A stretch of 64,000 bases of DNA from Clostridiales bacterium. Its GTDB lineage: Bacteria > Bacillota > Clostridia > Lachnospirales > JAQSXR01. A program made the translations under genes and the position numbers. A model generated the notes under the pieces. It had not been told where the DNA came from. It saw only the letters and a program-made list of their open reading frames with translations, and ran no database searches. Below, in pieces: positions 1-64,000 of the stretch. Positions within the stretch are counted from its first letter, which is position 1; each line of letters starts with the position of its first letter. The stretch is from the NCBI GenBank assembly GCA_029256575.1, contig JAQSXR010000006.1:10202-74201 (forward strand), written 5' to 3'.

Positions 1-230
1 TCATCAATAATTTGTTTTTGTATCTCAATCGTTTCCTGCAAAGCTTCAACTTTACCATCTGATTTAATTTGTATTATATTATTTTCTTTTTTTTCATTAT
101 CAAGTTCGATTTGTAATTGTTCAATTTGCTCCATATACTTGTCTACTTCTACAACATCATCTTGTTTTTTCTCACCACATCCAGTTAATAATGTAACAAA
201 TAAACCTATTGCAACAAATTTCCTCAACAT
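1..230 (-). CDS. Putative lipoprotein, partial (3' end lies beyond the window start)
   Basis: ATG at 228-230 (minus). Translation MLRKFVAIGLFVTLLTGCGEKKQDD has a signal peptide plus LTGC lipobox. Open to the window edge. Not in the ORF track because it is truncated. Confidence 0.5.
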   Translation of the reverse strand, partial: MLRKFVAIGLFVTLLTGCGEKKQDDVVEVDKYMEQIEQLQIELDNEKKENNIIQIKSDGKVEALQETIEIQKQIID

Positions 231-242
231 CAAAATCACCCC

Positions 243-524
243 TTATAATATTATGTATGCCAATGCAATAACTACGATTATCAACGTTTCCATAACCAAT
301 GTAAGTATTGAGAAATTCTTATTCTTCTTTCCAAACCATGTGTCAATTAACGCTATTATATACGCAACTATAAAGCCTGATGCAGTAATATATACTGATT
401 TTTTCTGAACTTCTTCACCAAATTTTGCTATATATGATATATATAATGGTAAAGTTGATATCACCATTAAAACGGTGCTAATGATTCCTAAAACTGAATA
501 CTTTTCACTTTTTAGCTTACTCAC
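243..524 (-). CDS. Small hydrophobic membrane protein, unknown function
   Basis: 93-aa ORF with 2-3 predicted hydrophobic helices, directly upstream of the lipoprotein ORF. Confidence 0.4.
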   Translation of the reverse strand: MSKLKSEKYSVLGIISTVLMVISTLPLYISYIAKFGEEVQKKSVYITASGFIVAYIIALIDTWFGKKNKNFSILTLVMETLIIVVIALAYIIL

Positions 525-637
525 TCTGTGTCACACCCCTATTCAAATTTTTAAATTAATTATACCACTGAATCAGTGATTGGTTCAATGAATATATTGA
601 TAAAAAAAGACGAACTCTCTTTGAGCCGTCTATCTAA

Positions 638-1186
638 CTACTTATGTACAGGCTTAATATCATTATATCCTGACATTCTTCTCTTAATACATTTTAAATC
701 ATCCTTATTCAAGGGTACTATTTTCACTTCAATTCGTTTCTTATCAAGACCATCTTGCAAATTCATAATCAAATTATTATTCTTACGTATTTCATACGTT
801 TTAAACATTCTTAAATCGATAAATTTGGAATCATTCACTCGATTAAGAATCGTTACATAACCAAATCCTTTTGATGTAATAACAAATCTCTTATTTGTGA
901 CTAATATTACTAAAAATACAAGACCGCCCAAAGAAAACCCTAAAATAGACAACTGTACATCTTTTTGCCAATCTACTGGCATAAATGTGTACCAAAATGA
1001 GTATCCAATCTCAAGGATAAAAAACATAAGAATCGATAGCATGCTTTTATATTTGTATCTCTTCAGTTCAAATAGGTATAAAATATTTCCATAGTTTTTT
1101 AGACTTGGTTTAATTACCGATACAACTATAATAATAACCAGCGCAAAACAAACTACTGCATATAATATTTTTAAAATGTTTAACAT
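638..1186 (-). CDS. Membrane protein, unknown function (N-terminal TM helices, soluble C-terminal domain)
   Basis: ORF 638-1246. Start placed at internal ATG 1186 (MLNILK...), preceded by GGAGG 9 nt upstream. Confidence 0.45.
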   Translation of the reverse strand: MLNILKILYAVVCFALVIIIVVSVIKPSLKNYGNILYLFELKRYKYKSMLSILMFFILEIGYSFWYTFMPVDWQKDVQLSILGFSLGGLVFLVILVTNKRFVITSKGFGYVTILNRVNDSKFIDLRMFKTYEIRKNNNLIMNLQDGLDKKRIEVKIVPLNKDDLKCIKRRMSGYNDIKPVHK

Positions 1187-1289
1187 TGATGTCTTCCTCC
1201 GAATGCCCCTATTAAACATAATATATTTTTTATGCAGCCTTGTCAATCATTTTATACCTAACATTTGTCTCATAAATTATTATAATAAT

Positions 1290-1964
1290 TTACTTTGCAC
1301 CATATAACTCATAGTAAGAATCAATAGCATTCTTCAATGTTTTATCAATAATAACATTATTATTTATCACCTTGTCAAATAAATGTTCTACAACTTCTGC
1401 CATTGTTACTATCGCTGTTGTCTTTATACCATAAATTTCTTCAATTTCAGTGAGAGCAGCTTTTTCGCCTTGTCCTCTTTCCATTCTATCAACTGATACT
1501 ACTAATCCAATTACATCAACATTTCCTTGAGCTTTAAGAATAGGTAATGTTTCTTGAATTGAAGTTCCTGCTGTTGTAACATCTTCTATAATCACTATTT
1601 TATCAAAATCCTTTATCGGACTACCAAGCAGAATGCCTACATCTCCGTGGTCTTTTACTTCTTTTCTATTTGAACAATATTTTATATCCTTATTGTAAAA
1701 TTCACTTATTGCCATCGAAGTTGCTACTGTTAACGGAATCCCTTTGTAAGCTGGACCAAATAACACGTCAAAATCAAAACCATACTTTGCTTCAATTGCT
1801 TTTGCGTAGTATTCACCTAATCTCCTAAGTTGAGCTCCCGTTCTATAAAAACCTGTATTTACAAAGAATGGTGTTTTTCTACCACTTTTCGTTGTAAAAT
1901 CTCCAAATTTAAGTACGCCACATTCAACCATAAATTCAATAAACTCTTTTTTGTATTGTTCCAT
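1290..1964 (-). CDS. pyrE: Orotate phosphoribosyltransferase
   Basis: 224 aa. PRPP-binding loop IIEDVTTAGTS. Last gene of the pyr cluster. Confidence 0.95.
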   Translation of the reverse strand: MEQYKKEFIEFMVECGVLKFGDFTTKSGRKTPFFVNTGFYRTGAQLRRLGEYYAKAIEAKYGFDFDVLFGPAYKGIPLTVATSMAISEFYNKDIKYCSNRKEVKDHGDVGILLGSPIKDFDKIVIIEDVTTAGTSIQETLPILKAQGNVDVIGLVVSVDRMERGQGEKAALTEIEEIYGIKTTAIVTMAEVVEHLFDKVINNNVIIDKTLKNAIDSYYELYGAK

Positions 1965-1979
1965 GATATTCTCCTTTTT

Positions 1980-2879
1980 CTACATGCATCCTATTATTTC
2001 ATTTATATCTTTGATGCCATATTTATTCATAAATTCTTCTATCCCATTTAGTACATCTATCGTGGCAGTTGGATTCGCAAAATTTGCTGTTCCGACCGAT
2101 ATTGCGGTTGCCCCTGCCATTAAGAATTCGATTGCATCTTCACCAGTCATAATACCACCAAGTCCTATAATTGGTAGCTTTACTGCTTTCGCTACTTGAT
2201 ATACCATTCTAACTGCAATTGGCTTTATAGCAGGGCCAGAAATCCCCCCAACTTTATTCGCAACTCCAAATTGTCTTTTATGAATATCTATCTTCATTCC
2301 AAGAAGGGTGTTAATAAGTGATATTGCATCTGCACCACCAGCTTCAGCAGCCTTCGCCATTTCTGCAATATCAGTAACATTTGGACTCAACTTCATTATG
2401 ATTGGTTGTTTTGCATATTTCTTAACTTCTTTCGTAACCTTTTCTATCATTGCGGCATCCGTCCCAAAGGCTAATCCGCCTTCCTTTACATTTGGGCAGG
2501 AAATATTAATTTCCAACATATGCACTGGTTGGTCAGCTAACCTTCTTACAACATCGCAGTAGTCTTCAATGGTTTTACCGCAGACATTTACGATTACCTT
2601 CGTTTCAAATCCTTGTAAAAAAGAAAGATCATTTTGAATAAACTTTTCAATACCAGGATTTTGAAGTCCTACTGCATTCATCATGCCCCCATAGGTCTCA
2701 GCCACTCTTGGCGTTTCATTCCCTACCCAAGGGATATTTGATACTCCCTTAGTAATAATACCACCCAATTGATTCAAATCAACAAACTCATTATATTCTT
2801 TTCCTGACCCAAAGGTTCCTGAAGCAGTTGTTACGGGGTTTTTCAGTTCAACATTTGCTATCTTCACTGATAAATTCAT
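1980..2879 (-). CDS. pyrD: Dihydroorotate dehydrogenase 1B, catalytic subunit
   Basis: 299 aa. NISCPNVKEGG and GGI.TGEDA motifs typical of class 1B DHODH. Confidence 0.95.
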   Translation of the reverse strand: MNLSVKIANVELKNPVTTASGTFGSGKEYNEFVDLNQLGGIITKGVSNIPWVGNETPRVAETYGGMMNAVGLQNPGIEKFIQNDLSFLQGFETKVIVNVCGKTIEDYCDVVRRLADQPVHMLEINISCPNVKEGGLAFGTDAAMIEKVTKEVKKYAKQPIIMKLSPNVTDIAEMAKAAEAGGADAISLINTLLGMKIDIHKRQFGVANKVGGISGPAIKPIAVRMVYQVAKAVKLPIIGLGGIMTGEDAIEFLMAGATAISVGTANFANPTATIDVLNGIEEFMNKYGIKDINEIIGCM

Positions 2880-3640
2880 TATAACTCAACCTCCTCAGCC
2901 TTAAATACTGGTCCATCTTTACATACTCGTTTACGAACTATATTACCTTCGTTATCCTTTGTTTTACATACGCAACCTAAGCAAGCTCCAATTCCACAAG
3001 CCATTTTTTCCTCTACTGAAAGTTGTGCATCTACCTTATTCGCGATTGCATAATCTTTCACTGCTTTTAGCATCGGTTTTGGTCCGCAAGCATATATATC
3101 ATCCATCTTAATTGACAGAGTTCTTAATATATCTACAACATTTCCTTTTGTTCCAGCTGAACCATCCTCAGTAGCAATATATACTTTACCATATTTTGAT
3201 AACTCTTCTACCAAAAATGTTTCTGATCGATATCCTAAAATAATATGTTTATCTCCTTGAAGTTGCTTTGCTAATTCTAACATTGGAGGAATTCCGATCC
3301 CACCGGCGATTAATACTGAAGTTCTATTGTTTAATGTAAATCCGTTTCCAAGAGGCCCGAGTATTGTAATTTTATCATCTTTATTGAAATGTGAAATTTC
3401 ATTCGTTCCTCCTCCTACAACTCGATAGACGATTCTAATTCTTCCTTGTACTTCGTCTATTTCGCAAATGCTGATTGGTCTTGGGAGTAATCTTGAATCC
3501 TGATTACAATACACTCCAATAAATTGCCCTGGTTGAGCTGAGTTTGCGATTTCTTCTTCCGAAAGCCACAGATCAAATATACCACTTGAAATTTCTACTT
3601 GGCTATATACCGTTGCCACTTTTTTTTGCATTTTATTCAT
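2879..3640 (-). CDS. pyrK: Dihydroorotate dehydrogenase 1B, electron-transfer subunit
   Basis: 253 aa. FAD/NAD-binding fold plus a C-terminal CGIGACLGCVC 2Fe-2S cysteine cluster. 1-nt overlap with pyrD. Confidence 0.9.
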   Translation of the reverse strand: MNKMQKKVATVYSQVEISSGIFDLWLSEEEIANSAQPGQFIGVYCNQDSRLLPRPISICEIDEVQGRIRIVYRVVGGGTNEISHFNKDDKITILGPLGNGFTLNNRTSVLIAGGIGIPPMLELAKQLQGDKHIILGYRSETFLVEELSKYGKVYIATEDGSAGTKGNVVDILRTLSIKMDDIYACGPKPMLKAVKDYAIANKVDAQLSVEEKMACGIGACLGCVCKTKDNEGNIVRKRVCKDGPVFKAEEVEL

Positions 3641-3683
3641 GATGTAGCCCTTCGCTTCCTATTATTTTAGATGTCAAATAATT

Positions 3684-4610
3684 TTATCTCGCAGAAATTG
3701 CTTTGTTTAGTTCTAATTTCATATCAAGAACTGCTTGTCTTGAAGCCTCTGCATATCCTGCTTCTCCAAAACTACTATATTTCTCCATTTTATAAGCTGC
3801 AATAATTCCTCGTGATGAATTTACAATTGCTCCTTGTCCATCTTTGCTGAAATAGTTAACGAGGTCTTCTGCTTTACCCCCTTGTGCTCCGTAACCTGGA
3901 ACTAAGAAGAATGTCTTTGGCATTAGTTCTCTCATTACCTTACCTACTTCTGGATATGTTGCACCAACAACAGCTCCTACATAGCTATAATCAGATCCCA
4001 TATGCTCTTCGCCCCATTTAGCAACTTTCTCTCCAACTATTTCGTATAAATACTTTTCATTTACCTTAAGGTCTTGAAAATCTCCACTACTTTTATTAGA
4101 AGTTTTTACAAGAATAAATATTCCTTTATTCTCTTTCTTACAAACATCTATAAATGGGCTAATGCTATCATATCCCATGTAAGGATTTACAGTTGCAAAA
4201 TCCTCGTCGAATCCATAATAGAACTTCTCACCAACTTGAGTTTTACCAAGATGTCCAATGGCGTATGCTTCTTGAGTCGAAGCAATATCTCCTCTTTTTA
4301 CATCTCCAATTACTACTAAATCTTTTTCTTTTGCATATTGGATTGTCTTATAATAGGCCTTTACTCCTTCCACTCCAAACTGCTCATACATAGCAATTTG
4401 AGGCTTTACAGCTGGAATTATATCATATGTACTATCAATAATTCCTTTATTGAATTGCCATATTGCATTTGCAGCACCTTCCATGGTTTCTCCAAATTCT
4501 TTATATGCTGACTTCTTAATATGTTCCGGAACATAATCAAGCATTGGATCTAAGCCGACAACTATAGGTGCCTCAGTTTTCTTAATTTTGTCTATCATTT
4601 TGTTTATCAT
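3684..4610 (-). CDS. pyrF: Orotidine 5'-phosphate decarboxylase (long, type 2 form)
   Basis: 308 aa. PIVVGLDP and GDVKRGDI motifs. Sits within the pyr operon. Confidence 0.9.
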   Translation of the reverse strand: MINKMIDKIKKTEAPIVVGLDPMLDYVPEHIKKSAYKEFGETMEGAANAIWQFNKGIIDSTYDIIPAVKPQIAMYEQFGVEGVKAYYKTIQYAKEKDLVVIGDVKRGDIASTQEAYAIGHLGKTQVGEKFYYGFDEDFATVNPYMGYDSISPFIDVCKKENKGIFILVKTSNKSSGDFQDLKVNEKYLYEIVGEKVAKWGEEHMGSDYSYVGAVVGATYPEVGKVMRELMPKTFFLVPGYGAQGGKAEDLVNYFSKDGQGAIVNSSRGIIAAYKMEKYSSFGEAGYAEASRQAVLDMKLELNKAISAR

Positions 4611-4687
4611 GGTTAGTCCTCCGTATATTTTAATGTATATTTTAATTATTTTATAATTTAAATTATAATTTAATTTGTGTTTAATCG

Positions 4688-5971
4688 TTATTCATTTGCT
4701 ACATCATACACTACTATGCCGCTTACGAATGTATAATTTACTCTGCCCTTAATTGATCTTCCTTTAAAAGGTGTGTTTTTAGACTTCGATGCGAATTTCT
4801 CAGGTTCTACAGTACCTACAAAATTAGGATCTATTATTACGACATCCGCAATGCTGCCTTCACTTAGAGTACCTTTATTAATACCTAAAATCTTTGCAGG
4901 ATTAAAGCTCATTTTTGTCGCCATTTGCATAGGCGTGATTATTCCTTTATCAACTAGTTCCGTTATTGTAAGCGCGACTGCCGTTTCCAACCCTACTATA
5001 CCAAAAGGGGCTTCATCCATTGTCGTGTTTTTTTCATATTCATGATGAGGCGCATGATCTGTTGCAATTACATCTATAATATCGCTTTTCAATGCCTCTA
5101 ATATCGCATCTACATCGTTTCTATTTCGAAGTGGAGGATTCATCTTATAGTTCGTGTCATAACCTGTAATATCATCTACCGTGAGTGCAAAGTGGTGTGG
5201 GCATACTTCTGCAGTTACTAATACTCCTCTTTGCTTAGCCTCCTTTAGAAATCTCACAGCACCTTCTGTACTTAAATGGCACAAATGCAATCTCGCTCCT
5301 GTGCTTTCTGCTAAGATGATATCTCTAATCGTGATAATATCTTCAACATCATTTGATATTCCAGATAAGCCAAGTTCTAGGGCTTTAGAACCAGCGTTAA
5401 TTACTCCTTTTCCAGCTAGGCTCTTTTCTTCGCAGTGAGCAAGTATTGGTAAGTTATAGTTTTTCGAATATATCATAGCTTTCTTATATAAGTTAGCATT
5501 CATTACACTTTTACCATCTTCACTTAAAGCGACGATTCCAGCAGCTGCCATATTTCCAATATTGGACATTTCTTCTCCTAATTGTCCTTTTGTAATTGCA
5601 CCAACTGGCAAGATATTTACTATGGCTTCCCTCTCCGCCTTAACTTTTATATACTCTACCATAAATTCATTATCAATAGGAGGATTGGTATTTGGCATAG
5701 GACAGATGGAAGTAAATCCTCCACGTGCTGCACTCTTCGATCCTGTTTCAATTGTTTCTTTATGCTCAAACCCTGGTTCTCTTAAATGAACATGCATATC
5801 AATTAAACCTGGCATTACCCAAAGATTGTCTGCATTTATTATTTTATCTGCATCTGTATCAATTTTTTCTGATACCTCAATAATTTTATTATCTTCAATT
5901 AGTAAGTCATACTTACCATCTCGATTCGTTGCAGGATCGATTACTCTTCCATTTCTAATTAATATTCTCAT
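4688..5971 (-). CDS. pyrC: Dihydroorotase
   Basis: 427 aa. DMHVHLREPG metal-binding motif and ATDHAPH motif. Confidence 0.95.
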   Translation of the reverse strand: MRILIRNGRVIDPATNRDGKYDLLIEDNKIIEVSEKIDTDADKIINADNLWVMPGLIDMHVHLREPGFEHKETIETGSKSAARGGFTSICPMPNTNPPIDNEFMVEYIKVKAEREAIVNILPVGAITKGQLGEEMSNIGNMAAAGIVALSEDGKSVMNANLYKKAMIYSKNYNLPILAHCEEKSLAGKGVINAGSKALELGLSGISNDVEDIITIRDIILAESTGARLHLCHLSTEGAVRFLKEAKQRGVLVTAEVCPHHFALTVDDITGYDTNYKMNPPLRNRNDVDAILEALKSDIIDVIATDHAPHHEYEKNTTMDEAPFGIVGLETAVALTITELVDKGIITPMQMATKMSFNPAKILGINKGTLSEGSIADVVIIDPNFVGTVEPEKFASKSKNTPFKGRSIKGRVNYTFVSGIVVYDVANE

Positions 5972-5980
5972 AGTGTTGAC

Positions 5981-6910
5981 CTACTTTCTATTGTTTCTAT
6001 ACTCCATTATCATATATAAAACTGCCATTCTTACGGCAACTCCATTCGTTACTTGTTCACTTATTACAGAATATGGCGCAGTGAATAAGCTTCTATCAAG
6101 CTCAACTCCCCAATTAACAGGGGCAGGATGCATTAGAATCGCATCTTTTTTAGCATAGTCAAATATTGCACCATCAATTCCATAGGTTTTGTTATATTCT
6201 CTTAAATCTGGGAATGCCCCTGAGTTCTGTCTTTCCATTTGTATCCTAAGACCCATAACAACGTCTGCATCTTTAACTGACTCTTTTAAATCGTAGCAGA
6301 CTTTTGCCCCCATTTGAGTGATTGCTTTCGGTACTAATGTAGTTGGTCCAGTAAATGTGACTTTTGCTCCCATTTTATTCAATAAATACAAGTTACTTTT
6401 TGCAACCCTACTATGTAAGATATCCCCTGCAATTGTTACTTTTAGGCCTTCAAAACTACCTTTTTTATCTAATATTGTCATAGCATCAAGCAGTGCTTGT
6501 GTTGGATGTTCATTGGTTCCGTCTCCAGCGCTAATAATTGATGCTTTACAATTCCTGGCAGCAAATTCTTGCGAACCCGACTCAGAGTGTCTCATAACTA
6601 TAATATCGGTGCCCATTGAATCTATTGTTTGAAGCGTATCCATAAGGCTCTCACCCTTTTGAACGCTACTTGTTCCAATCGCCAGATCCGTAACTCTAAG
6701 CCCAATATTTTGACCTGCCATATAGAAAGAATGTTTTGTTCTGGTACTGTTTTCAAAAAACAAAGTAGTCATATTCCCTCTAGTTTGCTTTATCTCACGT
6801 GCTTTATCATTAATCATTTGTTGTTTCATTTCAAACGATAAGTCTAAAATATGTTTTATATCTTCTTTTGTTAAATTCTTTATACCTATAAAATCTTTAT
6901 AATTCCACAT
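5981..6910 (-). CDS. pyrB: Aspartate carbamoyltransferase catalytic subunit
   Basis: 309 aa. STRTKHSF, HPTQ and HPAP motifs. Confidence 0.95.
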   Translation of the reverse strand: MWNYKDFIGIKNLTKEDIKHILDLSFEMKQQMINDKAREIKQTRGNMTTLFFENSTRTKHSFYMAGQNIGLRVTDLAIGTSSVQKGESLMDTLQTIDSMGTDIIVMRHSESGSQEFAARNCKASIISAGDGTNEHPTQALLDAMTILDKKGSFEGLKVTIAGDILHSRVAKSNLYLLNKMGAKVTFTGPTTLVPKAITQMGAKVCYDLKESVKDADVVMGLRIQMERQNSGAFPDLREYNKTYGIDGAIFDYAKKDAILMHPAPVNWGVELDRSLFTAPYSVISEQVTNGVAVRMAVLYMIMEYRNNRK

Positions 6911-6925
6911 AGTATGCCCTTTCTA

Positions 6926-7192
6926 CTAGTCAGCAAGAATTTTTTCTCCCATATCATATAGCTCATGCGCTGTCAAAGTTACATATTTACTACCATTATT
7001 ATTTATATCCCAAACAACGTTACCATTTAAGACTTTACAAGTTTCTATGAAAACTTCAATGTTCTCTAATGCTCGAAACGATCCTGACGTAATTAATTCT
7101 GAGGCATCAAATGATTTAATTCTTCCATCCTCAAAGTAAACATGTAATTTATAGTTCTCCATCGGATATACTTGTGTTACTTTAATTTCCAT
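6926..7192 (-). CDS. DUF2442-like small protein
   Basis: 88 aa. The pattern V..V.....Y.L.V.F.DG resembles DUF2442. RBS AAAGGAGG upstream. 15 bp upstream of pyrB, same strand. Confidence 0.55.
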   Translation of the reverse strand: MEIKVTQVYPMENYKLHVYFEDGRIKSFDASELITSGSFRALENIEVFIETCKVLNGNVVWDINNNGSKYVTLTAHELYDMGEKILAD

Positions 7193-7242
7193 AACTAGTC
7201 CTCCTTTCTTTTATGAAATCTTGATAATACGAGTTAACTTTT

Positions 7243-7278
7243 ATTTCAGAAAAGGCACAGACAAAATGTCTGCGCCTT
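7243..7278 (-). terminator. Rho-independent terminator
   Basis: Minus strand: AAGGCGCAGACA-TTTT-GTCTGTGCCTT followed by TTTTCT. Lies directly after the small ORF 7285-7437. Confidence 0.6.
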
Positions 7279-7284
7279 ATATTG

Positions 7285-7437
7285 TTAGCAATTGTATATT
7301 AATTTATTTTCATGATTTAAAATTATATAAGAATAAAATAAAAAAGAAAAAGCAAAAATGAGACCACTTCTAAAGTAAAGAAGCATGTCCTTAAACGATT
7401 TATACATATAATTTCTTATTTTCATTATATTGTACAT
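7285..7437 (-). CDS. Unannotated 50-aa hydrophobic peptide
   Basis: ATG at 7437 with AAGGAGGAA 6 nt upstream. Translation MYNIMKIRNYMYKSFKDMLLYFRSGLIFAFSFLFYSYIILNHENKLIYNC. Followed by its own terminator. Below the 60-aa cutoff of the ORF track. Confidence 0.3.
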   Translation of the reverse strand: MYNIMKIRNYMYKSFKDMLLYFRSGLIFAFSFLFYSYIILNHENKLIYNC

Positions 7438-7554
7438 ATTCGTTCCTCCTTGTTTTTTATCTAATCAATTCTAGCATTTTTTATTTTCTTAGTCAATATT
7501 CTTATTGATACTTTTATGTATATGATTATAAGTAGGGTTAATAGTTGAATACAT

Positions 7555-8418
7555 TTATATATTTGTAATTCCTTCAATACAACTAAATTTTTCTGCTATT
7601 GTTTGCATATCTAGATTTGCAAGCTTATATAAGCTGTATTCTTCTGAAAGTTGTTTAATAAATTCAGTACCTAGATAATATCCTATATCTGAATGCCCTT
7701 CGAACTGACTCCAATCACCATAGAATGATTGTACACTTATATTCGTATCTATCCTTTTCTTATATTCTTTAAAAAGACGATTGCGATTATTACGACACCA
7801 ATTCAACCATCCACCTTTATCTTGATGATAGAAATCTGTATCCCCATAAAGCAACTGTTCACAATGCATTGCCATTCCTTCTGAATACAACTGCTATAAG
7901 GCATTTTCTTTTTGAGTTGCAATTGTTGTTGGGGTAGTCCTTACATGCTTATGCCATATATGTCCCAACTCATGATAAATCAGCGCAATCATATTTCTTT
8001 CATCATACCAATTAAGTTCAACAATTTTTTCTATACCGAGTAATACCACCATTTTCCCATCTAAACTTGTTGCCCAGCCAGCTCCATTGCATAATCCAAG
8101 ATAAAAAATAATTGAAACATCTAAATCTGTATTTAGTACATCTATAACTCTCTTAGGAAGTTCCTTTGTAACATTAATAAAAGCTTTATGTGCCTGTTCA
8201 AATTTATCTCTATTCTGTAGTAATTGCGATATAATAGGGAGTATTTCTAAATTAAAATCATAGTTACTAGCATCATCCTTTACTTTTTCCTTAAAAGTAC
8301 TTGAAATACTATCCGCATACTTATCCCATATATCTAAACTAAATGTGTTATTTGAAAATATGTCAAGAATTGCTTGATAGGTATCAATGATTCGCATATA
8401 CTCCACCTCCCCTAACAA
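7555..8418 (-). pseudogene. DUF2268-like putative Zn-dependent protease (HELGH motif) interrupted by an in-frame TAG
   Basis: ORFs 7894-8418 and 7555-7890 are in the same frame, separated only by TAG at 7894-7896 (...KENAL*QLYSEGMAMH...). HExxH motif YHELGHIWH lies in the upstream part. Confidence 0.65.
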
Positions 8419-8458
8419 TCATATTAATCCATATTTAATTAGATTAGTACGTTAAAAT

Positions 8459-8982
8459 TTAAATTTCTTTCATGTATATCAACATTCCATTTCCATATTG
8501 GTCATCTTCAGCGCCAAATTCCTCGCGCAAAAACATATATCCATTCTTCTCCAAACTTTTATGGATGCCATATTCCCTTTCATAACACGTCCATATAAAG
8601 TTTTAATCTCAAATGAATCAATAATAAAATTGGTCATTGCTCTCAACGTTTCAGTTGCAAAACCATTTCCACTATGCTTCTTACAAATACTATAGCCGAT
8701 TTCTACTTCATGAGAATTACCCTCTACTTCATTCACTCCTGTATCTCCAATAAGTTCATCAGTTTCCTTTAATTCAATAGCCAAAACATAGGGCAATTGA
8801 TTCCGATTTACACAATGCATATAAAATTGAATTGCCTTTTCCGTTTCAGATGTGTCCTTATAACTTTCATTTGGAATCCATTGCTTTATTTCCGCCTCTA
8901 AATGATTTTGATATAATCTTAGTGCATCAATTATCTCAAACCTTCAAAAGCGTAAATTTTCTGTTTCAAATAAATATTTCAT
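8459..8982 (-). pseudogene. GNAT (RimJ/RimL-like) N-acetyltransferase with an in-frame TGA and a 1-nt frameshift
   Basis: ATG at 8982. Codon 13 is TGA (8944-8946: ...ENLRF*RFEII...), in frame with ORF 8479-8820. Near 8553-8560 a T-run shift is needed to recover a typical GNAT C-terminus (LEKNGYMFLREEFGAEDDQYGNGMLIYMKEI*). Confidence 0.7.
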
Positions 8983-8989
8983 AGTTTCA

Positions 8990-9925
8990 TTATCCTTCTA
9001 ATCTCCCAAAATTTCTTAGAAACTCTACCCGTTCAATCGCTTTAATCACTTTCCACCAATGTCCACTAATTATTGATTCCTTTGGATATTTATCATTGTT
9101 CTCAAACCACGACCACGTAATAGGCCAAACATCATCATTTGGCAAAGTATCAAATAAGAAATTTAATTCTTCTTCGACAATGTCTTTATTATCATCATAA
9201 AAAATACTATCTTTTGACTTAACATATTCAGATGGACGATATCCATAGAATGGCCATTGTTTAGAATTACGTTGAATCGAATTATTTACTAATTCTTTAA
9301 GTCTTAATTCCAATTTATCATAATCATATCCTTCTATATTTATCTTCTTCATTGTCTTAATTAAAGTTATATATCCAGTAGGCCCCATATCTCCAAGATT
9401 ATCACTATATATTTTATCCACTAAACTATGTATGAGTTCAATTACCGATGAGTAGATTTTCGATTCTTTATAATATTCAATGATAAACGAACAAAATCCT
9501 AAAATAATACCTGTGCTTTCTGTTTTATTATAATCTTCATTATAATTGTAATAGTTAGCGTGAGGAAAATCTTTGTTTGATGGGATCGTAAAAGCCCATC
9601 CATCCGGATAAAATGATTCATGATCCAAACATTTTTTTATGCCTAAATAAATAGAATGTTGCATATCAAAAAATTTAATATCTTGTAAAATATTTATAGC
9701 AAATAATGTTGCATATGGTATAGAATTTGTATTCCAATTATCTGGTTCAACTGCGTTTCCAAATCCACCATCTTCATTTTGATAATAGGATAAAGCATTC
9801 ACTACATCATTCTTGCTACCGCTTTCATAATGATATTTCCATATAGAGAGTTCAAGCTCTCTTGCGTTCTTATGAATCCAATTTGAAATTTGATTTAATT
9901 TTACCTTATTCAAAATATCCCCCAT
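8990..9925 (-). CDS. Hypothetical protein; the YYQNEDGGFG motif resembles prenyltransferase / alpha-alpha toroid repeats
   Basis: 311-aa ORF, 6 bp from the neighbouring gene. Only weak motif-level similarity was recognised. Confidence 0.4.
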   Translation of the reverse strand: MGDILNKVKLNQISNWIHKNARELELSIWKYHYESGSKNDVVNALSYYQNEDGGFGNAVEPDNWNTNSIPYATLFAINILQDIKFFDMQHSIYLGIKKCLDHESFYPDGWAFTIPSNKDFPHANYYNYNEDYNKTESTGIILGFCSFIIEYYKESKIYSSVIELIHSLVDKIYSDNLGDMGPTGYITLIKTMKKINIEGYDYDKLELRLKELVNNSIQRNSKQWPFYGYRPSEYVKSKDSIFYDDNKDIVEEELNFLFDTLPNDDVWPITWSWFENNDKYPKESIISGHWWKVIKAIERVEFLRNFGRLEG

Positions 9926-9937
9926 ATCCTATTCGAA

Positions 9938-10609
9938 TTATTTTCTATAAAATTCTGTTCCATTCCATTCAAATACATTTTCTATATCCATTGCTAACGA
10001 ATTATCATAATACTTGATTACAAAAGACGTATCCGTTTTTTTTGTAAGTTTTGTTGAATAGTATCCTGTAGTGTTACTAATAAATAAAGATGAATTATCT
10101 TTAATTGGTAAAACATCTATTTTTCCATCTTTTCTTATTGTAAATAGCTTATACGAACGGCCATTGCTTGATGCATATTGGCCAATTGTAAAATCGAAAT
10201 CCCCATCATTATTGTAATCATCAAATTCTATTTCAAATGCAGATGTAAAAATTAGTGCCTCATTATATACTGTACTCAAATCAATTTGACTAATACTATT
10301 ACCCAAATCATCCACCAATTCAATAACAAAATAACCTTCCCATATAGTACCCATGTATGGGCTTGGAGACCAATCTTCATAGTATTTGCCTTTTACCATT
10401 TGTAATCTCAAATATTGATTTTCACCATATAGTGGATACATATCATTATTCGATAATGTCATCGGTGACAGAACTGTAATAGCAGATGAAGTATCCTCGT
10501 TCTCAACAGCGTAATTAATGGAGGCATTCTCGTTAACTCTATGAAAACTTGACGAAAGTATAATAATGATTACAAAAGCTAAAACTGGAATATAAATTTT
10601 TTTATTCAA
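9938..10609 (-). CDS. Membrane-anchored or secreted hypothetical protein
   Basis: 223 aa. N-terminal hydrophobic anchor KKIYIPVLAFVIIIILSSS. DYNNDGDFDF is an FG-GAP/VCBS-like motif. Confidence 0.45.
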   Translation of the reverse strand: MNKKIYIPVLAFVIIIILSSSFHRVNENASINYAVENEDTSSAITVLSPMTLSNNDMYPLYGENQYLRLQMVKGKYYEDWSPSPYMGTIWEGYFVIELVDDLGNSISQIDLSTVYNEALIFTSAFEIEFDDYNNDGDFDFTIGQYASSNGRSYKLFTIRKDGKIDVLPIKDNSSLFISNTTGYYSTKLTKKTDTSFVIKYYDNSLAMDIENVFEWNGTEFYRK

Positions 10610-11087
10610 CGTACATCTTCCTTTCTGTTGTTAAATTACATCTTAACTTCTTCCATTCTTCCCACAAAATTGCATATTGAAACCTATCGCACCATTCAGC
10701 ATCAGCTATAATGCGTCTAAGACCGAGCGTCCCAAACGCGAAATTTAACAGTTCTGTTCCTATTTCTGTTCCATAACCCTGTCTCCAATAGTTGCGGTGT
10801 ATTGTCCAACCTAATTCAGGTTCAATATCTAAATTAAAAATTGAAGCAACTCCAATTAAAGCCCCGGTTTCTTTGATTATTGTTGCAAATTCAAAGTTTT
10901 TACATTCTTCTTCATTCGAATTTGATATTGCCCAATCTAAATATTTATGTGTTTCTTCTTCGCTCAATGTACTTTTTCGAAACTTCATATTTTCGTTATT
11001 GCCAAGCCAATCATACACAATCGGAAAATCGCTCTCACGAAGTTTCCGAAACAGGAAACGTTCTGTTTCAAATTCTGTAAAGTTCAT
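10602..11087 (-). CDS. GNAT family N-acetyltransferase (C-terminal part looks shortened)
   Basis: 161 aa. The WRQGYGTE acetyl-CoA motif is present. After LGLRRIIA the expected about 30-aa segment seems absent. 8-nt overlap with the downstream ORF. Confidence 0.65.
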   Translation of the reverse strand: MNFTEFETERFLFRKLRESDFPIVYDWLGNNENMKFRKSTLSEEETHKYLDWAISNSNEEECKNFEFATIIKETGALIGVASIFNLDIEPELGWTIHRNYWRQGYGTEIGTELLNFAFGTLGLRRIIADAEWCDRFQYAILWEEWKKLRCNLTTERKMYVE

Positions 11088-11178
11088 TTAGTACTCCTTC
11101 TAATGGCTGTTAATTCCTTTTATTGATTTCGGATGAACTTCTTATGTGTTCATCTCTATTCCTCTCAAATCGTGAATT

Positions 11179-11580
11179 CTATAACAACGCAAAATGTGCA
11201 CTCTCGATAATCGATTTCATTTGACATAAGCAAAATGGGTGTCCGGCGGGGTCAATCATAACTCTCCAATTATCAGAAAATTGTTCATCTGCGATTGCTG
11301 CTCCACAATGGATTGCATATTGTACTGCTTTTTCTAAGTCATTAACGGCGAAGTCTATATGTGCCATTTGCTGTTGAGCTTCAGGCTCTTCCGGCCACAC
11401 AGGCGGTTTATACTCAGGATTTTGTTGAAACAATATACTAGGATATGTTCCTTCATTGGTTCCTGGTGCGTATACACATGCCCACCCTTCATCGATCAAC
11501 ATCATTTCCCACTTAAGTAATACCGCATAAAATTTTGCTAATTTCTGCGGGTCTTTGCAATCCAACGTAAATGAGTACAT
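11179..11580 (-). CDS. VOC / glyoxalase-bleomycin-resistance family protein
   Basis: 133 aa. Typical VOC pattern (HIDFAV.DLE.A, DPAGHPFCL). Confidence 0.75.
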   Translation of the reverse strand: MYSFTLDCKDPQKLAKFYAVLLKWEMMLIDEGWACVYAPGTNEGTYPSILFQQNPEYKPPVWPEEPEAQQQMAHIDFAVNDLEKAVQYAIHCGAAIADEQFSDNWRVMIDPAGHPFCLCQMKSIIESAHFALL

Positions 11581-11713
11581 TTTGAGATTTTTGGCTCGGT
11601 CTGTATAATGGTACCGATTAACTAAATACCTATTAACCTTGCAAATTAAACCTATTAAAGTTAAGTTTAGTATAAAAATATGAAATATTAGATGGTTAAT
11701 AAATCATGTAAAT

Positions 11714-12163
11714 TTAGTTTTTTAAAGACAATTCAATGTTATCTTCATATTCTTCGTTATTTTTTGTGTATTCAATCTTTAAATATACATGATTAAAGTC
11801 ATATTCATTTTCTATATTAACAACATTTTCATTACTTACAATTTTTGTATCACCTTCCGTCATTTCTTTTCCATAAATATCAAGTCTTGTGAATATATCG
11901 TCAGCATTATATATAGAGCTTTCTTTATTAGTTTCACATACCATAACCTTACAAGACCATGATTTACCTTCATCAATTGTTCCATCACCAATATATGTAA
12001 GCTTAATTTTTACAGAAGCGCCCCCGTCTTTTAATGAAATGTTCCCATTCTTAACTGACCAATCACCGTTTTGAGATACAGCTTCACTAAATTTATATGT
12101 ATCGGTTTTTCTACACCCTGTAAGCATTATAATTACAAGAAAAATCAATATTAATTTTTTCAT
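11714..12163 (-). CDS. Lipoprotein, unknown function
   Basis: 149 aa. MKKLILIFLVIIMLTGC signal peptide plus lipobox. Confidence 0.6.
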   Translation of the reverse strand: MKKLILIFLVIIMLTGCRKTDTYKFSEAVSQNGDWSVKNGNISLKDGGASVKIKLTYIGDGTIDEGKSWSCKVMVCETNKESSIYNADDIFTRLDIYGKEMTEGDTKIVSNENVVNIENEYDFNHVYLKIEYTKNNEEYEDNIELSLKN

Positions 12164-12716
12164 TTTTAATTCCCATCCTTTATTAATAAGTTAAATTCCA
12201 TTCATTTGAAAATACACTTTTATATTAATGTAATTAATGCTCTAAAATTTTGTTACTTCAATATAAGCATCTAATCAATAATATCGATAATTATATCGTT
12301 ATTTATTATTTATGTCAACTTTTCCCAATAACAATTACACACAGGGTAAAAGGTTATTGGTATTTTTTCTTATATCGAGCATTAGTTTTAATCATATCGG
12401 AGATTTAACCATTCGACTCTCCCAAAGAAACATGGCGGGGATCAAAGAACCCTTTATTAATTTTCTTTCATAAACACCAAGTGTTTCGTTGTAAAAACAT
12501 CGTCCATAAGATTGTATAAATAAGAGTGGGTGTGCTTAGCTTTAGCAGATACTATTGTTTATGTTTTTATTCACAAAACAAGTGAGAAAGGAATAATAAT
12601 GTCACACAAGAATAAAAAATCTCTAGTTGAAAGCGATGTACTCATGAGCACTCAAAAACACAGAAATAAAAAATCGCCAGATTCCTTTTTAAAATAAGGA
12701 CTTCTGACGAAATTAG

Positions 12717-12740
12717 TTAAGCTCGAGACGGGATTCGAAC
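12717..12740 (-). repeat. Direct repeat of the tRNA-Gly 3' end (att-like core, copy A)
   Basis: ttaagcTcgagacgggattcgaac matches 17133-17156 (T-arm 3' half, acceptor 3' strand and 4 nt downstream) with 1 mismatch. A terminator-like hairpin lies on the lower-coordinate side. Confidence 0.6.
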
Positions 12741-12848
12741 AAATCCCCGCACACACAAATACTGATAAATAGGAGGTTTGCGGCTTCTGTTATTTATCTG
12801 CACACATACTTGCACACATGAGAAGTGTGCTTGATTACCTTCACAATG

Positions 12849-13667
12849 TTATAATTTTCTATATATAGAATTACCAATTTGTGCTATTTCCGAAGTGATT
12901 TTCTTTAATTCTTCAACTGATATTACTATCGTATTGTTTGATATAGAATTTTCAATTATTTTTAGTAATCGGTCATAAAAATCATCGGGTTTATTTTTAA
13001 ATTCTTTGATGTATTCCTCACTTCTTTTTCTACTTGGAAAATACATGAAGTTTATCGCAAACAGTGCTTGCAATAAATGGTCTAAAGAATTTTCTAGTAC
13101 ACTATGGTAAAACATAACCTCTTTTCGTAACATCACTCTTCCTAAATCCTCGTCATTTAATACATTTGAAATATGAAAATCAAATAATCTTTCAAACAAA
13201 TCGATAGGATACTTCTTAACTTTTTCTATCAATGACGTCCATTCAGTATTACTCTCATACAATATATTAATGCTTTCAACACTAGATAATCTTCCTGTTG
13301 GATAGAATCCACCTTCTCTGTCTAAATGTTTTCCATTTAAAACATCATCTAAGTAATATTCCATTTCTTCAGTCGTAAAATACATAAACATGACATCAAT
13401 TCCATCAATAATTAATATATCTCCATAACCCCATATTCCCCCATTACACACATTCATCAGACATTCTGAATATTCATTAGAATAATTTGAATAGACACTT
13501 TTTCTTTCAGCTTCTGTTGGAATTGTGGTACATAAAACAAACATATCAATATCGCTATTACCAGGTATCAGGTCTGCATTAATATCCCCCGTTTGACCAA
13601 TTCCTTTGATTTTATTATTTTGAGATAATTCACTTACCAGCTTATCTTTAGTTTCTATAACATTCAT
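12849..13667 (-). CDS. Nucleotidyltransferase-domain protein (DUF4037-like C-terminal domain)
   Basis: 272 aa. G.(x)SD.D pattern: GIGQTGDINADLIPGNSDIDMFVL, typical of pol-beta-fold NTases. Confidence 0.6.
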   Translation of the reverse strand: MNVIETKDKLVSELSQNNKIKGIGQTGDINADLIPGNSDIDMFVLCTTIPTEAERKSVYSNYSNEYSECLMNVCNGGIWGYGDILIIDGIDVMFMYFTTEEMEYYLDDVLNGKHLDREGGFYPTGRLSSVESINILYESNTEWTSLIEKVKKYPIDLFERLFDFHISNVLNDEDLGRVMLRKEVMFYHSVLENSLDHLLQALFAINFMYFPSRKRSEEYIKEFKNKPDDFYDRLLKIIENSISNNTIVISVEELKKITSEIAQIGNSIYRKL

Positions 13668-14237
13668 TTTATTCCTCCAATTTTAACGTTCAACAATTTA
13701 ATTTCTTAATTATACTTTTTTATAGATGGTAAGTCAATATCTGTTAAAAAGTGAGCAGATGCCTTGGTCATAATGCATCAATATCATTGCAGAACATTAT
13801 CTACGCCAACTCTTTTGCCCGCAGGATCTGCGGGCATATTGTAGAAAAAAGCTTCGTTTATAGAATTACCTGACATATTGTTCTATGAAACATGAAACAA
13901 AAAGTGTTTCAAAAACAATAACAGGAGGTCACATTATTATGCTTGATGCATTATCTATCTTGCAGAAAGCTTTTGAATGTGGTAGCTTGGATGCAACAGA
14001 AGTCGTAATAAAAATAAATATGACCAAAAAGTAGGATATTCATGTTTAAGAAATTCTATTACTTTGCCGAAATATTCTATTTACTCTGTTTTGGTCATTA
14101 ATAAAATCCTTACTTCCAATCTCTGAAAGTTTTGAATTTGTCTATATTGGCGTCATGCTCAAGAACAACAAATATAATATATCAACAACGAACTATCAGA
14201 TCGTAACTTTTTAAAATACTATGTACATTTAAAGTTA

Positions 14238-15083
14238 TTAATTTATTATTAACTTTCGACAATCTTGAGCTTGTACAACTTGGAAACCAGTATTATTATA
14301 AAGTTTTAATGCCTTATCATTGTTAGCTAGCGCGTTTAAGTTCACTGCTGCTGCATTTTGCTCTAATCCTCTATTTACTGTAAATTCTAATATCTTTCTA
14401 CCATAGCCTTTTCCTTGTTATTTAATATTTACGAACAACAAATCTATCTCAGCATTCTTAACCATTGAAGCCCCTATCATCTCATTACCTTCAAAAAACA
14501 AATAAATGTATTCTCTATTTTCATATGTTCTTTTTCTATTATCTTCAAGGGCTTCTTTACTGGCACTTAGATACCAATTATATGGTTGGATCTCATTTTG
14601 TTCCCTTAATACTGCAAAGGCTTCGCTCTCAAGCCTTATCTTATCCTCATAATGCTTATCTTCATATTTTACTACGCAAATATCAGGTTCATCAAATTTA
14701 AGTCCCTCATAAGAAAGACGATATACAGAATTCCAATACTCGAATCCAATCCTATTAAAAAACTGCTGCCATTCTAGATTATCCTTCACGTGAAATGTTT
14801 TAATAAAATTAATAGACTTCTCTGAAAACACCTTTTTCATCTCATCCCAAAGTAATAAACCCACTGGCATTATTAGTTCATTACTCGCAGCGCCCATCTC
14901 TAGGTAACAAGATCCACCATTTATTCCCATATGACTAAAGCCTTGAATAATGTCATTTTCTTCATAGACCAAAATTTTAGAAGCAGATTTTAATACTTCA
15001 ATTTCTTCTGGCATTGCCTTGTACTCTAATGTATATATCCTAACTATTTCATCAATGTCTGTTTGTTTATAATCTCTTATCAT
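14238..15083 (-). pseudogene. GNAT acetyltransferase interrupted by an in-frame TAA just before the Q-x-x-G-x-G motif
   Basis: ORF 14418-15083 ends ...LLFVNIK with TAA at 14418-14420. The same frame continues QGKGYGRKILEFTVNRGLEQNAAAVNLNALANNDKALKLYNNTGFQVV... to TAA at 14238-14240. Confidence 0.7.
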
Positions 15084-15622
15084 AGTGGTCTCCTATACTT
15101 TTAATGCTACATTATTTGTAAATAATACACTTGATATCTCATTAAATCTATGAATATATCAATAACTTTACTCATTATAACATTCTTTCTTTTGCTTTAG
15201 AACATAGTAACCGGTTATTGGAGGGTTGCACATTTTTATGAAACAAATCAATCTGGAAGGCAAAAAACTTTTGCAAGAATACTTTACTTGCGGTTCAATG
15301 AAGTCGGATGAGCTGGAAAGTATAGCGAAAGAAATGAAGAAAGAATAAGTATCGCAGAAACACCATACCAGATAACACCGCCAGGTAGGAGTGGGGGACG
15401 ATGGATGACCTTTATCCATGATACAGAGGTGAATAAGAGGGTTAAAATAACTTCCTACACCGAAGATGGGATATATCAGCAACTAATCTAAATTTATTTT
15501 CCAGCAAAGAAAAGCTACAAGCTCTTACAGAGATGAATGGTATTGACGTACTCAAGGGTACTCAAATTGAATGAAAAAAATCCTTAGAAGCCTTAATTTT
15601 TTAAGATTTCTAAGGAAATTAG

Positions 15623-15647
15623 TTAAGTGCGAGACGGGATTCGAACC
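15623..15647 (-). repeat. Direct repeat of the tRNA-Gly 3' end (att-like core, copy B)
   Basis: ttaagTgcgagacgggattcgaacc matches 17133-17157 with 1 mismatch. Both flanks resemble those of copy A (aaattagttaag on one side, acaaatactga on the other). Confidence 0.6.
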
Positions 15648-15743
15648 ATAATCATGTCCTACAAATACTGAAAAGAAAGGGGTTCCATCCACTCTGATTT
15701 ATGTGTACATAATAGTGCACATATATTTTTTCCAAATATAGAA

Positions 15744-16535
15744 TTACTTCTTTAGTAGGTTTACAATATCATCCAATTGATAATTTTTGCTTTCTACATC
15801 AATGCATCTTTTATGTAACAACTCATTTGATATCCTTTTTTCTATTGAAATTCTTCTGTTAAAATGTGATAATAGGTCATCAAAATTTTCATAATTATGA
15901 GACTTTCCATAAGGAGATTGATTTAAATAGTCCATCATTAAATGATACCAAGCTTCTTCTCCTTGCTCATTAATACGTTCTTCTTTAATATGTTTAATGC
16001 TATTCTTTATATCAGTACTTATCAATCGAATTACCAAAAAATCATCTGAAATATCAGCTATCAATTTACTATAAAATTCTAAAATCTGCTCATCGTCATA
16101 TTCAGCGAATAGCATTAATTCCTCAATTATGTTTTGGAAAAATGCACATTCAAAAACATTTCCTGTCTCATTTAATTTATGAAATCTTTCCATTATGATT
16201 TTACTAAAATCTTGGATATTTCTTCGTCCACCGTATATTTCATACTGTTCCATATATCTATAGAAATCAGGATTATTTATATGAATCCGAGTATATGAAA
16301 CTATATAATGATTATCTTCTCTTTTAGAATTTTCTTTAATTTTTAGCTCTAATTGTGGCCAATCTTCAATTGCCTTTTTATACTGTTCACTCGTCATATA
16401 TGAACACCAAGCAAGTTCAACAGGTGAAATATCTCCTTCATAATAAAATTTATACTCTGGAAAACTCTTCTGTAATCCACCTAGTAATGTACTTTTCCCA
16501 CTTCCGGGAATTCCTTCTATGAAAACATTAAGCAT
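15744..16535 (-). CDS. P-loop NTPase / kinase-like protein (deoxynucleoside-kinase-like fold suspected)
   Basis: Start moved to ATG 16535 (MLNVFIEGIPGSGKSTLL, Walker A), preceded by AAAGGAG. 263 aa. Confidence 0.55.
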   Translation of the reverse strand: MLNVFIEGIPGSGKSTLLGGLQKSFPEYKFYYEGDISPVELAWCSYMTSEQYKKAIEDWPQLELKIKENSKREDNHYIVSYTRIHINNPDFYRYMEQYEIYGGRRNIQDFSKIIMERFHKLNETGNVFECAFFQNIIEELMLFAEYDDEQILEFYSKLIADISDDFLVIRLISTDIKNSIKHIKEERINEQGEEAWYHLMMDYLNQSPYGKSHNYENFDDLLSHFNRRISIEKRISNELLHKRCIDVESKNYQLDDIVNLLKK

Positions 16536-17085
16536 ATAAAACTCCTTTTTTACATTTTTTTTATATAACACAATAAGCAATATATTAGAACTCACTGCTT
16601 CAAAAACATTTTGGAAATTCTTGCTTATTTTTTCCAAATTTTATATTATCACATAACAAAAAATAAATAAACTAAATTCTAAATCAATCAGTGTACGATT
16701 AAGTACAATATCTATTCTCTACACTTTAATAGTTGGTGTATGCTTTCTATTTTGCGAAAAAAAAGATAATCTATATTCGCCAGTAAAAGCAATTAAATTA
16801 ATATGATTATATGCCAAATAGAGTATAACATTTTACCAAAAGCGACATGATAACAGTTACTCGTTGGAATCTTCGAGTAAACAGTATCATGTCATTTTTT
16901 TAGATATCGTTAATTAATTTGATAATAGCATATTATATGTGAATTTATGATGAATGGAGATAAAATAACAAACAAAATCATTAAAACATTTGATAGTTTG
17001 CGCATACATCTTCCTCAGCACAAACTAATTCATAGAGAAGGCTGGAGGATATTGCACTCATCCTACACACATTATTTTGAGACAC

Positions 17086-17130
17086 AAAAAAAACAGGAAA
17101 GCTTGATTTTATCAGCTTTCCTGTTTTTTT
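17086..17130. terminator. Bidirectional hairpin terminator downstream of tRNA-Gly
   Basis: A7-acaggaaagc-(loop)-gctttcctgt-T7. Confidence 0.65.
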
Positions 17131-17135
17131 CATTA

Positions 17136-17207
17136 AGCGCGAGACGGGATTCGAACCCGCGACCCTCGCCTTGGCAAGGCGATACTCCACCACTGAGCCA
17201 CTCGCGC
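17136..17207 (-). tRNA. tRNA-Gly (anticodon GCC)
   Basis: Minus strand: GCGCGAG-TG-GCTC...TCGCC-TTGCCAA-GGCGA...GCGGG-TTCGAAT-CCCGT-CTCGCGC-T. Cloverleaf folded by hand. No encoded CCA. Confidence 0.9.
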
Positions 17208-17353
17208 ATATTATATCTCTTTCAACAAAGGTTAGTATACCAAAAAGCTATTTTGATGTCAACCATTTTTTCAACTTTTTCATCATTTATGTAAACCAAA
17301 AATTAATGAGTTATATTATTCATTCTAGTTGATACTTTAAATATATGCACCCA

Positions 17354-17611
17354 TTATCTATTTGTTGTAAAAAAGATAATAAAATCATCTACTTCTTCTT
17401 TCGAGCATGTCCCTGATTTTCGCTTAATTAATAAGCATTCAAAAGCTATAAAGATATTGATGGATTGTACCTCTTCCTCGCTTACTTTCTGCTCTAATAA
17501 TTCAATTCTAAATTCCCTAAGTTTACTTAAAGCACACTCTAATGTCTTATCGCTCAATTCATCTCTAAGCTCCTTATACAATGAATTAAACTTCTCTTTA
17601 TCATATCTCAA
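17354..17611 (-). CDS. Hypothetical 85-aa protein
   Basis: TTG start with AAGGGGG about 9 nt upstream. No recognisable motifs. Confidence 0.35.
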   Translation of the reverse strand: MRYDKEKFNSLYKELRDELSDKTLECALSKLREFRIELLEQKVSEEEVQSINIFIAFECLLIKRKSGTCSKEEVDDFIIFFTTNR

Positions 17612-17650
17612 GCTAATCAGCCCCCTTCAAATATAATAATTTACGAACTC

Positions 17651-17762
17651 TCCCCTATCTCTTAATCTCCTATTTCTAATCTCCTATTTCCTTTCTCCTA
17701 TCTCCTATTTCCTATTTCCTATTTCTTATTTCCTATTTCCTATTTCCTATTTCCTATCTCCA
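17651..17762. repeat. Heptanucleotide tandem repeat (TCCTATT on plus, AGGAAAT/AGGAGAT on minus), about 16 units
   Basis: Direct reading: ...ctcctatttcctatttcctatttcttatttcctatttcctatttcctatttcctatctcc... Confidence 0.85.
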
Positions 17763-17865
17763 TATTATATCAACCATAAAAAAATAGCAACACTTTGTCG
17801 AACGTATGTTCTATAAAGTGTCGACATAATTCTACATAAAATATTAATTCCACGATGTATTGTTT

Positions 17866-18054
17866 CTACTTCATATCCAAGAGTAGAAATATTTGTTCTA
17901 AGTATTTTTCTCCAGATCTCTCTCCATGAATTATTAAATTTATATACTTTGGAGAAACCCCTAATGCGATCCCCAATTCAACTTGTGTCATCTGTTTATC
18001 TACAAGTGCTTTTTTTATTTTTCTCCCTAGCGGAGTCAACTTCCTATGCTTCAT
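17866..18054 (-). CDS. XRE-family helix-turn-helix regulator (small, Cro-like)
   Basis: 62 aa. MTQVELGIALGVSPKYINLIIHG is an HTH. Confidence 0.7.
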   Translation of the reverse strand: MKHRKLTPLGRKIKKALVDKQMTQVELGIALGVSPKYINLIIHGERSGEKYLEQIFLLLDMK

Positions 18055-18297
18055 AAATTTTCCCCCTTATTAAAAACTTAATAAATTCTTCAAGGTCACA
18101 CTTACGCAGCCAAAATAATTATTTATACTCATTACTACTTTAATCTTCACTTACATTTTTAATATTTACTAGGTACCCTATATATGGTAAAATTTAAACG
18201 ATATATTAGTATATCATATCAATTATATTTCTGATATCAGATATTGTCAATATTTTATTTCAGATTTCAGAACTATTTTATCATGGAGGAATTTCAG

Positions 18298-18660
18298 ATG
18301 ACGATTGGTGAGCGTATAAGAAAAAAGAGAAAAGATCTAAACTTAACCTTAAAAGATTTATATAATATTACAAATATTTCAGCTGGAAATCTTAGTGAAA
18401 TTGAAAACGGAAAATACCTACCAAGCATAACTGCTCTTCTTCAATTAAAGAATGCTTTAAATTGTTCTACAGATTGGTTACTTACTGGTGTGAATAATTT
18501 AGAAAGCAACTATATCCATGATGAAACCCCTATCTATTCTGAGAATAAACAACTTTGTAAAGTCGAAGAATTACTTCATATGTATAATACTTTAGATGAA
18601 CGAGACAAAAAAGAAATTTATGATATTATCACTTTGAAATATGAGCGAAATAAAAGATAG
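18298..18660 (+). CDS. XRE-family helix-turn-helix regulator
   Basis: Start at ATG 18298, after GGAGGA plus 7 nt. MTIGERIRKKRKDLNLTLKDLYNITNISAGNLSEIENGK is an HTH. Confidence 0.75.
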   Translation: MTIGERIRKKRKDLNLTLKDLYNITNISAGNLSEIENGKYLPSITALLQLKNALNCSTDWLLTGVNNLESNYIHDETPIYSENKQLCKVEELLHMYNTLDERDKKEIYDIITLKYERNKR

Positions 18661-18826
18661 ATTAATATATCAGGTGTTTATATTGGAAATAATTAATTAG
18701 CAATTCAGCGATAATATTTACCAGATTAATTGATTTATATTATTAAAATATGGTATCCTAACATATGACCTAACATTATGTAATATATATTTATTGCATA
18801 GAAAAACACTACAAGGAGATTTGTTC

Positions 18827-19801
18827 ATGAAAAGGAAACCGTTATTACTTATTTTTTCTTTAATATTTCTTTCAATCTTTTTATTTGCTTGTTCCATTAA
18901 CGATCTAGAACAAGTCTTAGATATACCAAATAAAACTGCAACCCAAACAACAACTTCAAATAACGACAGTACTAATACTGAAAGTGTTACCACAACTACG
19001 CAATCTGAAAATGGAACCACAAAAAATGGTCTATTAAAAGTCAACTTTATTGATGTTGGCCAAGGTGATAGTATATTTATTATACTACCTAATAGTAAAT
19101 CAATCTTAATTGATGCCGGTGAATCAGATTCTTATGAAAACATTACAAAAATAATAGATTCTTCAAATATTACAAAAATAGATGTCTTGATTGCAACACA
19201 CCCTCATGCCGATCATATTGGTGGTATGGATGAGATTATCGAAAATTATGAAATTGGCAAGATATATATGCCTAAGATTTCTTCGAGTACAACGACGTTT
19301 GAGAATTTACTTCAAACGATCTCTGATAAAAATTTGAAAATTACAACTGCAACTGCTGGAATGAGTATCGAACTAGACGACTCTGTAAACATTGATATTT
19401 TGGGACCAAATTCATCTAATTATGATGATATAAATAATTTTTCAATCATTATAAAATTAACTTATAATAATAATTCTTTTTTATTTACAGGAGATGCTGA
19501 AAGTGTCTCTGAAAAAGAACTGCTTCAAAATCAATATGACCTAAAAGCAGATATATTAAAAGTTGGCCATCATGGGTCTTCTTCCTCAACCTCTGCATCA
19601 TTACTTAAAGCTGTAGAACCTACCTATGCAATAATCAGTGTCGGAAAAGATAATGCATACGGTCATCCTAAACAGAAGCTTCTTGATAGATTAGCTGATT
19701 ATGGAGTTACAACATATCGAACAGATGAGCTTGGAACAATTTCAGTGACTTCCGATGGTGAAAATATTGAAATAATTGCTTTAAAGAAAGATGAGGAGTA
19801 A
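18827..19801 (+). CDS. Secreted ComEC/Rec2-related MBL-fold metallo-hydrolase (lipoprotein)
   Basis: Start at ATG 18827 (AGGAG upstream). LFAC lipobox. FIDVGQGDS and HPHADHIGG beta-lactamase-fold motifs. Confidence 0.8.
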   Translation: MKRKPLLLIFSLIFLSIFLFACSINDLEQVLDIPNKTATQTTTSNNDSTNTESVTTTTQSENGTTKNGLLKVNFIDVGQGDSIFIILPNSKSILIDAGESDSYENITKIIDSSNITKIDVLIATHPHADHIGGMDEIIENYEIGKIYMPKISSSTTTFENLLQTISDKNLKITTATAGMSIELDDSVNIDILGPNSSNYDDINNFSIIIKLTYNNNSFLFTGDAESVSEKELLQNQYDLKADILKVGHHGSSSSTSASLLKAVEPTYAIISVGKDNAYGHPKQKLLDRLADYGVTTYRTDELGTISVTSDGENIEIIALKKDEE

Positions 19802-19802
19802 T

Positions 19803-20000
19803 ATGAAAGTTATAATTGATAGAATTGAGGAAGAGTTCGTTGTTGTAGAACTTTCCAATGGTACTTTTGTTAATTTGCCTAAAGTTCTATTACCTGGAGC
19901 TAAAGAAGGTGATGTAATCACAATTAAAATTGATATGGAAGAAACCTTGTTAAGAAAAGAGAGAATTGAGAAGTTGATGAATCCCTTATGGGAAGAATAA
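19803..20000 (+). CDS. DUF3006-like small protein
   Basis: MKVIIDRIEEEFVVVEL..G pattern. Commonly paired with the ComEC-like MBL hydrolase. Confidence 0.5.
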   Translation: MKVIIDRIEEEFVVVELSNGTFVNLPKVLLPGAKEGDVITIKIDMEETLLRKERIEKLMNPLWEE

Positions 20001-20031
20001 GGTATTTAGCAAATTAAAATAGGATGCAAAA

Positions 20032-20081
20032 AGAAATGGAGTAGCAAAACCTTTGTTAAGAAGGTATGCTACTCCATTTCT
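20032..20081. terminator. Bidirectional hairpin terminator between convergent genes
   Basis: Perfect 15-bp stem agaaatggagtagca / tgctactccatttct. Confidence 0.6.
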
Positions 20082-20142
20082 ATTTGATAAAATATTCATA
20101 AAATTAATTATTACAGTAAAACAAAATTTCAAAATACTACTT

Positions 20143-21432
20143 TTATAATGACCCAGCAATAATGATTGGACTACCAGCAAATTTGACCTTGCCATCCTTT
20201 ACCGTTATTACTTCTCCATCAATTAGATTCGTATATTGACCATCTTCTAAATCAACTATCGTTTCACCTAGTATTCCTTTTAATCCAAAAATACCAACTA
20301 GTTTTTCATTCGCTTTTACATAATATCCAACAACTATATTGCTATTATCGTCCGCTGTTAATTTGTAATTTCCATTTCTAAATAGTGGATTTTGCTTAAT
20401 TTTATAAAGTGATTTTAATAGTTCACTAATATCATAGCCTGTGTTCCAATTAACTTTATCAATATCGAATAAACTTGGTAGATTAACGTCCTCAAACTCT
20501 TGACCTGAATAGATCAAAGCAGCTCCCTTTTGAAAATACATAAATGCAGTCCAATTTATTAAATCTTTTTCATCCGGTATTAATACTTTAGCTCTTGTAT
20601 TATCATGGTTTTCCAAAAATCTTAATTTCACATAATTCATTGGGTATAAACAATCTTGATGATTTAGTGCATCAATATATGTGCTCAATTTAATTTCATT
20701 TTTTAGATATGCATCATAATACTTCTTAACATCATAGTCATAACACATATCAAAAGCTTGGTATACTTCACAATCAGAGTGTGCTTCTATCCCATTGTCA
20801 CGATTGTATTTTAGAAATCCCGTGTCAATTGATTCTGCAAGCCAAATACATTCTGGATTAATGTCTGCTACTTCTATTCTTGCTCTATTCCAAAAATCGA
20901 TTGGTATCATTGAAGCAACATCACATCTGAAACCATCTACGATACCCGCCCACATCTTTAGTGTCTCAATTTGGTAGTTCCATAGTTCTTTGTTTTTGTA
21001 CTCCAAATCAACTACATCCCACCATTCGCCAGTCTTGTTTCCCATAGCCCCGTTCGCTTTACGAAAGAAAAATTCAGGGTGATTCTCTACTAGCCAAGAG
21101 TCAGGTGAAGTATGGTTATATACAACATCAATAATACACTTCATCCCTCTTTTATGTATTTCTTCCACTATATTAGTAAAATCATCTAGTGTTCCATATT
21201 CAGGATTAATTTCTCTATAATCTTTAATCGCATACGGACAACCGAGATCACCTTTTTTGTTCTTTACTCCAATTGGATGAATTGGCATAAACCATATAAT
21301 GTCTACTCCTAAGGACTTAATTCTATCTAGATCCTTTTCTACTGACTTAAAAGTTCCCTCTTCACTATGATTTCTTACATAAATTGAATAAATTACTTGA
21401 TTCCGCAAATCTATATTCGTATTTTTTGCCAT
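20143..21432 (-). CDS. GH13 alpha-amylase-family glycoside hydrolase (no signal peptide)
   Basis: 429 aa. All four GH13 regions are present: DVVYNHTS, GFRCDVASM, WLAESID, FLENHDN. Confidence 0.85.
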   Translation of the reverse strand: MAKNTNIDLRNQVIYSIYVRNHSEEGTFKSVEKDLDRIKSLGVDIIWFMPIHPIGVKNKKGDLGCPYAIKDYREINPEYGTLDDFTNIVEEIHKRGMKCIIDVVYNHTSPDSWLVENHPEFFFRKANGAMGNKTGEWWDVVDLEYKNKELWNYQIETLKMWAGIVDGFRCDVASMIPIDFWNRARIEVADINPECIWLAESIDTGFLKYNRDNGIEAHSDCEVYQAFDMCYDYDVKKYYDAYLKNEIKLSTYIDALNHQDCLYPMNYVKLRFLENHDNTRAKVLIPDEKDLINWTAFMYFQKGAALIYSGQEFEDVNLPSLFDIDKVNWNTGYDISELLKSLYKIKQNPLFRNGNYKLTADDNSNIVVGYYVKANEKLVGIFGLKGILGETIVDLEDGQYTNLIDGEVITVKDGKVKFAGSPIIIAGSL

Positions 21433-21640
21433 AATTAACCTCCATTTTTATTATTTATATACCCTAAGTATACTAAAATTAAGCTCGATTAGCAATTTTA
21501 TTTAACTCATTTTTATTTCTTAAATTTATTATATTTTTTTTAGTAAAATTTATATTGTCAAAATACATAATAAATTGTTGAATGATAGATTTTATGATAT
21601 ACTTATTCTGTGTTTAAGTTATTTTACAAGGAGATACTAT

Positions 21641-22720
21641 ATGAGATTAATATCAACAGACTATCTAACATCTGATATGATGCTTGCTAAAGATATATAC
21701 TACGAAGGCCGTTTTTTATTAAAAGCTGGTATAACAAATGTAAATAAGTACTTAGGAACCTTAAATAATATTGGTATTCGATATATTTACATTGAAGATG
21801 ATAGTAGTAAAGGGATTGAAATCCCAGATTTAATATCTGATGAAACACGCAGACAATGCCAATCCGCACTTAAGGAAACATTAGATAATTTTATAAGTAA
21901 TTGTACAATAGATATTGATAATCTACGAAATCCAATTGAAAATCTTCTATCTGAAATAATAAATAGTGAAGAGATTTTGGTAAGTCTAAATGATATCAAT
22001 GTAAAGGACGATTATACGCTAGCACATTCTATTAGTACAACCGTTTATTCATTATTAATTGCAAAAAAGTTAAATTATAGCTACACTTTAATGGAAAAAT
22101 TAGCAGAAGGAACGCTTCTTCATGATATTGGAAAAATTTTAATTGATAACAAGGTATTATTTAAAGAAGGCTCCTTAGACGATGAAGAATTTAAGCTTAT
22201 TCAGCAACATACAGTTCTTGGATATAATCTTCTTAAGAAAAATTCATTACTTTCTGAAGCTTCTAGAATAATTTCTTTATCACACCATGAGCGTGTGGAT
22301 GGATTAGGTTATCCGAATGGATTACGCGCTGATGAACTGCATGAATTCTCTAAAATAACAACGATTGCAGATGTGTATGATGCACTTACATCTGATCGAT
22401 GTTATAGAAGTAAATGGCCAGCACGCAAAGCACTTGATTATCTTATTGAGAATAGTGGAATAAGATTTGATACAGAATTAGTTACTTTATTTACGCAACA
22501 AATTGCTGTATTTCCAAATGGTTCTACGGTTCGATTGTCTGATGGGTGCTTAGGTATCATAGAAAAACAAAATGCTAATATGCCCCTTAGGCCTATTGTA
22601 AGAGTTATACGAGATCAAGAGGGATCAATTATCCCTTACTATTCAATTGATCTTTTATCGGAGCTTTCAATTACAATTATAGAATCTGAATTAGAGATAC
22701 AAAATAGAAGTAGCTTATAA
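21641..22720 (+). CDS. HD-GYP domain protein (putative c-di-GMP phosphodiesterase)
   Basis: Start at ATG 21641, after AAGGAG. HDIGK and HHERVDGLGYP motifs. Confidence 0.85.
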   Translation: MRLISTDYLTSDMMLAKDIYYEGRFLLKAGITNVNKYLGTLNNIGIRYIYIEDDSSKGIEIPDLISDETRRQCQSALKETLDNFISNCTIDIDNLRNPIENLLSEIINSEEILVSLNDINVKDDYTLAHSISTTVYSLLIAKKLNYSYTLMEKLAEGTLLHDIGKILIDNKVLFKEGSLDDEEFKLIQQHTVLGYNLLKKNSLLSEASRIISLSHHERVDGLGYPNGLRADELHEFSKITTIADVYDALTSDRCYRSKWPARKALDYLIENSGIRFDTELVTLFTQQIAVFPNGSTVRLSDGCLGIIEKQNANMPLRPIVRVIRDQEGSIIPYYSIDLLSELSITIIESELEIQNRSSL

Positions 22721-22734
22721 GCTACTTCTATTTT
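22701..22734. terminator. Palindromic bidirectional terminator overlapping the HD-GYP stop codon
   Basis: aaaatagaagtagcttataagctacttctatttt is a perfect palindrome. Confidence 0.6.
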
Positions 22735-22738
22735 GTAT

Positions 22739-23086
22739 TTATATATTTAATAAGAGGGGGGGAAAAACAACTAATAACATCATTTTAAATTGTTCTTTCG
22801 CATAAACTGCATGTGCAATCTTTGCTGGCATAATAATTGTTTCGCCTTTGTTTACAATATATTTATTTAAACCAATTGTTACTTCACCTTGTCCATCCAG
22901 TACAATGACCATCGCATCTCCACTAGAATCGTGTGAACTTATTTCCTCATCTTTATCAAATGCAAACAGTGTAAGACTTACACTACTATTTTGTGTTAAT
23001 GTTTTACTAACAACTTGGCCTACTTGATAATTTACCAAATCTGCAAGAGTGTGTACTATTTCAAAATCAGTTATTAGTATAGCCAT
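22739..23086 (-). CDS. Cupin-domain protein
   Basis: 115 aa. The G(x)5HxH-like region and beta-barrel pattern (SHDSSGDAMVIVLDGQG...GETIIMPA..AHAV) fit a cupin. Confidence 0.6.
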   Translation of the reverse strand: MAILITDFEIVHTLADLVNYQVGQVVSKTLTQNSSVSLTLFAFDKDEEISSHDSSGDAMVIVLDGQGEVTIGLNKYIVNKGETIIMPAKIAHAVYAKEQFKMMLLVVFPPLLLNI

Positions 23087-23144
23087 ATTGTACCATTATT
23101 ATGCTGTGAAAATGTGTTGCCGTAGCTACAAATAAAAATATATA

Positions 23145-23190
23145 ATAAAAAAATTTAGGGTTGAACTTTAATTAATAAAAGTTCAACCCT
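23145..23190 (-). terminator. Rho-independent terminator of the MCP gene
   Basis: Minus strand: agggttgaactt-(loop)-aagttcaaccct followed by a T-run. Confidence 0.6.
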
Positions 23191-23208
23191 ATCATTATAT
23201 GTAGTATT

Positions 23209-24912
23209 TTAAAATTTAAATTTGGCTAGTTCTTGCTTTAGAACTTCTGCTACTTGAGCTAATGCACTACTTGAAGTTGCCATTTCCGTCATTGTCGCAG
23301 TTTGCTCTTCTACCGAAGCAGATGTTTCTTGCGTTGTTGCTGCATTGGTTTCAGATATTGTTGATAAATTCTTCATAATCGTTATTACTTCATTTTTCTT
23401 ATCTCTCATTTCAAGACCAGATTGATTTAATTCTTCTAAAATAGAATTTATACTATCAAGTGCTTGAGAGATCCCCTCGAATTTACTCTTTGTCTCATCT
23501 ACACTTTCACTTTGTGCTTTTACTGTAAAAGTGATAACATCCATTGTATTCACTGCTGTTTCAATCTTAACCATTAATTGTTTAATAATTGTATCTATTT
23601 CTTTTGTAAAATGATTCGATTCTTCCGCTAATTTTCTAATTTCATCAGCAACTACAGCAAAACCAGCTCCAGCTTCTCCTGCTCTCGCAGCTTCGATTGC
23701 AGCATTTAATGCTAACAAGTTGGTCTGTCTCGCAATATTCTTAATCATTTCACTTGCCTTTTTAATTTGTTTTGCACTTACATTTGTTTCCCCAATAATA
23801 GTGGCTATTTCTATTGATGCTTGGTTATTTTCTGATGTTTTTACGATTAAGTCCTTTACAATCTTTACACCATCATCTTTTAAACTTAATGCTGCATTTG
23901 TAGATTGAGTAAGATTTAACATATTAGTAAAATCGTTTTCCACTAGTCTACCTAAATACTCTAAATCTCCTGCCCCTTGTTCTGTATCTTTCGCTTGTTC
24001 ATTTGCATTTTTTGCAATTTCCTCAACCGCTTTCGCCACTTCTTCTGTAGCTGTAGAAACTTGACTACTCATCGTTGCTATCTTTTCTGAAGCCATAGAT
24101 ACTTCCATAGTAGTATCATTCACTGTAGTCATAAACTCATTTAGATTAGTTCTAACAGTTTCTAGCGAATTTGCCAAAATACCTAATTCATTTCTTTTGC
24201 CTAAGTAAATTTGCTCAATCGGTGATGTAATATCTAATGCACCCATTTTTTCTGTTTGATGTGATAAATACACAATCGGTTTTGTTATTGAAGTAGCAAC
24301 AAATGATGTAAGTACTCCAAATATCAAAAGACAGATTAATGTTGCAACTAGAGCTATAATAACAGACGAAGCAGAATATCGTTGAATAACTGAATTTGAT
24401 AATTCTATATTGAATCCTAAGAATAAACCACCAACCAATTTACCATTACTACCCATCTCTGGTACATAGGTACCATAATACGTAGAACCATATAATATTA
24501 CTTCTGATTGAATCGTCTCTCCATTACGCATCGATTTCAAAACATCCGTATCCGTTAAAGATGAACCGATTACTAATTTTCCCTCTTCATCTTTAATCGT
24601 AGTATTTAATCTTCGTAAAGAACTACTTGAATAAGTGAATATTGTTACATCAATTCCAAAGTCCTTATTCATCTCCAGCAAAGCATTTGTATCTGGTCCT
24701 GTGGTAATTTCAGTACCATACTTCTCAACGTATGTCGGAAATACATTTGCAAGATCTTCAATATGATCTACCAGCATCTCCGCCTGTAGCTTCTTTAAAT
24801 TACTTTGTCCATTAAAATAATTAATAATAGCTATACTAATGCACGATACGACCAATATCCCCAAAATACAAAATGTAACCTGTAGCTTTAAACTTTTTCT
24901 CAAAATACCCAT
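23209..24912 (-). CDS. Methyl-accepting chemotaxis protein (periplasmic Cache-like domain, HAMP, MA signalling domain)
   Basis: 567 aa. Highly conserved MA hairpin: [40 protein letters not shown]. Confidence 0.9.
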
Positions 24913-25154
24913 GCGTCCACCCCTTAATATGTAATTGTATTATGCAGTAAATTATAAATCCAACATACTGTGTACAACCCTATTATATCACATTTTACCA
25001 ATTTTAGACAATGTATTTATTATTTTTTGTAGGTTTTTAACAAATATTTTTTATATAATTTGTAATTATTATTATCATACTAGCATATTAGCTAACCACT
25101 CCTTAACTTTTATTACATAAGTCATAATATAGTATAATTTTAGTGTTTTAAGCA

Positions 25155-25193
25155 ATAAAAATTGGCAATTAACCATTGATGATTAACTGCCAA
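25155..25193 (-). terminator. Rho-independent terminator after the TM2-domain gene
   Basis: Minus strand: ttggcagttaa-(loop)-ttaattgccaa followed by TTTTTAT. Confidence 0.6.
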
Positions 25194-25195
25194 AT

Positions 25196-25216
25196 ATTAT
25201 TATTATTATTATTATT
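25196..25216. repeat. (ATT)7 trinucleotide repeat between the stop codon and the terminator
   Basis: Direct reading: attattattattattattatt. Confidence 0.8.
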
Positions 25217-25236
25217 GCTATTAATAAATTTTATAT

Positions 25237-25833
25237 TTATCGAATTCTTACTTGATTACTAACTTGAAAATTATGTTCGTTTGACGCTAAATAAACAATT
25301 CCTTCAATTAACCCAATAAAAGCTGGTATAAATGTCCAGGAAAACAAAAGATATATGACCCCTAACCCAACTTTACCCAAATAAAATTTATGAATACCAA
25401 TACCACCAAAAAATATAGCAAGAATTCCAGCTACTGCTTTACTCTTTATCGGCCAAGCTGGATTAATTCCATTAACCCAATTAGCTTGATATGGTGACTG
25501 TCCTTGATACATCGGTTGACCCTGGTAAGGCGGCTGGCCTTGATATGGTGGCTGGCCTTGGTATGGTGGCTGACCTTGATATGGTGGTTGGCCTTGATAC
25601 GGTGCTTGCCCTTGATACGGTACTTGCCCTTGATATGGTGGTTGCCCTTGATATGGTGCTTGCCCTTGATACGGTACTTGCCCTGGATATTGTGGTTGGG
25701 CTTGATATGGTGCTGCTTGGCCTGGATATGGTGCTTGTGTTATTTGTGTAGAAACTATTTCTCCACAATATTTACACTCCGAAACACCTGGACTTAATGG
25801 TCCCCCACATTGAGGGCATTGTAAACCTGCCAT
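25237..25833 (-). CDS. Zinc-ribbon / P-Y-Q-G-Q repeat / TM2-domain membrane protein
   Basis: 198 aa. N-terminal CPQCG...CKYCG. About 14 P(P/A/V)YQGQ repeats. C-terminal TM2-like segment GILAIFFGGIGIHKFYLGK. Confidence 0.75.
   Translation of the reverse strand: MAGLQCPQCGGPLSPGVSECKYCGEIVSTQITQAPYPGQAAPYQAQPQYPGQVPYQGQAPYQGQPPYQGQVPYQGQAPYQGQPPYQGQPPYQGQPPYQGQPPYQGQPMYQGQSPYQANWVNGINPAWPIKSKAVAGILAIFFGGIGIHKFYLGKVGLGVIYLLFSWTFIPAFIGLIEGIVYLASNEHNFQVSNQVRIR
25497..25735 (-). repeat. In-frame 18-bp coding tandem repeat (encodes PPYQGQ / APYQGQ / VPYQGQ)
   Basis: Repeated ccttgatatggtggYtgRcc units. They also generate three spurious overlapping ORFs in the ORF track. Confidence 0.85.
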
Positions 25834-25844
25834 GATAATACCTC

Positions 25845-26270
25845 CTAAATATTATTATTTTTATGATTTATTCCAATTAAAGCAGTAGGTAATACTAGCA
25901 AGAAATAGATAAATAAAATCAATATATGAAATAGTGAATAATACTTAACACTTATAATGTTATATGTTGCAAATATGAAGATGTACAGTATTAGTGTGTA
26001 TAGTACTGTTATCGTGGCAATTGAGATATAACTAGCAATCGCCATAATCTTTGATAGTGTTTTTCCAAAACCTATGACTATTATAATTACCAACGAGTTA
26101 ACTATCATGAATAAAAATGTAGGTAGGAAATTTTCTGAAGCCTGTATATCGCAAACGATAAATGCAACCATATATACAATACTTAAAAACATAAATATTA
26201 ATAATGCTAAAAATATTGAACCTATCGCTGACACGGATGGTTTATATTCGACCTTATCATTATCTTTCAT
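25845..26270 (-). CDS. Polytopic membrane protein (about 4 TM helices), unknown function
   Basis: 141 aa, almost entirely hydrophobic. Sits between the SPFH and TM2 genes with 4-bp and 11-bp gaps. Confidence 0.5.
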   Translation of the reverse strand: MKDNDKVEYKPSVSAIGSIFLALLIFMFLSIVYMVAFIVCDIQASENFLPTFLFMIVNSLVIIIVIGFGKTLSKIMAIASYISIATITVLYTLILYIFIFATYNIISVKYYSLFHILILFIYFLLVLPTALIGINHKNNNI

Positions 26271-26274
26271 CTTT

Positions 26275-27402
26275 TTATTCCTCTACCTTTCTTCCACATA
26301 TATTACAAAACTTTGAACCCTCTGCAAGTTTAGCTCCGCATTCACATGTTCTGTCTTCTAAGTTAGTTCCACAGGAAGAGCAAAACTTAGACCCGTCGGA
26401 ATTTTTAGTGCCACATTTATAACACACACGTTCGTTTAATGACTTTCCACATGAATTGCAAAATTTAGATTCTGCAGCAATCTTTGAATGACAAGATGGG
26501 CAAATCATCTGTTCCAACTTCTGACCTGGTGCTGAAACCGTATTGTTCATTGTGCTCCCAAGTGCAACCCCAGCTCCTAAACCGATACCCCCAGCAACAA
26601 AAGCACCCGCTACTCCATTTTCATTATTAGCAGCTCCTTCGTATACATCGAAGCTTCTCTTTGTAGAATAACGATTATCGCCCATAATTTCAAAGGCTGC
26701 TTTATCCACTAGAATATTATTTATATTGTTAAAATCCTCTTCCGGAAAATTAATTGATTGAATAAAAAAGTTAATAATTGAAAATCCATAATCTTTAAAA
26801 TATGTATCAATTCTATCTTTCGCTATTTCAGAAATATCATCAAGTTTAGCAGATATTTCTAAAGCAGATATTTTATTATTTATTATAATATCAGCAATAA
26901 TTGATTTGATTTTCGTTACTAAAACACCTTTATAATAATCTACTATTTTATCAAATTTAATTACATCGTCTTGGTTCATACCCCCAATTAATTCTGTAAA
27001 GAAAACTCTATAATCAGAAATCTTAAGTCCAAATTGTCCAAATGCCCTTACTCGAAGTCTAACAAAATACTTTGGGTCTACTATTTGTATTGGGTCAACC
27101 GTTCCCCAATGCATATCCAATTTTGTTGTAACATTAATAAAATATACCTCTGCTGTAAATGGAGTTTTTCCACCGAAAGGCATATTAATTATCCCTTGAA
27201 TAATTGGTAAATTGCTACTACTAAGTGTATGAGTTCCGGCGGTAAATATGTCGCCTACCTTTCCCCCTTTTACAAATATAACAACTTGACCCTCATTTAC
27301 TATTAATTGTGAACCAATTACTAATTGCTCACTCGGATGTTTATATACTAACCAATCTCTTGAACGCAATCCATCAAATTTAATTCTATCAATAATTGCC
27401 AT
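26275..27402 (-). CDS. SPFH/Band-7-like protein (YdjI / virion-core-protein-like) with three C-terminal zinc ribbons
   Basis: 375 aa. N-terminal region AIIDRIKFDG...WLVYKHP...GSQLIVNEGQ resembles B. subtilis YdjI. The C-terminus carries CPSCH..CNSCG, CYKCG..CSSCG and CECG..CNICG. Confidence 0.7.
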   Translation of the reverse strand: MAIIDRIKFDGLRSRDWLVYKHPSEQLVIGSQLIVNEGQVVIFVKGGKVGDIFTAGTHTLSSSNLPIIQGIINMPFGGKTPFTAEVYFINVTTKLDMHWGTVDPIQIVDPKYFVRLRVRAFGQFGLKISDYRVFFTELIGGMNQDDVIKFDKIVDYYKGVLVTKIKSIIADIIINNKISALEISAKLDDISEIAKDRIDTYFKDYGFSIINFFIQSINFPEEDFNNINNILVDKAAFEIMGDNRYSTKRSFDVYEGAANNENGVAGAFVAGGIGLGAGVALGSTMNNTVSAPGQKLEQMICPSCHSKIAAESKFCNSCGKSLNERVCYKCGTKNSDGSKFCSSCGTNLEDRTCECGAKLAEGSKFCNICGRKVEE

Positions 27403-27643
27403 AGTTACCCTCCCATTATTAACAATTCAATATCTGTTAGCCCATAGCTAACGTTCCGTGTTAAGAAATCTTATGATTTTACTCAACTAATTATACACTT
27501 ATTGGCAATGTTTTGCAATTACTAAAGGCAATATGGTCGATACAAAAACACTTCCAACATGTATTGACATTTTCTTCCTTACTTGATAATATAGTTGTAT
27601 AAAATAAACAACTAAGTAACTATGTTACCAAGGGAGGATTTTC

Positions 27644-28543
27644 ATGAGCACAATTCTTGTATCAGGATTAGTAAATATGGAAACAACAGTAAAGATTCAA
27701 TCTTTTCCTATCGATTATTCACCTATTCATTTTCCTTTTTTCGGAGTAAACTCTTTTCCTGCAGGGGTTGGACTCAATCTAAGTATAGCCTTTCGTACTT
27801 TAGGTGACGAAGTTAAACTATTATCTCTAATCGGAAACGATACAACTGCTTCTATCATCAAAAACGAGTTAGAAACACGTAATATAGAAACTAAATATTT
27901 AATAGAGGAACTTACAAATACATCTCAATCCGTAATACTTTACGATAATTGGGGAAAACGTCAAATATATTGTGATCTAAAAGATATTCAAGAACGTTCA
28001 TATAAAGAAGATCTCTTTATTGATGCAGCAAAAGATTGTGATATTATTTGTTTATGCAATATAAACTTTTCAAGAAACCTTCTTCCGATAGCGAAAGAAA
28101 TGGGTAAACTAATCGCTACCGATGTCCAAGTATTAGGTGATATCTACGATACTTACAATGCTGATTTTATGAAATATTCCGATATACTATTTATGAGCAA
28201 TGAAAACATCCATGAGTCTGTGGAAGATTTTATCGCAAAAATTGCAGCTGTATATGATAACAAAATTATTGTTGTGGGACTAGGTAGTGAAGGCGCACTA
28301 CTTTATGTAAAAAACGATAATTTTATAGGCAGATTCCCTGCTGTCTATACACGAGAGGTTGTTAATACAATTGGTGCGGGTGATTCTTTATTTTCATCCT
28401 TTATTCATTTTTATAGCATAGATGCCAATCCATATGAAGCAATAAAGAAAGCAATCGTTTTTGCTTCTTATAAAATAGGAAGTAGCGGTGCAGCACAAGG
28501 CTTCTTAACCTCACAAGAACTTGAAAAATGGTATAATAATTAA
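27644..28543 (+). CDS. PfkB-family carbohydrate kinase
   Basis: 299 aa. NTIGAGD signature and an N-terminal GG-like motif (PAGVGLN). Confidence 0.85.
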   Translation: MSTILVSGLVNMETTVKIQSFPIDYSPIHFPFFGVNSFPAGVGLNLSIAFRTLGDEVKLLSLIGNDTTASIIKNELETRNIETKYLIEELTNTSQSVILYDNWGKRQIYCDLKDIQERSYKEDLFIDAAKDCDIICLCNINFSRNLLPIAKEMGKLIATDVQVLGDIYDTYNADFMKYSDILFMSNENIHESVEDFIAKIAAVYDNKIIVVGLGSEGALLYVKNDNFIGRFPAVYTREVVNTIGAGDSLFSSFIHFYSIDANPYEAIKKAIVFASYKIGSSGAAQGFLTSQELEKWYNN

Positions 28544-28573
28544 ATATAGCTAGAAAGGAGCCTTCAATAAATC

Positions 28574-29365
28574 ATGTATGAAGTTGAAATAATAGATTGT
28601 TTGACTAAACTTAATTTTACCAAATTAGAAGCACAAGTTTATTTAGTTTTATTAGAAAGCGGCCCTTTATCTGGTTATCAGGTAGCTAAAAAAATAGAAA
28701 TATCAAGATCCTCCATATATAATGCTTTAGATCATATGTATGAAAAAGGTATTGTGATGTTACTCTCCGATAAAACTTCCACTTATGTAGCAGAAAAACC
28801 CGAAACTTTATTCAATAAACTAAATTATGAATATATAGAAAATTCAAAAAAAGCAATTAGAGGGTTAACGGAACTTTTTGAAACGAAACATGAAGAACGA
28901 CATTCTAATTTCAAAGGTTTTGAATCTGCTATTTTCAAGACGAAGGAGTTACTCAATGCAGCTGAATCCGAAGTCTATATCAATATGGATTTTGATTTAA
29001 GTTATTTTAGGGAAGAATTAGTTTCGCTTAATAAAAGAGGAGTACGAATAGTTGTATTTTCATTTTATCAAATTAATACAACTAATATAGACATTGAGCT
29101 ATATTCACATAACCGTCCGGTTAATCCTACTACATCCCCATCACGTCTTATGATAGTGGTAGATAACAAAGTAACCTTATTGGCAGATACCTATAAGGAG
29201 CGTGCGACATGGCTTGGTACAATCACAAATAATTCTTTAATGGTTTCAATTATTGCTGAGCACATTCACAATGATATTTATTTATTAAAACTTCGTAACA
29301 ACTACGGATTTATTTTTGATGATAAAGTAAGTCTCCACACGAAGTTTGAGAACAATTGCTTATAA
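28574..29365 (+). CDS. TrmB-family transcriptional regulator
   Basis: 263 aa. N-terminal winged HTH: LGFTKLEAQVYLVLLESGPLSGYQVAKKIEISRSSIYNALDHMYEKG. Confidence 0.8.
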   Translation: MYEVEIIDCLTKLNFTKLEAQVYLVLLESGPLSGYQVAKKIEISRSSIYNALDHMYEKGIVMLLSDKTSTYVAEKPETLFNKLNYEYIENSKKAIRGLTELFETKHEERHSNFKGFESAIFKTKELLNAAESEVYINMDFDLSYFREELVSLNKRGVRIVVFSFYQINTTNIDIELYSHNRPVNPTTSPSRLMIVVDNKVTLLADTYKERATWLGTITNNSLMVSIIAEHIHNDIYLLKLRNNYGFIFDDKVSLHTKFENNCL

Positions 29366-29426
29366 TAATTATTAAAAAGAAAGTAAGATACAAAATATAA
29401 AATATAATACTTGATTGGGAGAAACT

Positions 29427-31382
29427 ATGAATCTTTGGAGTATAATCGTAAAAACTTTGCCATGGAATATTAAACAATACGAATTAGCCGTCAGTTTAGT
29501 CAACGAATGGAAGCAAAATGGGTACATTCATAAAACATGTCGTGAGATGCTAGAATTAGATGATATTGTTATTATTTTATTTTACAATATCTTGGAAGAA
29601 ACAGAATCTTTGGATAGTCCAGTTCAACACAATCCCGATTCTTCTTGGATGTTTGAATCAGATTTTTGTTTTATTAATATACGCGCAACCGGAATCGGTG
29701 AGAAATTTGGAGACTTAATACAAGCATCAAAGCTTTTACCAATCATTCGGGCAAAAGGAATTCATTTAGGACCTTTCACAAGTTATGATTTTGGTACAAT
29801 ATATGCGGTAACAAGCACTAAAACAATATCAAAAAATGTAGTAAATCATTTACTGTGGGAAAAGGGCATTTGTCCTGACGAGCAATTAAGGGCATTTGTA
29901 CAAGCAACTCATATGTTAGGCAAATGTGTCGGTTTTGATTTAGAACCTCATGTCGCACAATTTGCAAAACCTGTTTTAGAACATCCTGAGTATTTTAGAT
30001 GGATCTCACTCGATGAAAATCATAAACTCAGAGATTCACTTTCACAAGAAAGACAGCTTTGCGAGGAACCTCAAGAAGAAATACATAATCAAGTGAACCA
30101 AATTGTTCACAATTGCCTAATTAGAGAAAAAATAAAAACGATAGAATCAGAATTTGGCGATAGTCCAGAAGATTATAATAAAAAAGAAAATATATATTAT
30201 GACTTAATCGGTGAACTTATTCGAAAGGGCTATTGGACGATACCCTCTCATACTTGGAATGGCGTTGGAATTCCAGCGTATGACGGTTATTATTTAAAAG
30301 ACAATTATGCTAAATTTATATATTTAGATCAATTCGGTAATGATCAAAGCCAATATGCCTATGGAATTGTAACTCCGTATAATTTTTACCGTAATGTACC
30401 TGTAAATCGTTTATGTGATAAATCCACCAACCTTGAACAAAACAAAAAAGTAGTAGAATATTACAGCAATATTTTTCTTTATTGGCGCAATGAATTTAAA
30501 TTTGATTTTGTAAGACATGATTCTCTTGATCATATATTTGATTCCATAGATGAATCGGGCAACCCGCTCACTGATAGAATAACCCCTTCTATTTTATCCT
30601 ACTGCAACAAAAAATCTCGTTCCTCTAAGAAACCTTATATTGGAAACCTAGCCGAACGAATGGGCTATGAATATGAACAATATAAAAATATTGGCTTTGA
30701 CTTATTATTAGGTAATGAAGCTATGGATACAATTAGTAGTGATTTTATGATGAATCAATTTAAGATCAATGAAGAATTAACAACCTATAACTCAAATGAA
30801 CCGAAAGCTTCCTGTGTATTTGCTACGGATACTCATGATACCGGAAATCCACATATGTGGGGACAACCTTTGGTCGAAGTCGCTGGGGTTGATGGGATGC
30901 GGTTAAGACAATTCGTTTCGCGATTCATGCCACTTGGTTCAACTTGTCGTCCTAAGTATGAAGTTATCGGAGCACAAGACCTGTCATTTGGTTTGTATCA
31001 TAGTAACATAAAGAATCAAAACTTGAATTGGGTTGGTAATCAATATTTTAATCAGGTTTACCATTACATCGAAGATGTCTTTGAATCAGTAAGGGAGACT
31101 ATGCACAAAGGTATTCTGTTAGCTCATAAAGTTGACTCAAATTATAGTTGGTGGATAATCAGATATAATAACCAAATATTAGTCCCTGTTATTTCAACTG
31201 AAAACGGGACTGGTACTGATTACCTTCAAATTAATTTAAAGGGAATTGTTGAGAATATAGAAAAAATAGAAGTACATGATTTTTATAAGTGTGAAAAATT
31301 TGAAGTACATGATTCATATGACGAAATAAAAATATATAATTTACAGCATAGACAGTGCCTACTATATCAAATTCAAATCTAA
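29427..31382 (+). CDS. Divergent GH13-like (clan GH-H) enzyme, specificity unknown
   Basis: Start at ATG 29427, after GGGAG. Candidate GH13 regions: I VGFDLEPH, II FDFVRHDSLDH, III GNLAERMG, IV FATDTHDTG. The HPEYF motif after region I recalls GlgE-type maltosyltransferases. Confidence 0.55.
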   Translation: MNLWSIIVKTLPWNIKQYELAVSLVNEWKQNGYIHKTCREMLELDDIVIILFYNILEETESLDSPVQHNPDSSWMFESDFCFINIRATGIGEKFGDLIQASKLLPIIRAKGIHLGPFTSYDFGTIYAVTSTKTISKNVVNHLLWEKGICPDEQLRAFVQATHMLGKCVGFDLEPHVAQFAKPVLEHPEYFRWISLDENHKLRDSLSQERQLCEEPQEEIHNQVNQIVHNCLIREKIKTIESEFGDSPEDYNKKENIYYDLIGELIRKGYWTIPSHTWNGVGIPAYDGYYLKDNYAKFIYLDQFGNDQSQYAYGIVTPYNFYRNVPVNRLCDKSTNLEQNKKVVEYYSNIFLYWRNEFKFDFVRHDSLDHIFDSIDESGNPLTDRITPSILSYCNKKSRSSKKPYIGNLAERMGYEYEQYKNIGFDLLLGNEAMDTISSDFMMNQFKINEELTTYNSNEPKASCVFATDTHDTGNPHMWGQPLVEVAGVDGMRLRQFVSRFMPLGSTCRPKYEVIGAQDLSFGLYHSNIKNQNLNWVGNQYFNQVYHYIEDVFESVRETMHKGILLAHKVDSNYSWWIIRYNNQILVPVISTENGTGTDYLQINLKGIVENIEKIEVHDFYKCEKFEVHDSYDEIKIYNLQHRQCLLYQIQI

Positions 31383-31430
31383 CATAACATAACATAACAT
31401 AACATAACATAACATAACATAACATAACAT
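31381..31430. repeat. (AACAT)10 pentanucleotide repeat starting inside the stop codon of the GH13-like gene
   Basis: Direct reading: ten perfect aacat units. Confidence 0.9.
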
Positions 31431-31503
31431 TATAATTTTTAATACTAGAGATATTCAAGATTTTTATTTATTAAATAATCTTGGTATACAACCTTAATGA
31501 TTG

Positions 31504-31540
31504 CAAAAAAACACCCTATAAACTTATGTTTATAGGGTGT
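31504..31540 (-). terminator. Rho-independent terminator of the tRNA cluster
   Basis: Minus strand: acaccctata-(loop)-tatagggtgt followed by T7. Confidence 0.65.
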
Positions 31541-31544
31541 TTAG

Positions 31545-31629
31545 TGCAGTCGGCGGGACTTGAACCCGCATAAGCGTTAAGCTCACAAGATCCTTAGTCT
31601 TGCGTGTCTGCCAATTCCACCACGACTGC
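31545..31629 (-). tRNA. tRNA-Leu, class II, anticodon AAG (A34)
   Basis: Minus strand: GCAGTCG-TG-GTG..CAC-G-CAAGA-CTAAGGA-TCTTG-(long variable arm)-GCGGG-TTCAAGT-CCCGC-CGACTGC-A. The 7-nt loop is C-U-A-A-G-G-A. Confidence 0.85.
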
Positions 31630-31633
31630 AAAA

Positions 31634-31707
<74 letters not shown>

Positions 31708-31770
31708 ATATATATGAACTTAGTATAAATCCCAAGTTCTATGTAAAAAAGCAACTCACGTTGCTTATAA

Positions 31771-31845
31771 TCGGGGTGACAGGATTCGAACCTGCGACCT
31801 CCTGAACCCAAATCAGGCGCTCTAGCCAAGCTGAGCCACACCCCG
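31771..31845 (-). tRNA. tRNA-Pro (anticodon TGG)
   Basis: Minus strand: CGGGGTG...CCTGA-TTTGGGT-TCAGG...GCAGG-TTCGAAT-CCTGT-CACCCCG-A. Confidence 0.9.
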
Positions 31846-31893
31846 TAACGTTAATCTCACAATTACTTATTTCCTAACGTTTACTGCTTTGTT

Positions 31894-31922
31894 ATTATAT
31901 AATCATACTAACCATTTGTCAA
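31894..31922 (-). promoter_or_regulatory. Consensus sigma-A promoter for the tRNA cluster
   Basis: Minus strand: TTGACA, 17 nt, TATAAT. Confidence 0.6.
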
Positions 31923-32152
31923 TAGCTTTCTTCTTATTTATGTAAACTAATTATACCATGAGATATCAATTGATAAGTCACTCTATATTATATGCAACTC
32001 ATTACATTAAGTTCACCTGCATTATGACATACAAATACTTTATATTCCTATATACGAAATATAAAGTACAAAAACTTCACTATACTATACTTCTTATGAT
32101 AACCTAAGTTTATTAGATTAACAGTATAGTGGAGTTTTCCATTGTCTTTATA

Positions 32153-32509
32153 TTAATTTATCTTTGATTTAGCTGTTTCTACAAGAGCAGTAAATCCTGC
32201 TGCATCATTGATAGCGATTTCTGATAACATTTTTCTGTTAATTTGAACATCTGCTAATTTTAAACCATACATTAATCTACTGTATGAAAGACCGTTCATT
32301 CTTGCAGCTGCATTTATTCTTGCGATCCAAAGTTGTCTAAATTCTCTTTTTCTTAACTTTCTACCAGTATATGAATATGTTAAAGACTTCATAACTGCTT
32401 GTTTCGCTATTCTATATTGAGTTGATTTAGCACCTCTATATCCTTTAGCTAACTTTAAAACTCTATTATGTCTTTTTTTAGCGCCCAAAGCACCTTTAAT
32501 TCTTGCCAT
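32153..32509 (-). CDS. rplT: 50S ribosomal protein L20
   Basis: 118 aa. [27 protein letters not shown]... Confidence 0.97.
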
Positions 32510-32533
32510 TTTTTAGTCCCTCCTTCATATCGA

Positions 32534-32731
32534 TTATAGATATGGTAGCATTTTCTTGATTTGTTTTACGTTTGTAGCATCAGTCATAGCACCTTTTCTA
32601 AGGTTTCTCTTACGCTTAGCTGATTTTTGTCCTAATTTATGGTTCTTGTTAGCTTGCGCTCTTTTTAATTTACCAGTTCCTGTTAGTTTAAAACGCTTTG
32701 AAGCCGTTTTGCTTGTTTTCATTTTTGGCAT
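32534..32731 (-). CDS. rpmI: 50S ribosomal protein L35
   Basis: 65 aa. [24 protein letters not shown]... Confidence 0.97.
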
Positions 32732-32761
32732 TGATTTTTCCTCCTTATAAAATGTTTATTG

Positions 32762-33268
32762 TTAATGTTTCTCTGATAAAAACATTACCATACTTCTACC
32801 TTCCAACTTGGCTGGTTTATCAATAACTGCAACTTCGTTTAACAATTCTGCAAATTTATCTAATACGAGTCTACCTGCACTAATACGTGTCATTTCTCTT
32901 CCTTTAAACTTAAGAGAAACCTTAACTTTATCGCCTTTTTCCAAGAATTTTTTAGCTTGGTTTGCTTTTGTATTTAGGTCGTTTTCTTCAATGTTTGTTG
33001 ATAGACGAACTTCCTTAACATCTATAACCTTTTGCTTCTTCTTCGCTTCTTTTTCTTTTCTAGCTAGTTCATATCTGTATTTACCATAATCAATTATTTT
33101 ACATACAGGTGGTTTAGCTGTTGGCGCTATCTTTACTAAATCAAGATTTTTATCTTTAGCAAGCTGCATTGCGTCTTTTGTAGACACGATACCTAATTGC
33201 TCACCTTCTGAATCAATTAAACGTACTTCTTTGTCACGAATTTGCTCATTAATCATTAAATCGCTAAT
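32762..33268 (-). CDS. infC: Translation initiation factor IF-3 (ATT start codon)
   Basis: Conserved IF-3 sequence begins at ISDLMINEQIRDKEVRLID. ATT at 33266-33268 is preceded by GGAGGTG plus 6 nt. The upstream ORF extension is hydrophobic and non-homologous. Confidence 0.9.
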   Translation of the reverse strand: MSDLMINEQIRDKEVRLIDSEGEQLGIVSTKDAMQLAKDKNLDLVKIAPTAKPPVCKIIDYGKYRYELARKEKEAKKKQKVIDVKEVRLSTNIEENDLNTKANQAKKFLEKGDKVKVSLKFKGREMTRISAGRLVLDKFAELLNEVAVIDKPAKLEGRSMVMFLSEKH

Positions 33269-33436
33269 ATACGACACCTCCAAATTAGTCTTTACAATAA
33301 AAAAAGTGGTTAGCATAGCTATCCACATTAGATTCGACATATAGTCTCTAAGTATTAACCCAAGTCATAAAATGCTAAGGTGAGAGTGGATAACTCTACT
33401 TTGTTGTTTTTGTTCTGATTTCTCACAACTTCTGTA
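33269..33436 (-). promoter_or_regulatory. infC-rpmI-rplT leader with attenuator terminator (L20-leader type)
   Basis: About 170-nt 5' UTR. Contains the hairpin GTGGATAGC-TAT-GCTAACCAC plus T7 (33296-33326) just before the infC RBS. Firmicute infC operons are known to be autoregulated by L20 through such a leader. Confidence 0.55.
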
Positions 33437-33465
33437 ATAATATCACGTAATGCTTATATTGTCAA
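33437..33465 (-). promoter_or_regulatory. Sigma-A promoter of the infC operon
   Basis: Minus strand: TTGACA, 17 nt, TATTAT. Confidence 0.6.
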
Positions 33466-33492
33466 CGTTTTTGTAATAAATATAATCTTATT

Positions 33493-34104
33493 TTACAAAT
33501 CTTTTTTATATCCTTGTGAAATAACTCTATTAAATGCTTGTGGATCGTACCAATAACAACCTTCACAATTTTTTGAATCCGCATCACCTTTTAAATAGGA
33601 TACACTGTACCCAAGTTTCTTAGCATCGTATCTTATTCCGGTTTCGACGCATTCCTTACAATGTTGCCTTTTCGCTATATTAACACCTTTTGACAACGGT
33701 TGAAAATCGTTTAATTGTTGGTTCGTACTATCTTCCATTTCACGTTTATTGTACTTACCATTTTTATGATCGCATTCAATATTTGTTCCAATATCTAGAA
33801 CTGCACATCTTCTACTAACGATAACTTTTTTTATAGATGCATTTATATTTCGCCCTTTGGGGTCTCTATTAAATCCATCGAGTTTTACTGCAATGATTTT
33901 ATTATTCTCTTTTATTCTTTTTATATTATATTTGCGTCCTAGTTGTCCATCGCTTCTACACCAGCTTCCACCATTTCCAAGGGCAAATCCTTCATTTATC
34001 TCAATCAAATCTTTTATATATACTTCTTTTGAATATCCTTCATCATCTGGCATTGCAACTTCTTCGAATATCGCAGATAGTGACTGTGATTGTTTTTTAT
34101 TCAT
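33493..34104 (-). CDS. Putative type II restriction endonuclease, HNH / beta-beta-alpha-Me with Cys-rich zinc sites
   Basis: 203 aa. NIECDHKNGKYN is an HNH-like core. Cys pairs at RRCAVLD...C, CKEC and CEGC. Directly downstream of a DNA methyltransferase. Confidence 0.55.
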   Translation of the reverse strand: MNKKQSQSLSAIFEEVAMPDDEGYSKEVYIKDLIEINEGFALGNGGSWCRSDGQLGRKYNIKRIKENNKIIAVKLDGFNRDPKGRNINASIKKVIVSRRCAVLDIGTNIECDHKNGKYNKREMEDSTNQQLNDFQPLSKGVNIAKRQHCKECVETGIRYDAKKLGYSVSYLKGDADSKNCEGCYWYDPQAFNRVISQGYKKDL

Positions 34105-34161
34105 AATCCTTACATAGCCTGGGTCTTGTGAGTTATCGCAAGCAGACTATGTCCCCTCCTT

Positions 34162-34911
34162 TCATTCAACATCTATAGTAATATTTTTATCGATACGTTT
34201 TAACCTAGCAATACTCTTTGTATAATAACTTTCTTCTAATTCACAACCAATAAAATTTCGTCCATTATTAATTGCTGCTGCTGCTGTTGTTCCCGAACCC
34301 GAGAAAAAGTCTGCAACCAAATCACCTTCATTGCTATGTTTCTTCACTAATTCCTCTATTAATGCTAAGGGTTTTTGTGTCGGATGAAAACGCCCCTTTT
34401 CATGGTTAATAGGAAATTGATATATACCCGTATCGTATTCACTATTAAAGGTGGGTTTACTATCCTTAATTCCAGATATAGCTATTTCTCGAGCATTCGT
34501 CAAGTAATTCACTTTGCTATTTAATGGAACTGGGTTCGTCTTTATCCATTCGATTAGCCTTATTTGTTTGAATTTTGCTTCATCCATATATTTTTTAAGT
34601 TCTGTTATTTTCCATAGATCATAAAAACAAATAAATGTTCCGCCCTTTTTAAGAATCCGATAAGCTTCATCTATTACAATATTAAGTCCTTCAAATTCTT
34701 TATCCCACTCACCAAACTCCATTGAAACAGCAAATCTTTCGACACCAGATACAACACTTGCAAAACCTGTTTCACGGCTTATTACATACGGTGGATCTAT
34801 TAGAATCAAATCTATACTTGAATCCGAAATATCCTTTAATACGTCAAAACAAGATTTATTATAAAGTTGTATTTTTAATGTTTTTTTTGTACTTTTGGAT
34901 GAACCCTTCAT
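34162..34911 (-). CDS. DNA methyltransferase, beta class (N6-adenine or N4-cytosine)
   Basis: 249 aa. Motif IV LILIDPPYV lies N-terminal and motif I DFFSGSGTTAAAA lies C-terminal. Confidence 0.85.
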   Translation of the reverse strand: MKGSSKSTKKTLKIQLYNKSCFDVLKDISDSSIDLILIDPPYVISRETGFASVVSGVERFAVSMEFGEWDKEFEGLNIVIDEAYRILKKGGTFICFYDLWKITELKKYMDEAKFKQIRLIEWIKTNPVPLNSKVNYLTNAREIAISGIKDSKPTFNSEYDTGIYQFPINHEKGRFHPTQKPLALIEELVKKHSNEGDLVADFFSGSGTTAAAAINNGRNFIGCELEESYYTKSIARLKRIDKNITIDVE

Positions 34912-34959
34912 GTAGATCTCGCTTTCTCAGCCTAGTTTGTTTGATCATTATCATCCCTA

Positions 34960-34988
34960 ATTATACACACATATGTTCTTTATTGCAA
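34960..34988 (-). promoter_or_regulatory. Sigma-A-like promoter for the R-M pair
   Basis: Minus strand: TTGCAA, 17 nt, TATAAT. Confidence 0.5.
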
Positions 34989-34994
34989 ATACAA

Positions 34995-35032
34995 CAAAAA
35001 AAAGATAGCTAAGAATATTCTCTTTGCTATCT
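34995..35032 (-). terminator. Rho-independent terminator of the 420-aa gene
   Basis: Minus strand: agatagc-(loop)-gctatct followed by T8. Confidence 0.6.
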
Positions 35033-35045
35033 AAATAAATTTCCA

Positions 35046-36308
35046 TTATCTTTGCTTAACCCTACCAAGTGTAGTGTTGTCTACTTTTCTATTTCTAAGT
35101 GATTCAATAGGGTTTGGAGCTACTTCATATCTATAATCAATTCCGTTTGATTTAATATATTTATCAATTACACAATGACTTGGAACGATACATTTATCTG
35201 GATTTACTATATCTTGGAACATAAAGAAGTCAGCATCATTTGGTAAATCGTTCACATTTATATATCCTTCTCTATCTGCTGTCATCTCTACTGTTGCTTT
35301 AATTACATCTCTTACATAATTAATATTAGGTCCTAATTTTAGAAGTTTAGGGAATTGACCGTTTGGTATTACTTGTTGCCAATCTTTACCTTCATATTTT
35401 TGCAATAAATCGGCTGCTTTGTGTAAGTGAGCAATTTCTTGAATCAAATTCTGTTCCCAAATATTTCTGATATATGCATCTGTTTCATCTTTATAACAAG
35501 AATAATACAAATAACATTCTGTGTACTCATGTAATAACAGACTTTCTAACCAAGTTGAACTAGGATCCATTAAGCCACCATAATGAGTTACATGTTCTTC
35601 TTCGACTAAGCCAATTTCCTGGTATAATTTTCTCCCAAGATCTGATGTGTAGAATCCAGTTACATTCATATAATAGTTCATAGTTTGTTGTTCAGCTGCT
35701 GTAATTATTCCGATATTAAGTTTAGTTATGATATCAGCTGATTTGTAGTCTACAAAATATGTCACGTTATCAAAAGGATGCCTATGATGTGCAATTGTTG
35801 GACGAGCTGGCATAATTTCTGTATATCCACCTACTAGTTTTTCAGCAGGTATTTTCCATTCCAATTCTAACAAATTAGAATATCGATATAAATGATCAAA
35901 GTCTTCTAGCAAAGCAAAATCTAATGCTGCTTTTACATATTCATTTGGTTCTTGAAGAGCTAATCTTGCTGTTAAATCTACTGCTAATTGCTCATATCCT
36001 ATTGTAGTTTCAAGTATTGTCTCATTTATAGGTTTCAAGTTAGCAATCTTCATTTGTTGTTGTTTTTCAATATATCTTGTTAATGCCAACTCACGTCTTA
36101 AGTCATTATCACAACAGTGACGGTGGAATTGATGAGAAAACCAGTTTGCTTCAAACTCTGCACCATTCGTTAATATTATACGTAATTTTGTGTAAGGATC
36201 TACTTCATATTTGTTATATGATTCTGGATATAGTTCCTTCCAATTCTGTATCGTTGCCTCGATGTTAACGGGCCTTTCCTCAAAAGGGTTAAAACTCAAA
36301 AGTATCAC
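35046..36308 (-). CDS. Uncharacterised 420-aa protein with several E/D-x-x-H motifs (possibly ferritin-like, diiron)
   Basis: Motifs DFDH, VEEEHVTH, LHEYTECY and QEIAHLH. No signal peptide. Function not recognised. Confidence 0.35.
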   Translation of the reverse strand: MILLSFNPFEERPVNIEATIQNWKELYPESYNKYEVDPYTKLRIILTNGAEFEANWFSHQFHRHCCDNDLRRELALTRYIEKQQQMKIANLKPINETILETTIGYEQLAVDLTARLALQEPNEYVKAALDFALLEDFDHLYRYSNLLELEWKIPAEKLVGGYTEIMPARPTIAHHRHPFDNVTYFVDYKSADIITKLNIGIITAAEQQTMNYYMNVTGFYTSDLGRKLYQEIGLVEEEHVTHYGGLMDPSSTWLESLLLHEYTECYLYYSCYKDETDAYIRNIWEQNLIQEIAHLHKAADLLQKYEGKDWQQVIPNGQFPKLLKLGPNINYVRDVIKATVEMTADREGYINVNDLPNDADFFMFQDIVNPDKCIVPSHCVIDKYIKSNGIDYRYEVAPNPIESLRNRKVDNTTLGRVKQR

Positions 36309-36548
36309 TCCTTTTTATATTATTATTTTTATGATTAATATACTTTTTATAAGTATACGCATCCTTATTTAAAAAAATACATAAAAAAGACATAGAACGT
36401 ATAGTATTCTATGTCTTTTACATTTATTCTCTTTTGTTATTTAGTCTTTAGTGTTGCTATTTATTCCTATTTACTTGATGTTTTCTCTTAACTCTATAAT
36501 CTTTTATTTACTTTTTCCTATTATTTACTTTTTCCTGTTCTATTTTTC

Positions 36549-38507
36549 CTATTCTTTATCTACTTTTATTTCCTTAATTTCTTTTGTAGCTATTTCTTCT
36601 AATATTTCTGATAAGAACTGTTCGATTGATTTTGAACCTTCATCTCCATTGTATCTGCTTCTTACTGAAATAGTACCTTCTTCTTCTTCCTTTTGTCCAA
36701 CTACTACCATATAAGGTACTTTATCAAGTCTTGCTTCACGAATTTTGTAGCCTGTTTTTTCAGCTCTTTCATCGATTGTAACTTTTATACCTTTATTACG
36801 AAGAGTATTTCTAACTTCATTTGCATAATCATGGTACTTCTCTGATATCGGAAGCACTCTAACTTGTTCTGGACACAACCAAGTAGGGAATAGTCCTGCA
36901 TATTTTTCTATTAATGTTGCAAGAGTTCTTTCATAGCAGCCTACTGATGTTCTATGAATAATAAACGGACGTTTCTTTTCACCATTCTTATCAATGTAGA
37001 ACATATCAAAACGATCTGCTAATGCAAAATCCAATTGAATTGTTATCATTGTGTCTTCTTTACCATAAACATTCTTAGTTTGAATATCTAGTTTCGGGCC
37101 ATAAAAAGCTGCTTCGCCTTCTTCTTCAGTAAAATTAACTCCAAGATGAATTAGAATTTCTCTCATTCTATCTTGTGTCTTTTCCCATTGCTCAGAATCT
37201 CCTAGATATTTTTGCTTGTTATTTGGATCCCATTTTGAGAATTGGTATGTTACATCATTTTCAAGGCCTAATGTCTTTAAGCAATACATCGCTAAATCAA
37301 GACAACCTTTAAATTCCTCTTCTACTTGCTCTGGAGTAACGATTAAATGTCCTTCTGAAATAGTAAACTGTCTAACGCGAGTTAAACCGTGCATTTCACC
37401 AGAATCTTCGTTTCTAAATAATGTAGAAGTCTCACCATAACGACATGGAAGATCTCTATAACTCTTTTGACTTTGTTTATATACAAAATATTGGAATGGA
37501 CATGTCATCGGGCGTAACGCAAATACTTCTGATTTTTCATCATTTTCATCACCAAGTACAAACATACCTTCTTTATAATGTCCCCAATGGTCAGAAATAA
37601 CATAAAGATCCTTCTTTGCCATAAGAGGTGTTTTTGTTCTCATGTATCCACGTTTTTCTTCTTCATCTTCAATCCATCTTTGTAAAGTTTGAATCATCAT
37701 AGCGCCTTTTGGCATCATTAACGGAAGTCCTTGACCTATTACATCAACAGTTGCAAATAATTCCATTTCACGTCCAAGCTTATTATGATCACGTTTTTTA
37801 GCATCTTCTAATTTTACTATGTGTTCTTCAAGATCCGCATTTTTTGTATAAGCTGTTCCATAGATACGAGCTAGCATTGGTCTTTTACTATCCCCTCTCC
37901 AATATGCTCCTGAGGAAGATAATAATTTAAAAGCTTTGATAGTCTTTGTACTCAATAAATGAGGTCCGGCACATAGGTCAGTAAAATCTCCTTGTTTGTA
38001 GAAAGAGATAACAGCATCTTCTGGAAGATCTTGAATCAATTCAACCTTATATGGTTCTCCTTGCTCTTCCATGAATTTAATTGCTTCCGCTCTTGGTAAT
38101 GTATAGTTTTCAATTTTAATATCTTCTTTTACAATTTTCTTCATCTCAGCTTCTATTTTATCTAAGTCTTCTCTAGAGAAAGACTCAGCATCAAAATCAT
38201 AGTAGAAACCTTCTTCAATCGCTGGCCCAATTGCAAGTTTTGCATTTGGATATAATCTCTTAACTGCTTGTGCGAGTACATGGGAAGCTGTATGTCTAAA
38301 TGCTTTTCTTCCTTCCGCATCATTAAATGTCAAAATGCTTAATTCTACATCTTTATTGATAATTGTTCTAAGGTCTACAACCTTTCCATCTACAACAGCT
38401 GCTGTTGCAGCTCTTCCAAGTCCTTCGCTAATGTCTTTTGCTATATCAAGCACAGACATTTCTTGTTGATATTCTTTAACTGAACCATCTTTTAATGTAA
38501 TCTTCAT
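36549..38507 (-). CDS. thrS: Threonine--tRNA ligase
   Basis: 652 aa. TGS domain (MKITLKDGS), the second additional domain, and a class II core (FRNEDSGEMHGLTRVRQF). Confidence 0.95.
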   Translation of the reverse strand: MKITLKDGSVKEYQQEMSVLDIAKDISEGLGRAATAAVVDGKVVDLRTIINKDVELSILTFNDAEGRKAFRHTASHVLAQAVKRLYPNAKLAIGPAIEEGFYYDFDAESFSREDLDKIEAEMKKIVKEDIKIENYTLPRAEAIKFMEEQGEPYKVELIQDLPEDAVISFYKQGDFTDLCAGPHLLSTKTIKAFKLLSSSGAYWRGDSKRPMLARIYGTAYTKNADLEEHIVKLEDAKKRDHNKLGREMELFATVDVIGQGLPLMMPKGAMMIQTLQRWIEDEEEKRGYMRTKTPLMAKKDLYVISDHWGHYKEGMFVLGDENDEKSEVFALRPMTCPFQYFVYKQSQKSYRDLPCRYGETSTLFRNEDSGEMHGLTRVRQFTISEGHLIVTPEQVEEEFKGCLDLAMYCLKTLGLENDVTYQFSKWDPNNKQKYLGDSEQWEKTQDRMREILIHLGVNFTEEEGEAAFYGPKLDIQTKNVYGKEDTMITIQLDFALADRFDMFYIDKNGEKKRPFIIHRTSVGCYERTLATLIEKYAGLFPTWLCPEQVRVLPISEKYHDYANEVRNTLRNKGIKVTIDERAEKTGYKIREARLDKVPYMVVVGQKEEEEGTISVRSRYNGDEGSKSIEQFLSEILEEIATKEIKEIKVDKE

Positions 38508-38603
38508 TTTAAGCTCTCCTTTTATAATTGTTTTCTATTTTTCAAATTTACTTTGTTATTAATAATACATTTTTACTTAATCTTTGTACTAAATTTAGAT
38601 AAC

Positions 38604-38843
38604 AAAAAAACCCGTCCTTCTCTATATATAATTAATATAGAAAGGGACGAGTTATAAATTACCCGCGGTTCCACCCTGATTGCACTTTGTGCCACTCAGT
38701 CGATTGTAACGTAATCAACGGACTTTATTAGAGTCACTCAGAGGTAGTTTTGGGATGTTTCCAATTAGAAATACTCTCAGCTAATGTATTTCATCTCTGA
38801 AATTTTTCACATCTTACTCTTCTCATCAACGTGTTATCTTATT
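38604..38843 (-). promoter_or_regulatory. T-box riboswitch leader (threonine specifier)
   Basis: Minus strand: T-box sequence AATCAGGGTGGAACCGCGGG (38662-38681). Terminator CTCGTCCCTTTCT...AGAAGGACGGG plus T7 (38604-38651). AGAGA and GCUGAGAG stem I elements. Thr codons ACU/ACC at 38743-38748 in the candidate specifier loop. Confidence 0.85.
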
Positions 38844-38849
38844 TCCTTC

Positions 38850-38877
38850 ATTATAACACCCTCAAAGACTTTGTCAA
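38850..38877 (-). promoter_or_regulatory. Sigma-A promoter for the thrS leader
   Basis: Minus strand: TTGACA, 16 nt, TATAAT. Confidence 0.5.
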
Positions 38878-38930
38878 GACCAAACCAAATGGAAAGTTTC
38901 TTTGTATAAAGCAAATGAAAATTTCATCGT

Positions 38931-39854
38931 TTAAACTTGCTCATCAATGATAATTCCCTTAACATCATCTTCAATTATTATTTCTTTCTGTAATATATAT
39001 TTTAATTCTAGAAGTATCTCATCCTGCTGTTTCGCCAATTTCTGAAATTGATCTGTATTATCAATTTGGTCCTTTTTTTCACCTTGATTTACGCTATTTT
39101 CCTGCTTTTCAAGTTTTTCTTCAGCCTTTTCTTCATTTTTCTCAATTTCTTCATCAACATGTTCCTTCGTTTGTTGAACCAACATTCCTATGATTTCTTT
39201 ATTAGCAGCTTCCATAATCTTAGCTGCTTCTTTCTGTGCATCCGTCATTGGTTGCGTCTTTAACTGAGCTAATTTTATAGAAACAATTGTTCTACTTTCA
39301 TTCGTGATTCCTTGAATTGCACTGTTAGCACGTTCCTTCCAGATATCTTCCATAGAATCAAATTCTAATGCTTTCTTCTGATAATCGGTTAATGGTCCTA
39401 TTTTTATCAATTGTTCTTTTTCATCACTGGTTAATTTCTGTTTAAAATCCATACTTTTTTCAAGTAATTTAAGATTCTTTTGTTCATCACTGTCATCACT
39501 AATTCCATAGGATTCTTTAAGCTTCTCCCGCAAATCCTGAATATTCCTTATTTCTTCTTGAATCGCACCAGCCTTTTCTAATAATTCTTGCTGATGATCG
39601 CGACGTGTCGTAATCCCATCGGCTATCGATTTATCTCTCTTAAATTGCTCTAATATAGTTCGCATTGCCTTCTTCTGTGCATTTACTTTCTTCTTAGCAA
39701 TGTTATCTTGTTGATCCTTCAGGTTTAAATCACCTGCATATATCGTTTTATTTTTTATCTGTTTTCCATTTCCTTCTTTTTGTTTATCTTCTTTCGAAAA
39801 ATAAATACTCTGTGTATTTTGAGATTGTAACATATTACTTGCTAATACTTTCAT
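38931..39854 (-). CDS. Lys/Glu/Gln-rich coiled-coil hypothetical protein
   Basis: Start at ATG 39854, after AGGGGG plus 6 nt. About 307 aa, highly charged, no recognised domain. Confidence 0.4.
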   Translation of the reverse strand: MKVLASNMLQSQNTQSIYFSKEDKQKEGNGKQIKNKTIYAGDLNLKDQQDNIAKKKVNAQKKAMRTILEQFKRDKSIADGITTRRDHQQELLEKAGAIQEEIRNIQDLREKLKESYGISDDSDEQKNLKLLEKSMDFKQKLTSDEKEQLIKIGPLTDYQKKALEFDSMEDIWKERANSAIQGITNESRTIVSIKLAQLKTQPMTDAQKEAAKIMEAANKEIIGMLVQQTKEHVDEEIEKNEEKAEEKLEKQENSVNQGEKKDQIDNTDQFQKLAKQQDEILLELKYILQKEIIIEDDVKGIIIDEQV

Positions 39855-39966
39855 CTGAATCCCCCTTACCATACTATACAATTGTTATCTATATTGTAAT
39901 ATAATAATCTTTTTTATATTTTTTACATGATATATATCGGCATTTATTACCATTTATTTATATGTA

Positions 39967-40052
39967 ATATCAAAGTAATCATTTCTTATTTAATACCAAA
40001 GTAATCACGTCTTATTTAATACCAAAGTAATCTTTTCTTATTAAAACCAAAG
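39967..40052. repeat. Tandem repeat of about 26-28 bp, 3.3 units (accaaagtaatcNNNtcttatttaat)
   Basis: Direct reading of three successive similar units. Confidence 0.7.
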
Positions 40053-40101
40053 AACTTGAGCAAATTGACTAAGAAGAATGACTTAATTTATGTTGTGACA
40101 C

Positions 40102-40128
40102 GAAAAAGTCCGCTATCTACTAGCGAAC
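40102..40128 (-). terminator. Rho-independent terminator of the FAD/Rieske gene
   Basis: Minus strand: GTTCGCTA-GTAGA-TAGCGGAC followed by TTTTT. Confidence 0.5.
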
Positions 40129-40218
40129 TTTCCTGTGGCACTTTGAATTACAATCATTAATTTTGAGTTTGATCTTTATCACTAAGTATTTGATTAATAA
40201 AAGCAGACAATTTCAAAA

Positions 40219-41691
40219 CTATTCTCCTTTTTTCAAATCAACTAAAGCTGGGTTATTAATTAAATTTCCTTCATAATCAAACCTTGATCCATGGCATGGG
40301 CAATCCCAAGATAATTCATCAGGATTCCACTCTAGTTGGCAACCAAGGTGCGTACATGTAGTTGAAACAAAATATGCCTTTCCCGTTCCATCTTTATATA
40401 CACCAACTTTATGCCCTTCATATTCAATGATTGCACCTGTATTATTCGCGACATGTTCAATATCAGAACTCGGAATAACTAATTTCTTTAGCATTAGACT
40501 TGTTACTGTTTCTTTTCCTTGTTCATAAAGATTTTTTGCTGAAGCCGTTACATTAAATCTTTGTGGTGAGAATACATCTGCATTTTCGTTTTCCTTCTCC
40601 GTTATCATATCACTAATAATCATTGCTGATACCATCGAACTTGTCATTCCCCACTTATTAAATCCAGTTGCGACATACATATGTGGTGTTTTTGCAGAGT
40701 ACCTTCCGATATAAGGTATTTCATCTAACCCTGTGCAGTCTTGTGCTGACCAATTATATACTTCTTTTGAATCCGGATAAATTTCTTTAGCAGCTTTTCT
40801 AAGCTTCTCATAACTACTTTCCAAACGTTTTTCGCCTGTCTTATGACCTTCTCCACCAAAAATTACATAATCTTTGTAATTTCTAAAAGAATAACCTTTT
40901 TCAGATTCATCCTTATACATTCCATCTAATAAAGGAACATTTTCAAGAGCTAATACATATGAACGTTTTTGATACATCCTCAAAAAATAATATCCTGGAA
41001 CATTGATAAATGGATAATGTGTTGCAACTACTATATTCCTAGCAGTAATATTTCCATTATCCGTAATAACAACATTATCTTTAACTTCCCTTACCATCGT
41101 ATGCTCATATATATCTAATCGTTTTGAAACAACTGATATAAATTCTAATGGATTAAATTGAGCTTGATTGTTAAACTTAACTGCAGCCTTAACTTTGAAT
41201 GGTAAACTTACAGTTTCCGTATATTCAGCATCTATACCAACGCTAATAGCAGCATTCGTTTCATCTAATATGCTAATTTTGTCTCTTAAAGAGTATACAT
41301 ATGCGGGCATTTCTTCATAATGACAATCAATATTCAATTCATCAATAATATCCTTATATCTTTTGATAGCCGCCACATTTGCTCTTGCATATTGCTTTGC
41401 CTTCTCAAGTCCAATCTCTTTTATTAACCTACTATAAATTAAATTATGCTGTGCTGTTATCTTAGCCGTTGTATTTTTTGTCATACCACTAGCTACTTCA
41501 TTTCCTTCGACGACTACAACCTTAATACCTTTTTCTTGAAGTAAAAAGGCAGTTAATATTCCAGCCATTCCTGCTCCAATTACAACCGTATCTGTTTCAA
41601 TGTCTCTGCTTAATTTTATTCTTTTTTCTATTTGACACTCAGCACTCCATACAGAATTCATCTTCTTCACCTCAGTGCTAGTATCTACCAT
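40219..41691 (-). CDS. FAD-dependent oxidoreductase with C-terminal Rieske 2Fe-2S domain (YhfW-like)
   Basis: 490 aa. N-terminal VVIGAGMAGI dinucleotide fold. C-terminal CTHLGC...CPCHGSRF Rieske motif. Confidence 0.8.
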   Translation of the reverse strand: MVDTSTEVKKMNSVWSAECQIEKRIKLSRDIETDTVVIGAGMAGILTAFLLQEKGIKVVVVEGNEVASGMTKNTTAKITAQHNLIYSRLIKEIGLEKAKQYARANVAAIKRYKDIIDELNIDCHYEEMPAYVYSLRDKISILDETNAAISVGIDAEYTETVSLPFKVKAAVKFNNQAQFNPLEFISVVSKRLDIYEHTMVREVKDNVVITDNGNITARNIVVATHYPFINVPGYYFLRMYQKRSYVLALENVPLLDGMYKDESEKGYSFRNYKDYVIFGGEGHKTGEKRLESSYEKLRKAAKEIYPDSKEVYNWSAQDCTGLDEIPYIGRYSAKTPHMYVATGFNKWGMTSSMVSAMIISDMITEKENENADVFSPQRFNVTASAKNLYEQGKETVTSLMLKKLVIPSSDIEHVANNTGAIIEYEGHKVGVYKDGTGKAYFVSTTCTHLGCQLEWNPDELSWDCPCHGSRFDYEGNLINNPALVDLKKGE

Positions 41692-41712
41692 TTACCTTTT
41701 TACATTCATTTT

Positions 41713-42564
41713 CTATAATTTTTTCATTCTTTTTAAGAGTTCTGGAATACCTGCCTCAAAATTCACACCAAATCTTCTATCGGTTCCAGCTTCTTTCGTT
41801 CTTCTAATACAATTAGTTGTAAAATCCGCTGCAATTTGTAAGCCCTCGTCTATATTAAAACCATTCATTAATGTGCTTAGTAGTATACTACCAAAAATAT
41901 CTCCTGTTCCATGAAAACTGCCTTCTATTTTTTCTGAAAAAGCATAACTAAAACTATCCTTTTTCTTGTCATATGCAGCTGCTCCTAGCCTATCTTCGTC
42001 AAAATATACTCCTGTTAATACTACCATGTTTGGTCCAATGTCCGATAATTTTCTTAAAATGCCTTCAATATAATCTTGTTTATATGGCCCTTCCATATAA
42101 GGTTCATTGATTAACAAACAAGCTTCCGTAATATTAGGAACTATAACATCTGCTTTTTGACATAGCTTTCTCATTCCATTCGGAAAATCTTCTGGGAATG
42201 ACACATATAACTTGCCATCATCTGCCATTACTGGATCAACAAAAACTAAAGTATCGTTTTTCTTGAAGTCATCAAAAATACTTTCCACTATTTCTAGTTG
42301 CTCAAACGAACCAAGATAACCTGTATATATGGCTTCGAACTGGATATCAAGAGACTTCCAATGATCTGCAATAGGTCGAATATCCATCGTTAAATCTCTA
42401 TATGTGAATCCTGGTATCCCACCCGTATGAGTTGACAAAACCGCTGTAGGTATTACACTCACTTCAACTCCTGTTGCTGAAATGATTGGTAAGGCTACTG
42501 TTAATGAACATTTTCCAAAACCTGAAATATCATGTATTGCTGCTACTCTTTTTTGTTTTTCCAC
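41713..42564 (-). CDS. pdxK: Pyridoxal/pyridoxine/pyridoxamine kinase
   Basis: 283 aa. Ribokinase-like fold. The AAIHDISGFGKCSL and GTGDIFGS motifs are typical of PdxK-family kinases. Confidence 0.75.
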   Translation of the reverse strand: MEKQKRVAAIHDISGFGKCSLTVALPIISATGVEVSVIPTAVLSTHTGGIPGFTYRDLTMDIRPIADHWKSLDIQFEAIYTGYLGSFEQLEIVESIFDDFKKNDTLVFVDPVMADDGKLYVSFPEDFPNGMRKLCQKADVIVPNITEACLLINEPYMEGPYKQDYIEGILRKLSDIGPNMVVLTGVYFDEDRLGAAAYDKKKDSFSYAFSEKIEGSFHGTGDIFGSILLSTLMNGFNIDEGLQIAADFTTNCIRRTKEAGTDRRFGVNFEAGIPELLKRMKKL

Positions 42565-42712
42565 ACTAATTCCTCACTCTCAATTTGATATATTAAAATC
42601 TATTATACCCATTTCGGTCAAACATGCATACCCTTTTCATACAAAACTAATAAAGTACGTGCACTTGTTCTTTTGCGAAAATTGTAGTAGAATAGGAACC
42701 TAGTGACTTAAT

Positions 42713-42829
42713 TAGCAAAAAAAGAATGGTAATATGTAACAAGTTAAAATCAGCAAAAGAATGAATGGTAATATGTAACAAGTTAAATTCAGCAAAAGAA
42801 AAAGGATGGTAATATGGAACAATTTAAAG
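42713..42829 (+). repeat. Tandem triplication (about 38 bp) of the MATE gene 5' end (RBS plus start region)
   Basis: Units at 42713-42749, 42750-42788 and 42789-42829. The third unit contains the real RBS and ATG. Units 1 and 2 read ...ggtaatATGTAAcaagttaaa. Confidence 0.8.
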
Positions 42830-44178
42830 AGAATAAAATGGGTGTAATGCCTGTTAATAAGCTACTTGTGACGATGTCTCTCCCTATGGTAATTTCAATG
42901 CTAGTACAAGCATTATATAATATAGTTGATAGTATCTTCGTAGCACAGATAAGTGACAATGCACTTACTGCTGTATCGCTGTCATTTCCTATACAACAAC
43001 TTATGATTGCTGTAGGGGTCGGAACAGGCGTCGGAATAAACGCTATCGTTTCAAGAAAGCTTGGTGAAAAACACTTTGAAGAAGCAAACCTAGCTGCAAC
43101 AAATGGTATTTTCCTTGCTATAATATCTTGGATAGCATTTGCTACCTTTGGTATTTTAGGAGCTGGTGCCTTTATAAGAGCATTTAGTACAAATGCAGAA
43201 GTTATAAAAATGGGGACTGAATATATTTCTATATGCACTATATTCTCATTGGGTATATTTCTTCAGATAACATGTGAAAGACTAATGCAATCAACTGGTA
43301 ATACAATTTATAACATGTTCATTCAAGGAACTGGGGCTATCTTAAATATAATCTTAGACCCAATTCTAATATTTGGATTATTCGGATTTCCAAAGCTAGG
43401 GGTTGCAGGGGCTGCTATTGCTACTGTAATAGGTCAAACTTCTGGTATGGCTCTTGGTATTTTCTTGAACCTTACTAAGAATAAAGAAATAAAATTAAAG
43501 ATTAAAGGTTTCATCCCAAACAAACAAATGATCATACAAATTTATAAAATTGGTATTCCATCCATCATTATGCAATCGATAGGTGCTGTATTAATCTTTG
43601 GACTAAATAAGATTCTAATTACGTTCTCAGAAGTTGGAGTTTCCGTTCTTGGTGTATATTTCAAATTGCAAAGTTTTATATTCATGCCTGTTTTTGGTAT
43701 TACGAATGGACTTATACCAATTATCGCATACAACTATGGTGCCCGTAAAAAGAAGCGAATTATAGATTCAATTAAATTAGCTATTGTATTAGCAACAAGC
43801 ATAATGCTATTGGGTGTTACATTATTTTGGGTTATTCCAGACAAATTACTCTTACTATTTAATGCGAGTGATGAAATGCTCTCAATTGGAGTTCCTGCTC
43901 TTAGAACAATAAGTATAAGTTTTGTATTCGCCGGGACTGCTATTGTTATTTCTTCTGTTTTTCAAGCCCTTGGAAATGGTATGCATAGCTTAGTTATGTC
44001 TGTAATAAGACAATTACTCGTTATATTGCCGGTTGCCTATTTATTATCTAAATTTGTTAGTCGTGATGCACTTTGGTTAGCATTTCCTATAGCAGAAGTA
44101 GTGTCTGCAGTTGCATGTTTCTACCTGTTTAGACACATATATCTCACTAAGATAAAACCATTGGGTGACGTAAAATAA
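42814..44178 (+). CDS. MATE-family efflux transporter
   Basis: 454 aa, 12 predicted TM segments, typical N-terminus (NKLL..MSLPM..SML.Q.LYN.VDS.FV). Confidence 0.85.
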   Translation: MEQFKENKMGVMPVNKLLVTMSLPMVISMLVQALYNIVDSIFVAQISDNALTAVSLSFPIQQLMIAVGVGTGVGINAIVSRKLGEKHFEEANLAATNGIFLAIISWIAFATFGILGAGAFIRAFSTNAEVIKMGTEYISICTIFSLGIFLQITCERLMQSTGNTIYNMFIQGTGAILNIILDPILIFGLFGFPKLGVAGAAIATVIGQTSGMALGIFLNLTKNKEIKLKIKGFIPNKQMIIQIYKIGIPSIIMQSIGAVLIFGLNKILITFSEVGVSVLGVYFKLQSFIFMPVFGITNGLIPIIAYNYGARKKKRIIDSIKLAIVLATSIMLLGVTLFWVIPDKLLLLFNASDEMLSIGVPALRTISISFVFAGTAIVISSVFQALGNGMHSLVMSVIRQLLVILPVAYLLSKFVSRDALWLAFPIAEVVSAVACFYLFRHIYLTKIKPLGDVK

Positions 44179-44234
44179 ATTAAACACGCTTGAAATAAAG
44201 CTTCCTAATATTAAACTTCACAATAAGAGTAGAC

Positions 44235-44278
44235 AAAACCCCTAGATTAGTCTTAACTATTCTAGGGGTTTTATTTTA
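44235..44278 (+). terminator. Rho-independent terminator of the MATE gene
   Basis: aaaacccctaga-(loop)-tctaggggtttt followed by a T-run. Confidence 0.7.
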
Positions 44279-44280
44279 GT

Positions 44281-44379
44281 ATTTATTTGATGTTTATTTG
44301 ATGTTTATTTGATGTTTATTTGATATTTATTTGATATTTATTTGATATTTATTCGATGTTTATTCGATGTTTATTCGAT
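44281..44379. repeat. 11-bp tandem repeat, 9 units (RTTTATTYGAT)
   Basis: Direct reading. Three sub-variants occur in blocks (gtttatttgat, atttatttgat, gtttattcgat). Confidence 0.9.
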
Positions 44380-44420
44380 ATTAATTTAAATTATTTATCT
44401 ATCTATTAGCTTGCTATTAC

Positions 44421-45311
44421 CTATTTACTCTTCATGCGATCTGAATTTTCGATTAAGGTTTTCACATCATCAACATTAAAAATATAGTTTTGATTACAGA
44501 AATGGCAACTCATTTCGATATCTTCACCATCTTCAATAATTTCTTCAAGATCCTTACGTCCAATTGCAGCGAGTGCATTTGATACTCTTTCTTTACTACA
44601 GTTACATTTAAATTCAGCAGGTACAGTATCTAATATCTGATATCCCAAATGGCCAAGTAATTTTTCTAAAATCATTTCAGGTGTATAACCCTCATCCAAA
44701 AGACTTGTAATTGAATTCACAGAATTAAGTGCTTTTTCCAATTCCACTATAACTTCTTCATTAGCCCCAGGCATTAATTGAAAAATAAACCCGCCTGCCT
44801 GTCTAACTGTATTATCTCTATTCATTAGCACCCCTAATGCGACAGCAGATGGAGTTTGTTCCGAAGTTGCAAAGTAATAAGTAATATCTTCTGCTATTTC
44901 ACTCGTCACCAAAATCGTCTGCCCATTGTAAGGAGCTTTTAAACCAATGTCTTTTACAACACTTAATACACCAAGTCCTAATGCCCCAGCAACGTCTAAT
45001 TTCCCCTTGCTATTCGGAGGTAACATAACATCTGGATTATTTGCATAACCTCTAACTTTAACGCTATTATCTGCTGTAACTAATAAGCCTTTTGCTTCAC
45101 CATCACATTGAATTGAAAGTGTTAATATATCCTCTTCGTTTTTTAGCATACATCCCATCATTGCTCCTGCAGTGAGTAAACGTCCTAATGCTGCTGTCAT
45201 AACTGGGCTTGTATTGTGTATCGAGCGAGCTTCTTCAACTAAATCTCTTGAGTTGATTACGAAGGCTCTTATTTGATTGTCTGCTGCTGTTGCTCTTAAT
45301 ATATAATCCAT
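44421..45311 (-). CDS. hslO: Redox-regulated chaperone Hsp33
   Basis: 296 aa. C-terminal zinc centre CNCS...CHFC. Confidence 0.9.
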   Translation of the reverse strand: MDYILRATAADNQIRAFVINSRDLVEEARSIHNTSPVMTAALGRLLTAGAMMGCMLKNEEDILTLSIQCDGEAKGLLVTADNSVKVRGYANNPDVMLPPNSKGKLDVAGALGLGVLSVVKDIGLKAPYNGQTILVTSEIAEDITYYFATSEQTPSAVALGVLMNRDNTVRQAGGFIFQLMPGANEEVIVELEKALNSVNSITSLLDEGYTPEMILEKLLGHLGYQILDTVPAEFKCNCSKERVSNALAAIGRKDLEEIIEDGEDIEMSCHFCNQNYIFNVDDVKTLIENSDRMKSK

Positions 45312-45315
45312 TTTG

Positions 45316-46074
45316 TCACCTATTTTTCCCTTTTTCTCTTGCTATTACATATATACGCTCACTATCCGCCATTGGCGATTGTTTCGTAAATGCATCATAC
45401 GCGATCAAAAATTCTAGACCTGATTTTTCGATTAATTTTTTTATAACCTCTAAAGTATAAGCTTTTTGATAATGAGTTTCTTCATATTTACGATATAAAT
45501 CATCTCCAACTTGAACGAAAATACTTAATTGATACTCATTAATTTCTTCTTCTTCGTAATACATATTATCCCATATAAAACTACATTCTTCCCTGTTTTC
45601 AGCAAAAATATTATCTGCTAAGAGTGTTTCATATTTATATTTATTATTAAAATCAAATATAAATACTCCATTGGGATCCAAATAATTATTAACCAATTTA
45701 AATACTTCAGTTAAATCCTCTTCACTAGTTATATAATTTATACTGTCGCAAACACTTACAACTGCTTTAACTGTGCCATACAATTCAAATTCTCTCATAT
45801 CTTGATTCAGATACAAAATAGAAGATATACTATCTCTTGATTTTTCCTGGGCTATTTCAAGCATGTCCAAAGAATTGTCTAACCCTATCATATCATAACC
45901 TTTTTGAGATAATAGTTGAGTTAAATTCCCAGTTCCGCAACCAAGTTCCAATACCAGACCATCTCTAACATTATAATCAGTAAGTAATTTTGCTATATAA
46001 TCAGTCCATTCTTCATATGGAACATTATCCATAAAAGTGTCATAAACCTGCGCAAAGCTTGTATAAGAATCCAT
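45316..46074 (-). CDS. Class I SAM-dependent methyltransferase
   Basis: Motif I VLELGCGTGN. Start placed at the second Met after AGGAGG. Confidence 0.75.
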   Translation of the reverse strand: MDSYTSFAQVYDTFMDNVPYEEWTDYIAKLLTDYNVRDGLVLELGCGTGNLTQLLSQKGYDMIGLDNSLDMLEIAQEKSRDSISSILYLNQDMREFELYGTVKAVVSVCDSINYITSEEDLTEVFKLVNNYLDPNGVFIFDFNNKYKYETLLADNIFAENREECSFIWDNMYYEEEEINEYQLSIFVQVGDDLYRKYEETHYQKAYTLEVIKKLIEKSGLEFLIAYDAFTKQSPMADSERIYVIAREKGKNR

Positions 46075-46198
46075 CATCGACCTCCTGCTGCAAATATACA
46101 AATACTCTATATCAAAACTTAAATTATATAAAGCAATTGATTAACTAAAAGATATTGTAGCAGATACACAACTATAATTCAAGGAATTCCGATACCTC

Positions 46199-46243
46199 AA
46201 TAAAACACAAGAAAAATCAAATTGATTTTTCTTGTGTTTTATT
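46199..46243. terminator. Perfect 21-bp-stem palindrome (bidirectional terminator candidate)
   Basis: aataaaacacaagaaaaatca-aat-tgatttttcttgtgttttatt. Confidence 0.6.
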
Positions 46244-46286
46244 ACTTATTCGATTATATTACTTATCCCTATTATTCTTAAAACTA

Positions 46287-46354
46287 TCTCTTTTTAATAT
46301 TCCTTATTAATACTCTCTTTTTAATATTCCTTATTAATACTCTCTTTTTAATAC
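46287..46354. repeat. 27-bp tandem repeat, 2.5 units (tctctttttaatattccttattaatac)
   Basis: Direct reading. Two perfect units plus a partial third. Confidence 0.85.
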
Positions 46355-46366
46355 TCACTTTAACAC

Positions 46367-46549
46367 TTATTCTTTCTTTACCTCTTTTTGCCTTTTCGTC
46401 ATCAGCCCTCCAATACGACCACTTTCTTTTGCCGTAAGTGACTTCCAACCACCTCGTTCAACTTTATCCATAAGTCCAAGTTCTTCAGCAATTTCAAACT
46501 TCATTTTCTCTTTCTTAATTTCCTCAGGGGTCTTAATCTTTTCCGCCAT
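46367..46549 (-). CDS. Alpha/beta-type small acid-soluble spore protein (SASP)-like
   Basis: About 60 aa. The KFEIAEELGL...GG...SGRIGGLMTKR pattern matches the alpha/beta SASP signature. ATG 46549 follows AGGAG plus 8 nt. Confidence 0.6.
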   Translation of the reverse strand: MAEKIKTPEEIKKEKMKFEIAEELGLMDKVERGGWKSLTAKESGRIGGLMTKRQKEVKKE

Positions 46550-46580
46550 ATACACCACTCCTTTTTTAATAATACCATTA

Positions 46581-46609
46581 AAGTATGTCCATAATATGGC
46601 AATGTATAC
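46581..46609 (-). promoter_or_regulatory. Forespore (sigma-G/F-like) promoter candidate for the SASP gene
   Basis: Minus strand: GTATA, 17 nt, CATACTT. This resembles the sigma-G consensus (GHATR, 17-18 nt, CATNNTA). Confidence 0.4.
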
Positions 46610-46694
46610 CCCTACCCAATGTTTTTAATCTTTTGTTTTTAATCTTTTTGTTATTAATTTCCCTTTAATTACCCCCCCAAGAAAAACATATAAT

Positions 46695-46826
46695 ATTTTA
46701 TCTTTATGTTTAACATAATGTTTTATCTTTATGTTTTATCTTTATGTTTTATCTTTATGTTTTATCTTTATGTTTTATCTTTATGTTGTATCTTTATGTT
46801 GTATCTTTATGTTGTATCTTTATGTT
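46695..46826. repeat. 13-bp tandem repeat, about 10 units (ttttatctttatg / ttgtatctttatg)
   Basis: The atg of each unit falls at 46718, 46731, 46744, 46757, 46770, 46783, 46796, 46809 and 46822, an exact 13-nt period. Confidence 0.9.
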
Positions 46827-46858
46827 TTCCGTTTTTCTTGGGGCCCCATTATCCAATT

Positions 46859-47108
46859 GTTTGCTTCTCCCAAATAGTACGGTAGCTATTTACAATACAT
46901 TATGAGAAATGCCGTATATCTTATCGAATACAAATCGCGCCAAGTGGTTGGAATGGGGGTGTTTGAGCAAACAGACCAATCTAATATACAGTCCACAAGC
47001 GAGTTCCCCATTCCAACCACTGTTCTAAGCGATTTTTATTCCATTAGATATACGAGCATTTCGAATCCGTATTGCAAATAGCTACCGTACTATTCGGGAG
47101 AAGCAAAC
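46859..47108. repeat. 250-bp imperfect palindrome (two inverted arms of about 100 bp around a 47-nt centre)
   Basis: Arm 46859-46958 pairs with arm 47006-47108. The outer 40 positions are complementary except for two A/C positions. The apical stem is 16 bp and perfect (agtggttggaatgggg / ccccattccaaccact). Confidence 0.85.
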
Positions 47109-47157
47109 CCATCTCCCTTTAATTCCCCCAAGAAAAACGAATGTTTGTCTTTATGTT

Positions 47158-49233
47158 TTATCTTCTTCTCTTCTTAATCAAAAGCCCTAATAAAATCCCA
47201 GATGCAATTGCTCCCACTCCTAAAGCGGTTAGTTTTGCTTTTTTATTCATTTGCATTTTAACTTGTTGTTCTTTTACCAAAACCATTGCAGAAATAGGAG
47301 CAACATATACTTTTCCATTCGTTACAGTTGCTAATGGTGTAACTCCTGCAAAATCTTCGTTAATATAAGCTGTCCAGCGTCCTGATGGCAAAGTAAATTC
47401 TTTTGCCACTGTATTAGGATTATAAATTACTATAATGCTATCTGCTGTTTCATCCTTCATCTTTGCATCGATCGTAAATGCTACCGTTTTAGCTGGAACA
47501 TTATTTAGAAATCTTATTCTTTCTTGCACATCTGTTGCAGATTCCATTCTAAGAGCTGGATGAGCTTTTCTAAAAGCAATTAATCCCTTGTAGTAATTAA
47601 ATATTGAAATATTGCTATATTTTTCGTCCCATTTAATGCTATTAATTGAATCAGGTGAAACATAGCTATTCTCATCAAACTTAGTTCTTGATTCATCTAC
47701 TGGTTTTGATCTTAACATTTCTTCTCCAGCTTGCATAAATGGTATCCCTTGTGATGTTAATACTATAGCTGCAGATAACTTAGTCATTTTAACTCTATCT
47801 TCATAGCTCGACTCAGGTGTTGAAATATTTAATTTATCCCACAAAGTTAAGTTATCATGTGCAGAAACATAATTTACAGCTTGAGAAGGCTCTTTTGCCC
47901 AAGGTCTATCCGAATACTTAACCTTAGAGTAATCGATTTGATCATGTGCGATTGCTCCTACTACTCCAAACTTGATTGATTCAACTAAATCCTTTTCACC
48001 TGAAACAAATCCCTTTTCATCTTCATAAAAAACATGTCCTTTTACTGCATCTCTCATATCATCACTAAATGCAGCAATACCAGGCATTAAGTAAGTATTT
48101 GATTTTACAGCTCTGAGATGTTCAGGAAGTGGAGAGTCTCCACCTGTCCATCCTTCCCCATACAATATAATTGAAGGATCAACTTTATCAAGAGCTTTTC
48201 TGATTCCATTCATAGTTTCTATATCATGAATACCCATTAAGTCAAAACGAAATCCGTCTACTTTATATTCTGTAGCCCAGTAAACCAATGAATCCGTGAT
48301 CATTTTTCTAACCATAAGTCTTTCTGATGCAGTTTCATTTCCACAAGCAGAAGCATCCGTAAAAATACCGTTCTTCGTTCTATAATAGTAGTTTGGTACT
48401 GTCTTATTAAAATCTGAATCAAGTGCTGTAAATGTATGATTATATACCACATCCATTACTACTCTTATACCATTTTTATGAAGTCCTTGAACCATTTTCT
48501 TGAACTCTTTTACTCTTACTGCACCATTCGTTGGATCCGTTGAGTAGGAGCCTTCTGGAATATTATAATTTTGTGGATCATAACCCCAATTAAATTTATT
48601 TTCTTCTAATTTTGATTCATCAATTGTTTTAAAATCAAAAGAAGGTAGTAGATGTAAGTGTGTTATCCCTAATTCTTTTATATGATCAATACCTGTTTTT
48701 TGCCCATAACTATTTGTTGTTCCCTCTTCAATAATCCCTAAAAATTTACCTTTATTTATGATGTCAGAGCTTTTATCCATTGACATGTCTCTTACATGTA
48801 ATTCATACAATACTGCATCTGTCATTTTAACAAAAGGAGGTTTTACATCATTTTGCCAAGAATCCGGATTTGTGGATAATAGATCAATTACCATTGTTCT
48901 TTTCCCATTTACACCAGACGTTCTTCCGTATATATCAGCTGCCTCATTTGATTTACCTTCAACTGTTACTAAATAAGTATAGTATACACCGTTTAAATCT
49001 TTATTTACTTCCGCAACCCATGTACCTTTTACATCTTGCTCCATTGATACTATTTCAATAAGGTTGTTTCCTGAACCTTCTTTATATAAATTTAATGAAA
49101 CTTCAGTTGCAGTAGGTGCCCAAACTCTAAATTTTGTTTTTTCTTTTGTATATATAGATCCTAGATCATTTCCATCATAATAATACTTCTTATTGAATTC
49201 TTCACTTGAAAATATTTCTTCTTGTAGTAGCAT
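47158..49233 (-). CDS. Type I pullulanase (CBM48 + GH13) lacking a signal peptide but retaining a C-terminal TM anchor
   Basis: Start at ATG 49233, after AAGAGG plus 8 nt. Motifs VMDVVYNHT, DGFRFDLMG, YGEGW and YVSAHDN. C-terminus LGVGAIASGILLGLLIKKRRR. Confidence 0.85.
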   Translation of the reverse strand: MLLQEEIFSSEEFNKKYYYDGNDLGSIYTKEKTKFRVWAPTATEVSLNLYKEGSGNNLIEIVSMEQDVKGTWVAEVNKDLNGVYYTYLVTVEGKSNEAADIYGRTSGVNGKRTMVIDLLSTNPDSWQNDVKPPFVKMTDAVLYELHVRDMSMDKSSDIINKGKFLGIIEEGTTNSYGQKTGIDHIKELGITHLHLLPSFDFKTIDESKLEENKFNWGYDPQNYNIPEGSYSTDPTNGAVRVKEFKKMVQGLHKNGIRVVMDVVYNHTFTALDSDFNKTVPNYYYRTKNGIFTDASACGNETASERLMVRKMITDSLVYWATEYKVDGFRFDLMGIHDIETMNGIRKALDKVDPSIILYGEGWTGGDSPLPEHLRAVKSNTYLMPGIAAFSDDMRDAVKGHVFYEDEKGFVSGEKDLVESIKFGVVGAIAHDQIDYSKVKYSDRPWAKEPSQAVNYVSAHDNLTLWDKLNISTPESSYEDRVKMTKLSAAIVLTSQGIPFMQAGEEMLRSKPVDESRTKFDENSYVSPDSINSIKWDEKYSNISIFNYYKGLIAFRKAHPALRMESATDVQERIRFLNNVPAKTVAFTIDAKMKDETADSIIVIYNPNTVAKEFTLPSGRWTAYINEDFAGVTPLATVTNGKVYVAPISAMVLVKEQQVKMQMNKKAKLTALGVGAIASGILLGLLIKKRRR

Positions 49234-49373
49234 TTTATTTACCTCTTTCTTCTTATAGTACAGGGATGCCTCAAAATAGCATATGTATATATCCTGCCAT
49301 TCTTGGCTTGAATACATCAAGTTATCTTGAGACATCCCTTCTTAAATATTTAGTTATTATTTTTTAGTTATTA

Positions 49374-52300
49374 TTATTTTTTTATATTCTTTCTCTTTTT
49401 AACAATTACAAAGCTTGCTACAGCTACTATTAATAATGCTGCTCCAATCGCAATGTAAATTACCATATTATTATCAGACACTGATTCTGAACCTTCTTGA
49501 ACTAAAACTAATGAAGATATTGGATTAACGGTAGCTTTTCCATCTTTTATCGTTTCAATTATTTCTGTTCCAGCTTTTTCACCATTAATATACACATTCC
49601 AAGTTCCCTCTGGTAAGTCTAACGTAGTAGCTTCCTTATTTGGATTAAGTATAACCATGATTGATTTTGCTTTTTCTTTATTAGGGCTATTATCAATTGT
49701 ATATGCGATAACATTTTCATCTAAACCATCAATAAATGTTAAGTTATTTTGTACATCTTCTGTTGTTGTCATTCTCAAAGCGGAATGAGCTTTTCTAAAT
49801 GCTATAAGTCCTTTGTAGTAATTATATACATCGATATTATCCGTCTTAGTATCCCATTTTATACTGTTTGTAGAATCTGGTGATACATAACTATTTTCAT
49901 CGAATTTTCCTTCTGTTACACTACTTGGTTTTGATCTTAAGATTTCTTCGCCTGCTTGGAAGAATGGAATACCTTGTGATGTCATAACAACTGCAGTCGC
50001 AAGTTTATTCATCTTAATTCTATCTTCAACTGAATCATTTGGATTTGAAACAGCAAATTTATCCCATAATGCTAGGTTATCATGTGCTGAAACATAGTTA
50101 ATTGATTGTCCTGGTGCATCTGCCCATGGACTAGTTGAAGATGCTAATGGATATAGTATTTGATTATGAGATGTAGAACCTACGATACCAAATTTAATTG
50201 ATTCAACTTTACCTTGAGCGCCACTTACATAGCCTGGTTCTGTTGATGTAAATACGTGTCCTTTTAGTCCATCTCTAATATCATCACTAAACGCAGCAAT
50301 TCCTGGCATTAACCAAGTGTTAATCTTGATAGCTGCTTCAGATGCTTTAAGAGGAGATGATCCTCCTGTCCAACCTTCACCATAAATAATGATACTTGGA
50401 TCAATTTCATCTAATGCTGCTCTAACAGCCTTCATTGTTTCAATATCGTGTAATCCCATTAAGTCAAATCTAAAACCGTCTACTTTATATTCTGTCGCCC
50501 AGTAAACAACTGATTCAACAATAAATTTTCTAACCATTGCTCTTTCTGAAGCTGTTTCATTACCACATCCTGAACCATTTGAGAATTTTCCATCAATCGT
50601 TCTATAATAGTAATTTGGTACAATTTTATTAAAATCAGAATCTGCGCTTAAACTTGTATGATTATATACAACGTCCATAACTACTCTAATTTCATTTTCA
50701 TGAAGTGTTTGCACCATTTGTTTAAATTCATTTACTCTTACTTCCCCTTTTGTAGGGTCTGTTGAATAAGAACCTTCTGGTACATTGTAGTGTTGAGGAT
50801 CATATCCCCAGTTAAATTGGTTTTTATCTAATCTTGTTTCATCTACTGTTCTATAATCAAATGAAGGTAATAAGTGTAAATGTGTTATTCCTAAATCTTT
50901 CATATGATCTAATCCAGTAGCAAGTCCGGATGCATTTTTTGTTCCTGTTTCCGTAAGCCCTAGGAATTTACCAACGTTTTGTATTCCAGAACTTGCATCT
51001 GATGATAAGTCTCTTACATGAAGTTCGTAAATAACAGCGTCTGTATCATTAATAAATTCAGGTCTGTCTACTTTATCCCAACCTTCAGGATCTGTTTCAT
51101 CAAGATTAATTACCATCGCTCTTTTACCATTTGCTCCTGTAGTTCTAGCATATGGATCTACTGCTTCATTTTCTTTTCCATCAACACTTACTGTATATGT
51201 ATAGTAAACACCATTTAAATCTTCATTCACAGAAGTAATCCAAGTTCCTTTTACATCTGCTGTCATATCAATAGTTTTGATTAAGTTTTCACCTAGACCT
51301 TCACTATAAAGATTTAATTTTATTGCAGTTGCTGTAGGTGCCCATAATCTAAAGTCTGTTTTCTCCTTTGAGTAGGTAGCTCCTAAATCTTTTCCATCAT
51401 ATGTAAACTTCTCGCTAAAATCTGCGCTTCCAAAAACATCACCCATAGAAACAAATTTTTCTCCATATCCTTCTTTGGATATGATATATTGTTTAATTAG
51501 GTCTAACTCTTCTTCCATAATAAGAGTACCATTTGAAGTTAATCCAGCTTTTGTTGTTGTAATCGCTTTGATTTTATACTCTTTACCTGCTGTATCAACA
51601 ATCTTCATATCATCTTTAGCTGTTTGGCTACTAATGTCGAATGGCATTGTTACTTGAAAATCAATTTTTGTTGCACTACTTATTCCTGCTTTTAGGAAAA
51701 TCGGTGACAAATCAATCTCATCTCTACTAAAATATACATTGCTATCGCTTTCAAGTAAGTAAATCTCTACTACTCCATTATTTGCATTTGCAATATCTAC
51801 AAAACGGTCTGAATCACCATCTTTTAATTCCCATTCATTTAACCTTACTATAAATCCGAACTTTGCAACATCCTCTGTATTTGGTAGTGCAAAAGCTGCA
51901 ACTGCACCAAATTCATCCGTTCCGTTAAATGGATATGCTGCTCCTTCTTTGGTATCTGGCCAAGTCCAAACATTCCATCCGTCATATACACCATCATATC
52001 TATGGTAATGTATCTTAACTTGTAAACCCTCTCCTGTTATCTCAGGAACATTTGCCGAATCATCTGCTACTGGTGTTTCAATTTTTGAAACGTCATACGC
52101 TGTCGCTCCAGCTGGTGCTGCTGTCATTACCTCAGTATTGTCACTTTGTAACCAAACTTCAGCAAAACCATCTTTCACTTCAATAAATCTATCGTCACCA
52201 ATATCTTTTGCTTCCCAGTCGTTTAATCTAACAATAAAGCCTAGCTTAGCAACATCACTATTTGTTTTATATATTGCTACTTTGCCGTAATCATCATCTT

Positions 52301-52502
52301 CTGTGAATTTTACAGCTTTGCCATCTTTACCATCCTCCCATGCCCATAAGTTCCAGCCATCATAAGCTTTATCAGCTCTTTGATAGTGAATAATTATTGT
52401 TGCTCCGGCTGCCTGTGTCTTAATTGTTGCAAAAGGAGAAATTGCAAAAATTGAAACTACCATTACTAAACTCATTAGTAATGCATAAATACGTTTTTTC
52501 AT
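49374..52502 (-). CDS. Extracellular type I pullulanase (signal peptide, 2x CBM41-like, CBM48, GH13, C-terminal TM anchor)
   Basis: 1042 aa. Signal peptide MKKRIYALLMSLVMVVSIFAISPFATIKTQA. Duplicated HY.R.D..YDGWN.W.W modules. The GH13 regions match those of the paralog. Confidence 0.9.
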   Translation of the reverse strand: MKKRIYALLMSLVMVVSIFAISPFATIKTQAAGATIIIHYQRADKAYDGWNLWAWEDGKDGKAVKFTEDDDYGKVAIYKTNSDVAKLGFIVRLNDWEAKDIGDDRFIEVKDGFAEVWLQSDNTEVMTAAPAGATAYDVSKIETPVADDSANVPEITGEGLQVKIHYHRYDGVYDGWNVWTWPDTKEGAAYPFNGTDEFGAVAAFALPNTEDVAKFGFIVRLNEWELKDGDSDRFVDIANANNGVVEIYLLESDSNVYFSRDEIDLSPIFLKAGISSATKIDFQVTMPFDISSQTAKDDMKIVDTAGKEYKIKAITTTKAGLTSNGTLIMEEELDLIKQYIISKEGYGEKFVSMGDVFGSADFSEKFTYDGKDLGATYSKEKTDFRLWAPTATAIKLNLYSEGLGENLIKTIDMTADVKGTWITSVNEDLNGVYYTYTVSVDGKENEAVDPYARTTGANGKRAMVINLDETDPEGWDKVDRPEFINDTDAVIYELHVRDLSSDASSGIQNVGKFLGLTETGTKNASGLATGLDHMKDLGITHLHLLPSFDYRTVDETRLDKNQFNWGYDPQHYNVPEGSYSTDPTKGEVRVNEFKQMVQTLHENEIRVVMDVVYNHTSLSADSDFNKIVPNYYYRTIDGKFSNGSGCGNETASERAMVRKFIVESVVYWATEYKVDGFRFDLMGLHDIETMKAVRAALDEIDPSIIIYGEGWTGGSSPLKASEAAIKINTWLMPGIAAFSDDIRDGLKGHVFTSTEPGYVSGAQGKVESIKFGIVGSTSHNQILYPLASSTSPWADAPGQSINYVSAHDNLALWDKFAVSNPNDSVEDRIKMNKLATAVVMTSQGIPFFQAGEEILRSKPSSVTEGKFDENSYVSPDSTNSIKWDTKTDNIDVYNYYKGLIAFRKAHSALRMTTTEDVQNNLTFIDGLDENVIAYTIDNSPNKEKAKSIMVILNPNKEATTLDLPEGTWNVYINGEKAGTEIIETIKDGKATVNPISSLVLVQEGSESVSDNNMVIYIAIGAALLIVAVASFVIVKKRKNIKK

Positions 52503-52580
52503 AAGTTACCCCCTATAGGAATGCTATTTTTTATTAACTTGTACATTATAGCATAAGAACTTGTACATTAATAGCATTTT

Positions 52581-55500
52581 TTATGCACTTGTTACAATTT
52601 CTTCTTTTAAATATGTGGAATATATTACAGTTTTCACTACTTTTTTCACTGTAATTTGTTCGAGTGCCATCTTATAATATCTTAATTGATTACTGTATCG
52701 ATTCAAAATCTCATCTCTAGATGCCTTATCCGTTTTGTAATCAACGATTACCAATTCCCCATTTTCTTCATAATAAGCATCAATTACTCCTTGTATCATT
52801 GTCAATTCCTCGCTCTTCGAAGACTCAAAAATTTCCTTCGCCGAAATACCTAATACAAATGGGCGTTCTTTGAATAATTTTCTATCATCACAAGCCTTTT
52901 GCATATTCTTTGCTAGATCTGTATTGTGAAAGTTAACAAATATATCTGGTTTTACACTACTAGCTTCTTCGGCTGTAAAGAAGCCTTGCCTACATAATTC
53001 AGCAATTTCGTTTGCAACACTTTCTTCTGATATCATCTTATCGATTGGTATTTTCTCAAATAGTTTATGAATAACAGTTCCATAACGGGTGTTTTCTACC
53101 TTTGTTTTCTCTTGTCTAAATCGAGGTATCGTATGCTTTTCTTCCTTCATTTTTGTATCTTCTTTAAAAGCTTCTACTATTTGATCCGATTCCTCTGCAT
53201 TTTCACCCAGTCGTTTTAATTCCGTTACCGTTACTTTAATACTCGTGCTTACTTCATCTTTATATTCATATTCCCAATTTAATGCCTCATCAATCTTGTT
53301 TTTAATTTCTTTATTAAACACTAAATTCTTATCCCAGTTAATTAGCTCATTCATAATAGCAGTATTCTCTATTTCCTTCGCTGCAGCTAAAACGATTAAA
53401 TCGTCAGCATTAATAATTCGTATATCAATCGGAACATTATCAAATTGATTACAGCTATTATTGTCTATATCGATTTCATATTCATTTAGAATATGAGCAA
53501 AACATTTATTTCTTATTAGGCTCGGAACAATCCAATCCAAATATGTTCTTGAGCTACTTAATCCACTAAATGATAATTTAATTTCAGAACTCATACATGC
53601 AGTCACACTTTTCTTTATTAACATTTCCGCAGATGGAGTATATCCAGTGATAATAAGTTTTTCCTTTGCTCTTGTCAGGGCAACGTATAGGATTCTTAAT
53701 TCCTCCCCTAAATTTTCTAACATAATTTTTTTGGATATTATTCTCTTGAAAATCGTTGGAGACTTTAGACGTTTCTTCGGATCAATCAGGTCTACCCCTA
53801 AGCCAAAATCAGGATGAACTAACGTTTTATCCCTTGCATCTAAATTATTAAATTGTTTACCCATTCCTGCAACAATAACAAGTGGAAATTCAAGTCCTTT
53901 ACTCTTATGAATTGACATTAATCGAACTGTATTATCTTTTTCCGTAATGGTTGATGCTTCACCAAAATCAATTTCATATTTTTTAATCTTTTCTATATAT
54001 TTAATAAATTTAAATAACCCCTTAAAGCCTGTGTTTTCATATCCAATTGCTTTCGAAATAAGCATATCTATATTTGCTTTTCTTTGTAAGCCTGCTGGCA
54101 TAGCAGTTGCATACTCGTAGTACCCTGTCTCATCAAGAATGTAATATATTAGCTCATGAATTGAAAGATAAGTAGATTTTTCCCTGAATTTATTTAGTTG
54201 CTCAATAAACTTATTAACTTTAATTATTGTGTCGTTTTTTTCATCTAAATCGGAATATTTGATTAGTGCATCGTATAGGCTTGCTGTCCGATCTGCCAAC
54301 TTAATAATTGCAAGTTCTTCTGTCGTCAAGTCTATTATTGGTGAATGTAATACTGCGCAAAGGGGTATATCTTGTCGTGGATTGTCAATAATAGTTAAGT
54401 AACTTAGTATCGTCCTTATTTCTACAGTAGAAAAATATCCCGCTGATGTATCTGCATACGCCGGGATTCCCTCCTCTGATAGTACATCAACAAAAGTTTC
54501 CGTCCATCCAGATATACTTCTAAGCAAAATTACAATATCATTATAACGTGCTGGTCTATATTCTTTTGTTATTGAATCTACAACTAAATATGGTTTATCA
54601 TTATTAATTAATTCATTTATCTTCTTTGCAATGGCCCTTGCCTCTAATTCTTTACTCGTAGCCTCTTCTTCGTCCTCATCAAAGTTTGTCTGTTTATCTT
54701 CTTCATTCTCTTCTACTACCCTTTTCTCAACCAGGATTAATTCAACATTTCTATTTGTGGTTGATTCTTCTAAGAATTCAGCTCCAACATTCAGGGCAAC
54801 ATTATCATTATATTCAATGTCTCCTAATTCGCTCCTCATAATTTGTAAAAATATAAAATTAGTAACATTCAATACTTCTTGTCTACTTCTGAAATTCTTG
54901 TGTAATTCAATTCTTTGATATTTGGATTCATCTTGTGAATAGGTGTTATATTTATCAATAAATAATTCTGGCCTTGCTAATCTGAATTTGTAAATACTTT
55001 GTTTCACATCTCCAACCATAAATATATTTGGTTCACCTAGCACAGCTCTTGATATGCTGGTAAGTATGGTATCTTGAATCAAGTTACTATCTTGGTATTC
55101 ATCTATCATAATCTCAACATAATGATCTCGCAATTCCTTCGCAACAATGTTTGGAATATATTCACCTGTAATTTCATCTTTTCCTACCAAAATTTCTAAA
55201 GCAAAGTGTTCTAAATCCCCAAAATCAAGCAGATTTTTTTCTCTTTTCGTTTTTGCAAAACGCTCTTGGAATTGAATCGTTATTTCTACCATTGTAGAAA
55301 TAATTGATCTTAGCTTAATGATGTCTTCTAGAATGTCTTTAGGATCCTGAAATAAGAGATCGCTTATTATTTTGTTTATATTTTCTTTTGCAGAATTTCT
55401 AAGCGACTTTATCATTTCTTTTACTTCTTTGTCTACATTATCTTTTTTCCTCGATAACGCTTCATAAGAGATGTTATTTAGTGCACGATACAAGTCAGCA

Positions 55501-56291
55501 AAAGATTTGCTGTTTTCTATAGCATTGATATTTTCTAAATCACTTTGAATCGCCGCAAAATAGGAGCAGTCTTCTTTGCAAATTTCAGTCGCACCAATTA
55601 ATATCTTCTTGGTATCCGATATAATTGTCCTAATATAATTCACAATAAATTCAATATGTGGAAGCTTATTTATATCCTCAATTGTCTTGATCTCATAAAA
55701 CTTCTTACAGCTTTCCAACCACTCCTTAGGGTATGGATAACTTTGTGAGAAATTATTTAATTTTAGAATAAGCTCTTCTATTTGATTATCTGTTTTTCCA
55801 GTTGAGTAGCATTCAACAAAATCAATAAAAGCTTCATCCGCTTGATTATACTTTTCTTCCAGAATATCTTGTAATATTTCTGTTTTGATTAAAACTAACT
55901 CATTTTCATCCGCTATTTTAAAAGCTGGGTCTAAATCTATGTCATTATAATGCCCTTTAATTATGTCTAAGCAAAAGCTATGAATAGTAGTTATTTGTGC
56001 TTTATGAATTAATGCTAATTGTTTTTGAAGATGAACATTGTCAGGATTATGAATGACCTCTTTCTCAATTGCATTTCCAATTCTTTCTCTCATCTCTGAT
56101 GCGGCAGCATTTGTAAAAGTAACTATAAGAAACTTATCGATATCAATAGGATTACTGGTATCAAGAATCATATGAATAATTCTCTCTACTAATACTGCTG
56201 TTTTACCAGAACCTGCCGCAGCCGCTACTAACAAATTTCTATTCCTTGCATCGATAACGTTTTGTTGTTCTTTAGTCCACATGCGCCTCAC
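52581..56291 (-). CDS. addA: ATP-dependent helicase/nuclease subunit A
   Basis: 1236 aa. UvrD-like Walker A AAAGSGKTAVL. C-terminal RecB-family nuclease motif (GVIDAYY...IVDYKT). Confidence 0.9.
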   Translation of the reverse strand: MRRMWTKEQQNVIDARNRNLLVAAAAGSGKTAVLVERIIHMILDTSNPIDIDKFLIVTFTNAAASEMRERIGNAIEKEVIHNPDNVHLQKQLALIHKAQITTIHSFCLDIIKGHYNDIDLDPAFKIADENELVLIKTEILQDILEEKYNQADEAFIDFVECYSTGKTDNQIEELILKLNNFSQSYPYPKEWLESCKKFYEIKTIEDINKLPHIEFIVNYIRTIISDTKKILIGATEICKEDCSYFAAIQSDLENINAIENSKSFADLYRALNNISYEALSRKKDNVDKEVKEMIKSLRNSAKENINKIISDLLFQDPKDILEDIIKLRSIISTMVEITIQFQERFAKTKREKNLLDFGDLEHFALEILVGKDEITGEYIPNIVAKELRDHYVEIMIDEYQDSNLIQDTILTSISRAVLGEPNIFMVGDVKQSIYKFRLARPELFIDKYNTYSQDESKYQRIELHKNFRSRQEVLNVTNFIFLQIMRSELGDIEYNDNVALNVGAEFLEESTTNRNVELILVEKRVVEENEEDKQTNFDEDEEEATSKELEARAIAKKINELINNDKPYLVVDSITKEYRPARYNDIVILLRSISGWTETFVDVLSEEGIPAYADTSAGYFSTVEIRTILSYLTIIDNPRQDIPLCAVLHSPIIDLTTEELAIIKLADRTASLYDALIKYSDLDEKNDTIIKVNKFIEQLNKFREKSTYLSIHELIYYILDETGYYEYATAMPAGLQRKANIDMLISKAIGYENTGFKGLFKFIKYIEKIKKYEIDFGEASTITEKDNTVRLMSIHKSKGLEFPLVIVAGMGKQFNNLDARDKTLVHPDFGLGVDLIDPKKRLKSPTIFKRIISKKIMLENLGEELRILYVALTRAKEKLIITGYTPSAEMLIKKSVTACMSSEIKLSFSGLSSSRTYLDWIVPSLIRNKCFAHILNEYEIDIDNNSCNQFDNVPIDIRIINADDLIVLAAAKEIENTAIMNELINWDKNLVFNKEIKNKIDEALNWEYEYKDEVSTSIKVTVTELKRLGENAEESDQIVEAFKEDTKMKEEKHTIPRFRQEKTKVENTRYGTVIHKLFEKIPIDKMISEESVANEIAELCRQGFFTAEEASSVKPDIFVNFHNTDLAKNMQKACDDRKLFKERPFVLGISAKEIFESSKSEELTMIQGVIDAYYEENGELVIVDYKTDKASRDEILNRYSNQLRYYKMALEQITVKKVVKTVIYSTYLKEEIVTSA

Positions 56292-59200
56292 CCCCAGTTT
56301 TTACTTTATTTACATAATTCCAGAATTCATCTTTACTACTTAATTTACCTATGTTATTAAATTTATTCCCTAATTTTTTGTCGAATTTGCATATTCCTTG
56401 GTAACTACAATAATCGCAGCCTGTTGTTGCTTCGTATTTATACGGAGTTATACTTGTATCCCCTTCTGCGATTTTATTGCCTATTTCTTTAATTTTATTT
56501 TGTATAAATCCCTCTAATTGATCAAATTGATATTCAGATGCAACCGACGCTCGGCTAGAAGGTAGTCCATCTTTTTTGAACTCTACAGGAAGTACAGAAG
56601 ATTTTACCTCCATTTTATTATCCATCTTCTTTATCAAACTTAATTCATTGATAACTAATCCATTCATTTTGAGTTTCTCTAATATCTTCTCCTCAATTTG
56701 CTCCTTGGAATCTTGAGAATTTTCATCCTTATCTACGATTGGGTCTAGAATGTTATAGTATAGTGCTGCTGCCGGCTTTACCTTTTTGGTTGTTTGCTCT
56801 TTTACAAGTTCAACTGCTGCGTACATATAGACAAATAGTTGTAGTTGTAATCCACTAAGAACTTTTTCTAATGTTAACTTTGTAGACCCACTCTTATAAT
56901 CAATTACTTTAATATACACATCTTGTTCTGTTTCATAGGAATCTACCCTATCAATTTTACCGACTAATTCTAAGGAAGTATCGTTGTTTAACTTTAGATT
57001 CAAAGTCTTAAGTTTATTGCTTAAGCTATCAAATTTTATTTCATATCCAAGAGGCGTAAATTCACCAACATTCAAATGACTTTGCAGTGCCCATACTGTC
57101 CTTTTCGCAATACGTTGCAGTCTCGAAATCATATATTTGTTCCTACAACTTGTCGTTAATACGTTATTGTCGTAAATCTCCGCTACTTCAAGAACAATAT
57201 TGTCTACGATTTCATCACGTTTCAAATCATCTACATCGTTCCACGTAAGTCCAAGCGAATTTAATCGTATTGCAAATTTTTCTATCGACTCATGAAGTAT
57301 ATTTCCAATGTCAGGCATTGACACTTCATATTCCTTACGTTCTTTTAAATCAATACCATACGTCATTAGGAAGGAATACGGACATGTTGAGAAATTCTCA
57401 AGTTTGGAAACACTACTAATTATTGTATCACTATATAATTTTTTAATTATTTCTTTTGAAATATAAGTTTGTTCATTTTTATAAAACGCAGCATCAAGTA
57501 ATTTTTCTATATTTACACTCCATTGTTCATTGCTTATATACCAAGTGAAAAGTTCTCTAAATAAATCATTCACACTTTCGTTCCTTATTCGGTTTAAATT
57601 AGAAACAATATACTGAATTGAATTCTTAGCTGTTATTACTTTATCAATAGTAAAGACTTCTGTATCTACATACTGTACTTCTAACTTATCAAACAATTTC
57701 AAAATTCTACCAACGAGGTAGGATGCCCTCATTGTCTTACCATTCATATCCACTCTGCACATACTTATGTATAATTTTTCAGATGGTTTTGTTAAGTTAA
57801 GATATAAATAAAACTGCTCAATAAATAATTTCCTCTTTTGATTCGGAGCAAGTTCAAAATTATCTAATTCTAAAGCTTCTCTTTCATTATCATTGATTAT
57901 ACTTTTCCCTGTAGACGCTTTTGGTATTAATCCGTCATTTACACCGATAAAGAATAAAATCTTATTATCTTTTAGTCTTGTTCTTTCAACATCACCCACT
58001 ACTACTTGATCAATTGATGGAGGAACAAGACCAACCTTTGCTTCCATAAGACCTGCTTCGATTATTTGGAGTAAGTCCTTCGCAGATGCTTTTTCATCAC
58101 CAATAACATCATACATTTTATCAAATAACTCTATCACAATTTTGTTTATTTGTTTATATTCTCTATAAAGAAGCTTTTCTCCAGCTACATTAAATTCTTC
58201 ACTTAAGTCTTCTAACTTTTTCTCTACATCCAGGCATACTAAAAAATCGTAAATACCCTCAATTTTTACGCTAATATTATTATCCTTATTATTAACAACC
58301 TCATAAACATCCTTAAGAAGTTCATATATTTTAATTCTTGTTTTATTTATATCTTCAAGGTGTATCGATTTGGAAGTACCCCTAGGTGTTCTATCCCACG
58401 TCTTACTCCATCTTGATTTCCCTCGTATTCCAAGAGCTAAAATATAGTTCTCTAACTTATCTATTTCATCTACTGTAATTGTAATTTCTTCATCTGCATC
58501 CGCAAGACTTACTTTTTTCATATAGGAGTTACATAAGCCCGTCCTTAGGAAATGCATAACACTATCATAACTAAAATCTTTATCTATTATCTCAAGGGTG
58601 GAACGAACTAATTCAGAAAGTGGATTATCTAACATACTCTTTTTATTGTCGATAAAGAATGGTATGTTATATAAATTGAATGTCCGTTCAATATTATGTG
58701 TATAGTCTTCTACGCTTCCAGAAACAACTGCTATATCTTTATAACGATATCCGTTATTTTTAACTAGATTTGATATCTTGATGGCGATCTCTTCGACTTC
58801 ATTTACAGGGTTCTTATAACTTGCAATCGTGATATTATTTACTTCACCTGTATATGTTTTATAAGGAAACCGAAAAAGATTCTTTTCAATATGAAGAAGT
58901 TCTTCGTTACCTTCATGTCTTTTTGTTGTCCCATTCCCCAACACAATTTGCTCAACCTTATCTATGCCTTTAGAAGCTGCTATTTCCTTTAATTTCAAGA
59001 TTGTCTTTTTACTAAGATTAAATAATTCGTGCTCATCTTTGATTGGTCTATCTACTTCTCTTTCATCTAGAGTAATAGGTATAATAATCTTCTTCGCATA
59101 ATCCATTAACTTTTCAATTAATCGATATTGAACGGGTGTAAACCCTGTAAATCCATCTAGACATATTGTAGTATTTCTAATAATATTAGATTGTTCTATA

Positions 59201-59760
59201 GCATTCGATAACAAAGTTAATACTTCCTCTGCTACAATTATCTTATCTTCTTTCATATAATCTTGAAATGCTTTGTAGATTATAGATATATCTTCCAACT
59301 TCAGACCTAATTGTCTGTTTTTATGCCTATTTGCAACTTCTATTAAATCCTTTTGTTCTATTCCATATTGGTATAGTTCTGAAATAATCGATTTTATTTC
59401 GTCAATAACCCCTGGTTTATTTACATTTCTTCCAATAAGATGAAGTTTATCCTTATTCGTTTGTAAAAGTTTACGTAGAATTAATGTCTTCCCAAGGTCA
59501 TCAATCACTGGTCTATTATATCCTGGTACCTCTTCAAAGATTCGATGTGCTAATCGGTTAAAACTTAAAACATCTATATTTAATATCCCTTTATTCTCAC
59601 TACTTGAAACCATTTCCAACTGTGTTTGAAGTGTAAACTGCTCTGGAACTATCATTAAATAATTATCATCTATATTCTCTCTTGCTTCCCTTATCATTTC
59701 TTTCGTACAGTAATAGCTCTTTCCTGCACCAGAACTTCCAAGTACCAATTGTAAAACCAT
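56272..59760 (-). CDS. addB: ATP-dependent helicase/nuclease subunit B
   Basis: 1162 aa. N-terminal GSSGAGKS. C-terminal nuclease with Fe-S cysteines (CPYSF ... CDYCSYQGIC). 20-nt overlap with addA. Confidence 0.9.
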   Translation of the reverse strand: MVLQLVLGSSGAGKSYYCTKEMIREARENIDDNYLMIVPEQFTLQTQLEMVSSSENKGILNIDVLSFNRLAHRIFEEVPGYNRPVIDDLGKTLILRKLLQTNKDKLHLIGRNVNKPGVIDEIKSIISELYQYGIEQKDLIEVANRHKNRQLGLKLEDISIIYKAFQDYMKEDKIIVAEEVLTLLSNAIEQSNIIRNTTICLDGFTGFTPVQYRLIEKLMDYAKKIIIPITLDEREVDRPIKDEHELFNLSKKTILKLKEIAASKGIDKVEQIVLGNGTTKRHEGNEELLHIEKNLFRFPYKTYTGEVNNITIASYKNPVNEVEEIAIKISNLVKNNGYRYKDIAVVSGSVEDYTHNIERTFNLYNIPFFIDNKKSMLDNPLSELVRSTLEIIDKDFSYDSVMHFLRTGLCNSYMKKVSLADADEEITITVDEIDKLENYILALGIRGKSRWSKTWDRTPRGTSKSIHLEDINKTRIKIYELLKDVYEVVNNKDNNISVKIEGIYDFLVCLDVEKKLEDLSEEFNVAGEKLLYREYKQINKIVIELFDKMYDVIGDEKASAKDLLQIIEAGLMEAKVGLVPPSIDQVVVGDVERTRLKDNKILFFIGVNDGLIPKASTGKSIINDNEREALELDNFELAPNQKRKLFIEQFYLYLNLTKPSEKLYISMCRVDMNGKTMRASYLVGRILKLFDKLEVQYVDTEVFTIDKVITAKNSIQYIVSNLNRIRNESVNDLFRELFTWYISNEQWSVNIEKLLDAAFYKNEQTYISKEIIKKLYSDTIISSVSKLENFSTCPYSFLMTYGIDLKERKEYEVSMPDIGNILHESIEKFAIRLNSLGLTWNDVDDLKRDEIVDNIVLEVAEIYDNNVLTTSCRNKYMISRLQRIAKRTVWALQSHLNVGEFTPLGYEIKFDSLSNKLKTLNLKLNNDTSLELVGKIDRVDSYETEQDVYIKVIDYKSGSTKLTLEKVLSGLQLQLFVYMYAAVELVKEQTTKKVKPAAALYYNILDPIVDKDENSQDSKEQIEEKILEKLKMNGLVINELSLIKKMDNKMEVKSSVLPVEFKKDGLPSSRASVASEYQFDQLEGFIQNKIKEIGNKIAEGDTSITPYKYEATTGCDYCSYQGICKFDKKLGNKFNNIGKLSSKDEFWNYVNKVKTGGEAHVD

Positions 59761-59841
59761 CCAATCCCCTCCAACCTACTTTTCTATATTATATCATTTT
59801 ACTTCAATTTACTAAAGTATTATATATTGCTTCAAACGTAA

Positions 59842-59885
59842 CAAAAAACACCATAACTTTTGTATATTACCAAAAATTATAGTGT
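59842..59885 (-). terminator. Rho-independent terminator after lsrF
   Basis: Minus strand: ACACTATAATTTTTG-(loop)-CAAAAGTTATGGTGT followed by T6. Confidence 0.6.
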
Positions 59886-59962
59886 CTTTGTGCGATCCAA
59901 CACCGGGGGGATGTTGATCCAAGTAGGGTATATTCTAATTACTGGGAGTAATAATTAGCTAT

Positions 59963-60850
59963 CTATTTGTTAATTTCATTAAGGAAGAACTCATATGCAA
60001 GTTTATCAGTTGCATTTTCATGAACTACCATTCTCACTGCCTTAACCATAGCTTGAGCGTTAATACTTTGGAAGATATTTCTTCCCATATCAACACCAGC
60101 TGCTCCACCTTGTATTGCTTTGTAGCATAATGTTAATGCTTCTGCCTCAGGTAATTTCTTGCCACCGGCAACTACTATTGGAACTGGACAAGCTGAAGTA
60201 ATTTCTTCAAAGTCATCACAGTAATATGTCTTAACTATTTGAGCTCCAAGTTCTGGTAACATACGAGTAGCAAGTTTGAAGAAACGTGAAGTACGTTCCA
60301 TGTCTTTCCCTACTGCAACTACGCCCATTGTTGGAATTCCGTATCTTATGCCTGCATCAACTGTTTTACATAAATTATTTAAGCTTGATGTTTCACCATC
60401 AGCTCCGATAAATGTTTGAACTGCCATACAAGAAGCATTCATACGGATAGCATCTTCGATATTAACAGCAATTACTTCATGGCTTAAATCATCTCCGATA
60501 CTAACCATTGATGAACCCGCACTAACACGTAATGCAATACCTTTGTTATGGTTTGGATTAATACAAGTACGGAAAGCACCACGTGTTCCCATAAGTACAT
60601 CTACATCATCCATTAGTGGTGGAATTACAACATCTAATCTTTCTAGACCAGCTGTTGATCCCATAAAATAACCATGATCGAAAGCTAACATTACAGTATG
60701 TCCGCTTTCTGGTTGGAATATTTTTGAAAGACGAGTCTTCATACCCCAATCTGCATCTGCCATACCTTTTACGTGAAAGCCACCTTGTCTTGCAAAAGGT
60801 GTATCAATTCTATAATCTTTTGCTACTTTTAATCCGTCTAAATCTGCCAT
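59963..60850 (-). CDS. lsrF: 3-hydroxy-5-phosphonooxypentane-2,4-dione thiolase (LsrF, DhnA-type aldolase fold)
   Basis: 295 aa. Collinear with E. coli LsrF as recalled (MADLD...VMLAFDHGYF.G...GLER ... KTYY ... PVPIV.AGGKKLPE.EAL ... GVDMGRNIFQS). Confidence 0.85.
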   Translation of the reverse strand: MADLDGLKVAKDYRIDTPFARQGGFHVKGMADADWGMKTRLSKIFQPESGHTVMLAFDHGYFMGSTAGLERLDVVIPPLMDDVDVLMGTRGAFRTCINPNHNKGIALRVSAGSSMVSIGDDLSHEVIAVNIEDAIRMNASCMAVQTFIGADGETSSLNNLCKTVDAGIRYGIPTMGVVAVGKDMERTSRFFKLATRMLPELGAQIVKTYYCDDFEEITSACPVPIVVAGGKKLPEAEALTLCYKAIQGGAAGVDMGRNIFQSINAQAMVKAVRMVVHENATDKLAYEFFLNEINK

Positions 60851-60933
60851 TATAAAAATCCTCCTTGTTAATACTAATGGTGTAGCTGTGATTATTTAAC
60901 CACAGCTACATCAATTCTATAGTTTAATAATTC

Positions 60934-62037
60934 TTAGAAATCAAAGTTATCAGTGTTGTTGATATCGAATACAGTACGTTCTGGCATTAATACAATACCT
61001 GAATCATCTGCTGTATAAGCGTCTGGGTTAAGAACTGTATTTGGAAGAACTTCAACTGTTCCAACTCCAGGAATTTCAATTTTGTCGCCTACTTTAAATG
61101 TATTTCCAGCAGCTAACCAATAAGCTAAGTAAGTTCCCATAGCTCCTTGTACTTTACAATCCCATAAACCATGTTTTACTACTGTTCCGTCTTTAACGAA
61201 ATCTCTCATTGAGTTAGGTGTTGCAAATCCAGTAATAATAACTTCTCCTGCTACTCCTAAGTTCTTAGCTGCTTGTGCTTGACCTGGAAGAGCTGTTGAG
61301 TCTGGACAAAGAATTGCATCAATGTCAGGGTAAGCTGAAAGTATTGATTCACCAACTGTTATAGCTTTTTCAGCATCTTGTTCACTATAATAAGGTTCTG
61401 CTACTGCAGTCCATCCTGGATAAGTTTTTGCAATATAAGCTTTTGCTGCTACTACCCAAGAATTTTGGTCTGTAACTGTTGATGATGAATAGTGGAATAC
61501 AAATGTAGCATCTTTCACTTGTTCTGGTGTCATTTGGCTAGCTGCCATTTCTACTAACATTTCTCCAAGTTGATCAGGAGTTCCTTGTGCTACGTGTAAT
61601 GAACGGTATTCATTTGTTACATCTGAATCCCAAGTAACTATTTTAACGCCTGCATCTGCAGCATTCTTTAAAGATTGATTTAAGCCTTCAAGTGATGTTG
61701 ATGATATACAAATTGCATCTGCACCTTGGTTTACGGCACTGTTTATAATTTGAACTTGGTTCGCAACTGATGCTACTGAGTTTCCATCATATTTAGCTGA
61801 AAAACCAACTTGTTTTGCCATGTCTTGAGCACCAACATTAGCTGATTCAAAAAATGAATTACCTGTTAATTTTGGAACAAATACTACATTAATATCTTTT
61901 GCATCTTTTACACCAGCTGAACCATTAGCTGCTTCTGTAGATGTGTTTGATGATTTGTCTTTGTCCTCTGATTTACAACCTGTAAATGAAGCCACAACAA
62001 GAATTAAAGCTAGTAATAATGATAATGTTTTACGCAT
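60934..62037 (-). CDS. lsrB: AI-2 ABC transporter substrate-binding lipoprotein (LsrB-like)
   Basis: 367 aa. FTGC lipobox. The TWDSD....YRS..V.QGTP.QLGEMLVEMAA and YSSSTVTDQNSWV segments match E. coli LsrB as recalled. C-terminus ends DNFDF. Confidence 0.8.
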   Translation of the reverse strand: MRKTLSLLLALILVVASFTGCKSEDKDKSSNTSTEAANGSAGVKDAKDINVVFVPKLTGNSFFESANVGAQDMAKQVGFSAKYDGNSVASVANQVQIINSAVNQGADAICISSTSLEGLNQSLKNAADAGVKIVTWDSDVTNEYRSLHVAQGTPDQLGEMLVEMAASQMTPEQVKDATFVFHYSSSTVTDQNSWVVAAKAYIAKTYPGWTAVAEPYYSEQDAEKAITVGESILSAYPDIDAILCPDSTALPGQAQAAKNLGVAGEVIITGFATPNSMRDFVKDGTVVKHGLWDCKVQGAMGTYLAYWLAAGNTFKVGDKIEIPGVGTVEVLPNTVLNPDAYTADDSGIVLMPERTVFDINNTDNFDF

Positions 62038-62106
62038 AGAAAATACCTCCTTAAAAGTTTGGGTTTGTTTTAATTATATATATTATCTTTGATAATATAA
62101 TCAGGG

Positions 62107-63129
62107 TTAGTTAGCTTTTGAGCTAGTTTTTTTATAAGCTTTTAATAATTTCTTAATCTTCATTCCTAGTATCGAGTTACCGGACATACATCTTAATGCA
62201 ACTGCAACTACTAAAAGTAATCCAACCGGGATATCTAGATACTGAGTTGGTACGCCTGCCATCTGCATTCCAAATTTCAATATACCGATTACTAGGGCTG
62301 CTAAAGCAGTTCCGATTACTCCACCTTTTCCACCTGTTGTTAATGTCCCACCTAGAACAACTGCTGTTATAATAGGTAAAGTAAGTTCACTACCAAGATC
62401 AGATCTCGAAGATCCAAGATAACTTGTTAATACAATTCCTGCGATCGAAGCTGATATTCCAGAAAGCATGTAAGTACTCATTATGATTAATTTTGACTTA
62501 ATTCCTGAATACTCTGCTGCACTTTGATTTACTCCAACCAAAAATATATATCTTCCATACTTTGTCTTATGTAATAGGACATAAGCGAATGCTACCAATA
62601 CTAAAAATATGATAAATGGATTTGGAATTCCAAAGGTTCTACCATTTGCAATTTGAATAAATGCATCTGGATATCCACTTATACCTTCAAATGAACTTGA
62701 AACAGATAAATTTGATACTGCTATTGCTAATCCAGAGTAAAGGAACATACCCCCAAGGGTTACTACCATCGGTTGAACTCCAGTGTAAGCAATTAAGAAA
62801 CCACTAAATGCTCCGCAAATACCACCAATCATTATTGCTAATGGAATAGCAAGCCAAATGTTAAATCCTGCATCTTGCCATAAAAGCCCCAGTACGATAG
62901 AAGTTAATCCTACTATTGAACCAGCCTGTATATCTATACCACCTGTAATCATTACAAATGTTACAAATAAAGCAATGATACAAATACTGATATAATCATT
63001 AACACTACCTAACAATACATTCATTCTTAAAAATCTTGGATTAATAGACCCAAATATAAATATTTCTGCTACCAAAATCAATATCAAGAACATTTCCCAT
63101 CGAAAAAATATTTTCTTTAATTTATTCAT
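62107..63129 (-). CDS. lsrD: AI-2/ribose-type ABC transporter permease (LsrD-like)
   Basis: 340 aa polytopic permease of the RbsC/LsrCD family. Position matches the lsrACDBF gene order. Confidence 0.7.
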   Translation of the reverse strand: MNKLKKIFFRWEMFLILILVAEIFIFGSINPRFLRMNVLLGSVNDYISICIIALFVTFVMITGGIDIQAGSIVGLTSIVLGLLWQDAGFNIWLAIPLAIMIGGICGAFSGFLIAYTGVQPMVVTLGGMFLYSGLAIAVSNLSVSSSFEGISGYPDAFIQIANGRTFGIPNPFIIFLVLVAFAYVLLHKTKYGRYIFLVGVNQSAAEYSGIKSKLIIMSTYMLSGISASIAGIVLTSYLGSSRSDLGSELTLPIITAVVLGGTLTTGGKGGVIGTALAALVIGILKFGMQMAGVPTQYLDIPVGLLLVVAVALRCMSGNSILGMKIKKLLKAYKKTSSKAN

Positions 63130-64000
63130 TGTTTTACCTCCTCACTAGTTGATCTAGCTGAAAGTCTGGCTTTACGTGCTTTTTCTTTGGCACGTCGGTG
63201 AAGAAGCGAGTCAGCAACAACGATTGTTATTAACAGAATACCTGTTATTGTTTTATCTAAATCAGATGAAAATTTTAAAAATACAAGAATTCTACTAATT
63301 GATGACATTATTATCGCACCAATTGTTGCACCAATTACGGAACCAACACCACCACTTAAGCTAATACCACCAAGTACACATGCTGCAATTGCTGTCATTT
63401 CATAACCACTACCTGCTGTTGGAGAAACAAATCCAACACGACTTACAAATATAATACCTGCTAATGCTGCAAATACCCCAGATAAAACAAATGCTAGTAT
63501 TTGTGTCTTAACTACAGGAATACCGATTAATGTAGCTCCACCTATGTTGTCTCCAACTGCGGCGAAATATCGTCCCTTTTTTGCTTTTGATAAGTACAAG
63601 AAAATCAAAACTACTAATATTAATGTAACAAGCAAAAACAAGTTTATAAATCCAAATATATTTGCTTGTGAATACTCTTTAAAGAAATCCGGTAGATTTT
63701 CTACCCATTTACCGTCTGTATAGATATAAATTAGTCCACGTGTTATACCCATTGTACCGAGAGTCATTATAATAGAAGGAATTTTTAATTTTGCTACTCC
63801 AATTCCATTAATAAATCCAATAACAGCACCGATTAACAATGTTGCAGGTATTGCAATCCACAAACTTACATCATCTCGAACACAAGTTGCTATAAATGCA
63901 GCTGTTAATCCTAGTGTTGATCCGATTGAAACGTCAACATCACTTGTTACTATTACAAATGATATCCCTACTGCTAATAGTATGTACATAACGCTTCCAT
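63126..64000 (-). CDS. lsrC: AI-2/ribose-type ABC transporter permease (LsrC-like), partial: 5' end beyond the window
   Basis: The frame stays open to the window edge. ATGA overlap with lsrD. RbsC/LsrC-family hydrophobic profile. Confidence 0.7.
   Translation of the reverse strand, partial: GSVMYILLAVGISFVIVTSDVDVSIGSTLGLTAAFIATCVRDDVSLWIAIPATLLIGAVIGFINGIGVAKLKIPSIIMTLGTMGITRGLIYIYTDGKWVENLPDFFKEYSQANIFGFINLFLLVTLILVVLIFLYLSKAKKGRYFAAVGDNIGGATLIGIPVVKTQILAFVLSGVFAALAGIIFVSRVGFVSPTAGSGYEMTAIAACVLGGISLSGGVGSVIGATIGAIIMSSISRILVFLKFSSDLDKTITGILLITIVVADSLLHRRAKEKARKARLSARSTSEEVKQ

Follow-up and report, generated by a model that had tools for sequence, protein, structure and literature searches.

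Imperfect palindromes of the ERIC/IRU, RUP and bcr1 type are repeats in transcribed intergenic regions, where they form stable RNA hairpins that can alter the stability of the flanking mRNA. These families are 100-160 bp long, multi-copy and found in both orientations, and some such repeats have target duplications and a mobilising IS, as RUP has IS630-Spn1. Single-strand origins of the ssoA type are strand-specific imperfect hairpins of 200-300 nt, which are active as one single strand. They lie on rolling-circle plasmids beside the rep gene and the double-strand origin, and carry the RS-B and CS-6 (TAGCGT) motifs. Transcribed Correia elements form hairpins that bind RNase III and alter the expression of neighbouring genes (PMC2649163). 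These elements (CREE or nemis, in Neisseria) are 104-157 bp long and occur in more than 100 copies per genome; they duplicate a TA target, can create promoters and carry an IHF-binding site. The small mobile repeats of Haloquadratum walsbyi possess terminal inverted repeats unlike those of known transposons, with no target duplication and no room for a transposase (PMC3119063); they are archaeal, 80-110 bp long, present in up to about 50 nearly identical copies, and prefer insertion into other mobile elements. PATEs, finally, are defined as lacking terminal inverted repeats and having short palindromes close to either end (PMC3119063).

Here we describe an element of 250 nt that lies in minus-strand sense between a pullulanase and a SASP gene, within a 64-kb stretch of DNA that was analysed as a whole (the window). 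Homologous copies are present at two unrelated loci, where the rod-like hairpin has been kept by compensatory and wobble substitutions and pairs best in gene sense. We tentatively favour the reading that these copies belong to a low-copy family of ~ 250-nt palindromic hairpin elements, intergenic in an uncultured Lachnospiraceae-like clostridial lineage and co-transcribed as a long mRNA hairpin. The family is previously undescribed, while its kind is known: palindromic elements that are scattered through intergenic DNA and fold into hairpins once transcribed. It departs from the known families in being about twice as long, low-copy, diverged yet paired in 98% of alignment cells, free of target duplications and marked by strand-specific wobble pairs.

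Like the Correia elements, the element is non-coding and intergenic, ends in inverted repeats, would form a hairpin in mRNA and is dispersed to unrelated loci. Unlike them, it is 250 nt long with palindromic arms of ~ 100 nt, is known from two loci, has no target duplication and shows no sequence similarity to them. To our knowledge, none of the ERIC/IRU, RUP and bcr1 families shares sequence with it either. Compared with the haloarchaeal small mobile repeats, it is bacterial, longer (250 nt), low-copy and diverged, with a covarying structure. PATEs and the element are alike in being non-coding, palindrome-associated and without target duplication, and both are plausibly strand-specific ssDNA. 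However, the element is one continuous hairpin that starts and ends with its own inverted repeats, and on this ground its identification as a PATE was rejected. The features of the element and its surroundings are collected in Table 1.

Table 1 Coordinates of the hairpin element, its helices and the neighbouring genes and repeats in the window
Feature	Position	Strand	Remarks
Core rod-like hairpin element	46859-47108	-	250 nt; part homologous to L041:760-1013
Outer helix, 3' arm (minus sense)	46859-46898	-	Pairs with 47069-47108; 40 nt, 95% complementary
Outer helix, 5' arm (minus sense)	47069-47108	-	Partner of 46859-46898
Middle interrupted helix, one arm	46913-46938	-	Pairs with 47029-47054; 26 nt, 88%
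Middle interrupted helix, partner arm	47029-47054	-	Pairs with 46913-46938
Apical 16-bp perfect helix, one arm	46943-46958	-	Pairs with 47006-47021; 100%
Apical helix, partner arm	47006-47021	-	Pairs with 46943-46958
Terminal loop	46959-47005	-	47 nt
Type I pullulanase gene	47158-49335	-	Upstream of the element, same sense; stop codon 50 nt before the element
Alpha/beta-type SASP gene	46367-46549	-	PF00269; downstream of the element; start codon 310 nt beyond the element
SASP promoter and Shine-Dalgarno region	46560-46615	-	Conserved with relative L027; at the far edge of the ~ 540-bp block 46616-47157
Outer inverted repeat CGTTTTTCTTGGGG	46830-46843		Perfect, 14 bp; partner 47126-47139
Outer inverted repeat partner CCCCAAGAAAAACG	47126-47139		Also inside direct-repeat copy B
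Direct-repeat copy A	46657-46711		~ 55 bp, 78% identical to 47111-47158
Direct-repeat copy B	47111-47158		Abuts the pullulanase stop codon
13-bp tandem array TTTTATCTTTATG	46696-46828		10.3 copies; neighbour, outside the conserved element

An inverted-repeat search resolves the element into an imperfect palindrome of three helices and a loop, reproducing the foldback anatomy (outer, middle and apical helices, 47-nt loop) that a preliminary description had proposed. The arms of ~ 100 nt each give a near-continuous hairpin duplex of ~ 100 bp, about ten times the stem of an intrinsic terminator, which bears out the earlier remark that the element is far larger than such a terminator. The ends of the element are its own inverted repeats and thus qualify as terminal inverted repeats (40 nt, 95% in the window; 43 nt, 88% in the second copy). 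Mismatches are clustered, with 2 of 56 positions affected in the outer and apical helices versus 15 of 48 in the middle part. The middle helix carries A.A and A.G oppositions that are kept in both copies. Both mismatches of the outer helix are A/C on the plus strand and turn into G:U pairs only in a minus-strand transcript, as had been claimed. The G+C fraction amounts to 0.41-0.42 in the element, compared to 0.17-0.27 in the spacer on its flanks and ~ 0.33-0.38 in coding DNA nearby, in line with the enrichment over the flanks seen earlier.

Folding calculations favor the gene-sense strand. As RNA, the minus strand of the window element reaches a predicted free energy of -139.3 kcal/mol, compared to -56.6 +/- 4.8 kcal/mol in 200 shuffles (z -17.2), and the plus strand reaches -128.4 kcal/mol (z -17.4). 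Folds with DNA parameters give the same picture, at -81.7 kcal/mol for the minus and -75.6 kcal/mol for the plus strand, so that the better-folding strand of the window element is the gene-sense one.

Two open reading frames fall inside the element. One, of 59 codons, spans 46902-47081 and had been listed as the only ORF, at 46903-47082; the other, of 44 codons with a GTG start, lies on the minus strand at 46886-47020. Using the six-frame translation of the element as query, a word-indexed protein search returned no homologue. When the same translation was compared by phmmer with 1.84 billion representative proteins, one meaningful match (P0246, E 2e-8) was obtained. P0246 aligns first with one and then with another reading frame of the window element, with indels breaking the frame, which indicates a spurious ORF over homologous DNA. 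A coding sequence was rejected, as the reading frames are not conserved between the copies and protein homologues are absent.

The contig that encodes P0246, L041 (1226 bp, sister sample 3300042923), harbors the second copy. At L041:760-1013 there is a 254-nt palindrome that is 82% identical to the window element and has the same architecture, its 43-, 26- and 16-nt arms enclosing a loop of 47 nt. Its locus is unrelated: the palindrome does not lie beside pullulanase or SASP genes, and it is placed upstream of the start of a TRAM/RumA-like methyltransferase gene, in the same sense. Hence, both copies are in the sense of the next downstream gene, 310 nt (window) and 342 nt (L041) before its start. 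The predicted fold of the L041 copy is -139.7 kcal/mol in gene sense versus -106.5 kcal/mol in the opposite sense. Within the terminal loop, 30 of 47 positions are identical between the two copies, the ends being conserved and the centre variable, and the conserved cores of the family are GTAGCTATTTRCAATAC, AATCGCGCCAAGTG and CACTGTTCTAAGCGA. The two known loci may lie in different genomes.

Alignment of the copies offers a greater level of detail about the rod. On the gene-sense alignment, which comprises two divergent sequences and one single-base variant, RNAalifold predicts 98 pairs with 98.3% of cells paired; because this consensus structure was predicted in minus sense, it favors the minus strand. 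Eleven pairs have changed on both sides and still pair, nine of them in the main rod and eight outside ambiguously aligned terminal columns. Between the window and L041 copies, a further three pairs of the main rod have changed on one side to a wobble and three to four are broken. Five pairs of the outer helix have changed on both sides with pairing kept, and the apical helix displays three compensatory pairs and one wobble change, with 100% of its cells paired. None of 500 shuffles reached these measures of pairing and covariation, and controls with slid partners gave 0-2 double changes. By a rough estimate, chance would produce well below one compensatory pair with ~ 14% of the stem columns changed. 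One pair (alignment columns 50/205) appears to have been changed stepwise, being A-U in the window, G-U in the sister samples L026 and L028, and G-C in L041.

The folding and covariation check suggested in the preliminary description thus came out positive (z about -17; 11 double-changed pairs kept), and its alternative expectation of neither conservation nor covariation among relatives is contradicted by a homologue whose helices covary. A higher conservation of internal loops than of helices was ruled out, since 20 of 23 ungapped loop positions are conserved, versus 154 of 179 in helices. Together with the variable centre of the terminal loop, this points at the rod itself as the conserved feature, and the sequences give no sign of a loop that would bind a ligand or a protein.

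The G:U pairs are distributed unequally over the two strands. In gene sense versus opposite sense, there are 5 versus 0 such pairs in the window and 9 versus 1 in L041. Counted as ancestral and lineage-specific events, about 10 independent wobble pairs are found in gene sense versus 1 (binomial estimate, p ~ 0.01), by which the strand argument drawn earlier from two pairs is considerably broadened. A C-to-T mutation bias acting on the sense strand would shift wobble counts in this direction, too, and could explain part of the asymmetry. Gene conversion from arm to arm could mimic compensation, but would not explain the wobble asymmetry. Taken together, wobble asymmetry and covariation indicate that the structure is maintained in one specific single strand, be it RNA or the ssDNA of a lagging-strand template. 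The comparison of sequences thereby supports a putative strand-specific, structured single-stranded molecule, and the structured-molecule option of the preliminary description is strengthened by the homologue, the covarying helices and the strand-specific wobble pairs.

Several features of the window locus are not shared by the second copy. The outer 14-bp inverted repeat lengthens the hairpin to ~ 310 nt at the window locus only, and the direct repeats A and B bracket the tandem array plus the palindrome. Both the 14-bp and the ~ 55-bp repeats are absent from the L041 copy, and therefore are features of the window locus rather than of the element. One may ask whether the palindrome is itself a functionless local accident, produced by an inverted duplication through template switching in a repeat-prone spacer and now decaying neutrally. 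The region is indeed full of slippage products (13-bp and 15-bp arrays, the 55-bp direct repeat and the 14-bp inverted repeat), the array copy number varies between sister samples, and relative L027 has an unrelated palindrome at a comparable position. However, such an accident would have to account for a homologous copy at an unrelated locus, for nine compensatory pairs where roughly estimated chance yields well under one, and for clustered rather than uniform mismatches. The second locus and the covariation effectively refute it.

The wider surroundings are core chromosomal, with genes for AddAB, two type I pullulanases, SASP, a methyltransferase, Hsp33, MatE and ThrRS; the best homologues of the pullulanase are from Lachnospiraceae (Herbinix, Mobilitalea; ~ 60% identity). 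No mobility gene (HUH, TnpA, TnpB or recombinase) was found among the 12 nearby ORFs scanned against Pfam or among Pfam-tagged calls at the extra loci. An inverton was rejected as well, since the element has one orientation in three assemblies, the 14-bp repeat is absent in L041 and the 10 nearby ORFs scanned against Pfam include no recombinase. In the core chromosomal setting, blastn of both copies against plasmids and phages gave no match and no TAGCG occurs in the sequence, which speaks against a single-strand origin of the plasmid ssoA type, one of the options put forward earlier.

Transcription boundaries were approached by a terminator scan. At both loci, it detected no U-tract terminator in the stretch from the upstream gene to the element, and in the window no other terminator ahead of the SASP gene. 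Nor does a U-tract follow the hairpin in either copy; in minus sense, AAUUGGAUAAUGGGG follows in the window and UUGGUGGGGUUGG in L041. If the element were an oversized intrinsic terminator for the pullulanase operon, its place 50 nt past the stop codon in gene sense and the lack of any other terminator before the SASP gene would fit. The missing U-tract, a stem about ten times too long and the canonical U-tract terminators that are present in the genome (e.g., 46200-46242 and 36385-36419) make this explanation very unlikely. A sigma-70 promoter inside the element was rejected, too, with a match of only 9 of 12 positions.

The element might instead be a dedicated cis-acting structured noncoding RNA rather than a selfish repeat, a long rod set between co-directional genes. 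It could be a U-tract-independent terminator or insulator, or a processing signal, and its copies would be functional paralogues or xenologues under purifying selection. Such an RNA is in agreement with the covarying helices and the conserved non-canonical A.A and A.G oppositions, with wobble pairs that lie in gene sense, and with the shared orientation, the similar distance to the downstream gene and the lack of another terminator at either locus. Low copy number and 82% identity with 98% of cells still paired are unlike a recent transposition burst, and the assemblies pass straight through the element. Enrichment in G+C is, moreover, typical of structured RNAs in AT-rich genomes (PMC11109978). 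On the other hand, a near-perfect duplex of 100 bp is far simpler in its junctions and loops than known functional RNAs, the apical loop is not conserved in its centre, and the genes on either side are not functionally linked (pullulanase and SASP at one locus, RumA-like at the other). The element is also missing from the orthologous site of L027.

In Rfam, no family was matched by the window or the L041 copy, including 6S RNA, HEARO, OLE and ROOL. The best score, to a plant miRNA model, was 20 bits against a threshold of 85 (E 0.43), so that the cmsearch proposed earlier yielded no family at gathering threshold, and a 6S-like RNA was set aside for this reason. With these points on both sides, we consider a dedicated cis-acting RNA rather unlikely.

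The strand asymmetry might also originate in DNA. The GC skew of the plus strand is negative, which makes the gene-sense strand the lagging-strand template. A ssDNA hairpin on that template could be the substrate of a hairpin-recognising enzyme (a HUH/Y1 transposase, a RAYT-like protein or an IS110-like recombinase), whose action would mobilise the element and also preserve its palindrome, or it could be a priming signal resembling a single-strand origin. G.T is the least destabilising mismatch in DNA, and the DNA-parameter folds favor the minus strand. Lack of a target-site duplication would fit duplication-free transposition, and the haloarchaeal small mobile repeats share terminal inverted repeats, the lack of target duplication and the lack of a known transposase (PMC3119063). 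The ssDNA explanation has to contend with the lack of HUH, TnpA, TnpB and recombinase genes in the nearby and extra-locus calls described above, and with the lack of resemblance to plasmid or phage sequence. In addition, the hairpins of IS200/IS605 ends and of PATEs are short and subterminal and come without terminal inverted repeats, in contrast to a single 250-nt hairpin bounded by such repeats, and the 47-nt loop disfavors cruciform extrusion from double-stranded DNA. We regard this explanation as improbable.

Searches for further copies were carried out at several scales. As stated in the preliminary description, no second copy was found within the 64-kb window. No further copy appeared ~ 20 kb beyond it, in flanking loci of the same or closely related genomes including sister and Logan samples, and nhmmer with the family alignment over 568 kb of sequence revealed no third locus. 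The exact 18-mer ATAGTACGGTAGCTATTT gave single chance matches only in viral, genome and metagenome collections; as it spans a variable stretch (GTACGG versus GTTCTG), it is a weak test for the genomes and metagenomes. The conserved 17-mer GTAGCTATTTRCAATAC yielded single chance matches only in the viral collection, and the 16-mer of the apical stem chance matches only in viral contigs.

Neither copy is bounded by a target-site duplication. The junctions read ...CCAATT|element|CCATCT... in the window and ...CACCAA|element|TCAACC... in L041, and their likeness is only loose, C-rich and displaced by 4-6 nt. Blastn against plasmids and phages and exact-pattern scans identified no transposase or parent IS with matching ends. 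The element displays some traits of a MITE, such as terminal inverted repeats, a length of 250 nt, lack of coding and a size too short for a transposase. A textbook MITE nevertheless seems a poor fit: target-site duplications are missing, these searches turned up no IS with matching ends, and the known loci number two. Of the MITE- or PATE-like foldback suggested earlier, the terminal inverted repeats thus stood, while target-site duplication and fit to PATEs did not; nor was the outcome envisaged for an ordinary MITE, many copies with target-site duplications, observed, given two known loci, no duplication and no parent IS in these searches.

The nearest different relative, L027, has a pullulanase that is 73% identical. 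In L027, the promoter and Shine-Dalgarno region of the SASP gene begin directly at the pullulanase stop codon, and the orthologous site lacks the element and the whole ~ 540-bp block, indicating that the block 46616-47157 is specific to the lineage of the window. The SASP ORF of L027 is reduced to a stub. A 122-nt palindrome is present at a comparable position in this relative and is not homologous to the element family. Among the other orthologous loci, L029 has a different gene order, and L030 and L040 are too short or broken at tandem repeats.

The favored reading, a low-copy family of palindromic elements co-transcribed as mRNA hairpins, draws on the second copy at a different locus, the covariation, the stepwise pair and the strand asymmetry. 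It further draws on the shared orientation, the lack of a terminator before or after the element, the enrichment in G+C, the lineage-specific block and the Correia precedent. Against it stand the small number of known loci, two, and the lack of target-site duplication and, in the searches above, of a transposase or parent IS. Furthermore, the gene-sense strand is also the lagging-strand template, and a ssDNA hairpin could yield part of the wobble asymmetry.

Under this family reading, some form of mobility would have placed the copies at unrelated loci, as for ERIC, Correia and the haloarchaeal small mobile repeats. Each copy would then be transcribed by read-through from the upstream gene, which for the pullulanase gene is suggested by the fact that no terminator intervenes. 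Inside the transcript, the RNA duplex of ~ 100 bp may act like transcribed Correia or ERIC-type repeats, and the hairpin might hold back 3' exonucleases, be a target of RNase III or partially stop read-through. Such a block would uncouple the vegetative pullulanase operon from the forespore-specific SASP gene. The stub SASP of L027, where no element intervenes, fits this idea of separation from read-through as a single anecdote.

A broader reading takes the copies as members of a new class of structured nucleic acids, long, rod-like and ~ 250 nt in length, that is selected in the gene-sense strand; we view this reading as possible but doubtful. In one form, this class could be an RNA that marks operon boundaries with no U-tract involved, such as a dsRNA insulator or a site for RNase III by which a forespore gene would be protected from vegetative read-through; in the other, it could be a ssDNA hairpin element moved by a putative enzyme. 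If RNA, a very long dsRNA-like hairpin would be added to the ways in which Firmicute operons are separated, with a vegetative sugar-use operon reading through into the gene of a DNA-binding spore protein as a concrete case. If ssDNA, the element would represent hairpin-dependent mobility in Clostridia with no target duplication and no known enzyme. In either case, covariation and strand-specific wobble were seen with just two copies. Repeat-based pipelines would skip the element for its low copy number, and pipelines for RNAs in GC-rich intergenic regions would leave it unnamed for want of homologues (PMC11109978). Its wider importance is modest for now, as the element is known from one uncultured lineage, sampled in three sister metagenomes.

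The window corresponds to the reverse complement of part of an 819-kb contig in JGI metagenome 3300042922, and close relatives at the same locus were compared using two sister samples. All three sister-sample assemblies run straight through the element and show it in identical orientation. The two sister samples carry the same locus with one SNP in the 250 nt of the element; at an overall strain divergence of ~ 0.2%, this single SNP says nothing on constraint. They have 8 copies of the 13-mer rather than 10, and one extra G in a poly-G tract. Both copies of the element sit among short-period tandem repeats, which fill many spacers of the genome and were therefore taken as a background property. 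Besides the 13-bp array, the region of the window copy also holds a 15-bp array.

In the DNA directly bordering the palindrome, the plus strand is C-rich in both available copies, namely that of the window and the second one, carried by L041, a 1226-bp contig from a sister sample. The two copies share the pattern CCCCA..CCAA at one border and yCAwCyCC at the opposite border. Given these common flanks, the conserved element may reach 10-15 nt past the palindrome.

The corresponding locus of the nearest different relative (L027:3290-3715) has the SASP promoter directly adjoining the pullulanase stop codon, and its SASP ORF is shortened to ~ 9 codons. This ORF is followed by a 122-nt palindrome with arms of 31 nt that are 94% complementary, bordered by tandem repeats (21/22 bp). 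The palindrome is unrelated to the element, indicating that a different foldback occupies a comparable position.

In the window, the terminator downstream of the SASP gene forms a perfect 20-bp palindrome, the stem of which includes the motif CAAGAAAAA / TTTTTCTTG. This motif recurs within the three CCCCAAGAAAAAC copies surrounding the element and at the center of the L027 palindrome. At the locus of another relative (L030), of which the methyltransferase is 83% identical, reading of the sequence by eye revealed a hairpin after the SASP gene with arms of ~ 35 bp. In this clade, terminator-like hairpins of unusual length may be a common feature.

In this genome, many of the spacers between genes are filled with short-period tandem repeats, with units of 5-39 bp. 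Copy number differs among sister samples for at least two of the arrays: the 13-mer array neighboring the element has 10 vs 8 copies, and an 11-mer array has one unit more in the compared contig L039. Logan short-read contigs, for example L040, end at such arrays. Within direct-repeat copy A lies a poly-G tract (minus sense), counting 7 G in the window vs 8 G in the two sister-sample loci L026 and L028.

Positions of the repeats, hairpins and related features
Feature	Sequence	Position
C-rich palindrome flanks	window	46844-46858, 47109-47117
C-rich palindrome flanks	L041	745-759, 1014-1022
Short-period tandem repeats	window	17654-17766, 31380-31430, 39961-40052, 42719-42828, 44270-44387, 46287-46353, 46620-46658, 46696-46828
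Poly-G tract	window	46672-46678
Terminator	window	46200-46242
Palindrome after SASP ORF	L027	3457-3578
Hairpin after SASP gene	L030	60-170
Sigma-70-like promoter	window	38850-38877
18-bp repeat	window	25485-25737

An Rfam scan of the whole 64 kb at the gathering threshold returned four tRNAs only, and called no T-box leader in the region upstream of the ThrRS gene (36549-38507; region 38508-38930). This upstream region contains a perfect sigma-70-like promoter. Within ORF 25237-25833, there is an 18-bp repeat with units of 18, 36 and 54 bp in ~ 13 copies, so that the encoded protein has a repetitive region.
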